Shown: one piece after another, positions 1 to 64,000 of the stretch
How positions within the stretch are numbered: the stretch's first letter is position 1
How the letters are laid out: each line of letters opens with the position of its first letter
Assembly (NCBI GenBank): GCA_964609855.1
Contig: CAZSTB010000003.1
Span: forward strand, 4,305-68,304
Direction of reading: 5' to 3'
From: an uncultured Bdellovibrionales bacterium
Lineage (GTDB): Bacteria > Patescibacteriota > Minisyncoccia > Moranbacterales > GWC2-37-73
DNA length: 64,000 nucleotides
The notes under the pieces: generated by a model
Database searches by the model: none
The model's input: only the letters and a program-made list of their open reading frames with translations
What the model was told of the DNA's origin: nothing
Program-made: the position numbers and the translations under genes

Positions 1-114
1 TGATAGAAATATTCACAATTGTATTTTTGTTTTTTATAAATTCTGATTCCAAATCACGGATATGCTTACATAAAAACGTAATTTAAAATCCCAAGCCGAT
101 TCGAGTTTAAATCA

Positions 115-873
115 TTAGTTCTTTTTTTCGATTTTGTATTGCCCTGTTATCATTCGCCACTTTACTTGAAAGAGCTCCTTTAAGGTTTGAATATAACCCT
201 TTATTCCAACGGTACTTTGCCCTGAATCCGTCCAAACAATTGGAACTTCAATTATGGAATATCCCATTTTTTTAGCTAGTGCCAAAATTTCAAAATCACC
301 ACCCCAGCGAACTGCTTTCATTTGGGGAATTATTTTTTCCACCACCTCCTGAGACAAAACCTTAAAACCACATTGGGTATCTCTAATACCCCGCAAATCC
401 AGCGTGTACTGAATAAGAATGTTTCCCATATCGCCCAACATCTCCTTTATCTTAGGCTGATGTTTTTCAATTTTAGCCTCTTCAACATCACGCGATCCAA
501 TTATCACATCTTCCTTTTTTTCGATATGCTCCCAGAATTTATCGAGGCTATTAATTGCGGTTGCGCCGTCGGCATCAGTGAATAATCGGAATTTTCCATT
601 AGCCTTAAGTAAACCCTCCTGAACTGAAAACAATTTTCCCTTATTTTCTTTTCTGTCTATGATAGTCAAATTCTCAACAGAAGAACGCAAGCCCTCAACA
701 ACCTCAGTCGTATTATCCTTAGAACCGTCATTAACAACAATGACCTCATACGAGATATCTTTTCCTTTGAAATATTCCCCGATTTCCTGCATATTCTCCC
801 TGATCCCCCTGCCTGTTCGGCTAGCCTCGTTATAAGCAGGCATTATTATTGACAATAAAATTTGATCACTCAT
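115..873 (-). CDS. glycosyltransferase family 2 (dolichyl-phosphate mannosyltransferase-like)
   Basis: N-terminal GT2 signature (LSIIMPAYNE ... VIVVNDGSKDNT ... TDADG) and DXD motif; full-length ORF. Confidence 0.8.
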   Translation of the reverse strand: MSDQILLSIIMPAYNEASRTGRGIRENMQEIGEYFKGKDISYEVIVVNDGSKDNTTEVVEGLRSSVENLTIIDRKENKGKLFSVQEGLLKANGKFRLFTDADGATAINSLDKFWEHIEKKEDVIIGSRDVEEAKIEKHQPKIKEMLGDMGNILIQYTLDLRGIRDTQCGFKVLSQEVVEKIIPQMKAVRWGGDFEILALAKKMGYSIIEVPIVWTDSGQSTVGIKGYIQTLKELFQVKWRMITGQYKIEKKN

Positions 874-970
874 CAGCTTAGTATAAATTAATTAAAAAAA
901 TTTAGCAGTTTTATCTTGAATTAATTATACTATATAGTCTCAATTGTTTCAACATCCCAAAAGCCACTTA

Positions 971-1729
971 TCAGATGTATTTCCTCGCAAGAACATTGTA
1001 AGTACTGTCCACTTCACGAATATAGTCTTCATTGATTTTTTCAATATATTCATGCCAGCAAAGATGCTCCCACAAGTGCAAGCTGTAAACTCCGTCCAGA
1101 TCATTATCAACATTCACGAAAATATTTTTCAAACCTTCTTCGCTCCAAATATGCTTATAGAAAGATTTTTGCGGTTCAATTTTAATGGCATCGGGGAATT
1201 CCTTGGATAATCTTAGCGGATAAAGAATACTGTGATTATTCCAGGAGCCATCGAATTCTTTAACAATATTTTTCTCCCAAATAGTTCCGAAAAGTGATTG
1301 CGCTTCAGCCATAATGATGGCATTTCCTAGCCCAGCAAAAGGATCAGAAAGATCTTCCAATCCCATCACAAAAGGTTTTTCTCGCATAGCTTGCGGAATT
1401 TTTTCCACAAAAATAGTGTCTATATCAGCATAAATACCGCCTTGGCAATTTAACATTTCCAATCTGATAAAATCCGACTGATGCGCATACCCCAACTTTT
1501 TGCCGTTAATAACTTTTTGGGGACTTACTTTTACAAGGCAAAGATGCTCGCGTATTTTTTCCCAATATTTTCCATACGGCTCCTGCTCATAATAGAAATA
1601 TATCTTATCCGGCTTATTAACTTCCATACATGACCTTAGACAAATGTAGTGCACCAGATGTAATTTTTGAGGGGTCGGCTTAAACCCGAAGATAAAATGG
1701 AAAGTATTTGGAATCATACTTATGAACAA
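971..1729 (-). CDS. glycosyltransferase with DXD sugar-binding region (GT32/OCH1-like)
   Basis: motif GGIYADIDTIF, typical of the Gly_transf_sug DXD region; sits in a glycosyltransferase cluster. Confidence 0.55.
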   Translation of the reverse strand: MFISMIPNTFHFIFGFKPTPQKLHLVHYICLRSCMEVNKPDKIYFYYEQEPYGKYWEKIREHLCLVKVSPQKVINGKKLGYAHQSDFIRLEMLNCQGGIYADIDTIFVEKIPQAMREKPFVMGLEDLSDPFAGLGNAIIMAEAQSLFGTIWEKNIVKEFDGSWNNHSILYPLRLSKEFPDAIKIEPQKSFYKHIWSEEGLKNIFVNVDNDLDGVYSLHLWEHLCWHEYIEKINEDYIREVDSTYNVLARKYI

Positions 1730-1747
1730 AATAATATTTAATACGAA

Positions 1748-2749
1748 TCATATCTTCGTAGTCTCCGCAATCGACCAATTCGGAACACTGTTTTCTTTAA
1801 GAAATCTCTCTGCAGCTTTTCTATTCTTCTCGTGTAAAAACATATATATGCAAAATAACATTCTTTTTAAAAGCGAATTAATTTTCGTATTTGTTCGGGA
1901 TTCTTTATTGAAGGCATACTTCCAGGAAAAATACTGCTGCAAAAAAATCCTTTCGGATCCAAAATAATTGAAAGCGCGCTCAATTCCCGCATGAATCCTG
2001 ATCTGTTGTTTTTTCCATTCCTGAAATGAAAGTGGAACTTTTATATACGAAATGGAATTAGGTGGTTTTATGATGGCCGGCGTTCCATTATTCAAATACT
2101 CAGCTTTCCCATTAACTACATAATAATTACTTAAAAAAGCATCATCCGTTATTCCGATTTCGTCGTCCGGCAACGTCGGCAGATATTTTAAATATGTCCC
2201 GAAACTTGGACCCTCGCAAAACTTCGGCCGTTCAGCTTCCAGTAAATATGGCTGCACGATTATACTATGAAAAATCCATTTCCTGATCGCCTCTAAAGAT
2301 GGATACCGTTGCCAGAAAAATCCCAACGGATATTTGATTGCAATAAAAGCGGATCCCACCAATACCGGTAAACCCACTTCTTGCTCATGCCTCATCAATT
2401 CTCCCAGATTAACAAGTAAAGATTTTTCACTGAGATACACGTCATCATCAAAAAAATGAACGATTTCTATATCGTCCATTTTTCTCGCAAGTTCAATAAT
2501 CTTGTTCATTGCGTTATTTTTTCCAGCTTTTTCCCCTGAAATAACATGCCCATCCAAATTCGCATGAGCAGCAAAAAATTTGTTTACTTCGCTTCGCGTT
2601 TCAAGATTTTCGTCATTTCCATTTATACAAACAGCGAGACTAGCGTTAAATTCGCCAGGAAGCAGCATAATCTCCGCATAGATTCTTTCTAAAGAAGCAC
2701 GGATATAGTTTGAACTTCTTATTGTTGAAATTCCAATCAGTATGTGCAT
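1748..2749 (-). CDS. putative glycosyltransferase (GT2-like, FFDDD motif)
   Basis: DDD motif and Rossmann-like N-terminus; the context is a GT cluster; weak assignment. Confidence 0.4.
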   Translation of the reverse strand: MHILIGISTIRSSNYIRASLERIYAEIMLLPGEFNASLAVCINGNDENLETRSEVNKFFAAHANLDGHVISGEKAGKNNAMNKIIELARKMDDIEIVHFFDDDVYLSEKSLLVNLGELMRHEQEVGLPVLVGSAFIAIKYPLGFFWQRYPSLEAIRKWIFHSIIVQPYLLEAERPKFCEGPSFGTYLKYLPTLPDDEIGITDDAFLSNYYVVNGKAEYLNNGTPAIIKPPNSISYIKVPLSFQEWKKQQIRIHAGIERAFNYFGSERIFLQQYFSWKYAFNKESRTNTKINSLLKRMLFCIYMFLHEKNRKAAERFLKENSVPNWSIAETTKI

Positions 2750-2792
2750 ATTTCAAAAAAATCAATGCCGAACACTTCAAACATCCGACATC

Positions 2793-3584
2793 TTATTGAT
2801 TATATTTTCCAGTTATCAAGCGAATTTTTACCCGTAACAAATCAATGAAAGCTTGAAAAAATCCATTAGGACCAATTAGCGTAACAGTGGAATCATCCTC
2901 ATTGAGCCAGCGCACCGGCACTTGCTTAACTTTATAGCCGAATAAACCTGACAACGCGAGCAGCTCGAAATCAAATCCAAAACGTTCCACTACCATTTTT
3001 TCGGCTATTTTATGCGCAGCCTCATTGGTAAGCACTTTAAATCCGCATTGCGTATCTGGGAATCTCCAGAGTCCTAAAATAATTCTAATCAGCCAGTTTG
3101 CTATTTCGCCCATAAACTGACGGTACCTAGATTGTCTGATTTGAATGAAAGCGCCCTCGATTTTACGCGAACCCACAACCACGTCGTAGCCGTTTTCAAA
3201 TTCTGGCAGAAACTTTTCCAGATGCGTAATTGAAGTTGAACCGTCAGCATCTAAAAATAGAACATACTTTCCTTTAGCCTCAAGGAATCCCTGACGAACA
3301 ACATAACCTTTTCCGCGATTTTCAGGATTTTCAATCACTCGCATATTCTTCAATTGACTCATGTAATTTCTGGCAATTTCAGCCGTGTTGTCTGGTGAAC
3401 CATCCGTAATCAGAATGATTTCATATGAGTAATCCTTGCCGCTTAAGAATTTCTTAATGTCCAACAAATTGTTCCCAATGAATTCATGCTCCCTATATGT
3501 TGGTATTATTATCGAAAGATATAATGCTTTTTCCATGATTTTAGACTTATAGTTTATCGATTGCTCCCCAATTAAGTATAGCAT
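2793..3584 (-). CDS. glycosyltransferase family 2 (DPM1-like), paralog of 115-873
   Basis: LSIIIPTYRE ... ILITDGSPDNT ... LDADG motifs. Confidence 0.8.
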   Translation of the reverse strand: MLYLIGEQSINYKSKIMEKALYLSIIIPTYREHEFIGNNLLDIKKFLSGKDYSYEIILITDGSPDNTAEIARNYMSQLKNMRVIENPENRGKGYVVRQGFLEAKGKYVLFLDADGSTSITHLEKFLPEFENGYDVVVGSRKIEGAFIQIRQSRYRQFMGEIANWLIRIILGLWRFPDTQCGFKVLTNEAAHKIAEKMVVERFGFDFELLALSGLFGYKVKQVPVRWLNEDDSTVTLIGPNGFFQAFIDLLRVKIRLITGKYNQ

Positions 3585-3623
3585 GCCTAAATAAAAACAA
3601 CATGAATAGTTCGGAAACTAGGC

Positions 3624-4061
3624 TTAACGATTACTTTGATTGTCTAACCATTCCTGTAAAATTATTCTGGCCGCTTCTTGGTCATCAGTTGCTGCGAGTT
3701 TCTTTTTCCCGTGCAATTTTATATTTCCCTGCGCAATTTTTGTCGAAAACATTTCTTCCTGAAAAGCAACTTTAATTTCAAAAGCGTCTTCAAGCAATTT
3801 AGCAAAAGCAAGTTTCTCCTCCGCGCTCTTTTCGTCTTTTTCATGACTAGTCATGCCCATCACGATCATTTGCACATTTTTATCTTTAATGATTTCAGCC
3901 AGATTATGCATTAAATTCTTGTCATTTGCTAGCACTGTCAGCGCAAAGGCCATTTTAGTCTCCTGGTCAGCCACTGCTAGACCGATTTTGGAGCTGCCAA
4001 AATCTACCCCTAAAATATGGCTTATTTGAGCGTTATTTTGCATAGCTATTGACATTGACAT
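3624..4061 (-). CDS. ruvX: putative pre-16S rRNA nuclease / Holliday junction resolvase-like YqgF
   Basis: ILGVDFGSSKIGLAVAD N-terminal RNase H-like motif; size ~140 aa. Confidence 0.65.
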   Translation of the reverse strand: MSMSIAMQNNAQISHILGVDFGSSKIGLAVADQETKMAFALTVLANDKNLMHNLAEIIKDKNVQMIVMGMTSHEKDEKSAEEKLAFAKLLEDAFEIKVAFQEEMFSTKIAQGNIKLHGKKKLAATDDQEAARIILQEWLDNQSNR

Positions 4062-4122
4062 AATTATGTGCTATTATTAATTGAAGTAGTACAATCCACT
4101 AGTAGTGAAAGGGGTTATAAAT

Positions 4123-4503
4123 ATGAACCGTTTCATGGCTCTGGCTGTTGTAGCTGCTGTGCTCTGCTCGTTAACTATTGCTTGTATCTTCAAGTTCAGT
4201 ATTAGACTCAGCGATAAACGCACGAGTTGCAATACTGAAACATCACTGCTAAACCAGGATTCCGTTGCCGTGTTTCGAAATGTTCGGGGCACAGTAATCG
4301 ACAAGGACAACCTCCTGCTCACGGACCTCGGCCAACAAGATGACCGCGATCCGCAGGTCATTGTCGTAAGTAACCTTTCAGACTTTACTAAACAAGTCGA
4401 TAACCCACAGGGCATCGATCTGCACGCTAAGTTGGAAGGTAACGAGTGGCGCATCATTGAAGTCAAACAGGCCACTTACATTGCGATTGCGAAAAGCATT
4501 TAA
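4123..4503 (+). CDS. small hypothetical protein with N-terminal signal peptide or TM anchor; GC-rich cassette
   Basis: ATG at 4123 preceded by SD GAAAGGGG (4107-4114); hydrophobic N-terminus MNRFMALAVVAAVLCSLTIAC; followed by strong intrinsic terminator; opposite strand to all neighbours; G+C visibly higher than flanks. Confidence 0.5.
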   Translation: MNRFMALAVVAAVLCSLTIACIFKFSIRLSDKRTSCNTETSLLNQDSVAVFRNVRGTVIDKDNLLLTDLGQQDDRDPQVIVVSNLSDFTKQVDNPQGIDLHAKLEGNEWRIIEVKQATYIAIAKSI

Positions 4504-4526
4504 ACGCGATTCGCGATCAACATCCA

Positions 4527-4582
4527 CCTCTGATACACGACTTAATCCTAACGGGTTGATAGTGTATCAGAGGTTTTTTTAT
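4527..4582 (+). terminator. rho-independent terminator (12-bp stem CCTCTGATACAC / GTGTATCAGAGG, then T7)
   Basis: perfect inverted repeat 4527-4538 / 4563-4574 followed by TTTTTTT 4575-4581. Confidence 0.8.
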
Positions 4583-4725
4583 TTAAAAAAACCTTTTCTA
4601 TTGTCACTTATGATGCAACGAGGAATTCGCAACATCATAGCCCATGATATTTAATTAGGGATTCGTCGCTATACACTGAATGATTTTTACATCTCGTATT
4701 CATACAAAATACGCTATACAGAATA

Positions 4726-5487
4726 CTAAGCAGTCAAAACTTCCACTCCATCATTGGTAATCAAAATCGTATTTTCATAATGAGCTGAAAGCTTCCGGTC
4801 AGCAGTTAAAAAAACCCAGCCATCCCTGCCGATAACGGTTTCGTGCGTGCCGACATTCACCATCGGCTCCAGTGCTAGGGTCATACCAGATTTAAGCACT
4901 AGGTCGCGATAGCCGCGTTCAAAATAATTTGGAACTTGCGGATCTTCATGCAGATTTTTTCCAATACCATGCCCCACCAGATTTTTCACAACTGAAAAGC
5001 CCGCAGTAACTGCAACTTTTTCACAGGCTTTGGAATATTCACTGAGATTTTTTCCGTCCTTAAGTTGCTTCACCCCTTTCCAAAAAGATTGCTCTGTTGC
5101 TGCAATTAATTGCTTGGCTTGCTCGGAAATTTCTCCCACCGCAAAGGTACGAGCCATATCAGCGCAAAAACCCTCCATCTTTAAACCGATATCGATCTTC
5201 AAAATATCACCCTCTTTCAAAATTACCTCGCTGCTTGGAATACCATGTACCACTTCATCATTAAGAGAAGCGCAGATGGTCGCCGGAAAAGGATTATGCC
5301 TGTCACCATACCCTTTGAATGCTGGAACGCCGCCAGCAGCTAAAATTGAATCCTCAGCGAGCCTATCAATCTCTTGGGTGCTTACGCCAGGTTTAACAAC
5401 CTCAGCCAGCTTTCGCATAACCTCAGCCAACGCTTTTCCAGCCTTGCGCATAATGGCAACCTCTTGTTCAGTTTTCAGATGAATAGA
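4726..5487 (-). CDS. map: methionine aminopeptidase type I
   Basis: pita-bread fold motifs (GHGIG, metal-binding D/H/E pattern); follows adk as in the spc/alpha operon; the ORF extends to 5514 but the likely start is MSIHLK. Confidence 0.85.
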   Translation of the reverse strand, partial: SIHLKTEQEVAIMRKAGKALAEVMRKLAEVVKPGVSTQEIDRLAEDSILAAGGVPAFKGYGDRHNPFPATICASLNDEVVHGIPSSEVILKEGDILKIDIGLKMEGFCADMARTFAVGEISEQAKQLIAATEQSFWKGVKQLKDGKNLSEYSKACEKVAVTAGFSVVKNLVGHGIGKNLHEDPQVPNYFERGYRDLVLKSGMTLALEPMVNVGTHETVIGRDGWVFLTADRKLSAHYENTILITNDGVEVLTA

Positions 5488-5639
5488 CATGATATTCAAA
5501 AATCCTAAATCCAAATTTCAAATTTCAAATAAATGACCGAAGTTCAAATGTCTAAAATTTAAGATTTTTGATTTGAGATTTTATTTGTCATTTAGATTTT
5601 AGATTTTTACATTACGACAAATAATAGGATTGCAAATTT

Positions 5640-6290
5640 CTAGTTTTCTCTGAACTTTTCATTTATTTCATTAAAAACGTCTGCAACGGGTTGGTTTCCA
5701 TCCACTTCAATCAGCATTCCTTGCTCGCGATAATATGCTACAACGGGAACTGTAATTGCATAAAAATCTTTGAGACGTTTTGCAACGCCGTCGGGTGTAT
5801 CATCTCCGCGCTGCATAATCGGGCCACCGCAAGTAGGACAAGGGTCGTCGATATTTTTAATATGCTTATCAAGCACGAAATGGCGATAGCAAACAGTGCA
5901 AGCATAGCGTTTCGTAATTCGCGCAATGGATTCCTCGTACGGCAAAGTTATATATATAGCCTTATCTATATTTCTCCCAAGACTCTCCATCAACTTTGTG
6001 GTTGGTTGAATTTGTCCGAGTGTTCGCGGAGCACTATCCAAAATGACACCCATCTCAGCCGGAACTTTCTCCAAATAATTTCTTAAGACTTCAACTGTAA
6101 TCTCATCTGGAATAAGCTCTTTGCGGTCATTCAAATCTTTGATTTTTCTTCCAAGCTCGGAATCCTCGCGACCGATTTCTCGAAAAATTTGACCTGTTTC
6201 AAGATGATAAAGTTTAAATTTCTCGCATAACTTATCGGCCTGTGTTCCCTTGCCGCTTCCCTGTGGACCAAATATTAATAGGTTCATCAA
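5640..6290 (-). CDS. adk: adenylate kinase with Zn-binding lid (CxxC...CxxC)
   Basis: P-loop GPQGSGKGTQ; LID with CTVC...CPTC; position after secY. Confidence 0.85.
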   Translation of the reverse strand: MMNLLIFGPQGSGKGTQADKLCEKFKLYHLETGQIFREIGREDSELGRKIKDLNDRKELIPDEITVEVLRNYLEKVPAEMGVILDSAPRTLGQIQPTTKLMESLGRNIDKAIYITLPYEESIARITKRYACTVCYRHFVLDKHIKNIDDPCPTCGGPIMQRGDDTPDGVAKRLKDFYAITVPVVAYYREQGMLIEVDGNQPVADVFNEINEKFREN

Positions 6291-6413
6291 TTAATTTGAA
6301 ATTTGAAATTTGAAATTTGAAATCAATCCAAAACGATTAAATTAAAAATTTATCAAATAAAAAATTAAATAAAAATTAAAAATTTTAAAATAAAAATTCT
6401 CGCGCAGCGAGGT

Positions 6414-7706
6414 TTAGAATCCCTCGTAATCGCGCATCACTAACTGACTTTCAATCTGCTTGATTGTTTCGATTACCACCGAAACAACGATAAGAATACT
6501 AGTTCCACCGATTTGTAAGGATTGAACATTAGTAATACCTTGGATTATATATGGAAGAACTGCGATACTTCCTAAGAAAAGTGCGCCCGTCAGAGTGATA
6601 CGATTCATGATGTTATACAGATAATCAGCGGTTGTATTTCCAGGTCTAATTCCTGGAATGTATCCTCCTTGTTTTTGCAGATTTTCAGAAATCTTAACTG
6701 GGTCAAAAACAACGGCAGTGTAAAAATAAGTGAAAGCCACAATCAACACGAAATAAGCACTGGAATAAAAGACTTGATTTTGAAACAAAGCATTTACCCA
6801 AGTTGCAGCACTGGCAATCCATGGAGTGCTCGCTCCCATTAAGAAAGTCGCGATCATTCCTGGGAAAAGCATAATAGACATCGCAAAGATAATCGGGATT
6901 ACCCCGGCTTGATTCACGCGCAATGGCAAATGTGAAGAAACTCCCCCATAAGTCTTATCGCCGCGGATACGTTTTGCATATGAAACAGGAATATTTCTTT
7001 GGCCCTCGGTGACAAGTACAACTCCCGCAATTGTTATGAAAGTAACGATCAAAAGTGCGAAGTAAGTGAAGAACTGAGTCGAGTCGAAAGTAAGGAAAAT
7101 TTTAGAGATAGATGAAGGCAAACCGCTGACAATACCTGCAAAGATAATCAGGGAAACTCCATTACCAATTCCTTTTTCAGTAATGAGTTCACCCAACCAC
7201 ATCAAAAATATTGTTCCAGCCGTTGCGATAATCACCAACACCGTCATGTCAAAAGCTGAAACAACTGGCAGCACGCCTTGAGAACGAAGCAATGTCACCA
7301 TTGAAAAAGTTTGAAGCGCAGCCAATGGCACAGTTAGCCACCTGGTCCACATATTGAATTTCTGACGCCCAGCCTCACCTTCTTCCTTATAGATCTGTTC
7401 AACACGTGGAACAATCATAGTTAAAAGCTGCATAATAATTGATGCAGTAATGTAAGGCCCAACGCCTAACATGACTATGGAAATGTTTGTGAGTCCTCCT
7501 CCAGAAAACACATTAAGCATGCCCAAAAATTGGTTACCCTCAAAAAGTCTTCTAAGTTGTTCCATATCCACTCCAGGAAGAGGGATGTTTGCAGCAACCC
7601 GAAAAACAATAAGAATCCCCAAAATAAAGAGGATCTTATTGCGAAGTTCAGGCAATTTGAATATTTGTGTGATTTTTTCTAACATGATTTTTAGCTTATT
7701 AGGCAT
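6414..7706 (-). CDS. secY: preprotein translocase subunit SecY
   Basis: 10-TM SecY-like sequence; follows rplO. Confidence 0.9.
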   Translation of the reverse strand: MPNKLKIMLEKITQIFKLPELRNKILFILGILIVFRVAANIPLPGVDMEQLRRLFEGNQFLGMLNVFSGGGLTNISIVMLGVGPYITASIIMQLLTMIVPRVEQIYKEEGEAGRQKFNMWTRWLTVPLAALQTFSMVTLLRSQGVLPVVSAFDMTVLVIIATAGTIFLMWLGELITEKGIGNGVSLIIFAGIVSGLPSSISKIFLTFDSTQFFTYFALLIVTFITIAGVVLVTEGQRNIPVSYAKRIRGDKTYGGVSSHLPLRVNQAGVIPIIFAMSIMLFPGMIATFLMGASTPWIASAATWVNALFQNQVFYSSAYFVLIVAFTYFYTAVVFDPVKISENLQKQGGYIPGIRPGNTTADYLYNIMNRITLTGALFLGSIAVLPYIIQGITNVQSLQIGGTSILIVVSVVIETIKQIESQLVMRDYEGF

Positions 7707-7793
7707 TAGCTTATTAACTTTTTAGCTTCATTACTAATAGCGTTAATAGCTCTGATATTTACCTAAAAAGCTAAAAAGCTAAAAGCCCGAAAG

Positions 7794-8231
7794 CTATTCC
7801 AAGATAGTACCACCTGCTTTGGTGATAGCAGCTTTTGCAGTTTCTGAAAGAAGAATTTCTGCTGAAATTGTAAGTTTTTTGGTAAGCTCTCCGTTTGTCA
7901 AAATTTTCACGCCGTCTTTTGAACGAGATTTATCAACAAGCTTAGTTGCGATCAAAGCTTCCAAAGAAACAACATCGCCATCCTTGAAGAATTTTTCCAA
8001 ATTTTCCAATTTAACAACAGTTTTTTTAGCGTTAAGTGATTTGAAACCACGAACTTTCTTCAAACGTTCCACGAGTGAAGATCGTCCACCCTCAAACAAT
8101 GGATCAATAGATGCTCCAGAGCGAGCTTTCTGACCCTTGTTTCCACGTCCAGAATAAGTTCCGCGTTTTCCACCGCGACCAACTGTCTTCTTGTCTTTAC
8201 GTTTTTTAACCGTAAGCTGATGAATTTGCAT
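7794..8231 (-). CDS. rplO: 50S ribosomal protein L15
   Basis: GRGGKRGTYSGRGNKGQKARSG motif; operon position. Confidence 0.85.
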   Translation of the reverse strand: MQIHQLTVKKRKDKKTVGRGGKRGTYSGRGNKGQKARSGASIDPLFEGGRSSLVERLKKVRGFKSLNAKKTVVKLENLEKFFKDGDVVSLEALIATKLVDKSRSKDGVKILTNGELTKKLTISAEILLSETAKAAITKAGGTILE

Positions 8232-8253
8232 ATATTTATCGTAAGTCTTAGAC

Positions 8254-8778
8254 TTATTTTACTTCTTTAATTTCTTCTTTAACTTCAGCATCCTGGAAAG
8301 CTTTGATACGTGGCGCTTTCAATGCTCTAAGAGCTTCGATTGTAGCACGAGCAACGTTTAGCTTGTTTGATGTACCCAAAGATTTTGAAACAATGTCGCG
8401 AATTCCAGCCAAATCAACCACTGCGCGTACAGCTCCTCCAGCAATAACTCCACGTCCTTGTGAAGCTGGCTTTAGCAAGATCTTTGCGCTACCCAATTTC
8501 ATGTCAATATCATGAGGAATAGTATTCCCAGACAATTTAACTGTAATCATGTTTTTCTTGGCATCATTGTAAGCCTTGCCAATAGCGTCAGAAACATCAG
8601 ATCCTTTTGCAACACCAACACCAACTTTACCCTTCCTATCTCCAATAACCAATGTTGCGCGAAAGCGGAATCTACGTCCTCCCTTTACCACACGAGTAAC
8701 GCGAGCCAAATCCAAAAGTTTTTGTTCAAACTCCGGTTTTTCTCTACGTACGTTTTTTTTGCCTGATCTCTTATTCAT
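8254..8778 (-). CDS. rpsE: 30S ribosomal protein S5
   Basis: S5 dsRBD and C-terminal domain (VVKGGRRFRF ... GRGVIAGG). Confidence 0.9.
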   Translation of the reverse strand: MNKRSGKKNVRREKPEFEQKLLDLARVTRVVKGGRRFRFRATLVIGDRKGKVGVGVAKGSDVSDAIGKAYNDAKKNMITVKLSGNTIPHDIDMKLGSAKILLKPASQGRGVIAGGAVRAVVDLAGIRDIVSKSLGTSNKLNVARATIEALRALKAPRIKAFQDAEVKEEIKEVK

Positions 8779-8808
8779 AAGATAATATTGTATTTATAAT
8801 TCAAAACA

Positions 8809-9159
8809 TTAAAACAAAAGTCCACCCTCTCTTGCGCCATCAGCCAAGGCTTTAACCTTTCCATGATAACGATATCCAGCGCGATCATAAGTCACAGATC
8901 CGATTTGCAAAGCAACACACTTTTTTGCAATCAGTTTTCCAACTTCTTTAGCGCCTTCGATGGTGTTAGCCATTTTCTTAATCTCGCTAAGCTTTACGCT
9001 TGCAAGTGTCTTTCCAGCGTTATCATCGATAACTTGCACATAAATGCTTTTCAAGCTCTTATATACAGCCAAACGAGGACGTTCCGCGCTTCCGGAAATC
9101 TTTGCGCGAACTCTGCGCTTTCGCTGAATTCTTCCACTATTGTTACTTGTTTTTTTCAT
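8809..9159 (-). CDS. rplR: 50S ribosomal protein L18
   Basis: RKRRVRAKI ... RLAVYKS ... YDRAGYRYHGKVKALADGAREGGL. Confidence 0.85.
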   Translation of the reverse strand: MKKTSNNSGRIQRKRRVRAKISGSAERPRLAVYKSLKSIYVQVIDDNAGKTLASVKLSEIKKMANTIEGAKEVGKLIAKKCVALQIGSVTYDRAGYRYHGKVKALADGAREGGLLF

Positions 9160-9239
9160 ATAATAACTTGCGAATTACAACTTACAACTGACTAACACTC
9201 AATTTTATTTGTGGTTAGTAGTTAGCAGTTAGTTCTTAT

Positions 9240-9776
9240 TTACTTGGATGATTTCTTACCCTCCTTACGGCGAACATGTTCACCAACGTATTTAAATCCT
9301 TTTCCTTTATAGGGTTCAACTGGTTTCAATGCGCGTATATTTGCAGAAAACTGTCCCACTTTGTGTTTATCAATTCCAGCTACTGTCATTGTATTTCCTT
9401 CAATTGTAACTTCTAGATCCTGAGGAACTTCAACTACAACCGGATGTGAGAATCCCAATGCAAGAGTAATTGTCTTACCTGCAATTGCCATACGAAAACC
9501 AACTCCGTTAAGCTCAAGTTGTTTCTTAAAACCATTCACTGTTCCTTCAATCATGTTTTCAATCACGCGAGCAGTCGTTCCCCAAATAGCAGGAGCGGTT
9601 TTGCTTTTGCTGATTTTTTCTACAGTAAATTCATTTTCACCGAAATTAAGAGAAACATCTACATGATGTGCGAAAGTTAACGTTCCCTTAGGTCCCTTAA
9701 CGGTAACGATATTCTTATCGACTGTTACGTCCACTCCCTGAGGGATAGCTACTGGTTTTTTTCCAATTCTACTCAT
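9240..9776 (-). CDS. rplF: 50S ribosomal protein L6
   Basis: MSRIGKKP ... two L6 repeats; operon position. Confidence 0.9.
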   Translation of the reverse strand: MSRIGKKPVAIPQGVDVTVDKNIVTVKGPKGTLTFAHHVDVSLNFGENEFTVEKISKSKTAPAIWGTTARVIENMIEGTVNGFKKQLELNGVGFRMAIAGKTITLALGFSHPVVVEVPQDLEVTIEGNTMTVAGIDKHKVGQFSANIRALKPVEPYKGKGFKYVGEHVRRKEGKKSSK

Positions 9777-9858
9777 ATTTCATTTAAGCATTTAAACATT
9801 TAAACATTTAAACATTTCTGTTTGTAAGTTTGTATGTTTACATGATCTTTTTGATTTA

Positions 9859-10263
9859 TTACCAAACTTCACAAATTACTTCTCCTCCAAGACCAGCCTT
9901 TTGAGCTTTGTCTCCAGTCATCATCCCCTTGGATGTAGATACGATTGAAATTCCGTAACCATTTTTCACGCGCTTGATGTCAGTCTTTTTGACGTAAATT
10001 CTCTGTCCCTGACGACTTACACGCTTGATTTCTCTGATTGCAGGATTCTTTTCAGTATTTGAAACTACTTCGTATTTTAAAACAATTTTAAGCACAGGAA
10101 AAGCCCCATCCATTTCTTTGCGAACTGACTCGATAAAATTTCGCTGTTCTAAAATTTTAGCAATAGACAGTTTCAACTTCGAAAAAGGTACTGACACTTC
10201 CTTGTGTTTTACCATCTGCGCATTTCGAATTCTTGTAAGCATGTCTGCTATTGGATCTAACAT
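9859..10263 (-). CDS. rpsH: 30S ribosomal protein S8
   Basis: MLDPIADMLTRIRNA N-terminus. Confidence 0.9.
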   Translation of the reverse strand: MLDPIADMLTRIRNAQMVKHKEVSVPFSKLKLSIAKILEQRNFIESVRKEMDGAFPVLKIVLKYEVVSNTEKNPAIREIKRVSRQGQRIYVKKTDIKRVKNGYGISIVSTSKGMMTGDKAQKAGLGGEVICEVW

Positions 10264-10314
10264 ATTCTAATTCTTTATCCTAATTATATTATATAAAATT
10301 CAAACCCCTATTCC

Positions 10315-10500
10315 TTACCAACTGCTCTTTGTTACTCCTGGCAATTCGCCTTTACTTGCTAATTCTCTAAAGCAAATTCTGCAAATATCGTAGGCGCGAA
10401 GGTATCCATGCTTACGTCCACATCGCCAACAACGACGAACGATACGGGTGGAAAATTTAGGTTTTTTTTCAGCTCGGGCTTCGGTAGATGTTTTTGCCAT
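10315..10500 (-). CDS. rpsZ: 30S ribosomal protein S14 type Z (zinc-binding)
   Basis: 61 aa, [23 protein letters not shown] with CxxC...CxxC. Confidence 0.85.
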
Positions 10501-10573
10501 AATATTAACTCATTACTTACAACTTATAACTTATAAACAGTTGTTAGTTAAGTTATTAGTTACTTGTTATTTT

Positions 10574-11131
10574 TTATTCGCTTTTTAGCGGAAATCCTAA
10601 TAATTTAAATAATTCCAAACCTTCATTTTGCGTCGTTCCATTCGTAGAAATCGTAATCTGCATTCCGAATGTGTGACGAACTTTTTCTGGCATGATTTCG
10701 GGGAAAATGAGATGTTCTTTAAGTCCGATATTCAAGTTTCCAGCTGAGTCTACTGCTTTACGATTAATTCCTTGAAAATCTCTAGTTCGCGGAAGCGTTG
10801 CAGCTACAACTCTGTCGATAAACTGCCACATCCGAACACCTCTAAGGGTAACTTTCACACCAACTTCCATTCCTTCGCGAATCTTAAATCCAGCAATAGC
10901 TTTTTTAGCTTTAGTCTTAACCGGCTTCTGTCCAGTAATTGCTGTCAAAGACTGCATGATCTCTTCGATCTTGTCATTCTCCTTCACGATTTTGCCGATA
11001 CCAACATTAACCACAACTTTCTGAATGCGAGGCACAGCCATCACGCTCTTGTAGTTGAATTTCTCTTGCATTGCAGCTACCGCAACTTTATTGTATTTAT
11101 CTTTTGCTGGAGTGATATTCATACGATTCAA
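10574..11131 (-). CDS. rplE: 50S ribosomal protein L5
   Basis: L5 signature and operon position. Confidence 0.9.
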   Translation of the reverse strand: MNRMNITPAKDKYNKVAVAAMQEKFNYKSVMAVPRIQKVVVNVGIGKIVKENDKIEEIMQSLTAITGQKPVKTKAKKAIAGFKIREGMEVGVKVTLRGVRMWQFIDRVVAATLPRTRDFQGINRKAVDSAGNLNIGLKEHLIFPEIMPEKVRHTFGMQITISTNGTTQNEGLELFKLLGFPLKSE

Positions 11132-11162
11132 TTAAAACAATAGTAAATTTATTTGCCCTAGT

Positions 11163-11468
11163 TTACAGCTCTTTGTTACATTTTTTACATACGCGAACTT
11201 TCTTGTCTGCAACAAATGAATACGCAATTCTTGTAGTTTTTCCGCAAGAGCTGCAGATAATCATCGCATTCGATGCATCAAACGGAGCAGCAATCTCTAC
11301 GCGTTGTCCGCGTTCACCTTGTCTGCGAGCTTTTTGATGTTTCTTAACGATATTCATTTCTTCGACAACGATTTTTCCCTCGCTAGGAACTGTTCTAAGA
11401 ACCTTTCCTTGCTTGCCCTTGTCTTTTCCTGCAATTTTTTTAACGAGGTCGCCTTTTTTGATTCTCAT
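11163..11468 (-). CDS. rplX: 50S ribosomal protein L24 with C-terminal Cys4 zinc-ribbon-like tail
   Basis: KOW motif KKGDLVKKIAGKDKGKQGKV; C-terminus CSSCGK...CKKCNKE. Confidence 0.85.
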   Translation of the reverse strand: MRIKKGDLVKKIAGKDKGKQGKVLRTVPSEGKIVVEEMNIVKKHQKARRQGERGQRVEIAAPFDASNAMIICSSCGKTTRIAYSFVADKKVRVCKKCNKEL

Positions 11469-11505
11469 ATATCTAAATTTAATCCAAATTACTTAGTAAA
11501 AATTT

Positions 11506-11871
11506 TTACAATACTTCCGGTGCCAAAGAAACAATCTTTGAAAATCCTTTTTCGCGAAGTTCGCGAGCAACTGGTCCAAAAATACGAGTTCCTTTAGGTT
11601 CTTTTTCATTAACAATCACAGCGGCATTTTCATCAAAACGTATGTATGATCCATCCTTTCTGCGCAAAGACTTTTTCTGACGAACAACAACTGCTCGTAC
11701 TTTGTCTCCCTTTTTCACAAGTCCGCGAGGTTCGGCAGATTTAACACTGCAAACAATAATATCTCCGACTGAAGCATAGCGTCTGCGAGATCCTCCGAGC
11801 ACTTTGAAACATTCAATAACCTTTGCTCCTGAATTATCTGCTGCCTTTAATTTTGTTTCTGCCTGAATCAT
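11506..11871 (-). CDS. rplN: 50S ribosomal protein L14
   Basis: [18 protein letters not shown]-terminus. Confidence 0.9.
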
Positions 11872-11987
11872 ATACGTGGTTTCTTAGTTGATTAGTTTCT
11901 TAGTTGATTAGTTTTCAGTTGAGTCCAATATAACTACGCAACTAATTAACTATTTAACTTACTATAATACGGTAATTTTATGGGTTA

Positions 11988-12230
11988 TTAGGCTACTACT
12001 ATATGGCTCTTGTCCTTACTGATAGGTTTACATTGAGTAAATTCAACTTTGTCTCCTTTTTTGAATTTATTTTCCTCATCATGAACCTTGTAATTCTTGG
12101 TTGAGCGATATTTCTTTAGATATTTCGGATGTGTCTTAAGTGTTTGTACTGCAACAACAATTGTCTTATTCATTGCGTCACTTACAACAATTCCCTTCTT
12201 CTTTGCTAATTTTTTAGTAATGTTCGTCAT
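11988..12230 (-). CDS. rpsQ: 30S ribosomal protein S17
   Basis: GIVVSDAMNKTIVVAV ... KYLKKYRSTKNYKVHDE. Confidence 0.8.
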   Translation of the reverse strand: MTNITKKLAKKKGIVVSDAMNKTIVVAVQTLKTHPKYLKKYRSTKNYKVHDEENKFKKGDKVEFTQCKPISKDKSHIVVA

Positions 12231-12276
12231 ACTAATGATATGCGATGTAATTTAATAAATGAGTCCGATGATATTT

Positions 12277-12465
12277 CTATACTGCGCGCTCAGTCAAGAT
12301 TGTCGCAATTCTAGCAATGTCAGTTTTGATAGCGCGGTACTGCCGATGATTCTTCAGCTGACGAGCAGCGATATCAAATCTAAGCTTTACTGCCTGAGCT
12401 TGCTTTTCAGCAATTAGCTTTTTCAGCTGCTCAACGTTCATATCTCTAATTTCCTGAATTTTCAT
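12277..12465 (-). CDS. rpmC: 50S ribosomal protein L29
   Basis: 62 aa helical, KIQEIRDMNVEQLKKLIAE. Confidence 0.8.
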   Translation of the reverse strand: MKIQEIRDMNVEQLKKLIAEKQAQAVKLRFDIAARQLKNHRQYRAIKTDIARIATILTERAV

Positions 12466-12560
12466 AAATTTAACTTATAACTTACAACTGACTACTCTCA
12501 CAAAATGCTCATGCATGTATTCTTGTTGTTTGTTGTTAGTTGTTAGTAATTAGTTGAATG

Positions 12561-12977
12561 CTATTTTTCTTCTTTAACGATGAATTTGGTTTTCACATTG
12601 AGTTTATGAGAAGCAAGTCTCATAGCTTCTTTTGCGATCGGCTCAGTAACTCCACCCATTTCAAACAAAACTCTTCCTTGTTTGGTTTTCGCTACGAAAT
12701 GGTCGACGCTACCTTTACCTTTACCCATGGGAGTTTCATCACCTTTCTTAGTCATCGGTTTATCTGGAAAAATTCTAATCCAAATCTTACCACCGCGCTT
12801 TACATATCGAGTCATCGCACGACGTGCAGCTTCGATCTGACGAGCAGAAATAAGTCCAGAAGTTGTAGCTTTAAGTCCAAAACTTCCAAAACTAACAGTG
12901 TTTCCCTTGGTTGCAACTCCACGGATTTCTCCGCCTCGGTGAATCTTTCTGTGTTTAACTTTTTTTGGCATCAACAT
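12561..12977 (-). CDS. rplP: 50S ribosomal protein L16
   Basis: [17 protein letters not shown]-terminus. Confidence 0.9.
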
Positions 12978-13045
12978 ATGCGTGTATTTTCTAAAATCAA
13001 ATTTACGCTTATCGCTAGTTATCTATATTTAGTGCTGTTCAGGAA

Positions 13046-13699
13046 TTAAAGACTTTTGTCTTCAAAAACTTCTCCTTTGTAAAGCCATGTCTTGACACCA
13101 ATTGCTCCATAGGTTGTAAAAGCGGTTGCTTTTGCAAAATCTATATCAGCGCGCAAAGTGTGAAGTGGAACTGTTCCTCTTGAAAGCCATTCCCTACGAG
13201 ACATTTCTGCTCCGCCCAAACGACCTGAAACTTCTATTTTAACACCCTTGATATTCCTATTCTTTTCAACTTGGTCAAGCATTGATTTGAGAATTCTTCG
13301 AAATGGTACACGCTTCTCAAGTTGTTCAGCAACATTTTGAGCTACAAGTGATGCATTTTCTTCGAATTGTCTCACTTCTTGTGCTTCAATACGTAAATCA
13401 ATCTTTTTTCCTGCGAAAAATTTCTTCTTGATTACAGTACTCATATCACCAATACCCGTTCCACCTCTTCCGATCAATACTCCCGGACGTGATGTTTTGA
13501 TGATCAATTTCAGCGTATTTGCGCTTCTTTCAATTTCAACATCAGCAATCGCTGCAGATTTCCATTTCTTCATTATGAATTCGCGAACCTGGATATCTTC
13601 TTTGAGTTTAATTGTGTAATCTTTACCTGCAAACCACCTTGATTTCCAAGTTGTTGTGATTCCCAAGCGCAGTCCTGTTGGATTGACTTTATGTCCCAT
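13046..13699 (-). CDS. rpsC: 30S ribosomal protein S3
   Basis: MGHKVNPTGLRLGI and KH domain. Confidence 0.9.
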   Translation of the reverse strand: MGHKVNPTGLRLGITTTWKSRWFAGKDYTIKLKEDIQVREFIMKKWKSAAIADVEIERSANTLKLIIKTSRPGVLIGRGGTGIGDMSTVIKKKFFAGKKIDLRIEAQEVRQFEENASLVAQNVAEQLEKRVPFRRILKSMLDQVEKNRNIKGVKIEVSGRLGGAEMSRREWLSRGTVPLHTLRADIDFAKATAFTTYGAIGVKTWLYKGEVFEDKSL

Positions 13700-13777
13700 A
13701 ATATTTACTTATCACTTATTACTTACCACTTACAACTTTTTTGTTATAAGTTGTGAGTTATTTGTTGTTAGTTATAT

Positions 13778-14350
13778 TTATGCTCCTGATTTTCTTTGAA
13801 AAACTTTCTTCAAAAATCCATCATCCTGTCCTTTTTTAGCAGTATCTTTTTTCTTTGAAGTTTTCGCAATCACTGATTTCTCAACAGCAGCTTCCTCAGT
13901 CTTTCCTTCTTCTTTTTCAAATTCAGCCATCTGCTCTTTCATCAATTTGGTTCTTGCAGCTTCACGTTCAGCCTTCTCTTTTTCTAATTCTTCTTTTGAA
14001 CGCTTATTCTTTCCTTCAATTCGTTCTTCAAGTTCCAATTTGATATGAGAAGTTCTTTTCAAAAGCAATGTTGCTCTTCCGTGTGCCCTTGGAAGCCATC
14101 TTTTCAACTTCGCTCCCTCACCAACAAGAATGCTGCTTACAAACATATTGTCCTTGTCCAAACCGAAATTATTTTCAGCATTTGCAAGAGCACTGTTTAG
14201 CAGTTTTTCCATTGGCTCGCTAGTCTTCTTTACAACATGTTGCAATTGAACAAGCGCAGCGCTTGCATTCATGCCAACAATACTATCAGTAACGAGACGC
14301 ACTTTACGTGGAGATGTTCTTAAATTTTTGAGTGATGCTATTACTTTCAT
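13778..14350 (-). CDS. rplV: 50S ribosomal protein L22 with ~80-aa K/E-rich C-terminal extension
   Basis: L22 core up to about residue 110, then a low-complexity charged tail. Confidence 0.85.
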   Translation of the reverse strand: MKVIASLKNLRTSPRKVRLVTDSIVGMNASAALVQLQHVVKKTSEPMEKLLNSALANAENNFGLDKDNMFVSSILVGEGAKLKRWLPRAHGRATLLLKRTSHIKLELEERIEGKNKRSKEELEKEKAEREAARTKLMKEQMAEFEKEEGKTEEAAVEKSVIAKTSKKKDTAKKGQDDGFLKKVFQRKSGA

Positions 14351-14376
14351 ATAATATGCTCTAAATAAATCTTAAC

Positions 14377-14718
14377 TTATTTTTTCTTTCCTCCTCCGTC
14401 AGCTTTTGCTGCCTTAGCTGCATCTTGCTGTTTCTGCTTAGCTGCTTGTTCTATTTCTTTCTGCATCTTTCCTCCATGTCTGTTGAATTTACGTGTCGGT
14501 GCAAATTCTCCAAGTCTGTGTCCTACCATTTCTTCAGTCACATATACTGAAGTATGCTCTCTTCCATTATGCACTCCGAAAGTAAAACCAATCATTTCAG
14601 GAGCAATTGTGCATGCGCGTGACCAAGTCTTGATAGTTCCTTCTTCTGGTTTTGCGTTAAGCACTTTCTTCATTACACGAGGATCAACATATGGTCCTTT
14701 TTTTAAACTTCGTGACAT
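14377..14718 (-). CDS. rpsS: 30S ribosomal protein S19 (K/A-rich C-terminal tail)
   Basis: [12 protein letters not shown] ... [11 protein letters not shown]. Confidence 0.9.
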
Positions 14719-14781
14719 AATTTTAATTCTTTAGTTCATTAGTCAAAAGTGGAAACAATTGACCATTTTAACTAGTTATTA

Positions 14782-15612
14782 CTATTTCTTAATTCTTCGT
14801 TTTACAATAAATTTATCGCTGTATCTATTCTTCTTTCTTGTCTTCTTTCCAAGAGCAGGCTTACCCCAAGGTGTCTTAGGATGTTTAAGTCCAATACCTT
14901 GACGTCCTTCTCCTCCTCCGTGTGGATGATCAACAGGATTCATAGCAGATCCGCGAACTTCCGGTCTCTTTCCCTTCCATCTGTTTCGTCCAGCCTTTCC
15001 AAGTTTTTCGCTGCTATGTTCGAAGTTACTTACTCTTCCGATAGTTGCGTGACATTCTTTATTTACCAAGCGAATTTCTCCAGAAGACATTTTCAGTTGA
15101 GCCATTTTTCCATCGATAGCCATCAATGTTGCTCCTGAACCAGCACTTCTAGTGATTTGTCCACCTTTTCCAGCAATCAATTCAATATTTGAAATAATAG
15201 TACCTGATGGAATGTTTTTAACAGCTGTACGATTTCCTTTCTTGATTGGCGCATTTTCACCACTCATGATTTCCATTTCAGCTTTCATTCCTTCAGTTGC
15301 AAGCACATAGCGCTTTTCACCATCAGCATAACAAACCAATGCAATAAGAGAACTTCGGTTTGGATCCTTTTCGATTGCAATAATCTTTCCAGGAATATCA
15401 AACTTCTGCTGCTTGAAATCCACCAAGCGATAACGTCTCTTGTGACCACCACCTTGGTGACGAGTAGAGATTTTACCGTGTGATCTTCCACCTTTTTGAG
15501 TCATTGGCGCAAGAAGTGATTTCTCAGGTTTCTTGTCGGTCAAATTATCAGGCTTCACAATCGACATATTGCGACGTCCAGCGGTATTCTTTTTGTATAC
15601 TTTAATTGCCAT
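14782..15612 (-). CDS. rplB: 50S ribosomal protein L2
   Basis: MAIKVYKKNTAGRR ... GGGEGRQ motif. Confidence 0.9.
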   Translation of the reverse strand: MAIKVYKKNTAGRRNMSIVKPDNLTDKKPEKSLLAPMTQKGGRSHGKISTRHQGGGHKRRYRLVDFKQQKFDIPGKIIAIEKDPNRSSLIALVCYADGEKRYVLATEGMKAEMEIMSGENAPIKKGNRTAVKNIPSGTIISNIELIAGKGGQITRSAGSGATLMAIDGKMAQLKMSSGEIRLVNKECHATIGRVSNFEHSSEKLGKAGRNRWKGKRPEVRGSAMNPVDHPHGGGEGRQGIGLKHPKTPWGKPALGKKTRKKNRYSDKFIVKRRIKK

Positions 15613-15668
15613 ATCTTTCGCTCGCTAAATTTAAAACTTAAAATTTCAAATTTGAAATTAATTTATGC

Positions 15669-16082
15669 TTATACTCCTTGGAAAAATTCAATCTTATCTC
15701 CTTGTTTCAAGGTCACAGTAGCTTTCTTAAAGCCTGACTTTGTTCCAACATGTCTACCGTAGGCACGTTTTTTAGCTTTAATATTAACTACAGTAACTTT
15801 TTCAACTTTTACACCGTAGATTCCTTCAATCGCTTTTTTAGCTTCCAGCTTAGTAGCGCTGCGGATAACCTTAAAGGTATATTTATTGTCAGCAATTGCA
15901 GCATGAGTCTTTTCAGTAATCCATGGCTCCACCAACACTCGGTATGCAATGTCTGCATTCTTTGTGATTGTAGTTGCCTCCTTCTTGGTAGCCACTGACT
16001 TTTTTACGGTCTTTTTTGGTGTAGCTTTTACTGAAGACACCTTTTCAATTTTTTCTTCTGTCGCTGCCATATCTATAATCAA
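15669..16082 (-). CDS. rplW: 50S ribosomal protein L23 with K-rich N-terminal extension
   Basis: L23 core YRVLVEPWITEK ... ; ~40-aa lysine-rich N-terminal extension. Confidence 0.8.
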   Translation of the reverse strand: MIIDMAATEEKIEKVSSVKATPKKTVKKSVATKKEATTITKNADIAYRVLVEPWITEKTHAAIADNKYTFKVIRSATKLEAKKAIEGIYGVKVEKVTVVNIKAKKRAYGRHVGTKSGFKKATVTLKQGDKIEFFQGV

Positions 16083-16123
16083 ATAAGTTATTATTTTCTA
16101 ATGGATGATAAATAAATTTATCA

Positions 16124-16759
16124 TTATTTTTGCTCTGCAAACTTTTCTTCCAAATAAGCTATCGCTTGTTTAGAAAGAAGCAAATATTTGTTGTTAAGCA
16201 AATCCATAACATTCAAATCTTTCGCATAAGTATTCAGAACGCTTGGGATGTTTCGGCTGATCAATGATGACTCTCTTTCTTCTTCAGTGAAGGCCACCAA
16301 AACTTTTCCACCAAGGTTCAATTTCTTCAAAACGCTAGCAAATGCTTTTGTCTTAGCTTCCTTAACTACCAAAGTGTCCAAAGCAATCAATGTTCCAGCT
16401 CTAAGTTTTTCACTTAGAGCGATAACAACCGCTTTTTGCTTCATCTTCTTATTTAAATCTCTCTTGTAGTTTCTTTCATTAGTTGGTCCGAAAGCAACAC
16501 CTCCACCTCGCATCACAGGATTTCTTTTCTGTCCTTGTCGAGCAGAACCGGTTCCCTTTTGCTTGAATGGTTTCTTTCCAGATCCAGCAACTTCGCTCTT
16601 ATCTTTCGTATGAGCAATCGGGTTACGCTGATTTCCAGCCATCACCATGAATACTTGGTGCAGGAGTTCGTTATTTGCTTTTGCAGCAAACACGCTATCT
16701 GAAACAGACAGATCCTCAATTTTTTTTCCTTCTTGATTGTGAACAGCAATTGTAGCCAT
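16124..16759 (-). CDS. rplD: 50S ribosomal protein L4
   Basis: KQKGTGSARQG motif. Confidence 0.85.
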   Translation of the reverse strand: MATIAVHNQEGKKIEDLSVSDSVFAAKANNELLHQVFMVMAGNQRNPIAHTKDKSEVAGSGKKPFKQKGTGSARQGQKRNPVMRGGGVAFGPTNERNYKRDLNKKMKQKAVVIALSEKLRAGTLIALDTLVVKEAKTKAFASVLKKLNLGGKVLVAFTEEERESSLISRNIPSVLNTYAKDLNVMDLLNNKYLLLSKQAIAYLEEKFAEQK

Positions 16760-16815
16760 AATATTCGCTCCGCTAAATTTTAAATTTCAAACTTTAAATT
16801 TCTTATTGAAATCAA

Positions 16816-17376
16816 TTATCCTCTGATCTCAACGATTCTTCCAACCACACCAGGCACAGCGCCCAATACTGCAAGAATATTTTTTTCCATATCAACATAT
16901 ACCACTTTCACATTTTTCATTGTAGATCTCTTTCCACCCATTCTTCCAGCCATACGCTTTCCCTTGATAACATGTTGTGGTTGCTGAGCTCCAATTGAAC
17001 CTGGCGCTCTAAGATCATGCTTGTGTCCATGAGTCGCAGGAGAACCTTTGAAACCATGGCGCTTAACTACACCTTGGAAACCTTTAGCCTTCGCAATTCC
17101 ACTAACATTAACTTCGTCGCCGATTACAAATGTTTCAATTGTAATTTCTTGACCAACTTCAGCTGTTGCTGGCTCTTCCAAGCGAAATTCTTTACGATGA
17201 GTAACTTTCTTAGTCTTTGCAATTTCCAATTGAACTGCATTGTAACCATCTTTTTCCAAAGATCGTACAACAGAAACTTTGTTTGGGTTACATTCGATTA
17301 GAGTTACGTTAAGTGCACCTTGCTCCTTATCGTAAAGCGTTGTCATTCCTAATTTTGTTCCTAAAATGTATTTCAT
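16816..17376 (-). CDS. rplC: 50S ribosomal protein L3
   Basis: MKYILGTKLGMTTLYD start at internal ATG (~17376); the ORF track extends to a TTG at 17403. Confidence 0.85.
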   Translation of the reverse strand: MKYILGTKLGMTTLYDKEQGALNVTLIECNPNKVSVVRSLEKDGYNAVQLEIAKTKKVTHRKEFRLEEPATAEVGQEITIETFVIGDEVNVSGIAKAKGFQGVVKRHGFKGSPATHGHKHDLRAPGSIGAQQPQHVIKGKRMAGRMGGKRSTMKNVKVVYVDMEKNILAVLGAVPGVVGRIVEIRG

Positions 17377-17401
17377 ATCTGTAATTATTGCTAATTGTAA
17401 C

Positions 17402-17425
17402 AAAAAAAACTGGCTTCTCAGCCAG
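17402..17425 (-). terminator. intrinsic terminator / attenuator hairpin (CTGGCTGAGAAGCCAG + U8) directly upstream of rplC
   Basis: inverted repeat 17410-17425 with A8 run 17402-17409 on the plus strand, which is a U8 tract on the minus-strand transcript. Confidence 0.6.
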
Positions 17426-17615
17426 CATAGCCCAGGGGATTCCTGAACTTAGCTAATTGAGTATCCCAAAGGGACTTTAACTAGTTTTTTTCGTTTTTTC
17501 TAACTTATATATACTATACTACTTTCGAAAATAATGCAAGCCCCCTTGACTCTAACTGTGCATAAGTCTTCATCGGGCTAAATTCAGACTTTTTTCGCTT
17601 AAATAAAGCGTAGAT

Positions 17616-18005
17616 TTACATCTTTATTTCAACATCAACTCCTGCTGGAAGATCTAGACTTGTAAGGTTTTCAATCGTTTTTGCAGTTGGGTCCCAGATA
17701 TCAATAAGACGTTTGTGAATTCTCATTTCATACTGGTCACGAGCATCCTTGTAAACAAATGTCGATTTGTTAACGGTAACTTTGTGAATTTCAGTTGGAA
17801 GTGGAACTGGACCGGTAAATCTTGATCCGCTTCGTTCAACTGTTTCCACGATTTTGCGAGCAGACTGGTCTATAACCTTGTTGTCATACGCTTTAATCTT
17901 GATTCTGATTCGTGTGGATGATTGTGCTGTGTCTGTTTTTTTCGCTGCCATCGTGGTCATTGATAAATAAATATTTAATTCTTTTGCGGTGCTCGTCACT
18001 GCCAT
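17616..18005 (-). CDS. rpsJ: 30S ribosomal protein S10
   Basis: IRIKIKAYD ... ; the likely start is MAAKK or an internal M. Confidence 0.9.
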
Positions 18006-18061
18006 AAGGCGGTTTCATACAAGCAAGGCAAGTGTATATATTAAACTTCTAGTGAACACAT

Positions 18062-18092
18062 GCAGACATATGGGAAAATCCTATATGTCTGC
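18062..18092 (-). terminator. possible tuf terminator hairpin (10-bp stem GCAGACATAT/ATATGTCTGC)
   Basis: perfect 10-bp inverted repeat just downstream of the tuf stop; only a weak U-tract follows. Confidence 0.35.
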
Positions 18093-18108
18093 TTAGTCTA
18101 CTCGAAGA

Positions 18109-19302
18109 TTATTTGATAACCTTTGTCGCAACACCGGCTCCTACAGTCTTGCCACCTTCGCGAATTGCGAAGCGCATTCCTTCAGCCATAGCTACTGGTG
18201 CGATCAATTTGATTGTAAGGTTGATTGTGTCTCCAGGCATAACCATCTCAGTTCCTTCTGGAAGTATTACTTCTCCAGTCACATCAGTTGTTCGGATGTA
18301 GAATTGAGGTTTGTATCCTTTGAAGAATGGAGTATGACGTCCGCCTTCTTCTTTGGTCAAAATGTAAATTTCTCCTTCGAATTCAGTATGAGGTGTGATT
18401 GAACCAGTCTTAGCAAGAACTTGTCCGCGTTCAACATCTTCTTTCTTGATTCCGCGAATCAAAAGTCCAGCATTGTCTCCAGCCTGTCCTTTGTCCAATG
18501 ATTTGTTGAACATTTCGATTCCAGTAACCACAGTTTTAGCTGTTGGGCGAAGACCGACGATTTCAACTTCTTCATTGATGTTGATTTGTCCGCTTTCGAT
18601 TCTTCCTGTTACCACTGTTCCGCGACCTTCAATTGAGAAGATGTCTTCGATTGGCATTAGGAAAGGTTTTTCAGTCTCACGAACAGGTTCTGGGATTTGA
18701 GCATCCAAAGCAGCCATAAGTTCGTAGATTGGTTGAACACTTGCATCATCAACTGTCGTAGATTCAAGAGCTTTTGTAGCAGATCCCTTAATAACAGCTG
18801 CATTGTCTCCATCGAATTCATATTTTGAAAGAAGTTCACGAACTTCAGCCTCAACCAATTCAACCAATTCAGCGTCATCAACCATGTCAACCTTGTTGAT
18901 GAAAACAACGATTGCAGGAACACCAATTTGTTTTGCAAGCAAGATGTGTTCTCTTGTCTGAGGCATAGGACCATCAGTAGCAGAAACTACCAAGATTGCT
19001 CCATCCATCTGAGCAGCACCAGTAATCATGTTCTTGATGTAGTCAGCATGACCTGGACAGTCAACATGAGCGTAGTGACGAATGTCAGATTCATATTCAC
19101 AATGAGAAGTTGCGATTGTAATTCCGCGTTCTCTTTCTTCTGGAGCGTTGTCGATTTCACCAACTCCTCTTTCTTTTGCGAATCCCTTCAAAGCTTGACC
19201 ATGAAGAATAGCCGCGGTCAAAGTAGTTTTGCCGTGGTCAACGTGTCCAATTGTTCCCACATTCACATGTGGCTTTGTGCGCTCAAATTTTGCTACTGCC
19301 AT
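18109..19302 (-). CDS. tuf: elongation factor Tu
   Basis: [22 protein letters not shown] motifs; 397 aa. Confidence 0.95.
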
Positions 19303-19531
19303 ACAATTTTTTATATAAGTTAATTAGTTTTTTACGTTTGTAACGTGTAAGATTTAGTATATACGTTTTCGCCGAAACATGCAAATTTAAAGCAAATTTA
19401 AGCCAAAAACAATACTTGATTATTTTACACGAGTAGGAATATTTGTCAAGAGCTGCAGGGTTAGCTTTTAGGTTTTAGCTTTTAGCTTCTAGGGAATGCA
19501 GCTTTTTGGCTCAAATATCAGCTTACTTTAA

Positions 19532-20386
19532 CTAGTTTAGCCTTATTGTGTTTCCCACGATCCATTGAACATAGTCACATCCATTTGGTAGCCCGGAATC
19601 ATCCTTAAAACCAGTTCCGCAGCCAGAATCGAACTCCAAATATTTTTCAGACATTTGACCCGGAAAAAGCGGATACATAGCTCCAGCATCACAAAAATTA
19701 AAATCTCTTTTAAATTTCGCTTCGTCATCATATTTCCCTTCATTAGGAATAATGACAAATGAATATCCATTTCCGCCCTGAAAATCACCCTCAGCTATAA
19801 TAGAATATCTAATTCCCTTTTTTCCTACGAAGGGTTTCAGTACTGATTTTACAAATTGCAACTGATTATCAAAACCATACCAACCTTCTTCTTGATTATC
19901 ACCTCCAATCAAACAGACAGCATCTAGCATACTCTTTTCATTGAAATAGTCTTCCGAAATTATGTCAAAAGTATTTTTTACAACAGTGAAATTATTCCCG
20001 TAATCATTAAAAGAGAATTCAGGGAATTTTCTAGCTTCAGCATTGGGATTTGGTTGAGCGAGTCTGGTTTTCTCGTATAAAGCATCCGGGTCGCTCTTAT
20101 AATCATTGGCTGTTTTCTCAATAGCGGGGCATTCCGCAAATTCACAATTCGGACCGATTCTTCCCACGGATGAACCGTCATCGCAAAGTTTGGCATCCAT
20201 TATACATGCAACATCTTCTTCTTTTCTCTCTTCTTTGGTGGCACTTACTGGGGTGTTTTCAATAATTGATGGCTTGTCACCGACGACTGCCCTCTCATTT
20301 TCCATCCAAATAATTGTTCCAACTACAATTGAAATCAAAAGAATAGTTCCTACTGCCAATTCGCTTGCGATTTTTTTGTTGAACAT
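19532..20386 (-). CDS. hypothetical membrane-anchored extracytoplasmic protein (Cys-containing)
   Basis: N-terminal TM helix and a soluble domain with several Cys; no recognisable family. Confidence 0.45.
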   Translation of the reverse strand: MFNKKIASELAVGTILLISIVVGTIIWMENERAVVGDKPSIIENTPVSATKEERKEEDVACIMDAKLCDDGSSVGRIGPNCEFAECPAIEKTANDYKSDPDALYEKTRLAQPNPNAEARKFPEFSFNDYGNNFTVVKNTFDIISEDYFNEKSMLDAVCLIGGDNQEEGWYGFDNQLQFVKSVLKPFVGKKGIRYSIIAEGDFQGGNGYSFVIIPNEGKYDDEAKFKRDFNFCDAGAMYPLFPGQMSEKYLEFDSGCGTGFKDDSGLPNGCDYVQWIVGNTIRLN

Positions 20387-20509
20387 TTTATTTTTAAAAA
20401 ATAATTTATATTTTCCTAATTCCTAATTCCTAAAAATTATACCACAAAAATTGATATAAAAAAAACCACCAGCCAGTAAAAGCCAGTAGTTTTGAAGTCT
20501 TATTTGTTG

Positions 20510-20854
20510 TTAGTGAGACAAGGAAAGCTTTTCGAGCTTCACCACGCGCTTTTCCAATTTTTCAAAATCATCTTGCGGAACTTTGCGCTTGAGTTCGAAT
20601 TTCACCTCAACCATATCATCTTGAAGCCTGTCAATCTTCATATCTATTTTATCAAGTCTTTCATCAATTCCATCCAGTCTGTTATCAATTCCATCTAGTC
20701 TATTATCAACTCCATCAAATCTGTGATTTACATTTTCAAATTTAATATCCATACTTTCTGCCATGATCTTAAAGGAATCATCAATTCGCTCAAGTATTGA
20801 GTCGACATCATTAACGGTATAAACTTTTTCTTCAGATGTTTTTTCATTTTTCAT
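20510..20854 (-). CDS. hypothetical coiled-coil protein with tandem heptad repeats (xRLDGID)
   Basis: protein repeats FDGVDNRLDGIDNRLDGIDERLDKID, mirrored by ~21-bp DNA tandem repeats 20620-20720. Confidence 0.4.
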   Translation of the reverse strand: MKNEKTSEEKVYTVNDVDSILERIDDSFKIMAESMDIKFENVNHRFDGVDNRLDGIDNRLDGIDERLDKIDMKIDRLQDDMVEVKFELKRKVPQDDFEKLEKRVVKLEKLSLSH

Positions 20855-20937
20855 ATGTGTAAATATTATTCCAATAAGTTATTCGAGTCAAATCATTGTA
20901 AATGCATGCTGGCTTCTGCAAGGGTTTCCATAAACCC

Positions 20938-21165
20938 CTAAATATGATCCTTGAAAATCATGGTTCTGTTGGTCACATTCTGTCCTTCTTTGTTCTTATA
21001 AGAGTCCGTGATGGTCAAATAGTTGCTACCATTGCTAGCTTTTTTCACATCGAAAAAATAATTCTTACCGCCAGCTTTAAGCATCTTGGAAAAAACCTTG
21101 TCCTGATTGAATTGCTGGCTTTTGTTGTTTTGGTTTTGAGTGCTATATGTCATATTTATGTTCAT
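20938..21165 (-). CDS. PUR-alpha-like nucleic-acid-binding protein (DUF3276 family)
   Basis: KNYFFDVKKASNGSNYLTITDS motif is characteristic of bacterial Pur-alpha repeat proteins. Confidence 0.55.
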   Translation of the reverse strand: MNINMTYSTQNQNNKSQQFNQDKVFSKMLKAGGKNYFFDVKKASNGSNYLTITDSYKNKEGQNVTNRTMIFKDHI

Positions 21166-21258
21166 TTAACATGTCATGCTGAATTCATTTCAGCATCTAT
21201 GATTGCTAAAAGCATTTCTAGATCCCGAAACAAGTTCAGGATGACATGTTGATAATTT

Positions 21259-21362
21259 AATATTTGTTACATGTTATATGCTACATGCCGCATGTTACAT
21301 GATTTCAGCAAATATTTGTTACATGTTATATGCTACATGCCGCATGTTACATGATTTCAGCA
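21259..21362. repeat. perfect 52-bp tandem duplication (2 units), each with three TACATG-containing motifs
   Basis: 21259-21310 is identical to 21311-21362. Confidence 0.9.
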
Positions 21363-21510
21363 TTGGCCACTGCTCTAGTGTTATTATAACACTCCTTACA
21401 TATCACTGCAATATCAATGGGTGTGGATAACTTTGACTAGCTTTTAGTTGTTAGCTTTCAGGAAAACAAAAACAGCCCGTGGGCTGTTTTTGGTGAATGG
21501 ATTTGGGTGT

Positions 21511-22032
21511 TTATTTATTCTCTATAATTCGCCTTGCTTCCCTTAAAATTGCGAGCTCTCTCATATTCATATATTTTCCATCACTAACATCCGGAAACTC
21601 AGAAGACAAAATAGAGATAGCCTCATCGAGTCCAGTCCATACCAGCTGAAATCCATTTTCTAATTCCTTTTTATCAAAATTAGGCTGCGACAATTCGCCC
21701 ACGGACTTTGCAATATAGCAATATGAAATCTGCAATAAGTTTTTATAATTACGATATTCAATCGTGACTCCAATTTCATCAATGATTTCAATCTCACTTC
21801 CAGTCTCTTCGAGACATTCGCGTCTTAAGGCAGTCTCAACGTCTTCTCCAGATTCAAATCCTCCACCTGGTAATTTGTGATAATTATCTTTTGAAACATA
21901 CAGGAGTGCGATTTCATTTTTATCATTAAATATAACTGCGCGCGCAGCTTTCCTAAGATTATACGATACTCCAAATTCCTCCCTTTCAGGAAGTCCGATA
22001 CTAAGTCCATTAATTTCAAGAAGAAGTTTCAT
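21511..22032 (-). CDS. NUDIX hydrolase
   Basis: Nudix box GGGFESGEDVETALRRECLEETG. Confidence 0.75.
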   Translation of the reverse strand: MKLLLEINGLSIGLPEREEFGVSYNLRKAARAVIFNDKNEIALLYVSKDNYHKLPGGGFESGEDVETALRRECLEETGSEIEIIDEIGVTIEYRNYKNLLQISYCYIAKSVGELSQPNFDKKELENGFQLVWTGLDEAISILSSEFPDVSDGKYMNMRELAILREARRIIENK

Positions 22033-22198
22033 AAATTACATTTTTTAAATTATCATGTTACCCACCCAGATACCCATCTAAATTCCTATTTAAATATATA
22101 TCCAGTCTACGCCCTCGTTTAGCTTTTAACAAGAAAAGTCGCCGTAACCGATTCCGGTCACAGCGACTTTATTCAAAAGCGTCAAGCAATGGATCTGC

Positions 22199-22798
22199 TT
22201 ATTTTTTCGGCTCATCCTCTATACGCAGGAAACCAAGCGGGCCCGTGTAAATTCGATCTGCAAATTTATTCAAGGCGTTGAGATTTTCTTGCATTCGTTC
22301 TATTTTCATGATCTGTGACGTTGCTCTTTCCTTAAAGAAATCAAACTCATCCTTCAATGAGCCAATGCGAAGCTCAGTCAACTGCAGCTCGTCCTGCATA
22401 TCGTCAAAATTCTTGTCGTATACGTCAATGACTTCGTTCAAAGCATTAACGCTCTCATTTTGACGAGCATGAATCGAATCAATCCTTCCATGCAAAGCCT
22501 TGAACGTTTTGTTACTATCCATGAATCCTTTATTGTAGACCATTACCATTTTATTCAAGGCCTCTTTTTGCTGTTGAATGATTTTATCACGTTCAGCAAG
22601 AGCCTTATTGAAAGCTTGCGTCTGCTGAGCTAATGCGCCTTGCACTATGAATGAAATCCTTTTGTGCTCGTAGAAACGGTTATACAATACGGATAAGCAA
22701 AGGAGGAGTAATGCAACGCCCTGAATGAAAAGAATAACATCTTTCGAATCAAGCAGTTTTTTAGAATCCTTAGCTGTGGAAATATCTTTCTCTGACAT
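22199..22798 (-). CDS. hypothetical membrane-anchored coiled-coil protein
   Basis: one N-terminal TM helix followed by a long helical region; no family assignment. Confidence 0.4.
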   Translation of the reverse strand: MSEKDISTAKDSKKLLDSKDVILFIQGVALLLLCLSVLYNRFYEHKRISFIVQGALAQQTQAFNKALAERDKIIQQQKEALNKMVMVYNKGFMDSNKTFKALHGRIDSIHARQNESVNALNEVIDVYDKNFDDMQDELQLTELRIGSLKDEFDFFKERATSQIMKIERMQENLNALNKFADRIYTGPLGFLRIEDEPKK

Positions 22799-22935
22799 GA
22801 TGCACCCCCTATGAATTAATTTGTAATTCTTGAATTGACAACGAACATGTTATTATGCATTATTTTAAACAGCGTGTCAAGCATATGAAAACAGCCCTTA
22901 CGAGGCTGTTTTAAAAACATATAAATCAGTCCGAA

Positions 22936-23502
22936 CTAATTCTCAAATAAATTATCTCTCACGAAAACAAATCCCTTTCTTTGATTATCATCGGTATTCA
23001 GCTTCATTGCATCCTCAACGCTAAACCATCCCCATTCATGAAATTCTTCTGAAAGTTTTTCATCGCTAGGATGGAAAGTATTTTTATCCACTGGAATAAA
23101 ATGCCAGATATCGAAATGTAGCCTGCATTTTTGCTTTTCAGGATTATTGATTGGACAAATGGTTAGCAGTTGCGGCTCCCCTATTTCAAAATCATTGTGA
23201 TCAAGTCCCCATTCTTCTTCAATCTCTCTTCTTAGTGTGTCTCCAAGAGTTTCTCCTTCATCAATATGTCCGCCGTTCACCAGCCAAAGTCCAGCTTTTT
23301 TATGATGACCGATAAATATTTCTTTAGCAACTGGATCGTAAGGCGCAAAATATGTGCACATATGCGAAAGCTCATTTTCTTTTTTGCACAAATTCCCATC
23401 CTCAATTCTCTCCAAATATTTCAAAGCTGTTTCGTCATTTGGAAATTTTCGATTTATCAAATCTTCAAGTTCAACTGCTAGTATTGATTTTGAATCAAAC
23501 AT
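22936..23502 (-). CDS. NUDIX hydrolase
   Basis: Nudix box GGHIDEGETLGDTLRREIEEEWG. Confidence 0.7.
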   Translation of the reverse strand: MFDSKSILAVELEDLINRKFPNDETALKYLERIEDGNLCKKENELSHMCTYFAPYDPVAKEIFIGHHKKAGLWLVNGGHIDEGETLGDTLRREIEEEWGLDHNDFEIGEPQLLTICPINNPEKQKCRLHFDIWHFIPVDKNTFHPSDEKLSEEFHEWGWFSVEDAMKLNTDDNQRKGFVFVRDNLFEN

Positions 23503-24098
23503 TATATTTTAAAATTAAACCATTTACTTAGGACTTCATATTGTTTTTTGACCAACACTTTCTCATCTTCAAAATATATTTTGGCGTTGTAATCGCGTTC
23601 AATTTTTTGGGAATTTTTTTCCAAAATTTCAGCAAAATTTTTATTAGAATATTTTCCAATCCAGAGGTAAAAGGGAGGTAAAAAATGCGCCATTGCATCT
23701 GCTGAGGCAATAATCTTCTGTTCCAATGTTTCAGGTAGGTAATTTCTGCAGCGATGCCTAAGCACAATACCTTTAACTTTTTCTGCAACTTCCACATCAA
23801 AACCTTTTTCTAAAAGAAATTTATATGCTTTTTCTGACCCAATTTCATCATGAGGCTCTGCATCTTCAAGCCTGGCGATATCATGAAGCATTGCGCCAAG
23901 CCAAACAGTCTCTAAGTCAGCATTATATTTAACAGCTAGCTGTTTACTGTATTCAATAACTGGCTTGAGATGAATATTCCAGAATAATTTATAAAATTCC
24001 TTTGTTTCAGCATTAGAGAAACTATGTTTTTCAATTCTTGGATTATAATGTAAATCCTTTATCTCTTCTTCAATTTTTTCAATATTGTCTTGATTCAT
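23502..24098 (-). CDS. HD-domain phosphohydrolase
   Basis: H...HD motif (LHDIARLED) and size ~200 aa. Confidence 0.6.
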   Translation of the reverse strand: MNQDNIEKIEEEIKDLHYNPRIEKHSFSNAETKEFYKLFWNIHLKPVIEYSKQLAVKYNADLETVWLGAMLHDIARLEDAEPHDEIGSEKAYKFLLEKGFDVEVAEKVKGIVLRHRCRNYLPETLEQKIIASADAMAHFLPPFYLWIGKYSNKNFAEILEKNSQKIERDYNAKIYFEDEKVLVKKQYEVLSKWFNFKI

Positions 24099-24180
24099 AT
24101 TTTATTGTAACAATTAATTTTCCTTTCTTTGATCAACTAAACCGCCCATATATTTTGCTTTATAAATTTCTTCCCCATTA

Positions 24181-24780
24181 TTAAACTTTCTCAAAACTAT
24201 TTTCATTCAAAAAACTTTTCACAGCATCTAGAGGTTTCAGCTTGATGTATGTTTCGCGGTAGTCATCTTCCGAAAGAGACGACCGCGTAACAGCATACCC
24301 GTTTGGAATAAATATTTTGTCCCAACCGAAACCGATAGTGCCAGCTGGTTTTTCTGCAATACTGCCCTGAAGTTCACCTTCAAATAGTTTCAGAGTTTCT
24401 CCATCGTAATATCCAAAGACGCAGCGCGCGATTGCGGCCCTGTCTTTTCCATCCAGCAAACCGCAGAGCGTCTCCTCGCTATTTTCTTCAAGAAAAAATT
24501 TTATGAACGGTCCTGGCAATCTGCCGAGCGCAGAAAACTCCAAAGCCACATCTTCAACAATAACCGGCTTTTTTATTTTTTCATATGCCTGCCTAACTTT
24601 GTGCTCGACAATTTCGCGTAAATCCAATGACTGAATTTCATCTAAATCTATTTTTACATGATCAATCGGGATTCCGATATATTTGCATAAATAGTCCGCC
24701 TTATTCTGATTTCCGGTTATAAATGTCAAATTGATATCTGCTGCCATATTTCTATAATCACCGTGCAAATTCAAGCACAA
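24181..24780 (-). CDS. rdgB: non-canonical purine NTP pyrophosphatase (RdgB/Ham1 family)
   Basis: FITGNQNK ... E..AL...K motifs; the likely start is MAADINLTFITGN. Confidence 0.7.
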   Translation of the reverse strand: MCLNLHGDYRNMAADINLTFITGNQNKADYLCKYIGIPIDHVKIDLDEIQSLDLREIVEHKVRQAYEKIKKPVIVEDVALEFSALGRLPGPFIKFFLEENSEETLCGLLDGKDRAAIARCVFGYYDGETLKLFEGELQGSIAEKPAGTIGFGWDKIFIPNGYAVTRSSLSEDDYRETYIKLKPLDAVKSFLNENSFEKV

Positions 24781-24927
24781 TGGTTTATTTTAATTTATAG
24801 TAATTCTAGGTGGGTATTTAAATACCCACCCATCCATACACCAAGACTACTCTCATTATCTACATCAATCAAGATATAGCAAAAGGCCGGAAAATTTCCG
24901 GCCTCTGAATTCATATTCAATACAACC

Positions 24928-26703
24928 CTAAAACTTTTGCTTCTCCCAAAGTTCATATAATCTACCTTTTGCCGCATATAGCTGCTCGAAATTTCCTGAT
25001 TCCAAAACCCTGCCTTTTTCAATCACTATGATTTTGTCCATTTCACGAATCGTTGTGAGTCTATGCGCAACAACGACCGCCGTAACTTTTTTGAGAAATT
25101 TATGCAGGGAATCCTTAATTTTCTCTTCCGATTCCATATCCAAGTGCGATGTAGCCTCATCCAAGAATAATATTTCCGGCTTTTTATAAACTGCCCGCGC
25201 AATCCCAAGGCGCTGTCTCTCGCCGCCTGAAAGCTTGACCCCTTTTTCACCGATAAAAGTTTCAAGTCCTAGTGGAAGTGTCTGCGCGAATTCTGCCACA
25301 TGCGCAATTTCCAGCGCTTTCAATAAGTCATTTTCACTGCGCTTTTTCGAACTGGCAATCGTAATATTTTCTCGCAGCGTAAAATTGAAAACTTCAGTAT
25401 CCTGCAGAACCACCCCGACATGGTCGAAATATGACTTCTTTCTGATTTTTTTCAATGAAAGATTGTCGAAAAGTATTTCGCCTGTGTAACTCTCATTCTC
25501 CTTGAGCAAAAGTTTCAGTAGTGTGGATTTTCCCGAACCGGAAAGACCAACTATTCCGATGCGCTCGCCTCTGTTTATCTCAAAAGAAATATTTTTTAAA
25601 ACTTTATTTTTTCCGTACGCGAAAGATAAATTCTTAACTGTCATTTTTTTCCAATCGGATGGTAAAGCAACTTTGTTCTTGTTGCTATCGATGGTAATTT
25701 TCTCATTCAAAGTTCTCTGCATTCTCGCAATCCCGTATTTGCGGATGATCAAATCCTGCATAGTATCTGACAATTCATCAACTGATTGAACCAGACTGTT
25801 AAAATATCCATGAAATAAAATCAGCACCCCAACTTCATACTGGCCCCTGGAAATTCCGTACACAATTAGAATCATTATCCCGATTCTAAATCCGGAAGAC
25901 CACAAATTCAATATTCCTGCTCGCGATTGAAAACGCAGAATCCTGTGCCTGATTTTCCCAAAAAGCTCATTAATTTGAACATTGATTATCTTTAATATTC
26001 GCTCTGTCATCGCGAGCACTTTCACGCTCCTGATATTATTGATTACCTGGAACATAAGGCCGGATATGCCCTCTTCCATAAGGTCGACTTCTTGAGAGAC
26101 TCGCACTGCTTTTTTCAACAAATAAAACGAGATGGCAAAGTAACTGAATAGAAAAATGAGCATCGATTCTCCCACTTGTCGATCAACTTTACTGAGAATG
26201 AAAATCATACCGACGAAATTCACACCGATCGAAATATAGTTATTAATCCACATCGCCAAAATGCGATAGATTCCATCAGAACCTTTCTGAATTCTCTTGA
26301 GCTTGTTTCCGGCATTTTCCTTTTCATGCCAAGCGATATCAAGAAATGAAAGTTGGCTGATCATTTTGACCTGAGAATCAAGTGCTACTCTTTCGGCAAC
26401 TTGATAGCCGACATACTTTGACATGTATTTGCAGACATGACCGACAATGTATGCCAAAGACAAGGCGGCAATAATTTTCCAGAAATATTCTAAGGAATCG
26501 CCTGGCTTAAATTTACTGAAAAAAGTCACAATCAGCGCAAATCCATAAACAGGAAAAAGATTTATCACATCGCTGATAAATCGCAGCAATGAAGCAATAA
26601 AAAAGCGCCATCTGTATGGTTTCAAAAATATTCCAATATCCCTTATCAGTTCTCGATTGGAATATTCAATAAAATCAGTTTTTACTTCTTTATTTTCTTT
26701 CAT
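24928..26703 (-). CDS. ABC transporter, fused permease/ATPase (type I exporter, MsbA-like)
   Basis: 6-TM domain followed by Walker A GLSGSGKST, LSGGERQRLGIARA and Walker B ILFLDEATS. Confidence 0.85.
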   Translation of the reverse strand: MKENKEVKTDFIEYSNRELIRDIGIFLKPYRWRFFIASLLRFISDVINLFPVYGFALIVTFFSKFKPGDSLEYFWKIIAALSLAYIVGHVCKYMSKYVGYQVAERVALDSQVKMISQLSFLDIAWHEKENAGNKLKRIQKGSDGIYRILAMWINNYISIGVNFVGMIFILSKVDRQVGESMLIFLFSYFAISFYLLKKAVRVSQEVDLMEEGISGLMFQVINNIRSVKVLAMTERILKIINVQINELFGKIRHRILRFQSRAGILNLWSSGFRIGIMILIVYGISRGQYEVGVLILFHGYFNSLVQSVDELSDTMQDLIIRKYGIARMQRTLNEKITIDSNKNKVALPSDWKKMTVKNLSFAYGKNKVLKNISFEINRGERIGIVGLSGSGKSTLLKLLLKENESYTGEILFDNLSLKKIRKKSYFDHVGVVLQDTEVFNFTLRENITIASSKKRSENDLLKALEIAHVAEFAQTLPLGLETFIGEKGVKLSGGERQRLGIARAVYKKPEILFLDEATSHLDMESEEKIKDSLHKFLKKVTAVVVAHRLTTIREMDKIIVIEKGRVLESGNFEQLYAAKGRLYELWEKQKF

Positions 26704-26907
26704 TTCTAAATTATACCATACTTCTTTCGTGTGCTGAAACTGTTGACTTCCAACTATTTTCTAATATCATATACAATCGGTATAGGAAATTTATCGATAA
26801 CATCCCCGATATCAAATGGAGCAAGCAGCAATTATCCCACCATGGAAACACGGCGGGATTTTTTATAATTAATTATTGCTTTCTAATTACAATTAAAGAG
26901 TTATTCA

Positions 26908-27165
26908 CTAATTAGGGCTCTCTGTTATTTTGCATGGTAGTTTCTTTGTCATTCCGAGCGAAGTGAATCGACCAAAGGGAGATGAGCGCAGTCGAGGAAT
27001 CTGAGTTAATATACTTACAAAATCTGGTATTAAATGCGGATCCCTGCGCCACAGCTAAAACCAAAGGCGGCATGCGGTCGGCTACATTCCTCCGCTACCG
27101 CGTCGTCATTTTGCTCGGGATGACAAAATAATAAAAGGTCGGTTAGTGTAGTGCCCTATTTAATT
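26908..27165. ncRNA. candidate structured ncRNA of unknown class (GC-rich, ORF-free, closed by 12-bp helix)
   Basis: GTCATTCCGAGC (26948-26959) pairs with GCTCGGGATGAC (27113-27124); outer complementarity 26908-26920 / 27153-27165; several internal complementary segments; strand unknown. Confidence 0.35.
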
Positions 27166-27233
27166 GACTAGCAACCAATTTTGAAATATATTTCAATCAG
27201 CTCTTAAAAAAAATTACATAGGGAGGAAGCGAT

Positions 27234-27608
27234 ATGCTATATCTTATTTTCATCAGCTTTTTTGGCCTACTCATTCACCTCGCAGCCGGTCACAGCGCCA
27301 CACATATTGCCAAAGATTTCATTGGCGGTGCAATTATTTTGATCGGCGGCTTAACCTCAATTTTCTGCATCAGAATGGGCTTGCAAATTCGCAAGATTCC
27401 ATCCCAACTTTGGCAGCGAAATCAACAAGCGGCAAAATTAGCCAGGAAAGCAAACCGTCGCGAAAAATTAAACGAAGCCGAAAAAATCGCAATCCACCGG
27501 CTGATAAAAGAACGCATCCTTATCGCAACTCCCTGTGTATTAAATAAGCAATGCTTCATATACTTAAAACTTTCCGACGCGGCAATTAACAATATTTTAA
27601 GATATTGA
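27234..27608 (+). CDS. hypothetical small membrane protein
   Basis: SD GGGAGG 6 nt upstream of ATG; two predicted TM helices then a basic C-terminus. Confidence 0.45.
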   Translation: MLYLIFISFFGLLIHLAAGHSATHIAKDFIGGAIILIGGLTSIFCIRMGLQIRKIPSQLWQRNQQAAKLARKANRREKLNEAEKIAIHRLIKERILIATPCVLNKQCFIYLKLSDAAINNILRY

Positions 27609-27755
27609 TTTAATCAAATGATTCATGCATCACATAAACCCACAAAATTGTGGGTTTTATTCTATAAAAAAACAGCCCCTTGCGAGGCTATTTCTAAAAG
27701 TATTCAGCATGCATTCATGTTTAAATATTTGTATGCTTGTATGTTTATATGAAGT

Positions 27756-29843
27756 CTATTTCTTAGCAATAATAGTGTCTGCAACATTCTTTGGAACTTC
27801 GCTATACATTGCAAATTCCATTGAATAACTTGCGCGACCTTGGGTCATTGAACGCATTTGAGTTGCATATCCGAACATATTTGCCAACGGCACTTCAGAT
27901 TCAATTTCTTTCACGCGTGCATTTCCTTCTCCGCGGTCATTGATTTCTTTGATCATTCCACGACGCGAGTTGATGTCTCCAACAATGTCACCCATGAATT
28001 GTTCCGGACAAGTAACCACAACTTTCATGACAGGTTCCAAGATAACAGGAGTAGCGCGTTTTACAGCTTCTTGAACTGCTAGTGAACCAGCAATTTTGAA
28101 AGCAGCTTCAGATGAATCGACTTCATGGAAAGATCCATCGTAAAGAGTAACTTTTACATCAACCATTGGATATCCGGCAAGTACACCGTTTTCCAAAGCT
28201 TCCTTTGCTCCCATGTTAATCGGTTTGATGTATTCTTGTGGAATAACACCTCCCTTAATTTCGTCGAAGAATTCATATCCCTTACCTTTTTCATCTTGAG
28301 GGGCAACTTTTAGCCAGCAATGACCATATTGTCCGCGTCCTCCAGACTGACGAACAAATTTTCCTTCAGCTTGCGCTTCAGATTTAATTGTTTCGCGGTA
28401 AGCAACTTGTGGTTGACCAATGTCAGCTTCAACTCCGAATTCGCGCTTCATACGATCAATAATAATATCAAGATGAAGCTCACCCATTCCGGAAATAATC
28501 GTTTGTCCTGATTCTTCATCAGTTCTAAGACGAAGTGTCGGGTCTTCGCCAGCAAGTTTTCTAAGGGCTAATCCCATTTTTTCCTGGTCAGCTTTAGTCT
28601 TAGGTTCAACTGCAATATCAATCACAGGTTCTGGGAATACAATATTTTCCAAAACGATCTGCTTTTGTTCATCTGAAAGTGTATCTCCAGTAGTAGTGTT
28701 TTTAAGACCAACCAAAGCTCCAATTCCTCCAGCTCTAATTTCATCAATTTCTTCGCGGTGATTTGCATGCATCTGCAAGATTCGCCCGATACGTTCTCTT
28801 TCACCTTTAAGTGAATTGATAACATAACTTCCAGCTTTAAGTGTTCCAGAATATACGCGGAAGAAAGTAAGTTGTCCAACAAACGGGTCAGTTGCAACTT
28901 TGAAAGCCAAAGCTGAAAATGGTTCGTCGTCAGATGCAGCGCGAGTAACTTCTTCTCCATTTTTTGGATTCACACCAACAACAGCTGGCACGTCCAATGG
29001 TGAAGGAAGATAATCAACAACAGCGTCCAATACTAATTGAACTCCTTTGTTGCGAAGCGCAGTTCCAGTGAAAACAGGAACAAGCTTTGCAGCAATTACT
29101 CCGCTGCGAAGTGCAGCTTTAAGTTCATCAATTGAAATCTCTTCTCCATTCAAATACTTTTCAGTAAGCTCATCATTTGTTTCAGAAATTTTTTCAACCA
29201 TCTTCTCTCTCCATTGTTGAGCTTTTTCCAAAAGCTGCTCAGGAATTTCACCCTCCACAACAATTTCTCCCATCGGTCCGTCGAAAGAATAAGCTTTCAT
29301 TTTTACCAAATCTACAACACCAGAAAATTCATTGCGTTCTCCGATTGGAATTTGAAGAGCAACAGCATTCGGAGTCAAACGATTCCAAATTGAACCAAGC
29401 ACGAAATCAAAGTCAGCACCTTCCTTGTCGATTTTGTTTACGAAACAAATTCTTGGAACGTGATATTTGTCAGCTTGACGCCATACGGTTTCAGATTGCG
29501 GCTCAACACCTTCCTTACCATCAAAAATTACCACTGCGCCATCCAAAACGCGAAGTGAACGTTCAACTTCCACTGTGAAGTCTACATGTCCCGGTGTATC
29601 GATGATGTTGATAGGGTGACCTTTCCATGCACATTTAGTTGCAGCAGAAGTAATGGTAATTCCACGCTCCTGTTCCTGCTCCATCCAGTCCATAGTTGCT
29701 GCACCTTCATGTACTTCACCAATTTTGTGAGTAATACCGGTATAGAACAAAATACGTTCAGTAGTTGTAGTTTTTCCACCATCGATATGAGCGATGATTC
29801 CAATATTTCTCAATTTTGAAATGTCGTTGATCTGGTCTGACAT
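27756..29843 (-). CDS. fusA: elongation factor G
   Basis: [21 protein letters not shown] motifs; 695 aa. Confidence 0.95.
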
Positions 29844-29917
29844 ATGAAATTATTTTTTAATTTTAAATTATAACAAAGATAGAAACTTCCTGTAAGTAGA
29901 AGTTTCTATCAAAAAAT

Positions 29918-30385
29918 CTAGGCGAAATGTGCGAACGCTTTGTTAGCTTCAGCCATGCGGTGAGTATCATCGCGCTTCTTCATTGCAGCTCCGACTTTGT
30001 TTGATGCATCGATCAATTCATCTGCCAATTTTTCTGCCATGCGCTTCCCTTTACGAGAACGACATGCAGTCAAAATCCAACGTACTGCCAAAGTCTGTCT
30101 TCTTTCTCCGCTTACTTGAATCGGAACTTGGTAGTTAGCACCACCAACGCGTTTTGATTTAAGTTCCAAAAGAGGAGAAATGTTCTTGATTGCTTGTTCG
30201 AAAACATTCAATCCACCTTTTTTAGTTCGCTCATGAATCACATCGAAGCAATCATAGATAACTTTTTCAGCAATGCTGCGCTTTCCATCTTGCATAACAT
30301 TTCCGATAAAGCGTCCCACTAAAATGTTTCCATATCGTGGATCTGGTTTCCATTGTTTTTTATAAACTCTTTTTCTTCGTGCCAT
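29918..30385 (-). CDS. rpsG: 30S ribosomal protein S7
   Basis: S7 signature; str operon position. Confidence 0.9.
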   Translation of the reverse strand: MARRKRVYKKQWKPDPRYGNILVGRFIGNVMQDGKRSIAEKVIYDCFDVIHERTKKGGLNVFEQAIKNISPLLELKSKRVGGANYQVPIQVSGERRQTLAVRWILTACRSRKGKRMAEKLADELIDASNKVGAAMKKRDDTHRMAEANKAFAHFA

Positions 30386-30463
30386 ATATATTTTACCGAT
30401 TCGAATCTCCTAATGAATACGAATCTACAAATTTAAATCTTAAAGTATGTTATTCGCAATTAG

Positions 30464-30886
30464 TTATTCAGTCTTTGCTTTCGGTCTTTTTGCTCCGTAT
30501 TTTGAACGAGAGCGGTTTCTTCCATCAACACCAGCTGAATCTAAAACTCCACGCACGATGTGATAACGAACACCCGGAAGATCTTTAACGCGTCCTCCAC
30601 GAATCATAACGATTGAATGCTCTTGCAAGTTATGACCAACTCCAGGAATGTAAGCTGTAACTTCCATACCATTCGTAAGACGAACTCTAGCAATCTTTCG
30701 AAGAGCTGAGTTAGGCTTCTTTGGGGTTGTTGTACTAACTTTGATACAAACTCCACGCTTGAAAGGATTCACGGTCTTTTTAGGCTTATTTTGAAGTGTG
30801 TTGAAAGTCATTGTCATTGCAGGAGATTTTGTCTTACTAACTGCAGACTTTCGGCTTTTTTTCACTAATTGATTGATTGTTGGCAT
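30464..30886 (-). CDS. rpsL: 30S ribosomal protein S12
   Basis: [10 protein letters not shown] ... [10 protein letters not shown]. Confidence 0.9.
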
Positions 30887-31212
30887 ATTCTACATCAATT
30901 TCTAATTTCTACCGCCAATTGGCGGAGAAAACTAAAATTTTAATTTTCTATATATAATTAATACCCTTTTCTACCATCACTGCTCCCAACTAAACTGCCG
31001 ATAAAACAGAAAAAAGTCGGGAAAATTTAAATTCCGACATCTGCGCCAGTCCTGTCCAGAACGAAACAGGCTTTAACTGAAGTCTTTTTTATACAAAAAA
31101 CGGCTAGAAAACTAGCAAGATAATGATACACAATTAATGAAATTATGTCAACTCCAAGCTGCTCTTTATTGCCTTAGCTTCGCAATTTGTCATCCAAACT
31201 GCAAAGCTTCTA

Positions 31213-31911
31213 TCATAATGCCAATCCAAAGAAAAGATTGAGCATAGTATTTAAGAAAAAGCCAAGTGGAGCGGAAAATATGATAATGAACAGTAAAAGC
31301 AGCATAAACCCGTATTGCTCAAACATAATCATAACCTCCTGACGAACAGGAAAAAGCGTAAACAAGAGCTTTGAACCATCCAGTGGCGGGAAGGGTATCA
31401 AATTAAAAAATGCCAGAATTACATTCCAAAAGATTATAATCATCAACAGCGCGAAAAAGATAGAACCCACTGACCCAGAAACCGCTGCAGAAAGCTGTTC
31501 CCATGAAGCCAACTTAACTCCCGCCACAATTGCAATCTTAACGGACAAAGGAATTGTGATAAGTTTTCCAATTATTGCAGCAACTGAAGCCACAGTTATA
31601 TTTGAACCAGGCCCACCAAGAGCAACTAACGCTGGACCCCATTTTTGGTTCTTCAGATTATAGGGGTTATAAGGTACGGGTTTTGCCCAACCAAAAGCAA
31701 ATCCGGTCGAAATAAACATCGCAATGGGTACAATAATAGATCCCCAGATATCGACATGACTAATTGGATTAAAATTGAGCCTTCCGGAATATTTTGCAGT
31801 CGAATCACCAAGCCAAAGAGCCACGTAGCCGTGTGCGACTTCATGCACGATAATTGAATAAATCAAGATTGCGATAAAAAAACCTATTAGAATAATTGAG
31901 TTCAGGTCCAT
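31213..31911 (-). CDS. M50 family membrane metalloprotease (site-2 protease-like)
   Basis: HEVAHG HExxH motif inside a TM helix; polytopic membrane protein. Confidence 0.7.
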   Translation of the reverse strand: MDLNSIILIGFFIAILIYSIIVHEVAHGYVALWLGDSTAKYSGRLNFNPISHVDIWGSIIVPIAMFISTGFAFGWAKPVPYNPYNLKNQKWGPALVALGGPGSNITVASVAAIIGKLITIPLSVKIAIVAGVKLASWEQLSAAVSGSVGSIFFALLMIIIFWNVILAFFNLIPFPPLDGSKLLFTLFPVRQEVMIMFEQYGFMLLLLFIIIFSAPLGFFLNTMLNLFFGLAL

Positions 31912-32106
31912 CTTTTTATAATTCGTTAGAAATTACATTTACCCCCTATTTTCAAGATTTTAAGCAAATTCACGTTAAAATCCATAAGATTAGCTTTTTT
32001 GATGTGCAGGCTTGCCAAATCTCACTATTCATGATACACTGTCGAGAGTAATAAATCAATGCCATCTAAGCATACAAACATACAAGCATGCAAACAGATT
32101 GTTTCG

Positions 32107-32136
32107 TGTTTAAATGTTTAAATGTTTAAATGTTTT
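32107..32136. repeat. tandem repeat (ATGTTTAA)x3.5 immediately upstream of the rpmB start
   Basis: tgtttaaatgtttaaatgtttaaatgtttt. Confidence 0.9.
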
Positions 32137-32143
32137 AAAGAAT

Positions 32144-32320
32144 ATGAGTCGAACTTGTACAGTATGTGGCCGCGGAACAACAGCTGGAAATTCACGAAGC
32201 CATTCAAACATCGCAACCAAGAGAACTTTCTCTATCAATATTCAAAGTAAGAAAGTTGGTGGACAGAAAATAAAAATGTGCACCAAATGCATCAAAACTG
32301 AAAATAAAGAAAAGAAATAG
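32144..32320 (+). CDS. rpmB: 50S ribosomal protein L28 (Zn-binding C+ form)
   Basis: MSRTCTVCGRGTTAGNSRSHSNIATKR ... CTKC; the ORF track starts earlier at 32114. Confidence 0.75.
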   Translation: MSRTCTVCGRGTTAGNSRSHSNIATKRTFSINIQSKKVGGQKIKMCTKCIKTENKEKK

Positions 32321-32393
32321 TAGTTTTCAGAAAACTTTAAAAAAATTCCTTACCCTCAGGTAAGGAATTTTTTGTCATTCAGCTTAAGCTGAA

Positions 32394-32597
32394 TTATTCT
32401 CGCTTGAAAGCTCCGACTGCAAAAATCAAATACAGACCAGCCAAACCTACAAGGTCATAAATCAATCGCGACAAAAGCGACATCTCCCCGAAAAGCTCTG
32501 CCACCAAATTGTAGTTGAATAGACCCACGAAACCCCAGTTTATTGCTCCCACAATCACTAAAACCATGGCAACCCAATCCAAAGCTGTTATTTTCAT
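32394..32597 (-). CDS. DUF378 family small membrane protein
   Basis: VLVIVGAINWGFVGLFNYNLVAELFG matches the DUF378 consensus. Confidence 0.55.
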   Translation of the reverse strand: MKITALDWVAMVLVIVGAINWGFVGLFNYNLVAELFGEMSLLSRLIYDLVGLAGLYLIFAVGAFKRE

Positions 32598-32720
32598 ATT
32601 TATTCACCTCCTCTAGCTTGTTAATATTTGTACATATAATACAAATTAAAACCTTTTTTGCATCAAAAAAAAATCGATTGGCTCGATTTTTTATGTCGCA
32701 AGCAAAGTCTCGCTATTTGC

Positions 32721-33086
32721 CTACTTGGAAGTTTTTTCCACTTTTAGCCTTTTTTCAGAGTCCTCCTTATCGGATTCTTCCTCTTTTTCTTTCTTTTTCT
32801 TTTCAACTTTGAAAATTCTCGATAAATACAAAGACACTGAAACAACTGCAACTGTCAAAATAATCGCATAAAGAAACTTGGCTTTAAGTCCATCGCCAGG
32901 TTCATCGAAAAATCTTTCAATGAAGGCTTTGATCGCATCATTCCACGCCAAACCAGCCACTAGTCCGAAGCTTGTTATGATATATCCAAGAGTTTTTTCC
33001 CTGACTTCTTTTTCAAGTTCCGACCCCTTGTCTTTGAAAATGACGATTCGCTTTACAATTTTTTTCATATTATCCATGGTTAACAC
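32721..33086 (-). CDS. hypothetical membrane protein with K/E-rich C-terminus
   Basis: two TM helices; low-complexity charged tail. Confidence 0.35.
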   Translation of the reverse strand: MLTMDNMKKIVKRIVIFKDKGSELEKEVREKTLGYIITSFGLVAGLAWNDAIKAFIERFFDEPGDGLKAKFLYAIILTVAVVSVSLYLSRIFKVEKKKKEKEEESDKEDSEKRLKVEKTSK

Positions 33087-33266
33087 TTACGAATTTGGTC
33101 ACTATCTTCTTTCAATCAACTTATTATTATGCGAGGCAGTCCCCAATCGAAATCAGGCTGACTAAATAAGAAAATCGAAGAAACGCTGACTGCTATACCT
33201 TTTCTCATTATAGCATAAAAAATCCCCAAGTGTTAAAAAACATCCATTATAACTGGATGTTTTTAA

Positions 33267-33839
33267 CTAGAGAACTTTCAGTTGTGCCACGATTTTTTCA
33301 TAATCGGGAAAGGTTTGTGCGACCAATGACCAGAAACGCTTTCCATGATTAAACTCTTTCAAATGGCAAAGTTCATGCACGATGATATAGTCCGCATGAC
33401 GCTGCGGCAGAAGCGCAATCTTATAATTGAAATTCAAATTTCCCTTGGAGCTGCAACTTCCCCATCTGGTTTTTTGGTTACGGATAGCTACTGCATTAAA
33501 ATTGAAGCCATAAATTGCATTATATTTCTCCAGTCTCTTAGTGACCATCTCTCGGGCATATTCCCTGAGCTTGAGGTATTCGCTATGATCATGTCGAGCA
33601 AAAAGACTATTTCTTCCAATCTTTTTCATAGCTTTGAGCTTCTCCAGAACCCAAACCGCATTTTGCTGCACAAAGTTTTCAGCGCTTGCTACGCTCATAT
33701 ACCACGGCAACGTCACGACACAATTTCCATCGCAAGATATGGCTAATTTAAGCCTTTTTGCTTGCCTATGTTTCCTTACCGTATATTCAATTTTCTCATT
33801 TTTCAGAGTGATTTTCTTTGTAACAGTCATATTTTTCAC
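33267..33839 (-). CDS. YgjP-like metal-dependent hydrolase (DUF45 / M48-like, HExxH)
   Basis: IVHELCHLKEFNHGKRFW motif. Confidence 0.65.
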   Translation of the reverse strand: MKNMTVTKKITLKNEKIEYTVRKHRQAKRLKLAISCDGNCVVTLPWYMSVASAENFVQQNAVWVLEKLKAMKKIGRNSLFARHDHSEYLKLREYAREMVTKRLEKYNAIYGFNFNAVAIRNQKTRWGSCSSKGNLNFNYKIALLPQRHADYIIVHELCHLKEFNHGKRFWSLVAQTFPDYEKIVAQLKVL

Positions 33840-33925
33840 ATTAACCAGCTTGCTATTAATCTAATACATCAATTCGCGATAAAGCATTCTTTATTGACTT
33901 TTATTTAAAAGTATGCTATAATTAA

Positions 33926-35128
33926 CTACTGCCTTATCAATGTGTTATACCTCTGGATGGTTTTATTGTAAAGCCCCACGATATCATTGAGTTTTTTTAC
34001 GTCTTTTTTATATTGCTCGAATAATTTATTATATTTTTCAACCAAGGCGTTATATTTTTCAAATTCTTGCCTTTTTTCATATTTATTCAGATCGTTTTTC
34101 CACTCAGTTAACTTTTCCTCGGCCGCAGCAACAATTTTCTTCTGTTCATTGATCATCGGCAATGTTTTCTCGAATGAAATTTTCAACTGATTTATTTCCG
34201 CGATTATCTTTTCAGTTTTTATGATGCCCAGATATTCCCTGCCTTCAGTTTTCTGCAAAATTACAACCTGACCCAACTGCCCGACAGCCGCCAAGTTCGC
34301 TTGATCCAAACTTAGTTCAGTCAATTTGGCGACATTTACAGTTTTATTGCTCGCAGAGTCGAAACTTGGAACAATCCCAATCTTATTTCCCTCCGCCGTG
34401 GTTTCGCTGTAGCAATAACCACTTCCATATGTTGAATTAGCTTTCGGACACTGAATTCCGATTGCCATATGATTATCATCCGGATATGTGAAGATTGCAG
34501 TTCCGTATCCCATAACCCTAAGCAAAGCAATTGCCAACAAACTCTTGTCGCTGCACACGCCCAACTGCTGAAAAAGAACTTCATAGGGATAACGCATCGT
34601 TTCATTGGAATTTTTAGCCAAAATATTTTCAGCTTTTGCATCGTCATACGGAATCGATTGCACGAATGCCATCGTCAAATCAACAAGCTCATCGTCAGTT
34701 AACTTTTGCTTAACGCCAAGCTGGCGAATTTTTTCCACCAGTTCAATAATCGTTTTATCCTCCTGATCGATCTTTAAAAAATTTCCATAATACTCCTCTT
34801 CCCAATTTTGTGGCAAAGTTCCCACATAGGAGAATGATTTAGGTTGATTTTTGTAAAATTCATTAACAGACTCATACAAATTCTCCGTAATTGAATATTT
34901 GACACCTTTATATTCCCATTGGTAAACGCGTTCCTTGGCGCCTTCTAATTGTGGGAAAGGCTTTTTAAAGATAATTTTCTCCGCCTCACCATCGGTAAAA
35001 TTTTCAATGACTGAAAAAACTTGCGATGAGGAAAGATTTCTTTTTTCAGCAATAAGCCAAAGTGCGCCTGCTATTAAAAGCAGCTCTAGGGAAATAATTA
35101 AAGTTTTTTTAAGCAAATTTTTCAGCAT
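33926..35128 (-). CDS. membrane-anchored protein with transglutaminase-like cysteine protease core and C-terminal coiled coil
   Basis: GVCSDKSLLAIALLRVMGY ... NHMAIGI ... (Cys/His/Asp arrangement of the transglutaminase-like fold); N-terminal TM. Confidence 0.4.
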   Translation of the reverse strand: MLKNLLKKTLIISLELLLIAGALWLIAEKRNLSSSQVFSVIENFTDGEAEKIIFKKPFPQLEGAKERVYQWEYKGVKYSITENLYESVNEFYKNQPKSFSYVGTLPQNWEEEYYGNFLKIDQEDKTIIELVEKIRQLGVKQKLTDDELVDLTMAFVQSIPYDDAKAENILAKNSNETMRYPYEVLFQQLGVCSDKSLLAIALLRVMGYGTAIFTYPDDNHMAIGIQCPKANSTYGSGYCYSETTAEGNKIGIVPSFDSASNKTVNVAKLTELSLDQANLAAVGQLGQVVILQKTEGREYLGIIKTEKIIAEINQLKISFEKTLPMINEQKKIVAAAEEKLTEWKNDLNKYEKRQEFEKYNALVEKYNKLFEQYKKDVKKLNDIVGLYNKTIQRYNTLIRQ

Positions 35129-35230
35129 ACAAGATAGTATTTTTTATTTTTCAAATGAGACCTCATGCACCTATGATTATACTACGCCCACCAATTTTTA
35201 GCACTAAATTTTAAAAATTGCAAAAGAAAA

Positions 35231-35267
35231 AAGGAGTATTCGCGGTTTACGAAAACTCCTTCTTTTG
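35231..35267. terminator. bidirectional intrinsic terminator (AAGGAGT...ACTCCTT flanked by A-run and T-run)
   Basis: stem 35231-35237 / 35255-35261 with an inner CGG/CCG extension; T-tract on the plus strand and U-tract on the minus transcript. Confidence 0.6.
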
Positions 35268-35375
35268 AATTGCTCTTTGTAAGAGCGGATACTCGCTTCC
35301 ATATCCTTTTTTAAAGATATGGATAGTTTATTGAATTGGATGAGGTCATCATACCAAAACAATTACTGTTAGCGA

Positions 35376-35609
35376 CTAGAGGTATGCACCCTTAACGGTT
35401 GAGCGCGGAAGTCCGGTGTTTTCAAGCTTTTCCGGATCCGAACTTGCAACCTGCGTCATGCTGAGCGGAGGTGCCGGTTGATCCTGACCATTTCTGCTCA
35501 GGCATTTTCCCTTTTCAAGTCCCGGGCATTTTCCATTGCTGCACTTTGTTTTGCAGCGTTCCTCTCCATAGCAGGATTTACAATCAAATTCCACAATATC
35601 TCTTTGCAT
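35376..35609 (-). CDS. small Cys-rich hypothetical protein (6 Cys in the first 36 aa)
   Basis: ATG preceded by SD AAAGGGGAT; GC-rich island; last gene of a 4-gene operon. Confidence 0.4.
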   Translation of the reverse strand: MQRDIVEFDCKSCYGEERCKTKCSNGKCPGLEKGKCLSRNGQDQPAPPLSMTQVASSDPEKLENTGLPRSTVKGAYL

Positions 35610-35627
35610 TTTTATCCCCTTTTTTTG

Positions 35628-35810
35628 CTATTGAACTCCCAGACCAAGATGTTTACGGATATTGTTTGCGTTGGTATTCAGCCAGCAAAAATCGTCCGCG
35701 CCCCTGCATCCGCTGAATAACCTTTCTATTCTCCGAAGCAATTTGCGTAGTTCGTGATCCGATTTTCCAGCCAAACTTACAATATTGCTTCTCGCCCTTT
35801 TCCTGATCAT
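35628..35810 (-). CDS. small basic hypothetical protein (~60 aa)
   Basis: ATG at 35808-35810 preceded by GGAGG with a 5-nt spacer; the ORF track begins at a TTG at 35822. Confidence 0.35.
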   Translation of the reverse strand: MIRKRARSNIVSLAGKSDHELRKLLRRIERLFSGCRGADDFCWLNTNANNIRKHLGLGVQ

Positions 35811-35830
35811 ATCCACCTCCAATTTTGAAT

Positions 35831-36097
35831 TTAGGCTGCCTCCCTTGAATTAAAATTTTCGCTCAACTGCTCAGGTGAAATCTTCTCCAACAACTCACGA
35901 GAAGGGTTCGCACTTTGCAGCATCCTTATTAGTGAATCATTGAGAAATACGTGTCCGCATCCGCAATCGAGTGTTTTTGTTATCAACTGCTCGGTGCGCA
36001 TGCGACTTTTGATATCTCCCGGGTGTGTCTTACCAAGTCGCTGAATCAACTGATGAAGCTTTCGTTTCAAAGCAACAGTTCTTTTCATATTCAGCAT
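35831..36097 (-). CDS. small hypothetical protein (88 aa), weak Spo0E-like helical resemblance
   Basis: ATG preceded by AAAGGGAGGAG; basic helical N-terminal half. Confidence 0.35.
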   Translation of the reverse strand: MLNMKRTVALKRKLHQLIQRLGKTHPGDIKSRMRTEQLITKTLDCGCGHVFLNDSLIRMLQSANPSRELLEKISPEQLSENFNSREAA

Positions 36098-36113
36098 GAC
36101 TCCTCCCTTTAGA

Positions 36114-36317
36114 TTATTTATTTTCCTGCATGCAGCGCAGCGCCTTAATCCTTGGATCCAGATATGTTTTCAAGATAAATGCATTTTGTTTCTCCACTTC
36201 TGACGACTCAGAAAATTCCATCACACTGACAGCATCGACGCGACATTTCTCCAGAACTTCAATGTCCTGCGTCTTCTCTGCAATCCGCTGAATCTCAAAC
36301 AGATCGATGTCTAGCAA
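36114..36317 (-). CDS. small acidic hypothetical protein (67 aa)
   Basis: TTG start preceded by a perfect SD AAGGAGGTG with a 7-nt spacer. Confidence 0.35.
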   Translation of the reverse strand: MLDIDLFEIQRIAEKTQDIEVLEKCRVDAVSVMEFSESSEVEKQNAFILKTYLDPRIKALRCMQENK

Positions 36318-36662
36318 ATCACACCTCCTTTTTAGTAAACCAAATTTTTAAAAAACTATCCTTATTATTATAAGCAAACAACTTGCAGCAAAATAAAAAA
36401 CCAGCTTTCGCTGGAATAATTTCAATACTACTTTTTGCTTAATTCTATGAAATATTACCCAACGAAAATTTGCCTCCGACGAGGAGAATAATGAGTCCAA
36501 ACAGGACAATCACAAATTTTTTTGTTGAGTTATTTTTCATATATCATCATTATAAACATTTTTCGCGGCCTGTCAATAACAATGAGCTTAGATAACATCT
36601 CGTATCTTGTATCGCGTATCTTGTATATCGTATTTTATACATTGCATTTATACACCATACAT

Positions 36663-36697
36663 AATACTAGATACTAGATACTAGATACTAGATACTT
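36663..36697. repeat. tandem heptamer repeat (TACTAGA)x4-5 downstream of paralog A
   Basis: atactagatactagatactagatactagatac. Confidence 0.85.
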
Positions 36698-36707
36698 TAT
36701 ACATGCA

Positions 36708-37835
36708 TCATTCCACACTTAATCCGCTCGGAGAAGCAGGAGCAACGACATCGAGAATGGAATCACTAGTAGTAATCACAACATCATCAATCTGCACAGG
36801 ATAACTGACATTCTCAGTGTACAAATGTGAACCCACATGATGATTATCCATTAATTCAACATAGTTCCAACCATTTTCAACACTTCCTCCTGACATGACA
36901 AATTCCATATTTGTCTTGTAGAACATGCGCACATCGTCCAAACTAACCTCTTGAATTCCATCTGCTGCGCCTGGTGCGGAATTCATTTTTACATGATAGG
37001 TATATTTATGCCATTCTCCATCCATCCTGATAGTGTCTACAACAGGATTACTGGAGGGCAGTGCATATGTATAACGATTATTTAAGAGGATATTCTGATA
37101 AGGATAATAACTGCTACTATTATACCAAGCATCCACGGTTTCATCATAAACTTCAGGAGTTCCATTTGAAGTTTGCGAACGGTTGTAATACTGCATAAAA
37201 TAAGGCCTGCTAGAATAAAAGCTTCCCATGTGTGGCAGCCACGCAGGGTGTGTAGGCCTAGCCTCAACCGAATGATCATCCGCCAAGGATGTTGAAACGG
37301 TCAACTCGCCATTAAACCTGGCGATATAAAAAGCCTTCGTTATACCGGAATAATTAATGTCAGACCCATCCCACCAATCCATATCACTTGGATATTTCAC
37401 CCACATCTCCACCCAAAGCTCAGGATATCCCGCTTCGCCGAAGTACATCGTAAGGGGACTGCCTCCAGCCCACCCAGTACTATATGTAGGATTACCCTTG
37501 GCTGATTCAAAATTGTAAGTCAAACCTCTTGAGCTTTCTCTACCTTGTCTCGCTCCAATAGTAGCCATTGGGCCTTGAGAAACTGCAAGAGTTGAAGGCG
37601 AAGTTCTGACCCATGAATTGGGATGCAACCACTGCCCATTCATCTTTTTGGGAGGATCCAGAGTTCTTGATGGATTGCCCGTCCAAGCATTAGGAAAACC
37701 ATTTGATATCCTAGGCGCAGACCAGTCAGCCGCATCTTCAAAGTTAGTCTCCCAAACAACAGCTGCATTTGCAAAATTTTGCAGCATGAAAAATATTGCA
37801 AGTAGGAAGAAAAATTTTAGAATTTGTTTTTGCAT
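36708..37835 (-). CDS. secreted beta-rich (jelly-roll/concanavalin-like?) protein, paralog A; C-terminus ...APASPSGLSVE
   Basis: signal peptide MQKQILKFFFLLAIFFMLQNFANA; shared motifs HVKMNSAPGAADG and LDDV; TGA stop directly after the conserved C-terminal motif. Confidence 0.6.
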   Translation of the reverse strand: MQKQILKFFFLLAIFFMLQNFANAAVVWETNFEDAADWSAPRISNGFPNAWTGNPSRTLDPPKKMNGQWLHPNSWVRTSPSTLAVSQGPMATIGARQGRESSRGLTYNFESAKGNPTYSTGWAGGSPLTMYFGEAGYPELWVEMWVKYPSDMDWWDGSDINYSGITKAFYIARFNGELTVSTSLADDHSVEARPTHPAWLPHMGSFYSSRPYFMQYYNRSQTSNGTPEVYDETVDAWYNSSSYYPYQNILLNNRYTYALPSSNPVVDTIRMDGEWHKYTYHVKMNSAPGAADGIQEVSLDDVRMFYKTNMEFVMSGGSVENGWNYVELMDNHHVGSHLYTENVSYPVQIDDVVITTSDSILDVVAPASPSGLSVE

Positions 37836-37951
37836 TTCTTAATTAAGCCATTTTTATTATTGTTTCGCGTTTAACGTTACAAACCCTTATGAACTCGTAA
37901 CTTTTATATATTTTCTATTTTTGCGTTTATACTTAATAACTCATACATGCA

Positions 37952-39028
37952 TCATTCCACTCCTAATCCTGTCGGTGCTGCAGGAGCAGCGGAATCAAAC
38001 AGACCTATCACATAATCAGGAGCAAGTTGGGTTGTAGATACTACAAAGTCATCGAGTCTCATCTGATGATGAAGTGTATCAGAATCATAATAATTAGAGG
38101 TGCCAGCCATCGCCATATTGCCGAATAATACGGCGGAGTTTATTTTCCTGGTCAGATCAGTCACCACTATCTGGTCATAATATCCCCATGATGCTACAGC
38201 AGGATTATATGACGCCATATTGTTATCTGGAATTATCCACGCCTCAACGATACCGTCTGAATTTGGGGTGCTGTCCGTAAAAGTGTTCAACTTTATATGG
38301 AATTGAACAAAATTCCAATGTCCCACAACATATGCGTAGTTAGTCGCAGATGGAGAATATCCGCCGTGAGTCCAAGCATAATCACCTGAATTTGGACAAC
38401 CAACAACTCCATTGCTAGGGCCAAATATTCCCAGATAAATTCTCCAGACACCATTTCCATCAGTTACCAATTCGAAATATTGTTGCTGTCCTCTTTTATA
38501 CCCAAATTCATCGCATGTACTGTTGGGATTTTCAGTAGCAATATTGACTCCCGTATTGGAATGCATAATTTTCCAGGGACTCATGCCCGCACCTGGATTG
38601 AAGTCAGCAGGAACATACAGCCATGATTGGTACCAAATTTCATCATAGCCCGACGTTCTTCCATTACTCAAAATCAAATCGAATGACCCACCATTGATGT
38701 ACTGACTATATTCATAATCAGCAGCTAGCGATTTTCCCGAGTTGCCATGATAAACATTTTGGTCGATAGAATATAAGGGAGGAGTTAGCGCATTGCTTCC
38801 AGCTCCCTGCGCCCACGAATACCAGCAAGGCAAGTTTGTTTCATAATCACAAGGTCCGCTTGGCATATCACCGATAGTGCTGGGCCAATCATGGCTCAAA
38901 TTATCCGAAGTGCTTTGCCACGTATAGGAATTGAAGTTATCCTCAAAAACAATTGCGGCCTGAGAAAAACCAGGCACCGCAAAAAATATCGCGAGCAGTA
39001 AGAAAAATTTTAGAATTTGTTTTTTCAT
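37952..39028 (-). CDS. secreted beta-rich protein, paralog B; C-terminus ...APAAPTGLGVE
   Basis: likely start MKKQILKFFLLLAIFFAVPGFSQA at ATG 39026-39028 (the ORF track extends to a TTG at 39070); family motifs; TGA stop. Confidence 0.6.
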   Translation of the reverse strand: MKKQILKFFLLLAIFFAVPGFSQAAIVFEDNFNSYTWQSTSDNLSHDWPSTIGDMPSGPCDYETNLPCWYSWAQGAGSNALTPPLYSIDQNVYHGNSGKSLAADYEYSQYINGGSFDLILSNGRTSGYDEIWYQSWLYVPADFNPGAGMSPWKIMHSNTGVNIATENPNSTCDEFGYKRGQQQYFELVTDGNGVWRIYLGIFGPSNGVVGCPNSGDYAWTHGGYSPSATNYAYVVGHWNFVQFHIKLNTFTDSTPNSDGIVEAWIIPDNNMASYNPAVASWGYYDQIVVTDLTRKINSAVLFGNMAMAGTSNYYDSDTLHHQMRLDDFVVSTTQLAPDYVIGLFDSAAPAAPTGLGVE

Positions 39029-39046
39029 TAAATACCTAAAAATCTT

Positions 39047-39068
39047 GTTACGTAGCATGCTACGTAAC
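39047..39068. promoter_or_regulatory. perfect 22-bp palindrome GTTACGTAGCATGCTACGTAAC 19-40 nt upstream of the paralog B start
   Basis: self-complementary sequence; a related palindrome is upstream of paralog D. Confidence 0.6.
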
Positions 39069-39233
39069 AACTCGCTAATTTTTATCTTATAATTATACCA
39101 CTTTTTATTGGTATTTCGTATTTCTTATACTTAACATTACAAACCTTATGAACTTGCAACGTTATAAACTTTTATGTATTTTGCATTTTTGAATTTATAC
39201 TTCATACATAATACCAAATACTTTATACTAAAG

Positions 39234-40295
39234 TTATTCCACCCCCAATCCTGTCGGTGCGGCCGGTGCAGTAATATCAGCCGTGCCAATGATATAATCT
39301 TTTCCAATAAAAGAATCACTAATCACAAAATCATCCAAAAATATTTTCATCTCCGTGTTCTCGTAGATGGTTCCTGTTTGATTTATGGTTATGTTATCCA
39401 GTGCATTGACCCAATTCCAACCAGGAGAAAGGCCATTTACTGAATCGGCGCCGACCCAAGCAAGCCCAGTCCGCTTATGATGCTGGTAAGAATTTATGCC
39501 ATCATCAACCCACACCTCCCATTCGCCATCCGCAACGCCCGGCGCGCTGTTCATCTTTACTCTGAATTCATAACTATGCCAACCACCATCCGATGGCATT
39601 GGCAGAGTATAAAAATCTTCCGCCGAAGCATCGCCAGCGCCAGGATCAAAAACGCGCGCGCCAAGAAAATGGACAGCATTGAGATCTGGCGGATTTTGAT
39701 AACCAGTGCCCGTGTTTACTGCAACCTCAGGATAGAAAGTTGGCGCCTGATAACTGGGAGCTAAAAATTGCTGCGGATTATTTACCAAGGATGGCTCCAG
39801 TTGATATCTGGAAATCCTGGCAATCTTATGATAATTCCCATTATTAATGCCTTCATTATTTATAGTCGGCCAATGAAAAGTTACTGGATCATATTTGTAA
39901 TATCCCCGCATATATAATTCTTGATATCCAGCATTTCCAAGATATAAATCCAGACCACCTCCCGCCCAGGTATGTACAGCCTCAACTGCAAAGGTGATGC
40001 CTTTTCCGGAATTTCGAGCGCCGCCAGCATCCAATTTCCAAGTTGGACCCCTGTCCCATCTTGGAATAGCTGCACTGTAAGCAGTCCAATTTTGCGGTGG
40101 GGGCTGACTTGGACCGCCTGGTTTATCTTTCCAGGTATTTGGCCAACCAGCGTTCGTGCTCGGATAAGACTCCGCCGATTGCCAATCGGGAGAGTCATTG
40201 AAATTATCCTCAAAGATAATTGCGGCCTGGGAAAAATTTGGCAGCAAGAAAAACATCGCGAGAAAAAGAAAAGTTTTCAGCATTTGCTTTATCAT
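39234..40295 (-). CDS. secreted beta-rich protein, paralog C; C-terminus ...APAAPTGLGVE
   Basis: signal peptide; EFRVKMNSAPGVADGEWEVWVDDG; TAA stop after the motif. Confidence 0.6.
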   Translation of the reverse strand: MIKQMLKTFLFLAMFFLLPNFSQAAIIFEDNFNDSPDWQSAESYPSTNAGWPNTWKDKPGGPSQPPPQNWTAYSAAIPRWDRGPTWKLDAGGARNSGKGITFAVEAVHTWAGGGLDLYLGNAGYQELYMRGYYKYDPVTFHWPTINNEGINNGNYHKIARISRYQLEPSLVNNPQQFLAPSYQAPTFYPEVAVNTGTGYQNPPDLNAVHFLGARVFDPGAGDASAEDFYTLPMPSDGGWHSYEFRVKMNSAPGVADGEWEVWVDDGINSYQHHKRTGLAWVGADSVNGLSPGWNWVNALDNITINQTGTIYENTEMKIFLDDFVISDSFIGKDYIIGTADITAPAAPTGLGVE

Positions 40296-40476
40296 TTCTT
40301 AATTATACCACTTTTTATTGGTATTTCCTATTTCGTATTTGGTATCTCGTATCTTATATATTGTACTCGTGTTTTGTATTCAACTTTATGAATCTTACGA
40401 ACTTTATAAGCTTTCTTGCATTCTACATCTTTTGTATTTATACATCATACATAATACTAGATACTTTATACTTGAG

Positions 40477-41688
40477 TCACTCCACACTTAGTCCAGTTGG
40501 CACAGCGGGGGCAATAATATCAGCCTCTAAATTACCAATAACATAATCAAAAGGCAACCTACCATCTTGCGGGGAATTGGACCAAAGAGCCGGCTCTGTC
40601 TGAATAGAATCGGCACTCAAAGGTTCATAGGCGATAACTGGGCCGTAATAAATCTGTTGAGCCCCATCATAAAAGCGGCTCATATTGTCAGGCATCCAGA
40701 TGTTATTCCATTCCGGCGTGGCATGCAGAGCTCCAGTATTTAGCCATGGAATATCAACTGTTTTGTAGTGAGTCCAAGTTGTTCCAACTTCAGTACTATT
40801 ATCAATCCACATCTCAAATTCGCCGTCCATGACGCCTGGTGCACTATTCATCTTTACGCGATATTCCAAAGTGTGCCAATCACCGTCTTCTGGGAGATAT
40901 GGCCCAGGATTACCCCCAAGGGTTGGGTTATAGCCATCGTAAGGAGCATATCTATATTCAGGATCGACACGAAAAGTAACCTTAGCTGCTGTATTTTTCC
41001 TGTACGTTATTGGGTTAGCATAATAATAGTAAGGATTTTCCAAAGTGTCAGGAATTGCAATCGGCATAGTATAACAAGTCGGATTCGAAGGTTGAGTATT
41101 GCATCCTTGAGTATTAAACATACTTTCAACAGAAGGATTGGCCCAAAAGCGCCCTATCCTTATATTCTTTATCATACTAATCTGATTTCCAGTTGAGACT
41201 CCTGGTCCGCATCCTGGACAATCAGCCCATTGTCAAACGGGTCCAAACTTAACTTTCATGCGCACATACATCTCATGATATCCTTCAACCTTAGGAAATA
41301 ATTTTCCCATCCTTGCCCCATGCCACGCTCCATAATCCCCTTCAGTCACAACACTGTAAATCAAACATTTTTCTTGATTAATGACAGAAGGATCGCTGCA
41401 ATTTACATTGTTAGCAATATTCAATGGCGAGATGGTAGTAGCCTCATTAGCAAACCCCGTCCAACCCGAAGGAGGACAGCTAGTGCTACATGTTCCGCCC
41501 TGATCAGCTGCAAAACTGATTGGCCAATCATGTTGAGTTATCCCAGAACTCCAATCAGGCGTGTCCTGCCAACCTTCTTCAAAAAAAACAGGCTTAGGCG
41601 GATTAGCCGTTGGAATAGCGTAAGCAAAATTTGGTAACATGAAAAATGCAGCAAGAAATAAATATAATTTTAAATTCATATTTTTCAT
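40477..41688 (-). pseudogene. secreted beta-rich protein, paralog D, interrupted by one in-frame TGA (41233-41235); C-terminus ...APAVPTGLSVE
   Basis: ORFs 41233-41694 and 40477-41175 are in the same frame, separated only by a TGA; the N-terminal part has the signal peptide and the C-terminal part has the family motifs. Confidence 0.55.
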
Positions 41689-41704
41689 ATTCAATTTCCT
41701 AAAT

Positions 41705-41725
41705 TACGTAGCATCATGCTACGTA
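41705..41725. promoter_or_regulatory. 21-bp palindrome TACGTAGCAT-C-ATGCTACGTA 17-37 nt upstream of the paralog D start
   Basis: 10-bp arms with a single central base; same core as 39047-39068. Confidence 0.6.
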
Positions 41726-41835
41726 GCAAATTTCACGCAACTTCGCGAGATAATAAATTTTTCTAATGCCTTGATTATACCATAAAAATCCAACAACTAC
41801 TATTATAAATTGATTTTTAAATACGGATTTTAAAA

Positions 41836-41870
41836 AACAAAAAAGCTGACTAAAATAGTCAGCTTTTTAA
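41836..41870. terminator. bidirectional intrinsic terminator (AGCTGACT / AGTCAGCT with flanking A and T runs) downstream of ndk
   Basis: 8-bp perfect stem 41844-41851 / 41857-41864, 5-nt loop, T5 after, A-run before. Confidence 0.7.
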
Positions 41871-41889
41871 AAGTATAGCTTCGATAGGA

Positions 41890-42573
41890 TTATTCCAAAA
41901 TCCCATCAAGATTCACGTCATATAACATCGCTTCTGAAATTGATTTGTATTTGATTATTTCGCTTTCATCAAACCAGATCTTGATTTCCCTCTCAGCTTC
42001 TTCCGGTTTGTCTGAGCAGTGAATTAAGTTTCGAACTGCGCGGCTATCCATTCCAGCAAGATCATAGGAATCTAGAGTCAGATCTCCGCGGATTGTTCCG
42101 ATGTCGGAAGTCAAAGGCTCGGTTCCACCTACAAGTTTAGTCACAATTCCCACAGCGGAATTACCCTCGATCACCATGGCAAGAACTGGTCCGGAAGTCA
42201 TGAAAGTCACCAACTGTCCGATAATGTCGCGGCCGTATTCAATTGCTTCTTTTTCAATCGGAAGATTCATCTCTTCGCGTCCTTTCACGATTCTCTCCCC
42301 TTTTAATTGGAACCACGCCTCGTCTTTGTTGTAGTGAGTCCAGCATTGCTCTGTTTTTGGAACCAACATTTTCATTGCTGTCATCTTGAGCCCTACTCTT
42401 TCAAAACGACTGATAATTTCTCCCATCAGATTTCGCTGAATTCCGTCCGGCTTAATAATAACGAATGTCCTCTCCTTTTTTGGATGTTGCATCTTATTTT
42501 TTATTAAATAATTACTAAAAAAGCGACTCTTAGTCGTAAATCTAGTATACAGCAAAAACATGGCAGGACGCAA
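41890..42573 (-). CDS. ndk: nucleoside diphosphate kinase (with internal insertion; likely start at MQHPKK)
   Basis: ERTFVIIKPDG ... NLIHCSD catalytic His motif ... ; longer than canonical Ndk because of an insertion and an N-terminal ORF extension. Confidence 0.75.
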   Translation of the reverse strand: MRPAMFLLYTRFTTKSRFFSNYLIKNKMQHPKKERTFVIIKPDGIQRNLMGEIISRFERVGLKMTAMKMLVPKTEQCWTHYNKDEAWFQLKGERIVKGREEMNLPIEKEAIEYGRDIIGQLVTFMTSGPVLAMVIEGNSAVGIVTKLVGGTEPLTSDIGTIRGDLTLDSYDLAGMDSRAVRNLIHCSDKPEEAEREIKIWFDESEIIKYKSISEAMLYDVNLDGILE

Positions 42574-42642
42574 ATAGATTGACTAATCACACCTGATGCC
42601 TACATGCGCAGCTACAAAGCATTATTCCCAATTCCCAAATTT

Positions 42643-42679
42643 GCAAACACTATCACACTAGATAGCGTGATAGTGTTTG
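42643..42679. promoter_or_regulatory. 13-bp perfect inverted repeat CAAACACTATCAC-N11-GTGATAGTGTTTG between comEC-MBL and ndk
   Basis: 42643-42655 / 42667-42679. Confidence 0.5.
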
Positions 42680-42685
42680 CGGATT

Positions 42686-43552
42686 TCAATTGCTTATTGA
42701 TTTGCATTTTAAGGTTGGGCTTTGGCATTCATAAATAATATCCCCTCGCTCATCAGTTCTGAAAACACTTATCCCGCGCTGCATCAATCTTTTCAATATA
42801 TCAGCATGCGGATGACCGTATGAATTATTCTTGCCAACCGAAACGATAGCATCACGAGGCGCAACCCTATCTAGGAAATCATCGCTTGAAGAATATTTAC
42901 TACCATGATGGGAAACTTTCAAGACATCAGATTTTATATCAATTCCGCGCGCCAGAATTTCTTTTTCCTGTTCGCCAGGAAGGTCGCCTGTCAGCAGAAA
43001 ACTATTTTCTCCAAAGCTTAATCTCATCACCACACTGCCAGCATTCGTATCCTTAGTATTTTCAACTATTTTTTCAAAAGGAAAGATGATTTCCACTTGA
43101 GCATCTTCGCTTAAAATAATCTTTTGTCCAACTTGAGCTTCCACGATCTGAGACCCCTCAGCTGCAACAGCTTCTTCCAAAGCCTTGAATGTCTGCGACT
43201 CGCTTCTTGCATTAGTTTTCATGACCGCAGAAATTTCATGGGTCCTGAAAATTTCAATCAGTCCCCCAATGTGATCTGCGTCAGGGTGAGTTTCAATAAC
43301 TGCTTCGATTTTTCTATCCCAAAAAGGAATATGCCTGCCTAGTTTTTCCAAGAGCAGTTTCCCATCTTTTCCACCGTCAATCAAGATCTGCTTTGAACCT
43401 TGAGAAATCAAAATACTATCGCCTTGTCCGACATCGAGAAATACGACCCGCATTTCCCCTTTTTTACCATGCAAAATAATAAAAGCTAGAATTACAGCCA
43501 GCAATAGCATTAAAATAAGCACACTATATGTTAATTTTCTCTTATTGAGCAT
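42686..43552 (-). CDS. ComEC/Rec2-related metallo-beta-lactamase domain protein (membrane-anchored)
   Basis: VVFLDVGQGDS ... HPDADHIGG ... VSHHGS motifs; N-terminal TM. Confidence 0.7.
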   Translation of the reverse strand: MLNKRKLTYSVLILMLLLAVILAFIILHGKKGEMRVVFLDVGQGDSILISQGSKQILIDGGKDGKLLLEKLGRHIPFWDRKIEAVIETHPDADHIGGLIEIFRTHEISAVMKTNARSESQTFKALEEAVAAEGSQIVEAQVGQKIILSEDAQVEIIFPFEKIVENTKDTNAGSVVMRLSFGENSFLLTGDLPGEQEKEILARGIDIKSDVLKVSHHGSKYSSSDDFLDRVAPRDAIVSVGKNNSYGHPHADILKRLMQRGISVFRTDERGDIIYECQSPTLKCKSISN

Positions 43553-43675
43553 TCATATTTAATTTTCAATAATCAGTTTTCAATTTACAATGAATTCTCA
43601 ATTAAAAAATTATCAAACTAAAATTTTAATTGAAAATTGCAAATTTAATGAAAATTGTGAATTGAAAATTGAAAA

Positions 43676-45004
43676 TTATTTATCATCCCTCCTATTTAAA
43701 TATTTATCCAAGAGATAAATCGACAACGATAATATTATATAATAAACCACCACAAATAACACTGACACTTTTTCAATCTCCACACTTGCCCAAGAAAATC
43801 GTGACAAAAGGTGGATCAGTGAAATCTCATAGTGAAGCGGCAAATAAGTGAGCCACGCTAAAATCAGAGAAAGTGGAGAAAAAATAAATTCTGCCAGTGC
43901 CGTCAGAAATGCCAAGAACATTGAAAGTGGCACTATCGGCAAAATCAAAACGTTCGCCAGCAGCGAAACAAGCGAAGCGGTGTGAAAATTGTATGTGATT
44001 ATGGGCAGCACAAAAATCTGCGCACTGAGCGAAAGCGCGATTATTTCGGAAATTCCCAGCGCCTTATGTTTTTTGATGAAACTTTTCTCCCAAAATGGAG
44101 AAGTTGAAACTATTCCCAGTGTCGCCAGAAAAGAAAGCTGGAAACCGATATCATATCTGAGCAAAAGCGGATTCAAAAAGAGCATGACTGCTCCTGCAAA
44201 AATAATCGCGTTTTCCGAGGAGGCCAGTCGCCCATGCTTCATAGCCCAAAGCAAAATAAAGTACTCCGCTATGATGGTCACATTGTATCCGGAAACTGCC
44301 ACGATGTGGGTCATGCCGGTGCGCGAAAAATCATTTTGAATTTCTTTGGAAAAACCACTTGAACCACCAAGCAGAATTCCTCCCGCCAAGACGCTTTCAG
44401 GACTGGGGATGACGTCATTTATATTTTTCTCTAGCAAATTTTTCAATCCAAAGATCTGTGTCAAAAAAATATTCCCGCCGTACTCTCCGATTTTTCTGAA
44501 ATTTTTATCCTCGCAGGAATACAAAACTCCTTCTTTTGCCATATACATCATGTAATCAAAATCGGAATCTTCTTTATTTTCAATTCTCTTGGCCCGGCAT
44601 AAAACTTCAAGCAAATCTCCATATTGAAAAACCGGGTACATGGGAACCTGCAGAAGCATCACTATCTTTTCTTTTTCCAATTCAACAATGAGATTCCGCC
44701 CAAAAGAAGAATCTGAACTTTTTATCACCAACGCGCGCCCGCTAAAATTTACATTTTCAAAAACCGCATCATTGATTTCTTTCAAGCTGAAACTTGTTCG
44801 CCAAACACCGACAATAAAAAAGACAAAAATAAAAGCGACCAAAGTCGCATGTCCGTTCTTATAGAAAATTGTCATCAGCAACACTGAAAGAACGAGAATT
44901 GCCAATAAATAATTTCCACTTATTTCAAAAAATGACCGTAGAAAAACACCAAGAATAAATGCGAGCAATAAAAACAGCAAGATACGCGACTTTGATATAT
45001 CCAT
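43676..45004 (-). CDS. comEC: ComEC/Rec2 competence channel domain protein (DUF4131 + competence TM domain)
   Basis: polytopic membrane protein with the ComEC-like arrangement; sits directly upstream of the separate MBL-domain ORF. Confidence 0.65.
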   Translation of the reverse strand: MDISKSRILLFLLLAFILGVFLRSFFEISGNYLLAILVLSVLLMTIFYKNGHATLVAFIFVFFIVGVWRTSFSLKEINDAVFENVNFSGRALVIKSSDSSFGRNLIVELEKEKIVMLLQVPMYPVFQYGDLLEVLCRAKRIENKEDSDFDYMMYMAKEGVLYSCEDKNFRKIGEYGGNIFLTQIFGLKNLLEKNINDVIPSPESVLAGGILLGGSSGFSKEIQNDFSRTGMTHIVAVSGYNVTIIAEYFILLWAMKHGRLASSENAIIFAGAVMLFLNPLLLRYDIGFQLSFLATLGIVSTSPFWEKSFIKKHKALGISEIIALSLSAQIFVLPIITYNFHTASLVSLLANVLILPIVPLSMFLAFLTALAEFIFSPLSLILAWLTYLPLHYEISLIHLLSRFSWASVEIEKVSVLFVVVYYIILSLSIYLLDKYLNRRDDK

Positions 45005-45062
45005 ATGTGTTCATTGAGAGCAAGTTTATATATCAAATTATATCAAGATAATGAATTTTATG

Positions 45063-45091
45063 AAACCCCGCCTGAATGTTCAAGCGGGGTT
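45063..45091 (-). terminator. putative terminator hairpin (AAACCCCGC...GCGGGGTT) after 45134-45589
   Basis: 8-9 bp GC-rich stem; moderately U-rich tail on the minus transcript. Confidence 0.45.
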
Positions 45092-45133
45092 ATTAAATCT
45101 TGATTCTTAATTACAGACTAACTGCAAGGCGCA

Positions 45134-45589
45134 CTATCGGGAAATCCCAGTAAGAAATGCGGGCGCATTTGATCTCAAACTGCCGCCCAGCCAAAACCAG
45201 CCGCGATAAAGGTTTAGTCCCTTATCTAAAAACGGAACCCTGATTTGATGGTCCGGTCTTCTGACAGCATCCTTCCAGCCTATCACTCTCTTCCCCTTGA
45301 AATACTTGTCATGAAAGGAGTTTCCTCTAAATTCGATAGCGATTATCTCAGCCAGACCTAAGCAGTGCGGCAACAGATTCTCGTCCTGCAATTTTTCATA
45401 AAATTCGACTCCCGGAACAAACTCCCTACCCCGATTGAGACGTGACCATTCAATTAGTTGTGCCACATCCAACAGATATGATTCCTTTGTTGGCGGTTCA
45501 GAATAAACCTTGGCCTCAAGAAAATGTGCATATTGGGCCGCTATCGCTACCGGGAAACATTCCACAACTGAATCGCTTTTTTCGTTCAT
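45134..45589 (-). CDS. hypothetical protein, GC-richer cassette with strong SD
   Basis: ATG preceded by AAAAGGAGAGG; G+C visibly higher than neighbours; no family recognised. Confidence 0.45.
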   Translation of the reverse strand: MNEKSDSVVECFPVAIAAQYAHFLEAKVYSEPPTKESYLLDVAQLIEWSRLNRGREFVPGVEFYEKLQDENLLPHCLGLAEIIAIEFRGNSFHDKYFKGKRVIGWKDAVRRPDHQIRVPFLDKGLNLYRGWFWLGGSLRSNAPAFLTGISR

Positions 45590-45713
45590 GAGCCTCTCCT
45601 TTTGATGGATTTTAAAAAAATACGATCTAATAATCCGACAGCAACTAAGGAACTATGAACCAACAATAGTTCAAAAATAATTATTATGCAAGTACGAAAA
45701 AGTCTATATTTTA

Positions 45714-45935
45714 TCAAATATCAATATCCACCATTTTAATCTTGGCAGATTTTCCGCCCACTATAGTAATCAGGCTTTTTGCGACTTTAAAATATTTAGC
45801 TAAAATTTCAATTAACATTTCATTTGCCTTTCCGTCAACCGGAGCCGCCGTAAGCCTAACTTTATATTCTCCTTCAGAAATTTTAATAACTTCATTTCTA
45901 GAGGATCGCGGAGCTGCTTGGATATATATTCTCAT
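45714..45935 (-). CDS. DUF167 (YggU-like) small protein
   Basis: LTAAPVDGKANEMLIEILAKYFKV pattern typical of DUF167. Confidence 0.5.
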   Translation of the reverse strand: MRIYIQAAPRSSRNEVIKISEGEYKVRLTAAPVDGKANEMLIEILAKYFKVAKSLITIVGGKSAKIKMVDIDI

Positions 45936-45937
45936 TT

Positions 45938-46225
45938 CTATTTTTCTATTTTAAATTCATTTTTTACCGCAGAAAGAACTTCATCATCTATCTCATCAGG
46001 AAGAAAGTCCCCGGATGGATTATGATTTCTTGCCTCATAATAAACAAAATTTTTCACCTTGCTAGCAATCATGATTGAATACTCTCGAACTTTCCCTTCT
46101 TTTTTGACTTCCTGCGCAAGAACAAATCCGGCTGCAATGATTGCGAAGATAAAGAAAGGAACATATGGAAAGATTTTTTTGAAAAATTTAAGCATTAAAT
46201 TAAAATTATTTTTATGCGATTGCAT
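45938..46225 (-). CDS. hypothetical small membrane protein
   Basis: single TM, 95 aa. Confidence 0.3.
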   Translation of the reverse strand: MQSHKNNFNLMLKFFKKIFPYVPFFIFAIIAAGFVLAQEVKKEGKVREYSIMIASKVKNFVYYEARNHNPSGDFLPDEIDDEVLSAVKNEFKIEK

Positions 46226-47081
46226 CAGAATTTTTAATTCTACGTCTTATAATAGCATCCGAAATTCGCAATTGCATATTTATTAACATTAAGAAAACCA
46301 GGAAAGCATTTGCCCATAAAAACACATTCATCACAACAGGATTTTTCATGTCAGTTCCCAAATTAAGGACATGTATTAATACAACCGCATAGAGTAATAT
46401 ATTCATAAAATGTGCAGTTCTCCAAATCCGAGGAGAAATATACTTTCTGCCATATGAGGTGGCAACCAGGATTATCATCAAATAAAAACTAAATATTCCA
46501 AAACTTATTAATTTTGACTGATAAGCCGAAGCAAAGGGCACAAAGAGATCAACCAGTGTCAAGTTCAAATACTTATCAAAAGCCAAAACCACACCATGAA
46601 AAAATACTACAATCACTGCCTGCAGTGAAATCCAGGCATGGATATTTAAGGCATGAATAGGAGAAAATATTTTGCGAAAGAATGGTAACCTAATTGTCAA
46701 TCCAAGAAATATGGAAATATATAAAAGAGTAAAAGCAACCAGACCACTTGCCCGAGAGCTATACCACGCCCAGGGAATTTCAGTTTCATCAGTTAACTCC
46801 TCGGCAAGCAGCTCAGGCGCACCCGGAAAGGAAGACTGCTCACGCGCTGAAGTGCCAGACATAATCTCCACCCCATCCTCATATCCGTCGCCATCTGAAT
46901 CAGCCACGTTTAAATCCGTACCATAAAGCTGCTTCTCTCCCTCATCAGTTAAGCCATCCAAATCACGATCAATAATCAGGCCATCGCCATAATCAACACT
47001 AAAATTTCCTTGGGCTTGGAGATTTATATTTATAGCAACAAAAAGTGTTAACGAGAGTATAATTAAGAATTTTTTACACAT
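46212..47081 (-). CDS. membrane protein: extracellular Ca-binding (thrombospondin type-3-like DxDxDG) repeats plus polytopic TM domain with paired His (ferric-reductase/MsrQ-like?)
   Basis: DRDLDGLTDEGE and DSDGDGYEDGVE repeats; TM helices with His spaced 13-14 residues apart. Confidence 0.4.
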   Translation of the reverse strand: MCKKFLIILSLTLFVAININLQAQGNFSVDYGDGLIIDRDLDGLTDEGEKQLYGTDLNVADSDGDGYEDGVEIMSGTSAREQSSFPGAPELLAEELTDETEIPWAWYSSRASGLVAFTLLYISIFLGLTIRLPFFRKIFSPIHALNIHAWISLQAVIVVFFHGVVLAFDKYLNLTLVDLFVPFASAYQSKLISFGIFSFYLMIILVATSYGRKYISPRIWRTAHFMNILLYAVVLIHVLNLGTDMKNPVVMNVFLWANAFLVFLMLINMQLRISDAIIRRRIKNSDAIA

Positions 47082-47133
47082 GCGAATGTTATTTTAAAAA
47101 AAATTTCAAAAATTACTTCTTTGGTTTTAGGTT

Positions 47134-48078
47134 TTATTTTAGATATTTTCTAAATTCAGAGCTTACCCACGATTGTCCCTTGTAGTTCAAGATTATACAT
47201 GCTAAAGCTTTTTTTTCTGCAAATAAACTGCCCTTTTCCCAACCCATAATAAAGATTACTTTCGCCAAGACATCAGCCATTTCAACAGTTGGAGCTATAA
47301 CCGTTACCGATTTTAATTCAAAAGAAAAATTTTCTAAGTTTTTCGGATTAACTAAATGATGAAACCTCAAACCAGCTTTCTCCCACTTTCTTTTGCCGAT
47401 ACCGGAAGTAGCCACACCTTGCTCTCGTAATTGAAACAAAACTTTTTGATTGGAAATACCTTCAATATCAACCAGCCAAGGTTTCCCTTCCTTATCAATT
47501 CCAGCAAAAAACATATCCCCACCCGAATCAACTAAGAAATTTTTCCAATTTCTTTTTTTAAGATAATTCGAAACCAAATCCGTGACATATCCCTTAACAA
47601 TCCCTGAAAAATCCATTCTCCTATTAAACTGAATTTTATCACCATCTATAAGCAAATCTTTCGATAGTTCATTTTCGTTAAAACCGTCATAGACTTGCCT
47701 TGATCTTGAAAAAGAAAATATATCCTTAAAATCCTTATCATAACCTGAACTTTCGAGCGCATCCAAGATTCTTGGGTCAAATAGCTGCTCACTATTATCA
47801 TAGTACCTCAAGCTACGTCGCGCTACTTCCAATAAATGATGTGATGTTTCATGCTTTTCTCCCAATTTTCGGTTAATCATTGAAAGTTCACTTTCGCAGT
47901 CGAACCTGCTGAATATTTTTTCAAATTCCCCATAGTAGGTTGCAGCTGCTGCCAAATCCTTTTTAGCAAGCAATTGCTCTCGTTCAGAGGAAACTACGAT
48001 TTGAATATCAATATTTGTTCCCATGGAAACAAACTGACTCCTAACAATACCTGGATAAGCTTTAACTTCCTTTTTCAT
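47134..48078 (-). CDS. apbE: FAD:protein FMN transferase (ApbE family)
   Basis: DSGGDMFFAG and GVATSGIGKRKW motifs. Confidence 0.7.
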   Translation of the reverse strand: MKKEVKAYPGIVRSQFVSMGTNIDIQIVVSSEREQLLAKKDLAAAATYYGEFEKIFSRFDCESELSMINRKLGEKHETSHHLLEVARRSLRYYDNSEQLFDPRILDALESSGYDKDFKDIFSFSRSRQVYDGFNENELSKDLLIDGDKIQFNRRMDFSGIVKGYVTDLVSNYLKKRNWKNFLVDSGGDMFFAGIDKEGKPWLVDIEGISNQKVLFQLREQGVATSGIGKRKWEKAGLRFHHLVNPKNLENFSFELKSVTVIAPTVEMADVLAKVIFIMGWEKGSLFAEKKALACIILNYKGQSWVSSEFRKYLK

Positions 48079-48476
48079 TGTGATATTTCATATTTATCAT
48101 CAATGCCATTCAAATTTGCGTCAGTAACAATATATATTTCCGCAATATCACGATGAGGATCCTTATCATCGGTCAAGCCATCCCTATCCGTGTCTTTCAA
48201 GACAAGATCTTTCATCACCGTTCGCGTAACCGTTCTTGCAGGTTCTGTAATAGTTTTGGTGGTATATTGATCACGTGCTGAATCTTCATCACCGTCATCC
48301 TCCTCATCTTTTTCGTCTTCATCGTCCTCCTCATCCTTTTCATCCTCCCCATCTTCCGCCTGAACAGTCTGCAAATATCTGCTTCCATTCTTACTATTAT
48401 TGATAGCCAAAGTAGCCACAAATAAAAAAGTGGTAAGAAAAAAAATCAAAAAATAATTGCTCTTTTTATTTTGCAT
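48075..48476 (-). CDS. secreted acidic protein with D/E-rich tract and DTDRDGLTDDKD Ca-binding repeat
   Basis: signal/TM at N-terminus, poly-acidic region, TSP3-like repeat. Confidence 0.4.
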   Translation of the reverse strand: MQNKKSNYFLIFFLTTFLFVATLAINNSKNGSRYLQTVQAEDGEDEKDEEDDEDEKDEEDDGDEDSARDQYTTKTITEPARTVTRTVMKDLVLKDTDRDGLTDDKDPHRDIAEIYIVTDANLNGIDDKYEISQ

Positions 48477-48486
48477 AAACTTTCTT

Positions 48487-48837
48487 TTACGATTTTTTTG
48501 TGGTTTTCTTTGGCTCTGGAGCGGGAATCTTTACGGTAGTAGTTTTTGCCGGAATCACCTCTTTAACGACAACTGGTGTCTTTACAGTTATCGAATCTGG
48601 ATTTTCTTTAATACTATCGTTTTGCTGCGAGCGGTTCTTATCAATAATTGCCTGTAATTCCCGGGCTTTAATTTCCAAGGGGCTTTCCGTCGGAGCTTCT
48701 TCTGGAATACTGGCTTGCAGCTTAGCTGCTTCTTCCTTTGCTTTCTGATTCTTGAAATACAAAACACCGCCGACTACCAATGCAGCGTTTACCACTAAAA
48801 CCAAAGCTTGAAACATTATACGTTTAATTTTTTCCAT
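48487..48837 (-). CDS. hypothetical membrane-anchored protein
   Basis: N-terminal TM; low-complexity tail. Confidence 0.35.
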   Translation of the reverse strand: MEKIKRIMFQALVLVVNAALVVGGVLYFKNQKAKEEAAKLQASIPEEAPTESPLEIKARELQAIIDKNRSQQNDSIKENPDSITVKTPVVVKEVIPAKTTTVKIPAPEPKKTTKKS

Positions 48838-48951
48838 TGTATTTGCCGTTTAAATCATGAATTTATTGAAAAAATAGTCCTATTCAATTCATAAAGATTT
48901 ATACGCTTTCTTGATGATTTTTATTCATTATATCGCCCACTGAGATAAAAG

Positions 48952-49653
48952 TTAGTTATTCATTCTAATGCAAACGTTTGATATATATGGCTCCATGAAA
49001 AGCTTTATTTTTTCAAGATCCAAAGCCTGGTTTTTCGTGGTTGCTTTCAAATTATCATCCAAAATTCTCATCTCGCGGTATTCCTGCAAATAATAAGCAT
49101 TTGCCCCCTTTATCCACTTGGCGATTTCCAGAAAATCTTCTTCGCTATGAAGTCCTGGAACGACAGTGGTTCGAAACTCATATGGAATTCCGCTTTCCAT
49201 TATCATTCTAACACTTTTCCTAATCCCCGCCATGTCTGCAACAACACCAACTACCTTGCTGTAGTTTTTTTGACTGCTCTTTATATCCATCGCAATGTAA
49301 TCAACTAGTTTTTCTTTGATGATTTTTTCCAAGACCTTAGGCTGCGTTCCATTGGAGTCAAGCTTCACAGCATATCCCATGCCTTTGATTTTTTTGATAA
49401 ATTCAATGATATCAGGCTGAATCGTCGGCTCTCCGCCTGTAATACAGACACCTTCCAGTTTCCCTTTTCGCTTTTCCAATAGCTCAAAGAATTCTTTTTC
49501 CATTTCATTAAGCTCCGGAAACTGCTCCGGCAAAACCAATTCCGGATTATGACAAAAACTGCAACGAAAACTGCAACCCACAGTAAAAACCGTAGTGGCG
49601 ATTTTACCGGGAAAATCTATTAGGGTTAACTTTTGAATACCACCGATGCGCAT
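48952..49653 (-). CDS. nrdG: anaerobic ribonucleoside-triphosphate reductase activating protein (radical SAM)
   Basis: CSFRCSFCHNPE CxxxCxxC cluster motif and GGEPT. Confidence 0.8.
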   Translation of the reverse strand: MRIGGIQKLTLIDFPGKIATTVFTVGCSFRCSFCHNPELVLPEQFPELNEMEKEFFELLEKRKGKLEGVCITGGEPTIQPDIIEFIKKIKGMGYAVKLDSNGTQPKVLEKIIKEKLVDYIAMDIKSSQKNYSKVVGVVADMAGIRKSVRMIMESGIPYEFRTTVVPGLHSEEDFLEIAKWIKGANAYYLQEYREMRILDDNLKATTKNQALDLEKIKLFMEPYISNVCIRMNN

Positions 49654-49989
49654 ACGCGTAATTTTTAATTTTGAATTTTTAATTTTAAATGAATTTCCAA
49701 TGACAGAATTTTCAAAACCCGTTTACTATGTCATTCTGAATTTATTTCAGAATCCACCTTCTTCATTTCAGCAAATTTTCTCCCAGCAAAATATCCCTAA
49801 GTAAGTCCAGAATGACAATGAGTTATTTTTTAGCTCAAATAAAGTAATTATCAATGTAACACCTTTTTACGCAATTCTTCTCCGACAGGGAGAGAAAAAT
49901 GAATAAATCTTAAGATTACGTACCCAAAACTCTTGAAATAAATTTTACATGTAATGATTTTGTTTCCACATTTCTTTTTCCGCAAAAGA

Positions 49990-50290
49990 AACCTGGAGGA
50001 AAGAAAACTCTCGCACGGAGTTCGCACTGGCAAAATTGCTACGCTCGCTCGCTAAATTTCCTCGCGCAAAAAAGTCGCAGAAGGAATTTTGCTGAGAAAA
50101 TTTATAACACTCCCTCGCTGCAATTTTGAAACGCGCTCCTAGTGCGAATTTAAATACGGAAATACAAAATGCAAAACGTTATCATATTGGAAACTTGCCT
50201 CTCCGCCCATTGCGTTAGTGCGTTTCAAAATTCACGATTGCGAGCGTTAAAAAATTACTTTTGGAGCGTAGCGGAATAGTAATTTTAGTG
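49990..50290. ncRNA. candidate structured RNA / regulatory region within the 960-bp nrdG to nrdD-mini-gene spacer
   Basis: multiple 7-9 bp long-range complementary pairs (50022-50029/50141-50148; 50039-50047/50264-50272; 50127-50133/50220-50226); GC-richer; no convincing ORF. Confidence 0.3.
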
Positions 50291-50615
50291 AGCAAGAGTA
50301 AGAATTTTGTCAGCACAAGCTAGGGCGGGACTTTCTTTTGTTACTTTTCCTTTCTAGAAAGAAAAGTAAATTTAAATATACGTCAACAATAAGAGTACAA
50401 ACCAAATTTAATTCAGTAAATAAATCAGTGAATAAAATCCTGGATTCCGGGTCAAGCCCGGAATGACAATTCTGTAAAAAACTTTCTATCATTCCCAAGC
50501 TACTTTTAAAATCCTACACTCAGAGATCCTGAAACAAGTTCAGGATGACAGCTAGAATTGAGGGAATTCGAGGCAATCCATGAAAGATTGCCTCGATATA
50601 TTCCCAGATCTTTTT

Positions 50616-50879
50616 CTAAGCGCAAACGCAGCCTGATTCCACTACATATTCATTGCGGTCTGCAAATTCCGCCTGCTTACCTTTGTTCCATTGAGTCACG
50701 GGACGAATGTAGCCGACAACTCTTGAATAAACCTCAGTAGGTTGGAAATTTCTCAGCACGCTGTCAGCTTGGTGACAAGCTTTGCATTTGTTGTAAATCT
50801 CAGCTCCTACCTTGTACGGCATATATTCCTCATTGCTCTCGATTGTTTTCCCACAATCATGACATGTGTATTTTTCCAT
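50616..50879 (-). CDS. stand-alone NrdD C-terminal-like domain: Zn-ribbon plus glycyl-radical motif (RVVGYIRPV), 87 aa
   Basis: 27 of 30 residues identical to the NrdD C-terminus (EVYSRVVGYIRPV.QWNKGKQAEF.DR); about 80% DNA identity between 50651-50738 and 51024-51110; intact CxxC...CxxC and clean ATG start. Confidence 0.6.
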   Translation of the reverse strand: MEKYTCHDCGKTIESNEEYMPYKVGAEIYNKCKACHQADSVLRNFQPTEVYSRVVGYIRPVTQWNKGKQAEFADRNEYVVESGCVCA

Positions 50880-50969
50880 ATGTTTTTATTTTTAATGTTA
50901 AATTATTTTCAAACTCTTCAAGCAGAAACGTCTCCCTGCCTAAAAATTTAGTTTGTCTTTCGCGACTGA

Positions 50970-53231
50970 CTATTTTTTCTTCTTATCTACCGTTTCCACT
51001 TCGCATTTTCCGTTTTGAAATTCCTTGCGGTCTCCAAACTCAGCCTGCTTACCTTTATTCCACTGCTCCACTGGACGAATATAGCCAACCACGCGAGAAT
51101 AAACTTCAGTCTTTTGCTCTACCACACATTTTGGACAAATGTGCTGCTCACCTGGAATATAACCATGAACCGGACAAATGCTGAATGTTGGAGAAAGTGT
51201 GAAATACGGAAGTGCATAATTCTCAGCGATTTTTCTTACCAGATTCTTCACCATTTGAATGTCCCAAATTCTTTCCCCTAAGAATCCATGAAGAACAGTT
51301 CCTCCGGTATATTTTGTCTGAAGATTATCCTGCAAATCCAGAGCTTCAAAAATATCCTCCGTGAAATGAACTGGGAGTTGCGAAGAGTTTGTGTAATAAG
51401 GTTCTCCGCCATTTTCTTTGACTGCTTTGTCATTTGCGAAAATGATATCCGGATATTTAACTTTATCAAGTCTTGCTAAGCGATAAGCGGTTCCTTCTGC
51501 AGGAGTTGCCTCCAAGTTGTAAAGATTACCTGTTTCTTCTTGGTAACCTGTAATGCGCTCTCGCATATGCACCAAGATTTCTTCAGCCAAGGCTTGTCCC
51601 TCCGGACTCGTAACTTCCTTACCGATAAGATTCAATAATCCCTCATTCATTCCGACCAAACCGATTGTTGAAAAGTGATTTGCCCAATATTGTCCCCTGC
51701 GCATCTTAATCGCATCTAGATAATATTTTGTATATGGATATAATCCTTGCTCAGTAAGACCCTCAACAAGTTTTCGCTTAGTCTCCAAGCTTTCCTTTGC
51801 AAGATCAGTAAGTGCATCCAACTCTTTGAAGAATTCTTTCTTATTTTTTGCTCTGTATCCAAGTCTTGGAAGATTGATAGTTACAACTCCAACTGAACCA
51901 GTCAGTGGATTTGCTCCAAAAAGTCCTCCTCCGCGCTTATGAAGTTCGCGATTATCCAATCTTAGGCGGCAGCACATGGAACGAGCATCATCAGGATCCA
52001 TATCTGAATTAACGAAGTTTGCGAAATATGGAATACCATATTTAGCGGTCATTTCCCAGATAGGATCGAAGCGGTCATCCTCCCAATTAAAATTCTTGTC
52101 GATGTTATAGGTTGGAATCGGGAAAGTGAAAATTCTTCCGCTTGCATCTCCTTCAGTCATAACTTCGGCAAATGCACGGTTGATCATATTCATTTCTTCC
52201 TGAAATTCTCCATAAGTTTCCAATTGCGGAGCACCACCGATGATCACTGCTTCTTTTGCTAAATTCTTCGGAGCAGTAATATCCATCGTAATATTGGAAA
52301 ACGGAGTTTGAAATCCTACACGCGTAGAAACATTCATGTTAAATACGAAAGACTGAATTTCCTGCTTTACTTGTTGGAATGAAAGCTTATCGTAACGAAC
52401 GAATGGGGCAAGCAAAGTGTCAAAGTTTGAAAATGCTTGAGCGCCGGCAACTTCTCCCTGTAAAGTGTAAATGAAATTCACCATTTGTCCGAGAATACTT
52501 CCGAGATGCTTAGCTGGTCTGCAGGCTACCTTTCCTGGAACCCCAGTGAAACCTCTGCGAAGTAAGTCTTGCAAATCCCAACCACAGCAATAAGCAGCAA
52601 TAAGTTGCAAATCATGAATATGGAAGTCTCCACCTTCATGCGCAGCTCTGATTTCTTTAGTGTAAACCCGGTTCATCCAGTACTTACTGCTAACTATGGA
52701 AGCGATGTAATTATTAAGTCCTTGCAAGGAATATGCCATATTAGCATTCTCCTTAACTTTCCAATCTATCTCTTGAATATATTTATCTACAAGACTCACG
52801 GCCTCATCCAGGGATTGCTCAGTTTCTCTGATTTTGCGATGTTGTTCGCGGTAAAGAATATATGCCTTGGCTGTTTCCTCGAAATCTAAAATCATCAGCA
52901 CGCGCTCAACCAAATCTTGAAGTTGTTCGATTGTTGGGATATCTCCTTGCTTGTAATTTTTGTTCAAGATTTGAACAACCTTGTCGGAAACTTTAGCAGC
53001 TTCAACTTTTCCACCCTCTCCTGTAATCGCCAAAGCTTTACTCACTGCAATAGTAATTTTTTTAGGATCAAAGGGAACTACGCGTCCTGATCGTTTTACA
53101 AGTTTTTTCACCATGTTCTTAGTCTTTGCAGGTTTTGCTTTTACCAGAGAAACTTGAGACGCTATCTTTTTCACCGCCACAATCTTTTTCTCACCCTTTG
53201 TTGAATTTTTCTTTGTTTTTGCCATATCCAT
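50970..53231 (-). CDS. nrdD: anaerobic ribonucleoside-triphosphate reductase (class III)
   Basis: N-terminal ATP-cone, C-terminal Zn site CPVHGY...CPKC, glycyl radical motif RVVGYIRPV; 753 aa. Confidence 0.9.
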   Translation of the reverse strand: MDMAKTKKNSTKGEKKIVAVKKIASQVSLVKAKPAKTKNMVKKLVKRSGRVVPFDPKKITIAVSKALAITGEGGKVEAAKVSDKVVQILNKNYKQGDIPTIEQLQDLVERVLMILDFEETAKAYILYREQHRKIRETEQSLDEAVSLVDKYIQEIDWKVKENANMAYSLQGLNNYIASIVSSKYWMNRVYTKEIRAAHEGGDFHIHDLQLIAAYCCGWDLQDLLRRGFTGVPGKVACRPAKHLGSILGQMVNFIYTLQGEVAGAQAFSNFDTLLAPFVRYDKLSFQQVKQEIQSFVFNMNVSTRVGFQTPFSNITMDITAPKNLAKEAVIIGGAPQLETYGEFQEEMNMINRAFAEVMTEGDASGRIFTFPIPTYNIDKNFNWEDDRFDPIWEMTAKYGIPYFANFVNSDMDPDDARSMCCRLRLDNRELHKRGGGLFGANPLTGSVGVVTINLPRLGYRAKNKKEFFKELDALTDLAKESLETKRKLVEGLTEQGLYPYTKYYLDAIKMRRGQYWANHFSTIGLVGMNEGLLNLIGKEVTSPEGQALAEEILVHMRERITGYQEETGNLYNLEATPAEGTAYRLARLDKVKYPDIIFANDKAVKENGGEPYYTNSSQLPVHFTEDIFEALDLQDNLQTKYTGGTVLHGFLGERIWDIQMVKNLVRKIAENYALPYFTLSPTFSICPVHGYIPGEQHICPKCVVEQKTEVYSRVVGYIRPVEQWNKGKQAEFGDRKEFQNGKCEVETVDKKKK

Positions 53232-53301
53232 TTTGATTAATCCCCTTTTTTATTATCTTAATTATTTATCAACAATACAGAAATTAAAGTGTAAACCTTT
53301 T

Positions 53302-53754
53302 TCAACTAGATTCCATTTTTTCCATCTCTCTTCTGAAACTATCAGCGCTTTTAAATGATTTATACACGCTCGCAAATCTCAGATATGCAACATCGTCCAG
53401 TTCCTTAAGTTTTTCCAAAATAAATTTGCCTATTTCCTTACTCGTAATCTCACTAGATTCCCTGGCTTGAATATTATATTCGATATCCCCGATAGCCTTA
53501 CTGATCTTATCCTCACTGACTGGACGTTTCTCCAGGGCTTTATGCAAACCGATTTCTATTTTTCTACGGTCATATTCCTGCCTGCTGCCATCGCGCTTAA
53601 TAACAGTAAGTCGCATAATTTCCATTTCTTCGTAGGTAGAGAACCTTGCCTGACATTTTTCACATTCTCTGCGTCTACGAATTGCTTTTCCATCATTAGT
53701 ATCTCGCGAATCAACAACTCTAGATTCACCGTTTCCACAAAAGGGACACACCAT
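53302..53754 (-). CDS. nrdR: transcriptional repressor NrdR
   Basis: MVCPFCG...CEKC zinc ribbon plus ATP-cone. Confidence 0.85.
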   Translation of the reverse strand: MVCPFCGNGESRVVDSRDTNDGKAIRRRRECEKCQARFSTYEEMEIMRLTVIKRDGSRQEYDRRKIEIGLHKALEKRPVSEDKISKAIGDIEYNIQARESSEITSKEIGKFILEKLKELDDVAYLRFASVYKSFKSADSFRREMEKMESS

Positions 53755-53824
53755 ATTTTTGTTTTAAATTATTATATTGCTACATGGCTACATTGTTATA
53801 TTGGTAACATTGCGCTTGTTTTTA

Positions 53825-53855
53825 ACAATTTAACAATGTGACAATTTAGCAATGT
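53825..53855. promoter_or_regulatory. tandem direct repeats ACAATTTA(A/G)CAATGT upstream of nrdR (third partial copy at 53867-53878)
   Basis: acaatttaacaatgt + gacaatttagcaatgt; candidate operator (NrdR autoregulation?). Confidence 0.4.
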
Positions 53856-54116
53856 ATTCCAAGCTTGACAATTTAAGGTTTTTGATACCTATTATTGTTG
53901 CTTTTTTATCTTAAACCACAACATATTGTGTACCGTTAGTCCATTATACCACAAGTCAAATATCTGCCAAGCCAGCTATTCCAAGCCATTTTTTGGAGTT
54001 ATGCACAGATAAATAAAACATTTAACATACAAACATCTAACCATCTAAACATTTAACATACATGATAATAACAAATGTATCATTGAATCATATGGGACAT
54101 TAAAATATCAATAAAC

Positions 54117-54152
54117 AACAAAAAAACAGGATCAGTCTCGCATCCTGTTTTT
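54117..54152. terminator. bidirectional intrinsic terminator downstream of ftsZ (AACAGGAT / ATCCTGTT)
   Basis: 8-bp stem 54125-54132 / 54142-54149; A-run before and T-run after. Confidence 0.7.
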
Positions 54153-54194
54153 AACATGTTTCCATGTTTACATGATTGTATGTTTAAATGAAGA

Positions 54195-55424
54195 TTACTT
54201 CTCCATCTTTCTTCTAATGAAGGCCGGTATTTCCAATTCATCCTCCTCTTCATGTTTCATTTCTACCAAGGGGCTCATCATCTGACGTGGTTGAATCTTA
54301 TCTTCAATGATCATCTTGGGCTCCAAAATCTTTTTGCTTGGAAAAGTTATGGATTCAACAAATTCCTCCTCTTTCTTCTCCTCCTTTTCGTTTTGAGCAA
54401 TAGCCTGATCGATTTGAGTTGTACGATTTGCGGGAACTCGATTAATCAAAGGATTTTCTTGATTACGGTCACTATCGAATCCTGTTGCGACCACTGTTAC
54501 ATGGATTTCGCCTTTCTTAACCTGATCATCAACAACAGCTCCGAAAATTACCTTTGCATTAGGATCAATACTTTCCGTAATAATATTTGCAGCTTCATTG
54601 ATTTCCAACATACCCAAATCACTCGAACCGGAAATATTGAAAAGTACGCCCTTTGCCCCATCAATTGAAAGTTCAAGTAGTGGACTATTGATTGCAGCTC
54701 TGGCCGCTTCAGATGCCCTATTCTCACCACTGGCAATACCAATGCCCATCAAGGCGCTTCCGGAGTCCTGCATGATTGCTCTTACGTCTGCAAAGTCGAC
54801 GTTAACAATACCAGGCTTCGTAATAAGGTCAGAAATTCCCTGCACACCTTGCCTGAGAACATCATCTACAATCCTAAAGGCATTGATTAGCGTAGTTTTA
54901 CGATCGATAATTGCAAGCAATTTGTCATTAGGAATCGTAATAAGACTATCTACACGTTCGCTGAGATTTTCAAGCGCCGCCTCACTGATCATTCTGCGCT
55001 GAGCGCCTTCAAAAGAAAAGGGTTTTGTAATGACCGCAATCGTAAGTGCTCCAAGTTCCTTAGCTGCTTCAGCGACAACCGGAGCCGCACCACTTCCTGT
55101 TCCTCCTCCCATACCCGCACAAACAAAAACCATATCTGCTCCCTTAAGCACATCTTGAATTTCATCGCGATTTTCTTCGGCAGCTTGGCGACCAACTTCA
55201 GGATTCATTCCAGCACCAAGACCCTTGGAAAGATTTTTTCCAATATGAACTTTTTCACCAGCTTTTGAATGATGCAAAGCCTGAGAATCTGTATTTATCG
55301 CAACAAATTCCACACCTTTTATTTTCGCATCAATCATCCGTGTGATAGCATTATTTCCACCACCACCAACACCCACAACTTTAATTCGAGCAAACGTTTC
55401 AATATCCGGTTTAATTTCTGCCAT
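54195..55424 (-). CDS. ftsZ: cell division protein FtsZ
   Basis: GGGTGSG tubulin signature. Confidence 0.95.
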
Positions 55425-55542
55425 ACTTTTTAGTCAAATATATAAAAAGAATTAATTCCTATTCTTTTTAGTAGCGATTAATACTACCTAGTACCTCAAT
55501 CTAACACACTCAATAAGCCTATGTCAAGAATATTTCCCGCAT

Positions 55543-56811
55543 TTAAGGCAAGAATTTTTTCATCCAACCCCTGACTTTCTCCGTGGTTTCCGTAATTCCT
55601 TTCGAAAAGAGCTCTGATGTAAGACCATTATTAAATCCTTCATTAACATGGCTGTTATTCTGCTGCTGCCCCCAAATAATCAAACCAGCTACTGTGGCAA
55701 AGGACGGATCGTCAACTTTGTCGAGAATTCCACTAAAACCCGCTGGGAAACCTATCTGTATCGGCAAACCGAGCGCGTCCTTGGCCAATTCTGAAATATG
55801 AGTCATCTTTGCACCCCCGCCAACCAATACAGCTCCAGAAGGCAATAATCCCGCCTTTCCGATTAGTTTCAATTCTTTCTGAACTAAGGAAAATATTTCC
55901 TCCAGCCTTGCTTCAATTATTTCAGCAACATGATGACGAGAAATAATCCCGCTTTCCTGTGAATCAATCTGAGAAAGATCTATTCCCTCTTTCTTGCTGA
56001 TATCGTGCGAAATAGCACTACCATATTCCAACTTGATTTTTTCGGCCGTATCAATAGAAGTTCTTAATCCAATAGCAATGTCATTTGTAATGTGTCCTGC
56101 GCCAACTGGCAAAATAGCTGTATGAATAAGGTCCCCTTCTTCATAAACCGCCAACGATGTCGTTCCACCTCCAATATTTATAAGCACCACTCCAAGCTCC
56201 TTTTGTTTCTTGCTTAGCACAGCCTTTGCAGCTGCCAAGGGTTCAAGCACAAGGTCATCAATCTCAATGTTAGCCTGATATACGCATTTGCTGATGTTTT
56301 TAACGTGAGATGAGCTACTCTCAATAACTAAGGCATCAACCTCCAAACGAACACCTTTCATGCCTAGTGGGTCCTTAATATTATCCTGATCATCTAGACG
56401 ATATTTTCTCGCAATTACATGCACAATTTCCTTATTCATTGGAAGTGATACAAGTTGAGCCTCTGAAATAACTCTGTTTATATCATCTTCAGCGACTTCA
56501 CCGTCAGCTCTTCCGATTGCAATAACTCCCTTTGAGCTTTGAAATCCTACATCAGCACCTCCGATATTAATCAGAACCCTCTTAATAGGGACGCCCGCCA
56601 TTCTTTCGGCCTGCTCCACCGCTTCATTAATAACAGAGGCAACATCCTCAACATCAGTAATAACACCTCTTCTAATTCCAAAGGACGGCACAACACTAAC
56701 GCCGACTATTCGAAGCTGCTGCTCTGCACCCATTTGTTGAGCAACTATTGTACGCACGTTGGATGAACCAATATCCACCCCAACAATTATTGCATTATTA
56801 TCCCTAGCCAT
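55543..56811 (-). CDS. ftsA: cell division protein FtsA
   Basis: actin-like ATPase motifs VGVDIGSSNVR ... GGGTT; upstream of ftsZ. Confidence 0.9.
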   Translation of the reverse strand: MARDNNAIIVGVDIGSSNVRTIVAQQMGAEQQLRIVGVSVVPSFGIRRGVITDVEDVASVINEAVEQAERMAGVPIKRVLINIGGADVGFQSSKGVIAIGRADGEVAEDDINRVISEAQLVSLPMNKEIVHVIARKYRLDDQDNIKDPLGMKGVRLEVDALVIESSSSHVKNISKCVYQANIEIDDLVLEPLAAAKAVLSKKQKELGVVLINIGGGTTSLAVYEEGDLIHTAILPVGAGHITNDIAIGLRTSIDTAEKIKLEYGSAISHDISKKEGIDLSQIDSQESGIISRHHVAEIIEARLEEIFSLVQKELKLIGKAGLLPSGAVLVGGGAKMTHISELAKDALGLPIQIGFPAGFSGILDKVDDPSFATVAGLIIWGQQQNNSHVNEGFNNGLTSELFSKGITETTEKVRGWMKKFLP

Positions 56812-56976
56812 ATTTAATAGTGAAATTTGAAAAGTCTCTACCCAAACAAATTCCGATTATCTAACTTTTTTTATTTTAATTCCAAAATAAACTCAAACCA
56901 GAAAATTCATTTCTAGTATATGAATCATTATATATGATTTTCAAAACACACGCAAAATATAAAACAGAAATCCGAG

Positions 56977-57357
56977 CTACTTCAACATCGAAATCATTTG
57001 CGCGACATATGGGTAAAAAATGATAATACCAACAACTATGGAAATCAATGCTGAAATCAAAACTACAGCAGCCATGAGATCCTTGATCAATCTTGCATAA
57101 GGATGAATCCTAGGCTTCAAAATATCAACCACACGCTCAAGGACCGTGTTTGTAAGCTCAGAAATAAGCACCCACATTATCATCAAAAGCAGCACGATCG
57201 CCTCCCAACCCTTTAAATCAAAAATGAAAATTAAGAGAATTACGAAAATAGCAATCACCAATTCGATGCGAAAGTTTTTTTCATGAGCAATGGCATAATT
57301 AATCCCATCAAAAGCGTGACCGAGACTCTTTCTGAAGCGTCTAATTTCATCTCCCAT
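56977..57357 (-). CDS. dgkA: diacylglycerol/undecaprenol kinase (DgkA family)
   Basis: 3-TM small protein with the ELxNTAxE motif (ELTNTVLERVVD). Confidence 0.65.
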   Translation of the reverse strand: MGDEIRRFRKSLGHAFDGINYAIAHEKNFRIELVIAIFVILLIFIFDLKGWEAIVLLLMIMWVLISELTNTVLERVVDILKPRIHPYARLIKDLMAAVVLISALISIVVGIIIFYPYVAQMISMLK

Positions 57358-57430
57358 AATTAATCAAAAAAAATATTATACTTCAAGTATAATACAAAAA
57401 TCACAATAGTTGAAATTTTATAAGCAATAG

Positions 57431-57910
57431 CTAATTGACAAGTGTATCCGCGACAGCTCGCTGCATAGTGAACATCTTTTTTCCATGCCCAAGTCCCAGC
57501 AAATGCAGGATCCCATGTGAGGTAATATAAGTAAGCGCATATTCAAAAGTTTCGCCATCATCCTTAGCGTTACGACCGATATAATCCAAGCACAAAATCA
57601 ATTCTCCAATAAATATCTGCTCGCTATTTTTCTCAGCAAAGTCCTGAAGTTGCTGAGTAGTTTCCCATTCAGAAAATGAAAGCACATCAGTCGGCTTATG
57701 CTTTTTACGATAGTCGCCGTTTAATGTTTGAATTTCTTGCTCACTTACCAGGGCGACGGAAAGCTCAATTGTTTTACCATCAAGAAATTTCCAATTCAAA
57801 GATTCCAAGGTTTGCTTAAAAGCAGCCAAAAATATTTTCTTGGAAACTTTTTGCTTAGTGGTATTGTTGACTTCCAATTTAAATTTCATCAGTTTATGCC
57901 CTTGCTTCAA
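57431..57910 (-). CDS. ybeY: rRNA maturation endoribonuclease YbeY
   Basis: HGILHLLGLGH zinc-binding motif. Confidence 0.8.
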   Translation of the reverse strand: MKQGHKLMKFKLEVNNTTKQKVSKKIFLAAFKQTLESLNWKFLDGKTIELSVALVSEQEIQTLNGDYRKKHKPTDVLSFSEWETTQQLQDFAEKNSEQIFIGELILCLDYIGRNAKDDGETFEYALTYITSHGILHLLGLGHGKKMFTMQRAVADTLVN

Positions 57911-58355
57911 GTATTTTTTTGGCCAACTCGCGAACTACTGTTCCGTCAGCCTTGCCTTTCATTTTGGCCATCGCCTGCCCCATAACTTTTCCAAGATCAC
58001 CCACACTTGTTGCGCCTGAAGATGCAATCACTTCCTCAACGATTGCCTCCATTTCTTGCTCCGAAAGTTGCGCTGGAAGATACGGCATCAAGATTTCAAG
58101 CTCTTCCTTTTCAAGCTCAGCCAAATCTTCTCTCCCGCCATCGATAAATTGTCTAATGCTGTCTTGACGCTGCTTTACAGCTCGCCCAATCACTTCAAGC
58201 ACTTCCTCATCAGAAAGTCCTGTTTCGCGTTTTTGTTTTTCAATTTCCATGTTCTTGACGGCACTATCCAAAAGCCGAAGCGTATCACGGCGCTTTGCCT
58301 GCCCTGATTTCATTGCTTCTTTTAAATCTGCTAGAATTTTTTCTTTAATGGTCAT
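57894..58355 (-). CDS. yqeY: GatB/YqeY domain protein
   Basis: YqeY-like N- and C-terminal helical domains; conserved neighbourhood with rpsU and ybeY. Confidence 0.65.
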   Translation of the reverse strand: MTIKEKILADLKEAMKSGQAKRRDTLRLLDSAVKNMEIEKQKRETGLSDEEVLEVIGRAVKQRQDSIRQFIDGGREDLAELEKEELEILMPYLPAQLSEQEMEAIVEEVIASSGATSVGDLGKVMGQAMAKMKGKADGTVVRELAKKILEARA

Positions 58356-58487
58356 ATATTTTTAATTGAAAATTAATTATGTTCGCAACCCGAACAGCAA
58401 ATCTTGCAATCCGGAAACATTCACAATTCAGAAGCTTATGAGCGAAATGCCCCGAAGAATCGGGGCATTTCAAACAAAAGGCTGTGA

Positions 58488-58742
58488 CTATTTTTCCATT
58501 TTACGCTTGATGTTTTTCAAAGCTTCATCATCGAATTTTCCAAGTTTTTTCAACTTATCAATTTCTTTGCGAATTTTAACTTTATATAGAGCTTCGTCGC
58601 GTTTTTCAGTCTTGCTTTTCTCATCGTTTCTGAATCTTGTTCTGCGAGCTCTCACTAAAACACCACTTTGCTGAATTTTACGAGAAAATCTTCGCATTAA
58701 GCTTTCAGTAGTTTCTTTGTCTTTTTTCTTAACCTCAATCAT
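58488..58742 (-). CDS. rpsU: 30S ribosomal protein S21
   Basis: MIEVKK ... SLMRRFSRKIQQSGVLVRARR; basic, 84 aa. Confidence 0.7.
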   Translation of the reverse strand: MIEVKKKDKETTESLMRRFSRKIQQSGVLVRARRTRFRNDEKSKTEKRDEALYKVKIRKEIDKLKKLGKFDDEALKNIKRKMEK

Positions 58743-58955
58743 GTGAAAAACCTCCTTTCTATAGTTATTTCCTTATTATCCCCTAATCAATCATATTATA
58801 CAGATATTCGCAGATAAGTCAACTAGGTCAGCTTATTAGCTTTTTAGGCGTTAACTTCTTAGGTTTTTAACTTTCCGAAGAATAAAAAGCAGAGAGATTT
58901 ATAATCTACTATTTATCTCCTAAGAAGTTAAAAAGCTAATGCCTGACAAGCTATT

Positions 58956-59318
58956 TTATTTCCAATCAACCTCAAGAGGACGAATTTCTTCGTGGAGAGC
59001 TGCTCCGCCAATCAAGTGCAGATGAATGTGATCAACTTCCTGTCCGCCATGCTTTCCAATTCTGAAAAGCAATTTATATCCATTCTCAGAAATTCCTAAT
59101 TGCGCCGCGATGTCTTTAGCAACCAGAATCATCTCTCCTAATAGCCGCACTTTCTCCATCGTAACATCATTAATAGAGGCAATATGTTCTTTAGGAATGA
59201 TCAGCACATGAACTGGCGCTATCGGATGAATATCTTTAAAAGCAATTATCTCCTTATTTTCAAAAATTATTTTAGCATCAAGTTTTTTTTGAATAATTTT
59301 ACAAAAAATACAATCCAT
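58956..59318 (-). CDS. HIT family (histidine triad) hydrolase
   Basis: HIHLHLIGG histidine triad. Confidence 0.8.
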   Translation of the reverse strand: MDCIFCKIIQKKLDAKIIFENKEIIAFKDIHPIAPVHVLIIPKEHIASINDVTMEKVRLLGEMILVAKDIAAQLGISENGYKLLFRIGKHGGQEVDHIHLHLIGGAALHEEIRPLEVDWK

Positions 59319-59458
59319 AATTTAACAAGCAAATCCTAATGTCAAAATCCTAATGTCAAATAAATGTTCAAAATCATAATTTTAGAAAATTTGGATTTAT
59401 ATAATTTTGATTTTATTTGACATTTGACATTTAGATTTTAGATTTTAGATTTTTTTAT

Positions 59459-60886
59459 TTATTCTTCGTGTGAAACCACTACATTATTTTTCAAGATTTT
59501 TTTTACGGCATTTATCAATCTCTCATTGGAAACTGTTTCTTGAGTTCCACTGATCATATCTTTAACAATCACCGTTTCATCTAAAGCTTCTTTTTGACCG
59601 ATAATCAAAGTGATTTCCACTTCCAATCTATCAGCAACGCGAAGCTGAGATTTAAGCGCGCCACGTCCGAAACTTTCTGCAGTTAAAATGCTATTTTTTT
59701 GCAGTTCTGCAAAAACATTCAAACTTTTCTTCTTAGCAAGATCTCCCAGCTGCGCTAAAAATACTCGCGGCTTAGGTTCTATGTATGATTTAGCATGAAC
59801 TCTTTTCATTTCAGCTACTAATCTATCGATTCCAAGTCCGAATCCAATTGCTGGTGTTGGCTCCCCACCCAAACTCTCAACAAGATTATCATAACGACCA
59901 CCACCTCCAAGCGAATATTTTCTTCCATCCTCATCTCCTGACCAGATTTCAAAAACAGTTTTAGTATAATAGCTCAATCCACGTACTAAACGAGGATTTA
60001 TAATATAAGGCAAGTCCAATTCATCGAGATATTCCAGCAAGCTCTTAAAATGCACGCGACATTCCACACAAAGATGATCTATGGATTGAGGCGCAACTGA
60101 AGAAACCTGCATACATTTATCCTCTTTGCAATCCAGGATTCTCAACGGATTAGTCTCCAAGCGACGCTTACAATTTTGACAAAGTTTTTGTTTTTTTGAT
60201 TCAAAGTAAGCAACTAAAAGATTTTGGTATTCTTTGCGGCATTTTGGGCAACCTATGGAATTAACTTGAAATTGGACATTCTTAATTCCAAGTCCTGACA
60301 CGACCCTATGTGCGGTTTGAATGAGCTGCGCATCCAATATCGGATCTTGCTCGCCAAAGGCATCGAAATTAGCTTGCCAAAGTTCCCTAAAGCAACCATC
60401 TTGAGGTCTATCATATCTAAAAGCTTGTCCTGTTGAAAATAATTTTACTGGCTTTGACAGCACATTCATCCCATGTTGAATGTAGGCTCGACAAACTCCA
60501 GCAGTAAATTCCGGTCGAAGTGCGACTTTATCGCCACTTTTAGTTGTGAAAGTGTACATTTCCTTATCAACAATGTCAGTACCTTTTCCAATCGAACTCG
60601 AAAACAAGTTTGCATATTCCATCACAGGTAGGTCAATGCGCTGAAAACCATATTCAAGCGCCATACGCGAGGTAACTTTGCGAATTTGATTCCAATAAGG
60701 CTGGTCACCCGGAAGCAGATCTCTCATTCCTCGAGGAGGTTGCATTACCAGTTCTTCCTTAACCACTTGAACTTTGGATTTTGAAGTTTTCTTAACACCT
60801 GCTCCGGCATTTTTTTTGCCAACGGTTTTTTTATCCATTTTTTTTGTAATAATTCCTTTAATTTGCTTACCTTGCAGTTTTGCCAT
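59459..60886 (-). CDS. hisS: histidine--tRNA ligase with K-rich N-terminal extension and Cys-rich insertion
   Basis: class II motifs FRYDRPQDG ... and GGGGRYDNL; about 45-aa Lys-rich N-terminal extension; eight Cys in four CxxC pairs in the insertion. Confidence 0.85.
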   Translation of the reverse strand: MAKLQGKQIKGIITKKMDKKTVGKKNAGAGVKKTSKSKVQVVKEELVMQPPRGMRDLLPGDQPYWNQIRKVTSRMALEYGFQRIDLPVMEYANLFSSSIGKGTDIVDKEMYTFTTKSGDKVALRPEFTAGVCRAYIQHGMNVLSKPVKLFSTGQAFRYDRPQDGCFRELWQANFDAFGEQDPILDAQLIQTAHRVVSGLGIKNVQFQVNSIGCPKCRKEYQNLLVAYFESKKQKLCQNCKRRLETNPLRILDCKEDKCMQVSSVAPQSIDHLCVECRVHFKSLLEYLDELDLPYIINPRLVRGLSYYTKTVFEIWSGDEDGRKYSLGGGGRYDNLVESLGGEPTPAIGFGLGIDRLVAEMKRVHAKSYIEPKPRVFLAQLGDLAKKKSLNVFAELQKNSILTAESFGRGALKSQLRVADRLEVEITLIIGQKEALDETVIVKDMISGTQETVSNERLINAVKKILKNNVVVSHEE

Positions 60887-61010
60887 AATGCTTAAAATAC
60901 ACAGCCAAGTAATGATTACAAGCTAATTTATCAGCTCAATAATCGCTTCTTGTATCTCCATATTTAAATATTAAGAATCAGATGTAGCGTGTTTAATGAA
61001 TTACCTATGT

Positions 61011-61655
61011 TTATAAAATCTCAGCCTTATCCAGCGGCCAGGCACGAATCAAAACTTTCCCAACAACGTCCTCCTCGGGAAGCGGTCCCCATGCTCGCGA
61101 GTCATGTGAAAATTGTCTATTGTCTCCAAGCACGAAATATTCATCACTTTTAAGCGCGACGGTTACCGCGCCGTTCGTATTCAATCCTGCTGGAAGATAA
61201 GCTTTTTCATCTAACAGCTCCCCTTCAGGATTTTCATTATTGAAAATCTTCACTTTTCCTCCCTCCACCTTTACTTGTTCACCAGGCAGCGCAATAACCC
61301 TTTTAATGAAAAATTGTGATGGATCTTTCGGATAACGAAAGACTACCACATCACCTCTCTTCAGCTCCTTAAAGGAATCTACGGTAAAAAAATGCTTGTC
61401 ACCTAAATTTGCCTCCGTTCGTTTGTAACCGAATTCATTCACTATAAGATAATCACCATCCTTAAAGTTTGGCTCCATACTCGCGCCTTGCACGAAAAAT
61501 GGCTGGAAGAGAAAAATCCTAATCGGTACAATAATAACTAACGCCCAGAAAAAAACTTTTATAATTTCCCAAAGAAAACTTCCGACACCATAATAAACAT
61601 CCTCATCATTTTCTAAAATTTCATCACCATTTAGATTTTCCATAAAAATAAGCAA
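61011..61655 (-). CDS. lepB: signal peptidase I
   Basis: GASMEPNF (Ser), KRVIALPGE (Lys), GDNRQFSHDSR boxes. Confidence 0.85.
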   Translation of the reverse strand: MLIFMENLNGDEILENDEDVYYGVGSFLWEIIKVFFWALVIIVPIRIFLFQPFFVQGASMEPNFKDGDYLIVNEFGYKRTEANLGDKHFFTVDSFKELKRGDVVVFRYPKDPSQFFIKRVIALPGEQVKVEGGKVKIFNNENPEGELLDEKAYLPAGLNTNGAVTVALKSDEYFVLGDNRQFSHDSRAWGPLPEEDVVGKVLIRAWPLDKAEIL

Positions 61656-62221
61656 TCGCGCCAGCTAAATCTCTGGCGAAAATTTTTATAAATTATTTTC
61701 AAATCAATTCGCTCAGCTTCCAAATTCTGCAAATCTCCAAAAAACCTTGATTTACAGCGATAATAACACGTATTTTAACTTTATGCAAGAGTATGATAGT
61801 AAAAACTAACGAGGCTTTTTCTTGAATAATAATCAGCATTAGCCCTAGAGCAAGCCTGCATACCTTGTTCGACAATAAACAACTATTGTCTGAAAAAAAA
61901 TTTCACTTTCAAAACTGAATTTCTTTGACATTCAAGCTTCTATTGAGCTATTATACATTAAGATATCAATGAAAAATATTGCTTAAATGTATTTCTAAGT
62001 ATTACAAAGAATAAAGGTTTTAATACCCCAGGGAAAGCCCTAGACCCCTTTGTGCTCACGAGGCCCGTCTCGCATAGGGATTGTCAAGGTGTCTCGAGCT
62101 ACAAACCCCTTGATATTGTCGTTCGCTCGAAAATTGAAAGAGTACATCTTATTTCCCGCAACTTCGCTAGATAATAATATCCTTTCTCTCAAAAAATCAG
62201 CTAATTCTAGTTACATCAAAA

Positions 62222-63832
62222 ATGGACGGCATCAGAAAAAAAATCATTATCAGACCTCAGCCGATTTCCGAACCACTCAGAAAAGAATCGGCCGTCCCAA
62301 GACAACTTCTACGAAAAAAGGAGGAGCTTTTCATCTCAAAGGATGAGTCAGAGCAAATGGAAAAACATGAAAAATCTTTCCATAAAGGTTTGCGCACACG
62401 AAAAATTATTTGGACCATAATCATAGTTATTCTTTTACTGATTTTCGCAGGAGCAATCTTCATCTTTATCAAAACCTATCTCATTAGTAAAAAGATGAAC
62501 AGTCAGCAAAATATTAGTACAAATTTCTCACAAGATGTTCGCACCATAATCTCACCAATCATTCCACAAAAATCACAGATATTAAGAGGTCAGGAAACTG
62601 GACGAATCAACATCTTGCTACTGGGAGCTGCCGGACAAAACAAACCCGGAGGCAATCTTACCGACACAGTCATGATTGCTAGTATTGACCTACACAGCAA
62701 TAAAATTGCCTTTCTCTCACTGCCAAGAGATTTTTACGTGACAATTGCCGACAGCAATAGCTATGCAAAAATTAACAGTCTTTATCCGATCGGGATCAAG
62801 GATGAGAGAGGTACAGAATACATAAAAAAGACCGTTGAAAAAATTACCGGCATTACTTTGCACTATTATTTAGTAGTCGATTTTGAAGGATTCGAGAAAA
62901 TAATAGATGACATTGGCGGCATAAACATCATCTCTGAGCGTGATATATACGACGATCGTTATCCTGGTCCCAATTACAGCTACAAAACATTCGCCCTCTC
63001 CAAGGGACTGCATAGACTAGACGGCGAAACTGCACTCATGTACGCACGCGAAAGGCACGACGACCCCGAAGGAGATTTTGGCAGAGCGAAGCGTCAGCAG
63101 CAAATTATTCAAGCCGTAAAGAATAAATTCTTCTCAGCTCAAACACTTTTCAATGTCAGCACCTTAAACAATATCCTAAACACTCTCGGCGACAACATCA
63201 AAACCGACATAGCTTTCAATGATATCGAAAGTTTCATACAATTGACCAAAAAATTAGATACCCAAAACATCACCAATTCTGTAGTTGATGCCTGGAAGAA
63301 AGATAGCCTGCTAAAAGTTTCACACGTCCAAGTGGGAAATGTCAGCGCTTTCATCTTAATTCCACGCGTTGGTAACTACAGCGAAATCCAAGAACTTGCT
63401 CAAAATATTTTTAATCTTAATGAGCTGAAAAAACGCCAAGAGGAAATCGCCCAGGAAAAAGCCAGTATTAAAATTTTTAATGCCAGTGGCGATAACGCCC
63501 TGACAAAAAAAATTCAGACACTTCTTCAGGATAAACTGGATTTCAATAATGTCTCAGTTTCATATACTCAAGAACTGCAAACGCCCAGAAACAAAACAGT
63601 CATAATTGACCATTCGGGAGGTGCAAAAATTTTCACACTTGATGAGCTTGTAAAAAAGCTTCCCGCAGAAATAGCCCGCGATTTCACATTGCAAGAGGAA
63701 AACGCTGATATTATCATCATTCTTGGCAGCGACCTTACTGAAACTTATAAATTCGATGAGGATTCAGCTGAAGATTTTAAAAATTCCCAAGAAGATCAGA
63801 ATATTATCAATTTTACAAAAACTAATCGTTAG
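62222..63832 (+). CDS. LytR-CpsA-Psr (LCP) family cell-envelope phosphotransferase with C-terminal LytR_C-like domain
   Basis: N-terminal TM; LCP core (LLLGAAGQNKPGGNLTDTVMIASID ... LPRDFYV ... RERH ... R). Confidence 0.8.
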   Translation: MDGIRKKIIIRPQPISEPLRKESAVPRQLLRKKEELFISKDESEQMEKHEKSFHKGLRTRKIIWTIIIVILLLIFAGAIFIFIKTYLISKKMNSQQNISTNFSQDVRTIISPIIPQKSQILRGQETGRINILLLGAAGQNKPGGNLTDTVMIASIDLHSNKIAFLSLPRDFYVTIADSNSYAKINSLYPIGIKDERGTEYIKKTVEKITGITLHYYLVVDFEGFEKIIDDIGGINIISERDIYDDRYPGPNYSYKTFALSKGLHRLDGETALMYARERHDDPEGDFGRAKRQQQIIQAVKNKFFSAQTLFNVSTLNNILNTLGDNIKTDIAFNDIESFIQLTKKLDTQNITNSVVDAWKKDSLLKVSHVQVGNVSAFILIPRVGNYSEIQELAQNIFNLNELKKRQEEIAQEKASIKIFNASGDNALTKKIQTLLQDKLDFNNVSVSYTQELQTPRNKTVIIDHSGGAKIFTLDELVKKLPAEIARDFTLQEENADIIIILGSDLTETYKFDEDSAEDFKNSQEDQNIINFTKTNR

Positions 63833-63960
63833 AAATTTTTAATTTAATTTTAATTTGAAACAAACTCTTAATTCCAAGTAATTTAAATAAATTTAAATTT
63901 GATAACAATTTTAAATTTTAAAATTTCAAATTTTCCTATCATATGAAACTAATAATTGCC

Positions 63961-64000
63961 CTAGGTAACCCAGGAAAGCAATATGAAAAAACCAGACACA
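63961..64000 (+). CDS. pth: peptidyl-tRNA hydrolase, 5' partial
   Basis: MKLIIALGNPGKQYEKT N-terminus; truncated by the window end. Confidence 0.6.

Follow-up and report, generated by a model that had tools for sequence, protein, structure and literature searches.

REPIN-RAYT systems are built from GTAG-tagged REP doublets that are mobilised by Y1 HUH transposases. The CGTC-tagged REPs have been described as hairpins with a CGTC, TGTC or CCTC tag, a stem of 8–9 bp, a loop of 4–5 nt and a CCA-like tail (Di Nocera 2013, BMC Genomics 14:522; PMC3733652), in which the terminal tag is unpaired and stem positions 1 and 2 are A-T and T-A (PMC3733652). They are mostly found as head-to-head dimers with the tags outside and with spacers of 20–100 bp, some of them structured, while exceptions with other loops have been noted (PMC3733652). 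Their copies are dispersed, mostly in intergenic regions, the position between divergent genes being the rarest in the survey; no dedicated transposase is known for them, and a role as RNA elements has been proposed for REP dimers (PMC3733652). CGTC repeats occur in species of 5 phyla, mostly Alphaproteobacteria, and the family includes dRS3 of Neisseria as well as RPE-4 and RPE-6 of Rickettsia (PMC3733652). About half of the dRS3 copies are the longer NTS, CGTCATTCCCGCGMAVGCGGGAATCYRG (Nat Commun 2025;16:2388; PMC11893778). SsnA, a 94-aa GIY-YIG protein, binds the NTS as single-stranded DNA only, and its cut falls a few bases upstream; binding depends critically on the C that follows the palindrome, and cutting on the three bases that precede it (PMC11893778). 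The SsnA/NTS system of Neisseria reduces the integration of transforming DNA, and ssn genes across phyla are flanked by Ssn-related motifs (SRM) (PMC11893778).

Here we analysed a 64,000-nt stretch of Moranbacteria DNA (the window), in which the initial annotation had listed a G+C-rich intergenic segment as a candidate structured non-coding RNA. We consider it probable that this element, 26945–27127, is a head-to-head dimer of extended tagged hairpin units of the CGTC/TGTC REP and NTS/SRM class, and that it is repeated DNA and not a gene. Ribosomal protein S7 encoded in the window groups with proteins named Candidatus Moranbacteria / Patescibacteria, and the window is part of an NCBI contig of 81.5 kb. 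The element lies within a 1052-nt gap that extends from the start of an ABC exporter gene (24928–26703, − strand) to the end of fusA (27756–29843, − strand). The gap also contains a 124-aa ORF (27234–27608, + strand) downstream of the element, which is the small + strand gene with a GGGAGG Shine-Dalgarno sequence that had been predicted there. Among 5.8 billion proteins, none is homologous to the predicted 124-aa product, which also belongs to no Pfam or NCBIfam family. The cluster representative P0003 led to an unrelated contig. The statement that no ORF of any size covers the segment needs correction, since a 49-aa ORF (26982–27131, + strand) and a 53-aa ORF (26912–27073, − strand) overlap the element; neither of them spans it, matches Pfam or is recorded as a called gene. 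The parts of the element are as follows, R1 being a covariance model built from 26 metagenome arms with the window excluded.

26945–26966, + strand: left strand of the inter-unit 22-bp helix (repeat search; fold z −5.6 as RNA and −4.06 as DNA)
27106–27127, + strand: right strand of the inter-unit 22-bp helix (repeat search; RNA and DNA folds)
26945–27004, + strand: left extended hairpin unit (R1, 61 bits, E 6.6e-16)
27005–27067, no strand: spacer of ~63 nt between the two R1 matches, with an AT-rich tip and a GCGCAG/CTGCGC helix
27068–27127, − strand: right unit, mirrored and more degenerate (R1, 26 bits, E 1.8e-5)

The repeat search returned the closing-helix arms, 26945–26966 and 27106–27127, as 22-nt sequences that are 86% complementary, so that the 12-bp closing helix described initially is present and longer than claimed. 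Likewise, the inverted repeat described as near-perfect with a single G-U is real, while the arms carry three differences over the 22 nt, each of them a G-T pair on the + strand (G-U as RNA). When up to 3 mismatches were allowed, the 18-mer TTGTCATTCCGAGCGAAG was found in the window at the two arm sites only, with 0.04 sites expected. The reported enrichment in G+C was also recovered, with 44–50% across 26900–27150 when compared to 29–35% in the flanks. A second, outer complementary pair had been proposed at 26908–26920 and 27153–27165; it consists of ~5+5 bp, is bulged and AT-rich, and is absent from the repeat search output, which near this place holds just an AT-rich 11-mer (26890–26900 / 27156–27166). 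We judged this weak pairing to be due to chance and discarded it as a boundary of the element. Directly outside the arms, the flanks TTT and AAA prolong the palindrome and do not form a direct repeat. A BLAST search of the element against the window gave no second copy, the exact left-arm 22-mer GAAGTGAATCGACCAAAGGGAG had 0 matches in both the genome and the metagenome collection, no plasmid match was found, and searching the literature for literal sequence strings retrieved unrelated primer matches only.

The minimum-energy fold of the + strand (−71.3 kcal/mol, z −5.6) is a long stem with two inner hairpins, and it contains the spacer helices as well as the internal pairs GCGCAG/CTGCGC and GCGG…CCGC, in agreement with the pairings pointed out initially. 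The − strand folds less well (−60.7 kcal/mol, z −2.85); the reason lies in the three arm differences, which pair as G-U on the + strand. This strand bias, together with the stability of the fold, is what would speak for a stand-alone + strand small RNA gene with a three-way-junction RNA of ~185 nt as its product, and the G-T pairs of the arms weakly hint at selection on a + strand transcript; however, three transitions on the same strand are expected by chance in about 1 case in 4, and the stability stems from the palindromic arms, which are explained by membership of a repeat family. Neither does the element resemble a known RNA: a search of the whole window against Rfam 15 gave 0 matches at gathering score, and at E≤10 nothing meaningful was found in the gap, the element itself having only a chance snoRNA-like match. 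Typical members of the repeat family described below behave in the same way and match Rfam only through sub-threshold microRNA hairpins. The promoter scan, in addition, showed no promoter-like site in 26870–26945, and there is no terminator beyond 27127. With the element being also absent from the relatives examined (see below), the proposal of a structured RNA, whether 6S-like, SRP-like or cis-regulatory, finds no support from Rfam matches, from adjacent promoters or terminators or from conservation, and we regard an RNA gene at this place as very unlikely.

The same scan bears on the idea that the element acts in cis, as a 5' leader, a DNA cruciform or an insulator, on the gene for the 124-aa membrane protein, on the ABC exporter gene or on both. 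Its position, with divergent gene starts on either side (26703 and 27234), would suit such a role, REP dimers having been proposed as RNA elements (PMC3733652), and the first of two promoter-like sites on the + strand, 26743–26770, could read through the element. Nevertheless, a terminator-like hairpin (26835–26868) lies between this site and the element, whereas the second site, 27164–27192 (TTGACT-17-TATATT), is better placed, between the element and the 124-aa gene, which would leave the element outside the leader of that gene. Furthermore, the ABC exporter is retained by relatives that lack the element, and no homologue of the 124-aa protein was found, so there is no conserved pairing of gene and element. 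A cis-acting role thus appears unlikely, and the copy at this divergent-start site most likely has no role specific to either gene and is a passenger.

The reading as a dimer of tagged hairpin units rests on R1. In the 26-arm alignment from which the model was built, compensatory changes are seen in 5 of the 12 pairs of the consensus fold, and the GTC 5' of the palindrome and the C right 3' of it are invariant; both are present in the window units. The match to the left unit extends over the whole model, every pair being standard, and its score falls within the range of true members (60–80 bits). The match to the right unit is also of full length, with two non-standard pairs. Since R1 matches both ends, the element consists of two inverted units with a spacer of ~63 nt, and the scan of the window revealed no other extended unit beyond these two. 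Each unit has a 5-bp closing stem and a conserved, branched interior of ~40 nt. In the left unit, the TGTC tag (26947–26950) is followed by the closing stem ATTCC (26951–26955) / GGAAT (26996–27000) and then by C27001, while the interior is made of GAGCGAAGTGA, a small hairpin and GAGCGCAGTCGA. The tag of the right unit reads GACA on the + strand (27122–27125). Folded alone as single-stranded DNA, the left unit is unstable (−3 kcal/mol, z +1.45); the stable structure of the element is the inter-unit stem.

Weaker R1 matches led to six short units at three further intergenic sites, which share the format TGTC, an 8-bp stem opening with AT, a 5-nt loop, AT and then C. They are listed here in the order of their coordinates, lower-case letters giving the loop.

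21173–21197, + strand: short unit GTC ATGCTGAA ttcat TTCAGCAT C, head-to-head with 21221–21245
21221–21245, − strand: short unit GTC ATCCTGAA cttgt TTCGGGAT C (R1 and short-unit criteria)
49730–49754, + strand: short unit GTC ATTCTGAA tttat TTCAGAAT C with the tail CCA (R1 and short-unit criteria)
49792–49816, − strand: short unit with one stem mismatch, GTC ATTCTGGA cttac TTAGGGAT, head-to-head with 49730–49754
50443–50467, − strand: short unit GTC ATTCCGGG cttga CCCGGAAT C with the tail CAG (fold z −4.3)
50525–50549, − strand: short unit GTC ATCCTGAA cttgt TTCAGGAT C (R1 and short-unit criteria)

The strict count of 6 units in the window compares with 0.19 expected and with a maximum of 2 in 300 shuffles. 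The TGTC tag and the A-T/T-A opening of the stem are found in all six, while the stems covary (GCTGAA, CCTGAA, TCTGAA, TCCGGG). Two further head-to-head pairs are thereby present in the window, 21173–21245, with a fold z of −4.5, and 49730–49816. BLAST had missed the short units because they have too few fixed bases in common. Together with the element, the window holds 8 units at 4 intergenic places, and the sequence TGTCAT is composed of the tag and the bases that open the stem in this dispersed hairpin repeat. The GAATGACA motif, which the initial annotation had seen recurring and had assigned to the inverted ends of a possible MITE-like element, therefore recurs in the window because tagged hairpin units are dispersed in it: the dispersed repeat is confirmed, with its 8 units at 4 places, and its interpretation as a transposase-type MITE is not.

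The agreement with the CGTC-tagged REPs extends over several features. The element carries a TGTC tag on either side (26947–26950 on the + strand, 27125–27122 on the − strand), the left unit and the short units open their stems with A-T and T-A, and the element is head-to-head with the tags outside, a spacer of ~63 nt and a tail that starts with C. The opening pairs of the left unit are A26951-T27000 and T26952-A26999; the right unit keeps the AT at the start of its stem, with a degenerate partner side. C follows the stem in all units, and when set against the CCA consensus of the REPs the tails vary, being CTG in the left unit and CCA, CAG-type CCA, CTA, CTA and CTC in the short units. The six short units have the format of family 2 (8-bp stem, 5-nt loop). 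In contrast to described CGTC REPs, the two units of the element have the 5-bp closing stem and the ~40-nt interior (GAGCGAAGTGA, hairpin, GAGCGCAGTCGA), the host belongs to the Moranbacteria (Patescibacteria/CPR), and the element sits between divergent genes, the position that is rarest for REPs. The arms of the element are of an extended-loop subtype, an uncatalogued variant in a Moranbacteria genome. With REPIN-RAYT systems the element shares the arrangement of two inverted REP hairpins that jointly form a longer hairpin; both are non-autonomous, with hairpin units beside a conserved tag that act, or in the element would act, as single-stranded DNA. They differ in that the tag is TGTC and not GTAG, and in that the gene associated with the arms at other loci encodes a GIY-YIG nuclease and not a Y1 transposase.

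We then considered copies of the repeat in other sequence collections. The 16-mer GTCATTCCGAGCGAAG is recurrent in contigs of a viral collection, often with several copies per contig, and it often closes elements of 79–250 nt that end in its own reverse complement, with shared ends and differing interiors; the subfamily pattern gave no match in viral contigs. Arms were scanned with the pattern GTCAT-NNN-GAGCGAAGCGA-NNN-ATC. Among the 116 simple arms, 108 have free triplets that are fully complementary, with at least 9 different triplet pairs, so that every arm forms a hairpin of its own whose stem covaries. When metagenomes were scanned for the arm variant of the window, at least 120 loci were recovered, many of which carry the extended arm GTCATYCCGAGCGAAGTGA-(small variable hairpin)-GAACGCAGTCGAGGRAYC, the architecture of 26948–27001 in the window. 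The arms occur singly as well as in dimers, and the head-to-head dimers of the metagenome loci resemble the element in having one strong and one weak arm, as seen in L271, L240, L220, L261 and L212, and spacers of 15–94 nt. In the extended unit, ~30 nt hardly vary between soil bacteria of high GC and the Moranbacteria with 38% GC. The gene upstream of extended units in metagenome loci is co-oriented in 15 of 23 cases, a count for which ORF calling in high-GC contigs is too noisy to be of use.

These copies also help in weighing whether the element is a classical MITE, that is, an insertion sequence reduced by deletion and mobilised by a DDE transposase through its terminal inverted repeats. 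Like MITEs it is short, non-coding and multi-copy, with terminal inverted repeats around a variable interior, and the family members of 79–250 nt with common ends and different interiors, found in several copies per contig at other loci, would suit such an origin. Yet there is no target-site duplication, the TTT/AAA flanks instead extending the palindrome as they do in other copies. Moreover, each end is a self-folding hairpin with a covarying stem that is also found alone, which is the pattern of REP/SRM units and not that of the inverted repeats bound by a transposase, and no transposase-like partner was seen, the gene adjacent to arms being a GIY-YIG nuclease gene. A MITE origin is hence highly improbable, and the element is better described as a hairpin dimer of the REP/SRM type.

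The relation to the SRM is apparent from the units and from the gene that accompanies them elsewhere. As in the NTS and the SRM, the window units have (C/T)GTC before the palindrome and C right after it, and the unit 50443–50467 (TGTCATTCCGGGCTTGACCCGGAATCCAG) is nearly identical to the NTS CGTCATTCCCGCGMAVGCGGGAATCYRG. The published SRM string, HGTCWYN(0-2)YYVSBRHN(0-5)WNVSBRGN(0-2)RNCYNB, had 0 matches in the window, while it matched the NTS as a positive control; the short units and the GAGCGAAGCGA arms fail this string. A single-domain, Ssn-like GIY-YIG ORF was found in 6 of the 233 fetched loci, all of which had been fetched for their arms; one of these ORFs matches Pfam GIY-YIG with E 1e-16. 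In all six loci with such an ORF, element-type arms adjoin the small GIY-YIG gene, an organisation that recalls NTS-ssnA-NTS; the distance from ORF to arm is 40–195 nt in each, and some of the ORFs lie directly behind a head-to-head dimer. Within the 64-kb window, no ssn/GIY-YIG gene was detected, either by tblastn or with a profile of 46 Ssn-like sequences. An Ssn-like query against the protein database returned Bacteroidota proteins only, a result that carries no information on CPR. We advance only tentatively, as a possibility that we hold to be doubtful, that the extended unit GTCATYCC-GAGCGAAGTGA-(variable hairpin)-GAACGCAGTCGAGGRAYC may constitute a structured motif of single-stranded DNA in its own right, uncatalogued and very widespread, which would serve as the recognition element of its own small GIY-YIG (Ssn-type) branch.

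A fusA-based locus search gave 2 useful relatives among 80 loci. In L323 and L324, whose ABC exporter is 72% identical, fusA is directly followed by the exporter with a 195-nt spacer; L321, an 88% relative, has two unrelated ORFs in the spacer, and the fusA relatives L035 and L036 have other genes there. The element is absent from all five, and the conservation in relatives, the lack of which, together with the lack of a transcript, had been named initially as an argument against an RNA gene, was not found. The spacer between fusA and the ABC exporter is a variable spot in which the element and the orphan gene are lineage-specific. In ~100 kb of related Moranbacteria and Parcubacteria, there are almost no units, a few degenerate ones being present in L036. 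L320, a strain with 97.7% identity from another sample, has the same left half of the element; this identity is uninformative on selection, because the left half sits in a 1.7-kb block without any difference.

Variation within the population is suggested by assembly ends, as the interior of the element is a break point for Logan assemblies from four runs. The breaks fall on the two copies of a short direct repeat.

26991–26994, + strand: GTCG, first copy of the 4-nt direct repeat, at which three independent Logan assemblies end
27102–27105, + strand: GTCG, second copy, at which two Logan assemblies start

The Logan contigs that break at 26994 or 27102 carry the flanking genes with identical sequence. 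Their ends fit a 111-nt deletion allele (26995–27105) in the population, since an allele that joins 26994 to 27106 would, given 31-mers, produce exactly these two contig ends; as an alternative cause, other copies sharing at least 30 nt could also break the assemblies. Should such a deletion exist, part of the population can dispense with the interior, of which it then lacks 111 nt, and the RNA-gene reading is weakened still further. The same contig ends speak to an invertible switch, in which inversion of the 139 nt between the repeats would turn a promoter towards one or the other divergent gene. Inverted repeats around a short segment between divergent genes would allow for it, and so would the breaks within the element in assemblies from four runs. 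The position of the breaks, however, does not agree: an inversion predicts that paths diverge at about 26967–26972, or at 27001 via the inner GAGGAAT/ATTCCTC, while the contigs reach 26994 and resume at 27102, exactly as predicted by a deletion between the GTCG repeats. In addition, there is no invertase gene nearby and no internal promoter-like site save a single weak match (9/12) at 27103–27132. We rejected the switch on the mismatch of the break points and take it to be extremely improbable.

The dimer of tagged hairpin units would most likely act, if it is active at all, as a hairpin of single-stranded DNA that a small GIY-YIG nuclease recognises. By analogy with SsnA/NTS of Neisseria (PMC11893778), the units would fold when the DNA becomes single-stranded, during replication or in incoming transforming DNA, and they would do so mainly onto each other, in a stem of 22–26 bp. 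A putative small GIY-YIG nuclease of the Ssn type, encoded elsewhere in the genome, would then bind the hairpin, with binding expected to need the C after the palindrome and cutting to depend on the GTC before it. The nuclease would nick the single strand a few bases upstream, and the outcome would be a limited recombination of incoming DNA around the units. Nicking may possibly also be a route by which the repeat spreads.

Altogether, the analysis removes a false RNA-gene candidate from a CPR genome, accounts for the recurring GAATGACA motif and extends this class of repeats to the Patescibacteria. It also has consequences for the family as a whole: an abundant subtype with a physical link to small GIY-YIG genes escapes the published SRM search string, so bacterial counts of the motif are underestimates. 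On the practical side, hairpin dimers of this type interrupt short-read assemblies and are possibly polymorphic. If these organisms do have a cognate nuclease, the repeat would have a bearing on how uptake-driven recombination is controlled in ultra-small, probably naturally competent cells. Should the extended unit indeed be the recognition element of its own GIY-YIG branch, finding it in a CPR genome would imply that minimal, DNA-scavenging cells police the recombination of incoming single-stranded DNA via an Ssn/SRM system.

Short-read assemblies made independently of each other are interrupted within the element, and the positions coincide: the Logan contigs L001-L005 break at 26994 and 27102. 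In L320, a 97.7% identical strain from another sample, the break point lies at 27006. GTCG stands at both Logan break points, which would fit a population that holds a 111-nt deletion allele (26995-27105). When window positions 23647-27006 were compared with L320, 78 differences were found, all of them within 23737-25279, and there were none in 25280-27006; this mosaic distribution suggests recent recombination.

Two sequence features were seen between the start of the ABC exporter gene and the element:
26743-26770, plus strand, promoter-like site (TTGACT-16-TATCAT)
26835-26868, plus strand, terminator-like hairpin (ATCCCACC...GGCGGGAT followed by a T run), 3' of the promoter-like site
Taken together, they could give rise to a transcript of about 90 nt from 26743-26868 (plus strand). 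The same plus-strand segment did not fold better than its shuffles, and no Rfam match was obtained for it.

Short TGTC-tagged hairpin units were also found in the window, six by a strict count against 0.19 expected. Each has an 8-bp stem and a 5-nt loop, and the stems covary. They are arranged as two head-to-head pairs and two units in the same orientation, and 32373-32394 is perhaps a seventh. The six units, and two ORFs in their vicinity, are as follows:
21173-21245, short TGTC-tagged hairpin units
49730-49816, short TGTC-tagged hairpin units
50443-50549, short TGTC-tagged hairpin units (the two in the same orientation), 3' of the 87-aa ORF
50616-50879, minus strand, 87-aa ORF
50970-53231, minus strand, 753-aa ORF adjacent to the 87-aa ORF
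Few genes lie in the ~960 nt of 49654-50615, for which no Rfam match was obtained. Within this stretch, 49981-50062 is 82% identical to an intergenic, non-syntenic segment of the 88% relative (L321:5505-5586), so that a short non-coding element under conservation may be present here. The 753-aa ORF looks like an anaerobic ribonucleotide reductase, and its C-terminal motif EVYSRVVGYIRPV.QWNKGKQAEF.DR is repeated in the 87-aa ORF; the latter appears to duplicate the C-terminal region of the 753-aa ORF as a small ORF of its own.

Six loci (L234, L313, L305, L297, L214 and L189) carry single-domain GIY-YIG ORFs of ~92-110 aa with the motif YFVYI...LYTG.TN..RRV.EHK. The distance from these ORFs to GAGCGAAG-type arms is 40-195 nt, and some of the ORFs follow immediately after a head-to-head arm dimer. 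Many homologues of these ORFs are on very short contigs, as expected beside repeats. Arm fragments form tandem arrays in L285:1947-2120 and in L233 near 9485-9600, and L023 and L029 carry 170-250-nt elements sharing both ends and part of the interior; the arm repeat family builds clusters and longer composite elements. L034, a viral-collection contig with two arms, also carries an Acido-Lenti-1 RNA (Rfam RF01687, 46.3 bits, L034:5358-5404, minus strand), which suggests an Acidobacteria or Lentisphaerae host.

Finally, the spacer between fusA and the ABC exporter gene is completely different between Moranbacteria: it spans 195 nt in L323 (9806-10000), contains two ORFs in L321 (257-1599), and in the window (26704-27755) holds the repeat dimer and an orphan gene for a 124-aa membrane protein. 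Within the str operon region, this spacer is a hot spot where individual lineages have acquired insertions of their own.

Follow-up and report, generated by a model that had tools for sequence, protein, structure and literature searches.

The locus described here raises the question of why four very small, closely packed genes should each carry a strong Shine-Dalgarno (SD) sequence in a genome where such sequences are rare, and how these genes are controlled. It lies in a stretch of 64,000 nucleotides, referred to throughout as the window, from a member of Candidatus Moraniibacteriota within the candidate phyla radiation (CPR). The four are real genes. The best reading of the locus, to which we assign a probability of roughly 0.65, is that they form the variable payload within a conserved, lineage-specific operon of the Candidatus Moraniibacteriota, and that this hypervariable small-protein operon is governed by ribosome-mediated transcription attenuation. 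The leader-peptide RNA switch involved is previously undescribed, and all of the evidence on operon and switch is in silico. The CPR, or Patescibacteria, hold a large share of bacterial diversity and their gene regulation is almost unstudied. The locus offers a concrete cis-regulatory element of ~150 nt, absent from Rfam, with alternative folds supported by covariation, and the element appears to link leaderless translation with transcription termination.

Anatomy of the small-gene block

All four genes are on the minus strand. The first is ORF67 (36114-36317; 67 aa, TTG start), followed by ORF88 (35831-36097; 88 aa), ORF60 (35628-35810; 60 aa) and ORF77 (35376-35609; 77 aa). ORF88 also contains an in-frame ATG (Met4), the start favoured by gene callers, which would give a protein of 85 aa. 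Successive ORFs are separated by gaps of 16-20 nt, so that the tight packing of the original prediction holds for the complete set. The strong SD that it assigned to each of them is likewise found in 4/4, compared with about 4% of other genes. These are AAGGAGGTG for ORF67 (36330-36322, 4 nt 5' of the TTG), GGGAGGAG for ORF88 (36107-36100, 3 nt 5' of the ATG), GGAGGTG for ORF60 (35820-35814, 3 nt 5' of the ATG) and AGGGGA for ORF77 (35620-35615, 5 nt 5' of the ATG), all on the minus strand. The label 'Firmicute-like' that had been attached to them describes the use of SDs only and not the origin of the genes.

The GC content of the four-gene block is 44.5% against a window mean of 38.3%, which places it at the 99.5th percentile of windows of the same size. 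The block had been described as GC-richer than its flanks, as it is, but the figure of 45-50% given by eye was too high, ORF77 (48.7%) being the sole payload ORF at such a level. The excess sits in GC3, with values of 0.46-0.50 against 0.346 +/- 0.052 (z = 2.2-2.95), and composition is therefore non-uniform by calculation as well as by eye. At its 3' end the block closes with the clean hairpin terminator that had been predicted: an intrinsic terminator (35224-35267, minus strand; hairpin and T-run 35227-35265) made of an interrupted 11+5-bp hairpin and a U-run, with a fold of -22.4 kcal/mol (z = -6.4). These observations support a block that is atypical in composition (GC3), SD-led and sharply bounded. 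No integrase, repeat, tRNA or tmRNA is present at its boundaries. The possibility that the whole GC-rich block is one large non-coding RNA was rejected, as three of the ORFs have protein-level homologues with conserved residues; it is also countered by the non-homologous DNA found at the same place in relatives.

Promoter and leader ORF

Upstream of ORF67 the only good promoter on the minus strand in 35100-36720 matches the consensus at 12/12 positions. It spans 36549-36576 and consists of TTGACA (36576-36571), a 16-nt spacer and TATAAT (36554-36549). Both hexamers are kept in relatives, together with a gap of 6-8 nt between the -10 box and an ATG. In the window this ATG lies 8 nt past the -10 box, and the transcript is for that reason probably leaderless or nearly so. 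Further upstream are two sets of 7-nt tandem repeats (36597-36633 and 36664-36696).

The ATG opens a 31-codon leader ORF (36445-36540, minus strand; MKNNSTKKFVIVLFGLIILLVGGKFSLGNIS). The original prediction had noted this ORF and the repeats as neighbours of the block, and both exist; the ORF is no bystander, however, but part of a conserved attenuator leader. In 17/17 leaders it is open, over 27-31 codons, with ATG and stop at fixed positions and with indels of 3n, while the remaining two frames are closed; the chance of an open leader frame is 0.07-0.17 per sequence. The encoded peptide is hydrophobic. Both of its ends are conserved, with synonymous changes (TTT/TTC, GGT/GGC), and across the 17 leaders it starts M[KNS][NKH][FYN][SLP][TIRA]K(K)F. 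The middle of the peptide is not conserved, whereas the hairpins that it encodes are.

The leader ORF is followed, ahead of the first structural gene, by an intrinsic terminator. In the window ~70 nt separate this attenuator from the first SD; they hold a TATAAT without a good -35, and a weak internal promoter at this point is possible. In most relatives the first SD follows the terminator U-run by 10-20 nt, and so no second promoter fits. In one relative (L007) leader ORF and terminator have been deleted, and the same promoter therefore abuts the cassette.

Alternative folds of the leader RNA

The leader RNA (~150 nt; 36394-36543, minus strand) is composed of the helices P0, P1a, P1b and P2 and a terminator/antiterminator switch. 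Hairpins P1a (36507-36495) and P1b (36486-36474) both lie inside it, and P2 spans the stop codon of the leader ORF. The window leader scores 146.5 bits (E = 7e-24) against covariance model R1, and its minimum free energy (MFE) is -48.2 kcal/mol (z = -5.25). In an alignment fitted to this structure P0, P1a, P1b and the terminator are 90-92% paired with compensatory changes in 13/18 pairs, a result matched by 0/500 shuffles. Rfam gives no gathering-score match in the 64-kb window and nothing meaningful at E<=5 in 35000-36900.

Four regions take part in the switch. Region 1 (36513-36530), the 5' strand of the putative anti-antiterminator, is formed from ACUCAAC (36530-36524) and AAAAUUUG (36520-36513) and corresponds to codons 4-10 of the leader ORF; its partner in the MFE fold is region 2 together with the 3' strand of P0. 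Region 2 (36457-36467; UUUCGUUGGGU) covers codons 25-28 and has a dual role, as 3' strand of the stalk or as 5' strand of the antiterminator. Pairing in the stalk (1:2) helix reaches 91.7% over 12 sequences, where slid controls give 34-61%. Most of the helix does not vary and a single pair is compensatory, so that its support is one of conservation rather than covariation.

The antiterminator is an 11-bp helix between regions 2 and 3, which RNAalifold picked unprompted. On an alignment whose model left that helix out, it is 95.5% paired in 16 distinct sequences (slid controls, 37-60%), with compensatory changes in 4/11 pairs, and 0/500 shuffles match it. Region 3 (36415-36406; UCCAGCGAAA) is common to the antiterminator and the attenuator terminator, making the two mutually exclusive. 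The latter (36390-36415, minus strand), found by the terminator scan, is a CCAGC-GAAA-GCUGG hairpin (36414-36401) followed by a U-run; its stem is 96-98% paired and an A-U pair is replaced by G-C in 4 sequences. Single-sequence MFE folds are in some cases ON and in others OFF, with E(ON)-E(OFF) ranging from -3 to +8 kcal/mol.

A conserved slot with exchangeable contents

The same arrangement of promoter, leader ORF with attenuator, SD-led small ORFs and, usually, a transglutaminase-like gene is found in 17 Moraniibacteriota loci, of which 13 were reached via the downstream gene and 4 independently via homologues of ORF77. SD-led small ORFs start within 10-70 nt of the leader, whose promoter is perfect. 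The downstream neighbour in the window is a 400-aa protein (33926-35128, minus strand) with an N-terminal TM helix, a transglutaminase-like core (DUF553/Transglut_core; Pfam DUF553 at 1.5e-5) and a C-terminal coiled coil, and its gene has no SD. A transglutaminase-like gene lies 3' of the cassette in 16/17 leader-bearing loci, the exception being L042, with YgjP in its place. As this layout is conserved in 17 loci, the slot is ancestral and syntenic, with contents that are replaced as cassettes. By comparison with other Moranbacteria, it is the neighbouring paralog array between ndk and the leader that is the lineage-specific insertion here.

Cassettes range from 1 to 8 genes, their families combine freely across loci, and no gene pair was found to be kept together. 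Between L004 and L009 the flanking DNA is 84-93% identical, while the cassettes between leader terminator and downstream gene are non-homologous; between L010 and L046 single genes have been swapped. In two strains of this organism the block differs by 1 synonymous change in 296 codons, against 15 synonymous and 3 non-synonymous changes in 301 codons of a neighbouring gene and flanks that differ by 2.4-6%. GC in the slot follows that of the host (slot, 0.34-0.48; remainder of the locus, 0.33-0.44). The core motif of the leader is absent from IMG/VR.

Such hypervariable, lineage-restricted cassettes beside a conserved transglutaminase-like membrane protein are of wider relevance, as loci of this kind often mark interfaces of conflict or interaction and these organisms are thought to live attached to a host.

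Payload protein families

ORF67, ORF88 and ORF77 belong to small, fast-evolving families that recur in the slot and are confined to the Moranbacteria. Comparison of relatives gave a mixed answer on the presence of the block, with non-homologous cassettes as in L004 and L009 but distant homologues of these three proteins in the slot. Searches of Pfam, PHROGs, NCBIfam and PADLOC with the four ORFs and the leader peptide returned sub-threshold noise only. The faint Spo0E-like pattern reported for one product has no counterpart in Pfam, where none of the four ORFs finds a match at E<=1. Identification of the block as a toxin/antitoxin, anti-defence or RiPP module fared no better, since no matching family was found in Pfam, NCBIfam, PHROGs or PADLOC: the four ORFs contain no toxin, antitoxin or defence domain (the only PADLOC match is a sub-threshold DpdH fragment in ORF60, E = 0.0025), the best match to RiPP precursor families is TIGR03892 at E = 0.32, and PHROGs hold no phage family matching the payload. 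Among the called flanking genes there is no cyclase, dehydratase or radical-SAM gene, only the transglutaminase-like core next door, which is missing in L042.

Family C (ORF67), the first gene of the cassette, has homologues in L010, L044 and L046 that occupy this position too, with 27-31% identity and 11 invariant columns; ORF67 itself has no match in Pfam, PHROG, NCBIfam or PADLOC. Families C and E align by hhalign at E = 0.004 but with a probability of 9%. Family B (ORF88) is an all-alpha small protein with an NLHNxLxKL-like motif. A single-sequence search of 5.8 billion protein clusters with ORF88 recovered only itself, and the family profile recovered 7 members from the same clusters, all Moranbacteria/Parcubacteria. 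The AF2 model of ORF88 has five helices (pLDDT 77) and no structural neighbour at E<1, the best Foldseek match in the PDB being at E = 1.8. ORF60 is an orphan without any homologue found, unrelated to the profiles of families D and E; gene calls in L002/L003 include it at 60 aa, and its status as a gene is backed by its SD and the tight packing.

Family A (ORF77) is the Cys-rich product of the original prediction, with 6 Cys within its first 36 residues as stated there. Its pattern is C-x8-C-x3-C-x4-CPG-x4-G-x-C-L-S, followed by QPAPP and by a C-terminal T-x-KGAY[LFM]. Exhaustive HMMER searching of 1.84 billion representatives gave 8 small homologues (66-94 aa; E 1e-13 to 5e-4), and in 4/4 contigs fetched (those of P0129, P0131, P0134 and P0136) the same leader lies upstream. 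One further match, P0130 (1119 aa), is spurious, being a multihaem cytochrome with CxxCH repeats. AlphaFold with the 8 homologues gave an unusable model of ORF77 (pLDDT 48). The conserved Gln (QPAPP) and Lys (KGAY) of the family were considered as candidate substrates of the adjoining transglutaminase-like protein, and the C-terminal hydrophobic-Tyr-X tail as a candidate docking or degradation signal.

Proposed mechanism and alternatives

In the proposed mechanism transcription would start at the consensus promoter (36576-36549), essentially on the AUG of the 31-codon leader ORF. The OFF fold would have codons 4-10 (region 1) paired with codons 25-28 (region 2), closing a stalk capped by two hairpins; region 3 would then be available to region 4, and the two would make the CCAGC-GAAA-GCUGG terminator. 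In the ON state regions 2 and 3 would instead form the 11-bp antiterminator, and RNA polymerase would read into ORF67-ORF88-ORF60-ORF77. By analogy with classical attenuators, a ribosome halted near the start of the leader ORF would mask region 1 and free region 2 (ON), a ribosome reaching the stop codon would cover region 2 (OFF), and an untranslated leader would form the stalk (OFF). The payload would then be translated via its strong SDs, a mode of initiation used by almost no other gene of the genome, and cassettes may be swapped between relatives through recombination in the conserved flanks. Direct support extends to the anatomy of the locus, its conservation, the covarying alternative helices, the SD bias and the replacement of cassettes; dependence on the ribosome and the direction of the switch are here drawn from the analogy. 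A stall-inducing signal is not evident, since region 1 of the 17 leaders has neither a codon run for a single amino acid nor a repeated codon class.

The hairpins covary even though the peptide that they encode is not conserved, a regulatory codon run is not evident, and a junction with alternative terminator and antiterminator is the usual layout of a riboswitch. The leader could accordingly sense by RNA alone, as a riboswitch or as an element that binds a protein or tRNA, with an ORF that is incidental or secondary; a ligand at the P0/P1a/P1b three-way junction would then stabilise the stalk or the antiterminator. This reading is unlikely. Start, frame and stop of the ORF are kept in every leader with 3n indels, the conservation of the peptide ends includes synonymous changes, and the spacing of 6-8 nt between -10 box and AUG is like that of leaderless mRNAs. 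Furthermore, the conserved unpaired junction nucleotides that could form a binding pocket are few and Rfam has no match. It is improbable, too, that the 31-codon ORF is an independent gene for a micro-membrane-protein with its own terminator, the four ORFs being constitutive through leak-through or a weak internal promoter, with no switch. The hydrophobic peptide with its conserved termini and the 70-nt gap with TATAAT in the window would suit such an arrangement, but not the conserved covarying antiterminator that overlaps a terminator arm, the two folds of near-equal energy, or the short distance from U-run to first SD in most relatives, which leaves no room for a promoter.

The horizontally acquired module of the original prediction survives in so far as the payload is atypical, sharp-edged and exchangeable; with the slot conserved in 17 loci, there has been no insertion into conserved synteny. 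That the block is a foreign island of recent arrival, donated by a phage or by a GC-richer organism that uses SDs and bearing a toxin/antitoxin, anti-defence or RiPP module, is improbable to a similar degree. The raised GC3, the atypical SD use, the single substitution in 296 island codons between strains with divergent flanks and the non-homologous cassettes of close relatives are all in its favour, as is the adjoining gene, lasso-peptide leader peptidases having a transglutaminase-like fold. However, slot, promoter and attenuator are conserved across the Moraniibacteriota loci, 3/4 ORFs have homologues only in the slot and only in Moranbacteria, slot GC tracks that of the host, the protein-family searches and the IMG/VR search for the leader motif are empty, and the boundaries are without integrase, repeat or tRNA. 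Attenuation of a resident operon with exchangeable contents is the reading retained.

Relation to known systems

Classical leader-peptide attenuators control the trp, his, leu, thr, pheA and ilv operons, and antibiotic-inducible ones control ABC-F, erm and cat genes. The present leader resembles them in its short ORF within the leader transcript, in the choice of 1:2 (here putative) and 3:4 pairing or 2:3, in an intrinsic terminator directly 5' of the structural genes, and in the position of region 1 within the ORF and of region 2 no further than a ribosome footprint from the stop codon. It differs in having no cognate codon run, an apparently leaderless ORF and two extra covarying hairpins in that ORF, in its CPR lineage, and in the control of hypervariable small proteins where the classical systems control biosynthetic or resistance genes. 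In mycobacteria, leaderless polycysteine short ORFs are described as cysteine-responsive attenuators (bioRxiv 10.1101/834739). The likeness lies in a leaderless short ORF that is the first cistron of a polycistronic mRNA and controls downstream genes; the mycobacterial ORFs act through runs of Cys codons and govern Cys-related genes, whereas here there is no codon run and an explicit terminator/antiterminator pair.

A conserved regulatory 5' flank and 3' gene around a non-homologous interior also recall polymorphic loci of the bacteriocin/immunity, capsule and pilin types. The present locus differs in that it showed no recombinase, attC-like repeats, signal peptides, double-glycine leaders or immunity-like membrane proteins, and the resemblance is one of population genetics only.

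SD use and rpsU

An SD motif comparable to those of the 4/4 payload ORFs precedes 2-3 of the 67 other genes of the window. Among 253 ORFs of >=150 aa from the window and 29 related loci, 4% have a strong and 8% a lenient SD, rates computed with several start codons permitted per ORF. Every called small cassette gene of L042, L044 and L046 has an SD, and in L043 one of two has, the 103-aa first gene being without one at its called start.

The gene for ribosomal protein bS21, rpsU (58488-58742 in the window), also has a strong SD, AAAGGAGG, 8 nt 5' of its ATG. This is kept in four other Moranbacteria as AAAGGGGG or AAAGGAGG (L038-L041); HIT, YqeY and YbeY, compared alongside, are without an SD. 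The window holds no rRNA gene. Absence of bS21 and of the ASD motif is frequent among Parcubacteria (PMC9297842). It is conceivable, though rather unlikely, that the SD-led cassette and rpsU jointly form a specialised-ribosome regulon in this CPR bacterium. bS21 would normally mask the anti-SD, and bS21-free ribosomes would mainly read SD-led mRNAs; the leaderless leader ORF would report ordinary SD-blind, 70S-type initiation and elongation, the attenuator opening as translation falters, and the strong SDs would steer the payload to the alternative ribosome pool. If true, this would be a two-layer sensor of translational state over hypervariable small proteins, possibly ribosome- or host-interaction factors.

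A strong-SD minority that includes rpsU in an SD-poor genome takes a phenomenon beyond the Bacteroidia, its only known setting so far, and the possible SD-blindness of CPR ribosomes becomes directly testable. In the SD-poor, SD-blind Flavobacteriales/Bacteroidia rpsU has a strong conserved SD and is autoregulated (PMC7797042, PMC9976891, PMC13000453). The likeness is that SDs are near-absent here as well, yet rpsU has a strong conserved one. In Flavobacteriales, however, rpsU is essentially the sole SD gene, whereas here the SD-led minority extends beyond it to the cassette genes, DUF378 and ORF151.

Organization of the small-protein cassette

The minus strand was read over 34800-37000 together with a listing of its ORFs, and the four tightly packed genes of the original prediction are present as ORF67 (36317-36114, 67 aa, TTG start), ORF88 (36097-35831, 88 aa), ORF60 (35810-35628, 60 aa) and ORF77 (35609-35376, 77 aa). 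All four have the strong Shine–Dalgarno (SD) sequence claimed for them (AAGGAGGTG, GGGAGGAG, GGAGGTG and AGGGGA, respectively). The contrast drawn with tuf, the ribosomal-protein genes and secY also holds, neither these nor the rest having an SD; in the 25 nt upstream of 71 minus-strand genes of the window, only two or three besides the cassette ORFs have a comparable one. The cassette is GC-rich at 44.5% compared with 38.3% for the window (99.5th percentile among windows of the same size), the earlier estimate of 45–50% being too high, and the excess lies in the third codon positions (GC3 0.46-0.50 versus 0.346 ± 0.052). As proposed, the block is closed by its own terminator, a strong intrinsic hairpin (-22.4 kcal/mol, z = -6.4). 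Downstream lies TG400, a 400-aa transglutaminase-like protein (33926-35128, minus strand; Pfam DUF553).

The leader and its alternative folds

Upstream of the cassette is a leader RNA containing a 31-codon ORF (36445-36540). Its promoter, TTGACA-16-TATAAT, matches the consensus at 12 of 12 positions, and in every locus the leader ATG lies 6-8 nt past the -10 box, so that the mRNA is probably leaderless. Several first genes, 39234-40295, 24928-26703 and the leader ORF, have this spacing of 6-8 nt between TATAAT and ATG (e.g. 40296-40320, 26704-26728, 36541-36554), which suggests that the organism commonly makes leaderless mRNAs. Close upstream of this promoter are two 7-nt tandem arrays (36597-36633, ATCTCGT-like, 5 units; 36664-36696, ATACTAG, 4.7 units), which may form a slippage-prone spacer or a promoter-adjacent binding array; in the strain variant L002, 97% identical to the window DNA, the ATACTAG array is shorter by exactly three units (21 nt).

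The leader ORF (27-31 codons) is open in all 17 leaders, with constant start and stop positions and indels in multiples of three, and the two other reading frames are closed. The peptide shows conservation at both its ends (M[KN]N[FY]STKF... and ...F[SL]LGN[IN][AS]*). Pairing is 90% over the terminator, the closing helix P0 and two in-ORF hairpins, with compensatory changes in 13 of 18 pairs, counted on an alignment that had been fitted to those helices. The in-ORF hairpins show covariation also where the peptide sequence is unconserved.

RNAalifold, given the alignment as its sole input, returned an antiterminator, an 11-bp long-range helix of UUUCGUUGGGU (codons 25-28) with NCCAGCGAAA, the latter being the terminator's 5' arm plus its loop. 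This helix is 95.5% paired across 16 distinct sequences with compensatory changes in four pairs, as counted on an alignment built from a model that lacked this helix; none of 500 shuffles reached the observed values, and slid controls gave 37-60%. In the minimum free energy structure predicted for the window leader (z = -5.25) codons 4-10 instead pair with codons 25-28 to form a stalk, the OFF fold, which is mutually exclusive with the antiterminator and is 91.7% paired across the family, mostly via conservation. Single-sequence folding of 13 leaders gave the stalk plus terminator for some and the antiterminator for others, the energy difference between the forced states being only -3 to +8 kcal/mol. 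A further hairpin, P2, spans the stop codon and draws together regions 2 and 3 of the four alternately pairing strands, with moderate support. No Rfam family matches the leader.

Distribution of the slot

Look-ups by exact protein recovered the window DNA itself in short Logan contigs, besides the strain variant L002. Among species genomes, a TG400 search gave matches only in Candidatus Moraniibacteriota MAGs. None of the four cassette ORFs was detectable in these by tblastn, unlike the 31-aa hydrophobic leader ORF. Scanning metagenomes with an alignment of TG400 brought in 30 further loci. L004 and L005 share the layout of the window (promoter, conserved short ORF, small terminator hairpin, cassette, terminator, TG400), with between one and four small ORFs, SD-led and in part rich in Cys, right after the hairpin. 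Searches for the leader, first by nhmmer profile and next by covariance model, located it in 13 distinct loci, with a single occurrence in the window; a TG400 homologue follows the cassette in 16 of 17 leader-bearing loci. An exhaustive protein search with ORF77, independent of TG400, recovered eight small homologues; in each of the four contigs fetched the homologue lies behind the same leader, one of them (L042) having YgjP rather than TG400 downstream. Since this search also led to leaders, the linkage of leader and cassette is not an artefact of how loci were found. In five loci (L018, L019, L027, L035 and L012) no leader is detectable, yet one or two SD-led small ORFs lie 0.2-0.8 kb upstream of the TG400 homologue; the slot may be older than the leader family, or diverged leaders may have been missed by the model.

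Turnover of cassette content

The flanks of L004 and L009 are 84-93% identical in DNA; the homologous stretch breaks off where the leader terminator ends and picks up again about 130 nt short of TG400, and the interiors hold four and two unrelated genes. L010 and L046 have four cassette genes in common at 86% identity and differ in the last. Between the window and L002, leader and island (1572 nt) differ by 3 substitutions where about 38 would be expected at the TG400 rate (P = 4e-13), with one synonymous change in 296 island codons compared with 15 synonymous and 3 non-synonymous in 301 codons of TG400. These few substitutions and the raised GC3 fit a recent common origin of the segment, by recombination or a sweep.

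The slot is ancestral and its content turns over; acquired and ancestral both apply, at different levels. The exchangeable content and raised GC3 agree with the horizontal acquisition originally suggested; a slot that is itself ancestral, and exchange within the lineage, do not fit it. Exchange took place within the lineage and not from Firmicutes or phages, because slot GC follows host GC in relatives, viral contigs lack the leader motif and the payload families are confined to the phylum; the Firmicute-like look first remarked on lies in SD use and not in origin. A strictly foreign toxin–antitoxin, defence or RiPP island, as first envisaged, is unlikely: the payload families have no match in Pfam, PHROG, NCBIfam or PADLOC.

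The local insertion is rather the neighbouring paralog array: ndk lies directly upstream of the leader in L004, L005, L007 and L046, whereas in the window the leader is separated from ndk (41890-42573) by about 5 kb of paralogous genes for secreted proteins (36708-41694, minus strand). The three paralogs nearest the leader (375, 372 and 353 aa) have signal peptides and no Pfam domains, and the nearest is the most divergent gene between the strains (6%; 21 non-synonymous versus 36 synonymous codon changes).

Proposed attenuation and its alternatives

In most relatives only 10-20 nt separate the terminator U-run from the first SD, too short a space for a second promoter. The gap in the window is longer, about 70 nt, and a promoter scan found no promoter-like site in it. 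The cassette appears to depend on the leader promoter. The preferred reading, with a probability of about 0.65, is attenuation, mediated by the ribosome, of a hypervariable operon of small proteins that are translated from SDs; it has the logic of the classical four-region leader-peptide attenuators, a mechanism type already known. The leader ORF would be translated from its leaderless AUG; early ribosome pausing would turn the operon ON, and full translation of the leader, or none, would turn it OFF. Anatomy and conservation, the covarying, mutually exclusive helices, the retained ORF, the SD bias and the replacement of cassettes are observed, whereas translation of the leader ORF, the direction of the switch and its signal are inferred. 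In L007 a deletion derivative of the leader (6373-6546 of JAAXUC010000020.1) joins the TTGACA promoter to the distal leader aatttatgtaaaaat, the 3' strand of P2; it has neither the leader ORF nor a functional terminator, keeps the SD-led cassette at the same place, and is predicted to be a constitutive variant.

The main weakness of the attenuation reading is that region 1 has no codon run. The same absence leaves room for a sensor made of RNA only, which seems rather unlikely beside an ORF retained in every leader, and for a leader without any switch, which is unlikely beside two mutually exclusive, conserved helices. The leader family, its leaderless ORF with covarying internal hairpins and its occurrence in the CPR are undescribed in Rfam 15, Pfam and the literature searched, as are the SD-led variable payload and the parallel SD of rpsU.

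Shine–Dalgarno use and rpsU

A strong SD precedes each first ORF behind a leader and nearly all plausible small slot ORFs, the clearest exception being the 103-aa first gene of L043, with none at its called start; among 253 longer ORFs from the window and 29 loci, the background is 4% with a strong SD and 8% under a lenient definition. Of the few other SD-led genes of the window the most telling is rpsU (bS21; 58488-58742, minus strand), which has a strong SD, AAAGGAGG, 8 nt before its ATG, its own promoter (58822-58793) and a 5' UTR of about 45 nt. This SD is kept in four other Moranbacteria (L038-L041, positions 980-1000), in which the adjoining HIT, YqeY and YbeY genes have none. In Flavobacteriales, bS21 together with bS18 and bS6 keeps the anti-SD masked, and the only gene to carry an SD is rpsU, which is autoregulated (PMC7797042, PMC9976891, PMC13000453). 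An rpsU SD in an SD-poor genome is the signature of that system of SD-blind ribosomes and rpsU autoregulation; no earlier report of it in the CPR was found in the literature searched. In Parcubacteria bS21 and the anti-SD motif are both often missing (PMC9297842). Unlike Flavobacteriales, the window has further SD-led genes: the small SD-led class consists of rpsU, the four cassette genes, a gene for a DUF378 small membrane protein (32394-32597, minus strand; strong SD GGAGGTGA) and one for a 151-aa protein with no Pfam match (45134-45589, minus strand; strong SD AAAAGGAGAGG). That the cassette SDs are tied to ribosome heterogeneity is purely a hypothesis.

Families of the cassette proteins

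No homologue of ORF60 was found and it is an orphan. Homologues of ORF67 (Family C) occupy the first cassette position in L010, L044 and L046. Family B (ORF88) has seven members among 5.8 billion clusters, in Moranbacteria and Parcubacteria only; its structure model has five helices (pLDDT 77) and no structural neighbour. Family A (ORF77) follows the pattern C-x8-C-x3-C-x4-CPG-x4-G-x-C-L-S, QPAPP, a variable linker and a conserved C-terminus, T-x-KGAY[LFM]; nine slots hold Cys-rich proteins that are more remotely related. An invariant-like Gln in QPAPP and an invariant-like Lys in the KGAY tail of Family A are what a substrate of a transglutaminase could be expected to have, and it is pure speculation that Family A might be a substrate of the transglutaminase-like membrane/coiled-coil neighbour.

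Follow-up and report, generated by a model that had tools for sequence, protein, structure and literature searches.

The four consecutive paralogs A, B, C and D on the minus strand of the 64-kb window, i.e. the whole stretch of DNA that was analysed, all end in APA(A/S/V)P(T/S)GL(S/G)VE directly before the stop codon. This C-terminal tail is under purifying selection at the amino acid level and corresponds to strand A of an FN3 domain, while related loci encode acceptor proteins with an FN3 domain that starts at strand B. A split FN3 is proposed, in which the enzyme tail would act in trans as the strand that the acceptors lack, be these anchored, dockerin-linked or wall-binding; we give this reading about an even chance. 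The binding of tail and acceptor and the identity of the partners are predictions from genomics alone. If true, this would be a previously undescribed way to clip enzymes onto the cell surface: the literature searched contained no description of a strand-A tail docking onto a split FN3.

The gene array

ORF calling reproduced the minus-strand coordinates of the four genes in the preliminary description (Table 1). A, B and C are intact, but D, counted there as a fourth gene, is not one open reading frame: an in-frame TGA had been overlooked. The codon (context GPV-stop-QWAD) splits D into 41233-41694 and 40477-41175 and is one G-to-A change away from TGG, at a tryptophan conserved across the family. 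Pairwise protein identities within the array are only 26-39 %. The paralog alignment showed the common features described before, the core motifs WHxYE(F/Y)(R/H)VKMNSAPG..DG and (L/I)DD(V/F)V and near-identical signal peptides of 24 residues with AxA cleavage sites; the same signal peptide is present on unrelated tail-bearing proteins in two related loci (L002/L004). The protein of gene C is 100 % identical to P0001, and the gene has 98 % identity to a gene of the complete genome of Candidatus Wolfebacteria GW2011_GWB1_47_1. Gene A has an ortholog in Wolfebacteria (P0032). For gene B, a TTG at 39070 within the leader palindrome is unlikely as start codon. Downstream of the array, at a distance of 1.6 kb, lies a gene for a membrane-anchored transglutaminase-like protein (33926-35128).

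The spacers share conserved blocks, among them CATACATAATACTAGATACTTTATAC (gene strand: GTATAAAGTATCTAGTATTATGTATG), which was reported earlier. An extended -10 element, TGGTATAAT, was located ahead of B, C and D, and the variant TGGCTTAAT ahead of A; the distance to the ATG of C would imply a leaderless or near-leaderless mRNA.

Table 1. Sequence features of the array and its spacers in the 64-kb window
Feature	Position	Strand	Remarks
Gene A	36708-37835	-	375 aa, secreted, PL14/PL20-like jelly-roll (predicted) and C-terminal tail; stop TGA; from ORF, translation and paralog alignment
Gene B	37952-39028	-	358-aa paralog; ATG start at 39028; stop TGA
Gene C	39234-40295	-	353-aa paralog; stop TAA; AF2 model and Foldseek against PDB
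Gene D	40477-41688	-	Paralog interrupted by in-frame TGA; signal peptide, core motifs and tail intact; stop TGA
In-frame TGA within gene D	41233-41235	-	First Trp of the family W-x-W motif, TGG to TGA; family consensus YLKYDxxWxW
Signal peptide of A, MQKQILKFFFLLAIFFMLQNFANA	37764-37835	-	Alignment; putative cleavage site from AxA motif
Signal peptide of B	38957-39028	-	24 codons; alignment
Signal peptide of C	40224-40295	-	24 codons; alignment
Signal peptide of D	41617-41688	-	24 codons; alignment
Tail of A, APASPSGLSVE	36711-36743	-	FN3 strand-A tag
Tail of B, APAAPTGLGVE	37955-37987	-	
Tail of C, APAAPTGLGVE	39237-39269	-	Disordered in monomer model
Tail of D, APAVPTGLSVE	40480-40512	-	
Extended -10 variant of A, TGGCTTAAT	37842-37850	-	Putative, by consensus
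Extended -10 of B, TGGTATAAT	39092-39100	-	Putative, by consensus
Extended -10 of C, TGGTATAAT	40302-40310	-	6 nt before ATG; putative promoter, by consensus
Extended -10 of D, TGGTATAAT	41774-41782	-	Putative, by consensus
Perfect 18-bp palindrome TACGTAGCATGCTACGTA	39049-39066		Leader of B; 0 expected by chance
21-bp palindrome variant	41705-41725		Leader of D
7-nt-period repeats	36597-36704		Units ATACTAG and ATCTCGT on + strand; spacer after A
Similar 7-nt repeats	39197-39232, 40321-40352, 40437-40473		

The putative enzyme body

The AF2 model of C (m6231c1c7a472; pLDDT 88.2, pTM 0.86) is a beta-jelly-roll. Its best Foldseek match in the PDB was 2zzj (PL20 glucuronan lyase, E 7e-10), followed by 5gmt, 3a0n (PL14) and 6kzk (PL36); the top lyase matches ranged from E 7e-10 to 7e-7 with moderate TM-scores (0.45/0.63). 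These matches agree with the concanavalin/jelly-roll fold and the possible polysaccharide lyase suggested by the first reading, but a family was not assigned by any sequence threshold. Calreticulin and GH16 also match the model, thus the likeness to lyases is a fold-level result only. The window proteins share the beta-jelly-roll body with the lyases of PL14, PL20, PL36 and PF14099, yet they stay under every Pfam threshold, those of PF21294 and PF14099 included: matches to Pfam PL14 gave 13-17 bits versus a cut-off of 27, and a profile search against PDB sequences had no match at E<=1. A distant family member, P0107, exceeds the threshold of PF14099 Polysacc_lyase (33 versus 29.9 bits). Weak sequence similarity to lyases extends across the WHxYE.RVKMNSAPG strand region, and N, D, K and H each occupy invariant columns. 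A to D are probably secreted polysaccharide-lyase-like proteins with a putative enzymatic activity.

The tail as strand A of an FN3 domain

In the homologs P0008, P0009, P0010 and P0039 a complete Pfam fn3 domain, matched from profile position 2-3, begins exactly at the place of the tail. The tail thus corresponds to FN3 strand A, which bears out the resemblance to a first FN3 strand noticed at the outset. The window proteins hold only the segment matching positions about 1-10 of the fn3 profile (PF00041) and stop after GLxVx; none of them contains a complete seven-strand FN3 (A, B, C, C', E, F, G). Continuation of orthologs past the motif had been named in the preliminary description as a sign of truncated ends or assembly artefacts. 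A full FN3 does follow the motif in some homologs. The shortened ends are nevertheless no artefact: they fall at the same codon in over 100 genes, which come from many samples, and the tail is under purifying selection. The enzyme family occurs in several variants: enzyme plus tail, enzyme plus dockerin, which stands where the tail would be (P0015, P0143), and enzyme plus full FN3, with dockerin-like Ca-loop motifs in the C-terminal region behind it (P0039, P0101). Looser ends of the type 'PxxPxNLRIx' are frequent in the wider family.

The wider consensus of the tag comprises 11 residues, (A/P)PxxP(T/S)GLx(V/I)x-COOH. All four window paralogs end at the same motif, as had been stated, but the final glutamate is invariant only within this genome: orthologs end in E, Q, I, T, M, S, L, N or V. 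A six-frame scan revealed no further copy of the motif in the window. Across related CPR loci, 57 or more distinct secreted proteins terminate in this tail; they belong to several unrelated folds, with Pfam matches that include Beta_helix, Apiosidase, Laminin_G_3, PcRGLX and HepII_C. When 57 distinct tail proteins were aligned, conservation reached 90 % of the sequences or more only in columns of the tail, apart from the start methionine. Nine consecutive genes in Wolfebacteria have the same signal peptide and tail on beta-helix-like and PL14-like proteins and on two proteins of unassigned fold. The earlier suggestion of a short C-terminal recognition tag is supported by this distribution and by the linkage to strand-A-less FN3 genes described below. 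In the AF2 model of C the mean pLDDT fell to 47 in residues 341-350 and 36 in residues 351-353, versus 88 overall; the tail is predicted not to pack onto its own protein.

Strand-A-less FN3 proteins, the proposed acceptors, and their linkage to tail genes

The acceptor family described here comprises the proteins P0044-P0067 from related loci. Their fn3 matches begin at profile position 7-15, often within the signal peptide. Acceptors of type (i) have 105-145 aa, an N-terminal membrane helix and an FN3 from strand B; those of type (ii) are secreted, with strand B 2-3 residues past the signal-peptidase site, followed by a dockerin; those of type (iii) are secreted and continue after a strand-B-start FN3 with CHB_HEX_C or Ig-like domains and a peptidoglycan-binding domain. 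The AF2 model of the anchor P0049 (pLDDT 81.6) presents a TM helix at residues 2-23, then six strands and no A strand, and its best structural matches were FN3 domains (Foldseek). Residues 29-112 of P0049 align to residues 314-393 of P0009, starting just past the strand A of P0009 (29 % identity, E 3e-10). The hydrophobic segment is followed closely by strand B in the 22 aligned anchors and in the metagenome anchor loci, with no more than about 6-15 residues, or a polar linker, in between. As modelled, the FN3 of this family starts at strand B directly after the TM helix or the cleavage site.

A search with the small membrane-anchored strand-A-less FN3 protein alone yielded 79 metagenome loci. 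These contained 83 ORFs with the strict tail, all located on the anchor strand (83/646 ORFs versus 0/381 on the other strand), and 32 of the 79 loci had at least one. A tail gene ended no more than 450 nt ahead of the anchor in 26 of the 67 loci with at least 400 nt of upstream sequence (39 %), a frequency obtained from anchor-centred loci with common ancestry that are not fully independent. Arrays near anchors had up to 8 tail genes; L010-L013 presented the same pattern of tail gene and anchor. A second strand-A-less acceptor gene followed directly after the anchor in 30 of 59 eligible loci, and anchor loci also encoded strand-A-less FN3 proteins with a dockerin, next to a cohesin protein (PF00963, E 9e-9). 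About half of the anchor loci had no tail gene nearby. Seen from the tail side, acceptor adjacency is not the rule: no acceptor was located within 3.5-7 kb of the arrays in L097/L098, which are followed by MacB/FtsX, or of the single tail gene among uvrA/uvrC in L096. An HMM search of the six-frame translation detected no acceptor gene within the 64-kb window. P0049 and protein C are each recorded on an 81,517-bp NCBI contig; the equal size, not sequence, suggests their co-location. Related small strand-A-less FN3 lipoproteins on non-CPR contigs (L015) had no tail neighbours, thus this FN3 subtype may be stable without a donated strand. A co-occurrence of the tail with a particular protease, sortase-like or secretion gene had also been considered; no candidate enzyme was recurrent next to the arrays in other loci, and the strand-A-less FN3 genes were the only recurrent neighbours.

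The array is assigned to an ultra-small, Wolfebacteria-like CPR bacterium. In the proposed mechanism its jelly-roll proteins, members of a large polysaccharide-lyase-like family, would leave the cell via Sec. FN3 domains fold around the strands B, C, E and F, while A and G pack last (PMC4330816). The tag would be strand A, and the other six strands would be encoded in a separate protein. After export, the flexible tail may act as an edge strand that pairs with strand B of the acceptor FN3 and completes its fold, a trans strand complementation. The enzyme would thereby be tethered to the membrane, to the wall or, via the dockerin, to a cohesin scaffold.

Foremost among the other explanations, though unlikely, is that the tail is a remnant, linker plus strand A, of a lost C-terminal FN3 and is kept for a reason in cis, be it protection of the C-terminus, O-glycosylation of the Pro/Thr/Ser stretch or solubility, and has no partner in trans. 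Homologs with a full FN3 exist, the looser ends are common in the wider family, and Pro/Ser/Thr linkers in secreted glycanases are frequently glycosylated. A remnant would not be expected, however, on several unrelated folds with the same position of the stop codon, nor to remain invariant while the bodies drift to 26-39 % identity, nor to be encoded immediately ahead of a strand-A-less FN3 gene in 39 % of the informative anchor loci; packing in cis was absent from the AF2 model.

Next in rank, and likewise improbable, is a sorting or processing signal read by an enzyme, for instance a transpeptidase or protease that would, by analogy with LPXTG/sortase, cleave the tail or link the protein covalently to wall or S-layer; the FN3 genes would then be mere neighbours in a surface island. 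The location at the extreme C-terminus with a fixed distance to the stop, the pairing with a dedicated-looking conserved signal peptide and the transglutaminase-like membrane-anchored protein near the array (33926-35128) are in line with this, and adjacency to acceptors is not obligatory. But no candidate enzyme recurs beside arrays in other loci, where strand-A-less FN3 genes are the recurrent neighbours, and the tail is devoid of the TM segment and the charged stop-transfer found in the known sortase, exosortase and rhombosortase signals. No sorting model of NCBIfam or Pfam matches, and the exact correspondence between the end of the tail and the start of the acceptor FN3 would be a coincidence.

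Selection on the tail

The tail codons were compared across a set of 20 tail genes, drawn from the window and from four other loci that represent three further lineages. P2, P5, G7 and L8 were invariant, encoded by four and three proline codons, four glycine codons and six leucine codons, respectively. The stop was in 20/20 genes located four codons past G-L, as TAA in 12, TGA in 6 and TAG in 2 genes. Among the four window copies, which use TGA (A, B, D) and TAA (C) as described before, the tail codons also differ synonymously. These differences indicate that it is the protein sequence that is conserved, and that recent homogenisation of DNA alone does not account for it. They speak against the rather remote idea that a 5' module (promoter and signal peptide) and a 3' module (tail and spacer) serve as homology arms for recombination, duplication or gene conversion, with the protein motif as by-product. 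Blocks, promoters and 7-nt repeats are indeed common to the spacers, and signal peptides and tail ends are more alike within than between genomes: VE here, VQ in L013 and all four TTPPSAPSGLSVS in L040. Yet the motif is kept between distant lineages with unrelated flanking DNA; recombination may shape the arrays, but leaves the selection at the amino acid level unexplained. That the ends are artefacts or decay, i.e. truncated pseudogenes, assembly errors or a TGA read as sense, has a negligible probability and is already contradicted by the data: in spite of the in-frame TGA in gene D and the TGA stop of three of the four genes, C ends with TAA, the commonest stop across the loci, the frames close within 8-17 codons past the TGA, no FN3-coding sequence follows downstream, independent samples and assemblers yield the same end in more than 100 genes, and the other window genes are intact under code 11.

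Comparison with known systems

The proposed docking resembles the cohesin-dockerin system of cellulosomes: secreted carbohydrate-active enzymes of many folds have a common C-terminal docking module and would be attached non-covalently to anchors or scaffolds. True dockerins and a cohesin are present in the same CPR loci, and a dockerin replaces the tail in some members, while the window proteins had no dockerin match in Pfam (PF00404). However, the tail has 11 residues compared to roughly 60 in the Ca-binding dockerin, and the proposed receptor is an incomplete FN3 whose fold would be completed, rather than one of two folded domains in contact.

With LPXTG/sortase, PEP-CTERM/exosortase and the T9SS C-terminal domain the tail shares the presence of a short C-terminal element on many unrelated secreted proteins of one genome. 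Some sorting-signal proteins also combine their C-terminal element with a special signal peptide (YSIRK). But the tail lacks a hydrophobic helix or basic stretch and is far shorter than the T9SS C-terminal domain. The protein ends 4 residues past G-L, no NCBIfam or Pfam match to known sorting signals (LPXTG, PEP-CTERM, GlyGly-CTERM, T9SS) was obtained, and no cognate sortase-like gene was linked to tail genes.

A strand-deficient beta-sandwich completed by another polypeptide, as proposed here, is known from the donor-strand systems of chaperone-usher pili and the Pam pili. The latter are a CPR example of donor-strand exchange with membrane-anchored components (bioRxiv 10.64898/2026.03.03.709456). 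These systems polymerise pilins that lack the C-terminal G strand and use chaperones, whereas here the N-terminal A strand is missing, the donors would be enzymes with a C-terminal tag, no polymer is implied and there is no sequence relationship. Pfam families of pilins, PapD-like chaperones and ushers were absent from the window and the linked loci. In SpyTag/SpyCatcher (CnaB2), an excised strand likewise rebinds the Ig-like remainder in trans, but this laboratory construct forms an isopeptide bond. PDB 4m6a carries the description of an FN3 scaffold whose N-terminal strands are swapped; such split domains are laboratory constructs or crystal dimers.

The paralog array

Four consecutive minus-strand genes, A to D, encode secreted paralogs with a pairwise protein identity of only 26-39 %. 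They share a 24-residue signal peptide, M(Q/K/I)KQ(I/M)LK.F(F/L).LA(I/M)FF..(P/Q)(N/G)F(A/S).A, with an AxA cleavage motif at its end, the core motifs WH.YE(F/Y)(R/H)VKMNSAPG..DG and (L/I)DD(V/F)V, and the final residues APA(A/S/V)P(T/S)GL(S/G)VE, here called the tail, with the stop codon directly after them. A six-frame scan found this ending at no further site in the 64-kb window. The preliminary description had reported four adjacent minus-strand genes with shared signal peptides and core motifs, conserved blocks in the spacers, and a common C-terminus ahead of differing stop codons. ORF calls and the alignment of the paralogs confirmed genes and motifs, and the spacer blocks, the quoted one included, and the stops were found as described. 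Its reading of four intact genes for proteins of 350-400 aa stood for A, B and C, but not for D.

Coordinates of features in the window and on related contigs
Feature	Position	Strand	Remark
Gene A	36708-37835	minus	ORF/translation; stop TGA
Gene B	37952-39028	minus	ORF/translation; stop TGA
Gene C	39234-40295	minus	ORF/translation; stop TAA
Gene D	40477-41688	minus	reading frame broken by in-frame TGA; final stop TGA
In-frame TGA in D (GPV*QWAD)	41233-41235	minus	first Trp of family W-x-W motif
Extended -10 element TGGTATAAT	39092-39100 (B), 40302-40310 (C), 41774-41782 (D)	minus	one per gene
Extended -10 element of A TGGCTTAAT	37842-37850	minus	from sequence
Perfect 18-bp palindrome TACGTAGCATGCTACGTA	39049-39066		5' leader of B; 0 expected by chance
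21-bp palindrome variant	41705-41725		5' leader of D; 0 expected by chance
Repeats of 7-nt period	36597-36704, 39197-39232, 40321-40352, 40437-40473		array spacers
ComEC Competence-domain ORF, 442 aa	43676-45004	minus	
ComEC metallo-beta-lactamase-domain ORF, 288 aa	42686-43552	minus	
Transglutaminase-like protein, 400 aa	33926-35128	minus	DUF553, E 1.5e-5; 1.6 kb downstream of array
Dockerin (PF00404)/cohesin (PF00963) modules beside FN3 anchors	L017 10401-13209; L009 1792-2295; L024 9059-9592; L057 10322-12895		CPR-type contigs

A single TGG-to-TGA transition separates gene D from an intact gene; signal peptide, core motifs and tail are otherwise kept. Its internal TGA could mark a young pseudogene, a sequencing error, a leaky stop or a UGA read through by tRNA-Trp. 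It is no evidence for recoding, because A, B and D end in TGA straight after the tail and the frames are closed by another stop a few codons later. Read-through of the terminal codons into a hidden FN3 domain was rejected as well: C ends in TAA, the frames close 8-17 codons past the TGA, and no frame of the window contains FN3-like sequence.

In A and C just 6 nt separate the extended -10 element from the ATG, an indication of leaderless mRNAs. The leaders of B and D are longer, each with a palindrome of 18-21 bp that could be an operator or a leader hairpin; neither form was present in the rest of the window. Every array spacer contains 7-nt repeats (units ATACTAG, ATCTCGT and GTATTTC on the plus strand), placed just past the stop codons and ahead of the promoters. 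The array is flanked by ordinary housekeeping genes, i.e., ndk, comEC, fusA and an M50 peptidase gene; ComEC is split over two minus-strand ORFs.

Fold of the enzyme bodies

Pfam gave for A to D only sub-threshold matches, to Polysaccharide lyase 14 over the WHxYE.RVKMNSAPG region, NCBIfam gave none, and a profile search of PDB sequences detected no relative of solved structure at E<=1. With 41 homologs as input, AF2 modelled C confidently as a beta-jelly-roll (pLDDT 88.2, pTM 0.86). The best structural match of this model in the PDB was the PL20 glucuronan lyase 2zzj (E 7e-10), further matches were the PL14 lyases 5gmt and 3a0n and the PL36 lyase Aly36B, then generic ConA-like folds. The model thus agrees with the initial suggestion of a jelly-roll, possibly a polysaccharide lyase, and places the bodies of A to D, as predicted new members, in the known fold class of PL14/PL20-like jelly-rolls. 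Their family is large: an exhaustive profile search returned 3,499 cluster representatives at E<=1e-3, 347 of them at E<=1e-30. One member, P0107, scored above the threshold for PF14099 Polysacc_lyase. The nearest relatives belong to Candidatus Wolfebacteria. A related-genome search with a 12-sequence alignment returned only 5 genome loci, and the C protein is 98 % identical (tblastn) to a gene in the complete genome GW2011_GWB1_47_1.

The tail as a modular tag

Codons were compared in 20 tail genes, which come from the window and from four loci elsewhere that represent three further lineages. All follow the pattern (A/P)-P-x-x-P-(T/S)-G-L-x-(V/I)-x-stop. P2, P5, G7 and L8 are invariant and use four Pro, three Pro, four Gly and six Leu codons, respectively; all three stop codons occur, always exactly four codons past G-L. 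Because the invariant residues use varied synonymous codons and the position of the stop is fixed, the comparison shows purifying selection at the amino-acid level, on the tail sequence and on the position of the C-terminus, and not DNA homogenisation. That tail identity is due to recent gene conversion alone was rejected on the synonymous codon differences between copies. In the model of C the tail does not pack against the body of the protein; mean pLDDT drops to 47 over residues 341-350 and to 36 over 351-353.

Four homologs (P0008, P0009, P0010 and P0039) run on at the tail site into a complete FN3 domain ('GPPPSPTGVTAKAVSSSSAQVSW...'), with the Pfam fn3 match beginning at profile position 2-3. 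Since homologs carry a complete FN3 from that exact point, the tail corresponds to strand A of an FN3 domain, followed by a stop. The likeness to a first FN3 strand, already remarked upon in the preliminary description, is borne out by these proteins. Its concern about truncated or artefactual ends was justified insofar as some homologs do continue past the tail, but artefact and recoding are effectively excluded as explanations.

The C-termini of 180 family members take several forms. Thirty carry the tail under a slightly permissive pattern, in addition to many looser 'PxxPxNLRIx' variants; others end in a full FN3, sometimes with more domains, in a dockerin (e.g., P0015, P0143), or in a different short sequence, '..L.PPTF'. 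In a sister clade (P0017, P0018, P0021-P0024, P0026-P0030, P0036) the ending ...(I/L)x(L/I)xPP(T/S/K)F-COOH is conserved and may represent a tag of a second type, with a different partner.

The tail is found on unrelated proteins. At the Wolfebacteria locus L002/L004, nine consecutive genes share one signal peptide and one tail, among them proteins outside the jelly-roll family: a right-handed beta-helix of 517 aa (Pfam Beta_helix), one of 649 aa that is beta-helix-like by eye and had no Pfam match, and one of 573 aa whose fold is unassigned. When 57 distinct tail proteins were aligned, all columns conserved in >=90 %, the start Met aside, were within the tail. Signal-peptide-like N-termini were present in 48 of them. 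Most had no Pfam match; the others matched Beta_helix (7 proteins), Apiosidase, Laminin_G_3, NosD, PcRGLX, HepII_C, DUF4962 and PL14. The early proposal of a short C-terminal recognition tag is supported by this distribution: the invariant C-terminus is a widespread, selected and modular tag in Parcubacteria-type CPR bacteria. It is described by no Pfam or NCBIfam model and was absent from the literature searched.

Unrelated tail proteins of the same genome have near-identical signal peptides and final tail residues (L013, L040, L060, L067 and the window); e.g., all four tails of L040 read TTPPSAPSGLSVS and all of L013 end ...VQ. Between genomes both elements differ, which could point to concerted evolution or to co-adaptation with a partner specific to each genome.

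Candidate FN3 acceptors lacking strand A

The likely partners of the tail are FN3 proteins, encoded by the two genes directly past the Wolfebacteria array. The first (120 aa) consists of a TM helix, a short polar linker and an FN3 domain from strand B onwards ('GGEAILSWNAN...GYRVYYG'). The second (652 aa) has a signal peptide cleaved just before 'GTATLTWNAN...', followed by CHB_HEX_C repeats, one complete FN3 and a PG_binding_1 domain. In these acceptors, as we call all strand-A-less FN3 proteins, Pfam fn3 matches start only at profile position 7-15, often extending into the signal peptide. The AF2 model of the membrane-anchored acceptor P0049 (pLDDT 81.6) has a TM helix (residues 2-23), then six strands (B, C, C', E, F, G) and no A strand; FN3 domains were its best structural matches. 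Residues 29-112 of P0049 align to the fused FN3 of P0009 from residue 314, directly after strand A of the latter (29 % identity, E 3e-10). Because the acceptors lack strand A and this alignment starts just behind it, tail and acceptor would together form one complete FN3, split at the A/B junction.

P0066 (118 aa), a strand-A-less FN3 protein, has a strand-A-like tail at its own end (…NKPSAPSGCSIK). P0119 and P0123 consist of enzyme and full FN3, then another strand-A-like tail, which is strict in P0119 (…APPAAPSGLVVQ) and lacks the second Pro in P0123 (…PPAAATGLVVK). Head-to-tail chaining through tails of this type is conceivable.

Linkage of tail genes and acceptors

Linkage was tested from the anchor side, i.e., searches were made with the small membrane-anchored acceptor alone and the neighbours were then inspected. 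Four loci obtained by protein look-up have tail-ending genes immediately upstream of the anchor: ...PPAAPTGLSVI and ...TGLAVS in L010/L011, ...PPAAPSGLRVI and ...TGLSII in L012, and ...GL(T/A)VQ in three genes of L013. A metagenome scan with an anchor alignment yielded 79 loci, in which all ORFs of >=100 aa were searched with the strict pattern P..P.G[LMIV].[VIL].$. Eighty-three ORFs matched, all on the strand of the anchor (83/646 against 0/381 on the opposite strand). At least one tail ORF was present in 32 of the 79 loci, and a tail gene ended within 450 nt upstream of the anchor in 26 of the 67 loci with >=400 nt of upstream sequence; as anchor-centred loci share ancestry, these counts overstate independence. 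Tail arrays reached 5-8 genes (L035, L043, L060, L067).

Directly after the anchor, 30 of 59 eligible loci have a second acceptor gene, coding for a signal peptide and then a strand-A-less FN3 (AxA, cleavage, G(T/S)A.(L/V).W). Dockerin-like motifs were present in 12 of these 30; Dockerin_1 exceeded the Pfam threshold in the acceptors of L009, L024 and L057 and was weak in L017, where the next gene contains a cohesin (PF00963, E 9e-9). A full-text literature search found no papers on cohesin and dockerin in Parcubacteria. P0049 precedes, on the short Logan contig L009, a protein of 167 aa that joins a strand-A-less FN3 to a dockerin; the genome of the window seems to have this pair, situated outside the 64 kb. 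No acceptor gene was detected in the window with an HMM from six FN3 seeds and the GYxVYY pattern, and the array has no acceptor within 22 kb.

Adjacency of tail genes and acceptors is frequent, not obligatory, because the window, the tail arrays L097/L098 (with MacB/FtsX next) and the lone tail gene L096 among DNA-repair genes have no adjoining acceptor. About half of the anchor loci are without a tail gene nearby. Related strand-A-less FN3 lipoproteins stand alone on the non-CPR contig L015, thus the acceptor fold may be viable by itself. Anchors with (I/V)SW in strand B (L051, L052, L054, L055) adjoin G-V-x-V tails, and most L-S-W anchors adjoin G-L tails; a compensatory pair across the proposed A/B interface is possible, in a sample too small for statistics.

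Proposed docking model

In the proposed mechanism the enzyme is exported through Sec, and its flexible tail would then pair, as an edge strand, with strand B of an acceptor FN3; alternating L and V residues of the tail would shield the exposed acceptor core and complete the fold. The enzyme would thereby be held at the membrane, on peptidoglycan or, via a dockerin, on a cohesin scaffold, according to the acceptor type. Such a mechanism in trans is physically plausible for three reasons: the FN3 fold forms around strands B, C, E and F, and strands A and G pack last (PMC4330816); there is a crystal structure of an FN3 scaffold whose N-terminal strands are swapped (PDB 4m6a, among the structural matches of the P0049 model); and donor-strand exchange was shown for Pam pili in other CPR classes (bioRxiv 10.64898/2026.03.03.709456). 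Enzyme, full FN3 and dockerin-like Ca-loop motifs are joined in P0039 and, with a weak Pfam dockerin match, in P0101; enzyme-dockerin architectures also exist in the family. These architectures fit a split, in which enzyme-FN3-dockerin-like would equal enzyme plus tail and strand-A-less FN3 plus dockerin.

We give the docking model about an even chance, because the proteins were modelled as monomers only, adjacency is not obligatory, about half of the anchor loci have no tail gene close by, the L015 acceptors stand alone and the loci share ancestry. The main rivals take the tail as a sorting signal read by an enzyme or as a cis-acting remnant. None of the known C-terminal sorting signals matched the tail; the fused FN3 homologs would suit a remnant, set against the spread of the tail over unrelated folds. 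As dedicated processing enzyme, the transglutaminase-like neighbour of the array (N-terminal membrane helix, transglutaminase-like domain, coiled-coil-like C-terminus) was rejected, as it does not recur beside arrays elsewhere; it is probably unrelated. Returning to docking in trans, a general version for Parcubacteria-type CPR bacteria, in which an 11-residue C-terminal strand-A tag on dozens of secreted glycan-degrading enzymes completes membrane-anchored, wall-bound or dockerin-linked receptors through a split FN3, is tentative and we place it slightly below even.

Meaning and comparison with known systems

CPR/Patescibacteria are tiny, mostly uncultured episymbionts; to our knowledge, their cell-surface organisation and their feeding on host or environmental glycans are largely unknown. 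If the docking model is true, the tag explains how cells without an outer membrane keep exoenzymes near, and the rule (A/P)PxxP(T/S)GLx(V/I)x-COOH recognises part of the surface-displayed secretome in CPR genomes. It would represent a minimal, cellulosome-like surface display of enzymes that links CPR to cohesin-dockerin-type assemblies, a new natural case of fold completion in trans, and a natural peptide/protein tagging pair, possibly a compact tool for protein engineering. Even with the model wrong, the tag is a real, selected and modular C-terminal element. The array finding is real and more than a paralog array, and the tag has a specific, testable candidate receptor.

The tail system is functionally similar to cohesin-dockerin display, but A to D, unlike the enzymes of that system, have no dockerin. 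Mechanistically, the proposed docking resembles donor-strand complementation, whose pilin, chaperone and usher homologs are missing here; in contrast to donor-strand systems, it is the N-terminal A strand that the FN3 lacks, and a C-terminal peptide would supply it. Neither family is matched in its defining features. The literature searched contained no description of the tail system, the only related item being the donor-strand Pam pili. What we rate as new is the use of a known principle, fold completion in trans, for the tethering of enzymes.

Follow-up and report, generated by a model that had tools for sequence, protein, structure and literature searches.

Gene setting of the nrd locus

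The window, meaning the whole 64-kb stretch of DNA analyzed here, comes from a Moranbacteria-type (Patescibacteria) genome, and the nearest species-representative genomes by NrdG comparison are Candidatus Moranbacteria assemblies, with at most 68% identity. The ORF list and Pfam place four genes of a class III RNR locus on its minus strand, namely nrdR (53754-53302), nrdD (53231-50970), mini-nrdD (50879-50616), and nrdG (49653-48952). The nrdR-nrdD-mini-nrdG order is kept in about 20 loci. The mini-nrdD gene encodes an 87-aa stand-alone glycyl-radical protein, which is the sole carrier of the radical domain in some relatives. A sequence search of solved structures with mini-NrdD gave no significant match, owing to the shortness of the query.

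Between mini-nrdD and nrdG lies a spacer of 962 bp (50615-49654), which contains the following features:

50560-50606, minus strand: conserved 47-nt hairpin directly after the mini-nrdD stop codon, defined by covariation and a covariance model
49860-50559, no strand assigned: strain-specific non-coding segment of about 700 bp, defined by sister-strain alignment
50525-50550, minus strand: REP-like hairpin unit 1, TGTCATCCTGAACTTGTTTCAGGATC, with a TGTC head, identified from copies elsewhere
50442-50468, minus strand: REP-like hairpin unit 2, TGTCATTCCGGGCTTGACCCGGAATCC, with a TGTC head, belonging to direct-repeat families D1 and D10
49934-50415, no strand assigned: imperfect foldback palindrome of 482 bp, an orphan, made of nested inverted repeats I1-I3, I12, and I20
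49799-49818, minus strand: degenerate TGTC-head hairpin copy, TTGTCATTCTGGACTTACTT, belonging to D1 and I5
49729-49755, plus strand: REP-like hairpin unit 4, TGTCATTCTGAATTTATTTCAGAATCC, with a TGTC head in the opposite orientation, belonging to inverted repeat I5
49654-49859, minus strand: 206-bp segment upstream of nrdG, common to the sister strain (98.6% identity to contigs L091 and L083)
49659-49716, minus strand: TGTCATTGGAAATTCA motif and, after it, an AATTTTN heptamer tract, just ahead of the nrdG start codon, identified from direct repeat D2 and from relatives

The first-pass annotation had described this spacer as an ORF-poor gap of about 1 kb with a GC-richer core, and both descriptions hold, as the longest ORF reaches at most 62 aa and the G+C fraction of the core is 0.38-0.42 vs. 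0.31-0.33 in the flanks. Its remark that genes elsewhere in the window are tightly spaced is roughly true only, since elsewhere, too, the window has stretches of 0.5-1.6 kb in which no ORF reaches 100 aa, and several of these contain small ORFs. The long-range complementary segments that it placed in the core resolve into the single 482-bp palindrome with its nested inverted repeats. Of four proposed GAATGACA-type hairpins, the three that correspond to units 1, 2, and 4 have stems of 8-9 bp and a TGTC head, whereas the fourth, at 49698-49712, is weak as a stem and fits a TGTCATTGG motif better. The window has 11 copies of GRATGACA, vs. 4.65 ± 2.1 in shuffled sequence, and four of these 11 fall in the spacer, which makes up 1.5% of the window.

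Control by NrdR from within the spacer had also been suggested. NrdR boxes were sought as the 16-bp palindrome acaCwAtATaTwGtgt, which usually occurs as a tandem pair, and none is present in 49654-50615 at up to three mismatches. The sole good NrdR box in the window, ACACAATATGTTGTGG at 53916-53931, lies upstream of nrdR, just downstream of the TGTGGTATAAT extended -10 element, at the site where control of the operon is expected. Separately, a replication origin at the spacer was considered and rejected because GC skew is monotonic across the window.

A conserved hairpin follows mini-nrdD

An 11-bp perfect hairpin had been noticed after the mini-gene stop codon. It exists, with stem strands at 50568-50578 and 50586-50596 (inverted repeat I21), 5 nt away from where it was first placed, and it belongs to the conserved 47-nt element. 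A hairpin is found at this position in about 17 Moranbacteria-type nrd loci, and an alignment of 14 loci yields the consensus AAAGAU-N-RGGCRAY-(variable upper stem and loop)-RUYGCCY-AAUU. In the alignment of the 14 loci, 94.9% of the cells are paired, vs. 80.3% in shuffled alignments (none of 500 reached the observed value) and 40-50% when the pairing partners are slid. Compensatory changes occur in 8 of the 13 pairs. The G-U pairs of the hairpin fall on the sense strand, and column pair 23-58 is G-U in 8 of the 14 sequences. The lower stem, GGC.AU/AU.GCC, and the upstream AGAU are invariant across genera, which suggests recognition by a specific factor.

The covariance model built from this alignment (R1) gives one match per nrd locus and a single match in the 64-kb window, at the hairpin itself (39.1 bits, E = 6e-5). 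On loci outside its training set, it scores 53 bits at L003, which has no mini gene, and 52.6 bits at L103. The sequence pattern of the hairpin occurs in 16 of the 212 loci collected, and each of these 16 is an nrd locus.

Compact relatives have only 12-25 nt between the end of the hairpin and the ATG start codon of nrdG. Transcription of nrdG would thus read through the hairpin in these organisms, which points to a role at the level of the transcript. The hairpin is therefore most likely a transcript-level element acting by attenuation, partial termination, or 3′ stabilization to set the dosage of nrdG. The 3′ tail of the hairpin is AAUUCCCU in the window and GAAUUUUU, AAAUUUUC, or UAAUUUUUU in relatives; the window copy has no U-run and is not called by a consensus terminator scan. 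Intercistronic hairpins and partial terminators, such as the malE-malF REP stabilizers and the attenuators that adjust subunit ratios, resemble it in placing a stable sense-strand stem-loop between two cistrons whose products are needed unequally, and several relatives share the A-rich 5′ and U-rich 3′ flanks of that class. A plain terminator needs neither an invariant lower stem nor AGAU, both of which are present in the nrd hairpin.

The segment next to nrdG

At the other end of the spacer, about 60 nt upstream of nrdG recur at 81-89% identity upstream of nrdG in three further loci (L005, L085, and L103). Together with the conserved hairpin, this conservation indicates that parts of the spacer are probably regulatory, and the 206-bp segment probably holds the nrdG promoter or leader. 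Sigma-70-like matches on the minus strand at 49854-49825 and 49818-49790 are weak and no more frequent than in shuffled sequence.

A strain-specific segment lies between the two

Logan contigs from other samples (L091, L090, L092, and L083) represent a sister strain, with a single amino acid difference in mini-NrdD and 99% identity in NrdG. The sister strain aligns to the window down to about position 50558 (95% identity) and resumes from 49859 (98.6% identity). Between these positions there is no alignment, and the junctions are sharp. At the same site, the sister strain carries 525 bp of unrelated DNA. An orphan ORF of 114 aa on the opposite strand of this segment forms a singleton cluster, has no Pfam match, and has no relative in viral contigs. 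Since unrelated content stands between matching flanks, 49860-50559 is specific to this strain and occupies a site of content turnover.

More distant relatives agree. In 20 of them, mini-nrdD and nrdG are 43-382 bp apart (161-228 bp in the closest, at 77-78% NrdG identity), compared with 791 bp for the sister strain and 962 bp for the window. Neither the sister strain nor any of these 20 relatives with the same gene order has the core 49860-50559, and blastn and nhmmer found no match to it elsewhere in the window or in the 1.5 Mb of loci collected from relatives and metagenomes. Comparison with relatives, which the first-pass annotation had called for, thus divided the spacer: the small hairpin at 50560-50606 is conserved and covaries, whereas the 0.7-kb core is not conserved.

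Among other readings, the annotation had suggested a large RNA with a defined structure (a riboswitch, or something like RNase P RNA or tmRNA), and had named lack of conservation in relatives, together with lack of a transcript, as what would speak against it; the core does lack conservation. The absence of the core from the sister strain and the 20 relatives leaves a large conserved RNA unsupported. Rfam 15 has no match in the whole 64-kb window at the gathering score, and a search of 49500-51000 at E ≤ 10 returned nothing credible, the best match scoring 17.6 bits against a gathering score of 140. ARAGORN found no tRNA or tmRNA gene in the window, and the mismatches between the palindrome arms show no significant G-U bias. 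The large non-coding RNAs and introns of Rfam (RNase P, tmRNA, OLE, GOLLD, ROOL, HEARO, and group I and II introns) resemble the spacer in their size range and in lying in a gene-poor gap, but the spacer matches no covariance model at its gathering score and its element is not conserved. The nrdD gene of phage T4 carries a group I intron.

Two readings of the junctions were rejected by eye: an integron attC site, as there is neither a GTTRRRY pair nor an integrase, and an IS200/IS605 target site, as there is no TnpA.

Hairpins with a TGTC head resemble REP elements

Two TGTC-head hairpins, units 1 and 2, lie within the strain-specific segment, and each is followed by AGGATTTTA. Unit 4, which is also present in the sister strain, forms a REPIN-like inverted doublet with the degenerate copy at 49799-49818. 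All three units have copies elsewhere. Unit 1 recurs in the window at 21220-21246 and again in L007, while copies of unit 2 (93-100% identical) occur in metagenome loci L095, L172, and L136, and copies of unit 4 (100% identical) in L149 and L179. With two degenerate positions allowed, the 26-mer of unit 1, TGTYATCCTGAACTTGTTTCRGGATC, is found in at least 120 metagenome stretches and 12 IMG/VR contigs, and the metagenome contigs range from 23% to 71% G+C among the matches listed.

The association of head and hairpin is general in the sequences collected. In the metagenome loci and the window, 248 of 744 TGTCAT sites have a hairpin following them, vs. 1-3% for control hexamers. Across the family, neither the TGTC head nor the closing A-U pairs vary, and the inner stem positions covary: TGTC is joined to AT[YG]C... 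stems, with compensatory variants such as ATCCTGAA/TTCAGGAT, ATGCTGAA/TTCAGCAT, and ATTCCGGA/TCCGGAAT. Conservation ends at the edges of the hairpin. Most copies (116 of 134) lie outside long ORFs, with no preferred orientation relative to neighboring genes. Inverted doublets about 25 nt apart are common, with examples in L093, L105, L108, L155, and L166 and in the window at 21173-21246 and 49729-49818.

Repetitive extragenic palindromes (REPs) and their inverted doublets (REPINs) owe their mobility to Y1 transposases of the RAYT type in, among others, Pseudomonas and E. coli. Judged from sequence, the behavior of the TGTC-head hairpins matches that of REP and REPIN elements: both consist of hairpins of about 26 nt between genes, in which a short single-stranded head is conserved and the stems covary, and a genome has several copies that point either way and frequently pair up as inverted doublets. 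They differ in the head, which is TGTC here and GTAG-like in classical REPs, and in distribution, as classical REPs are species-specific, whereas here an identical 26-mer occurs in at least 132 contigs of 23-71% G+C, predicted viral contigs included. Literature searches turned up nothing relevant on the hairpin sequence, on REP elements of the candidate phyla radiation, or on an NrdD 'spare part'.

The 482-bp foldback

The remainder of the strain-specific segment is dominated by the palindrome, whose arms (49934-50137 and 50217-50415) flank an apex at 50138-50216. The arms are 73% complementary, with matches at 133 of 183 aligned positions. Their local alignment scores 81, vs. 28 ± 4.4 for dinucleotide shuffles, none of 500 of which reached 81 (z about 12). 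Each arm contains its own local hairpin, at 49965-49997 and 50341-50369 (inverted repeats I12 and I20), and these stand at equivalent positions although the arms have diverged there. Hairpins kept in both arms could reflect selection for structure.

The arms differ from each other by 27%, vs. only 1.4-5% between the flanks of the two strains. The palindrome would therefore have been old and imperfect on arrival rather than made in place.

Interpretation of the spacer

The spacer is composed of three layers: the nrd hairpin, the 206 bp next to nrdG, and about 700 bp of dispensable DNA between them. The reading that we favor, and regard as probable, is that most of the spacer is dispensable repeat or foldback DNA at a permissive intergenic site between the conserved hairpin and the nrdG control region, not a large conserved RNA. 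The first layer is a constant element of nrdR-nrdD-(mini)-nrdG operons of the Moranbacteria type, forms in the sense-strand RNA, and would set the output of nrdG (the activase) relative to that of nrdD. The second, with its conserved motif and heptamer tract, would serve as the nrdG promoter or leader. The third, made up of the two TGTC-head REP-like hairpins and the 482-bp foldback, would be selfish or repeat-derived filler that is tolerated at this site, and the palindrome, already old, may have come by insertion or allelic replacement. If transcribed, the foldback would form a long imperfect duplex, and nothing indicates selection for such a duplex.

A more active origin, in which the foldback is one copy of a working non-autonomous mobile element of the MITE or large-REPIN type, with other copies elsewhere in the genome or community, is unlikely but the best placed of the alternatives. 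Inverted repeats over the whole length, as in MITEs and foldback elements, are found in the 482-bp palindrome, and the strains differ at sharp junctions. The divergence of the arms relative to the flanks implies that the palindrome existed elsewhere beforehand. It adjoins REP-like hairpins that also occur as inverted doublets, and a 7-nt inverted repeat (CAATTCT...AGAATTG) stands near both ends of the strain-specific segment. However, no target-site duplication or other direct repeat is present at the junctions defined by the sister strain (AATTCCCT|CAATTC... and ...AAAGGTG|TTACATTG), and the ORF list of the window has no transposase near the segment.

Further copies of the palindrome were also sought. 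Word-7 blastn and nhmmer, the latter with the single sequence and with a two-arm profile, gave no significant match in the masked window or the 212 loci (1.5 Mb), with a best E of 0.066, and blastn of phage and plasmid records returned neither the palindrome nor any other DNA like the spacer. The exact pattern AATTTTGAAACGC-N70-100-GCGTTTCAAAATT had no match in JGI metagenomes or IMG/VR, nor did two 20-23-mers of the palindrome in IMG/VR; these scans of metagenomes and IMG/VR were for exact patterns, and the search of the organism's own genome covered 64 kb. Foldback MITEs and the ERIC/IRU, Correia, and RUP families share with the foldback a non-coding, imperfect palindrome that spans the whole element, lies between operon genes, and varies in presence by strain. 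Such families are recognized by their high copy number in a genome and usually also by target-site duplications, whereas here there is one copy and no duplication was found. The foldback also differs from a REPIN, as it has no TGTC heads and is about five times longer. We infer that the palindrome may have been mobile, with neither a target-site duplication nor a second copy found.

A further alternative is a functional long-hairpin RNA: the foldback, specific to this strain, would be transcribed on the minus strand as part of the operon and might serve as a leader processed by RNase III that uncouples or tunes nrdG, or as a precursor of small RNAs. The predicted fold of 49934-50415 is rod-like, with -142.9 kcal/mol and z = -5.9 as minus-strand RNA, vs. 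z = -3.05 as DNA, and the spacer as a whole has a far lower folding energy than shuffled sequence on either strand (z = -7.15 on the minus strand and -6.62 on the plus strand). The local hairpins kept in both arms, the position inside the operon, and a slight excess of arm mismatches that are G-U-compatible on the minus strand (14, vs. 8 on the plus strand) are also in keeping with this. That excess is not significant, however, and the arms are further separated by 28 transversions and a dozen indels, so that the mismatches give no sign of selection on pairing at the RNA level. The difference in folding energy between the strands of the spacer equals that between their shuffles, and the lower energy of the minus strand thus reflects composition. 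Given also that the foldback is absent from the sister strain and all relatives and has no Rfam match, we consider a functional RNA of this kind improbable.

An assembly artefact, mis-join, or chimera at the center of the spacer is very improbable. Two Logan contigs built independently from the same read sets, 100% identical to the window, end at 49992 and 50522, so that 49993-50521 rests on the window's own assembly only. Yet a 73%-identical palindrome is not a plausible assembler product, and the outer left arm at 49934-49964, covered by Logan contig L001, pairs with 50385-50415 in the part without independent support (I3). At their other ends, these short Logan contigs likewise stop at unremarkable places.

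A decayed protein gene (a homing endonuclease, a transposase, or a small accessory gene like the sister-strain ORF), which had been offered as a further explanation and would suit the gene-like length of the spacer and the ORF at the same site in the sister strain, is largely refuted and equally remote, as six-frame translation of 49860-50440 matched nothing at E ≤ 10 among 5.8 billion proteins, tblastn of the 114-aa ORF found nothing in the spacer, and the palindromic organization is unlike that of a decayed ORF.

Implications

Tolerated repeat and foldback DNA between a conserved hairpin and the control region of nrdG thus remains the preferred reading, and the spacer core would be a further example of palindromic repeat DNA in a permissive intergenic site. 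A bolder combination of proposals appears doubtful when taken jointly: that the foldback represents an undescribed class of long foldback elements in Patescibacteria (candidate phyla radiation), mobile or RNA-producing, of which this would be the first copy sampled, that the TGTC-head hairpins are a REP-like family that crosses phyla and is moved by an unknown enzyme, and that 50560-50606 is a new cis-regulatory RNA for the class III RNR activase. A phylum-crossing family is considered because the identical 26-mer occurs in viral contigs as well as in contigs of such different G+C content.

The locus also carries a caution for the annotation of non-coding DNA. A hairpin-dense gap that folds at z of about -7 relative to shuffled sequence is no evidence of an RNA gene, and comparison with one sister strain showed most of this gap to be dispensable. 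Finding an identical 26-nt TGTC-head sequence on metagenomic contigs that are otherwise very different prompts the question of what spreads it or keeps it conserved. The nrd hairpin, for its part, is a candidate for setting activase dosage in a group of organisms from which very few regulatory RNAs are known.

A predicted split class III RNR in some loci and a likely operon promoter in the window

Directly 3′ of full-length nrdD lies a small gene encoding a mini-NrdD, whose 87 residues comprise a stand-alone Zn-ribbon and the glycyl-radical motif EVYSRVVGYIRPV. This gene is kept in about 20 loci, and at E ≤ 1e-10 its product has 576 homologs. In five genome loci (L004, L005, L010, L013, and L017), the large NrdD open reading frame (ORF) ends just past CPKC and its RVVGY motif is lost or decayed, as in L005, where the protein ends in '...TVYLKVVMAD*'. 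The large NrdD match in the metagenome locus L103 likewise stops near residue 714. As predicted from these sequences, the radical domain of all six loci is on the mini protein only, forming a split class III RNR. In the other loci, the window included, the radical domain is present in two copies, one in the large NrdD and one in mini-NrdD. The mini-NrdD resembles GrcA as a 'spare part', here for NrdD; a literature search found no paper on a GrcA-like 'spare part' for NrdD. Upstream of nrdR lies a likely promoter of the operon with an NrdR operator, in which an extended -10 element is followed by an NrdR box, with a second, weaker NrdR box approximately 31 nt downstream of the first.

Features of the nrd operon in the window
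50616-50879, - strand: mini-NrdD gene, 87 aa
53885-53960: predicted operon promoter and NrdR operator, including the extended -10 TGTGGTATAAT
53916-53931: NrdR box ACACAATATGTTGTGG

The spacer and other intergenic regions

In the sister strain (L091 593-1117; also L090, L092, and L083), an unrelated 525-bp segment sits at exactly the junctions that bound the strain-specific spacer segment of the window (~50558 and 49859). Its opposite strand encodes an orphan ORF of 114 aa, which is a singleton cluster without a Pfam match; a search of viral contigs found no relatives. Tracts of the heptamer AATTTTN are found between genes at several places in the window (6291-6399, 15618-15661, 43560-43678, 49659-49692, and 63834-63931) and upstream of nrdG in relatives, and could serve as a promoter UP-element or protein-binding array. 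Elsewhere, a 1.6-kb stretch of the window (35128-36708) has no ORF of at least 100 aa, although its - strand holds a series of shorter ones (52-88 aa); the Rfam search of the window gave no match there.

TGTC-head hairpins

A 26-nt REP-like hairpin with a TGTC head, TGTCATCCTGAACTTGTTTCAGGATC, occurs twice in the window and in loci L093-L224. Identical copies lie in at least 120 contigs from metagenomes, with G+C contents of 23-71%, and the hairpin is also found in 12 IMG/VR contigs. Sequence conservation stops at the hairpin edges, and orientation is random with respect to genes. Such breadth of occurrence is unusually wide for a REP-like sequence. A longer intergenic element shares its TGTCATYC ends with the small hairpins.

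TGTC-head hairpins and neighboring or similar elements
Window 21220-21246 and 50525-50550: 26-nt hairpin TGTCATCCTGAACTTGTTTCAGGATC
Window 21173-21246: two TGTC-head hairpins, TGTCATGCTGAATTCATTTCAGCATC ... GATCCCGAAACAAGTTCAGGATGACA, arranged as an inverted, REPIN-like doublet
Window 21260-21370: two tandem copies of a ~61-bp unit, directly after this doublet
Window 26945-27127: 183-bp intergenic element with TGTCATYC ends, bounded by 22-nt inverted repeats TTTGTCATTCCGAGCGAAGTGA ... TCATTTTGCTCGGGATGACAAA
L103 2275-2360: TGTC-head hairpins forming a REPIN-like doublet in the gap that separates truncated nrdD from the mini gene

Since the L103 doublet likewise lies inside an nrd locus, nrd intergenic regions repeatedly attract TGTC-head elements.
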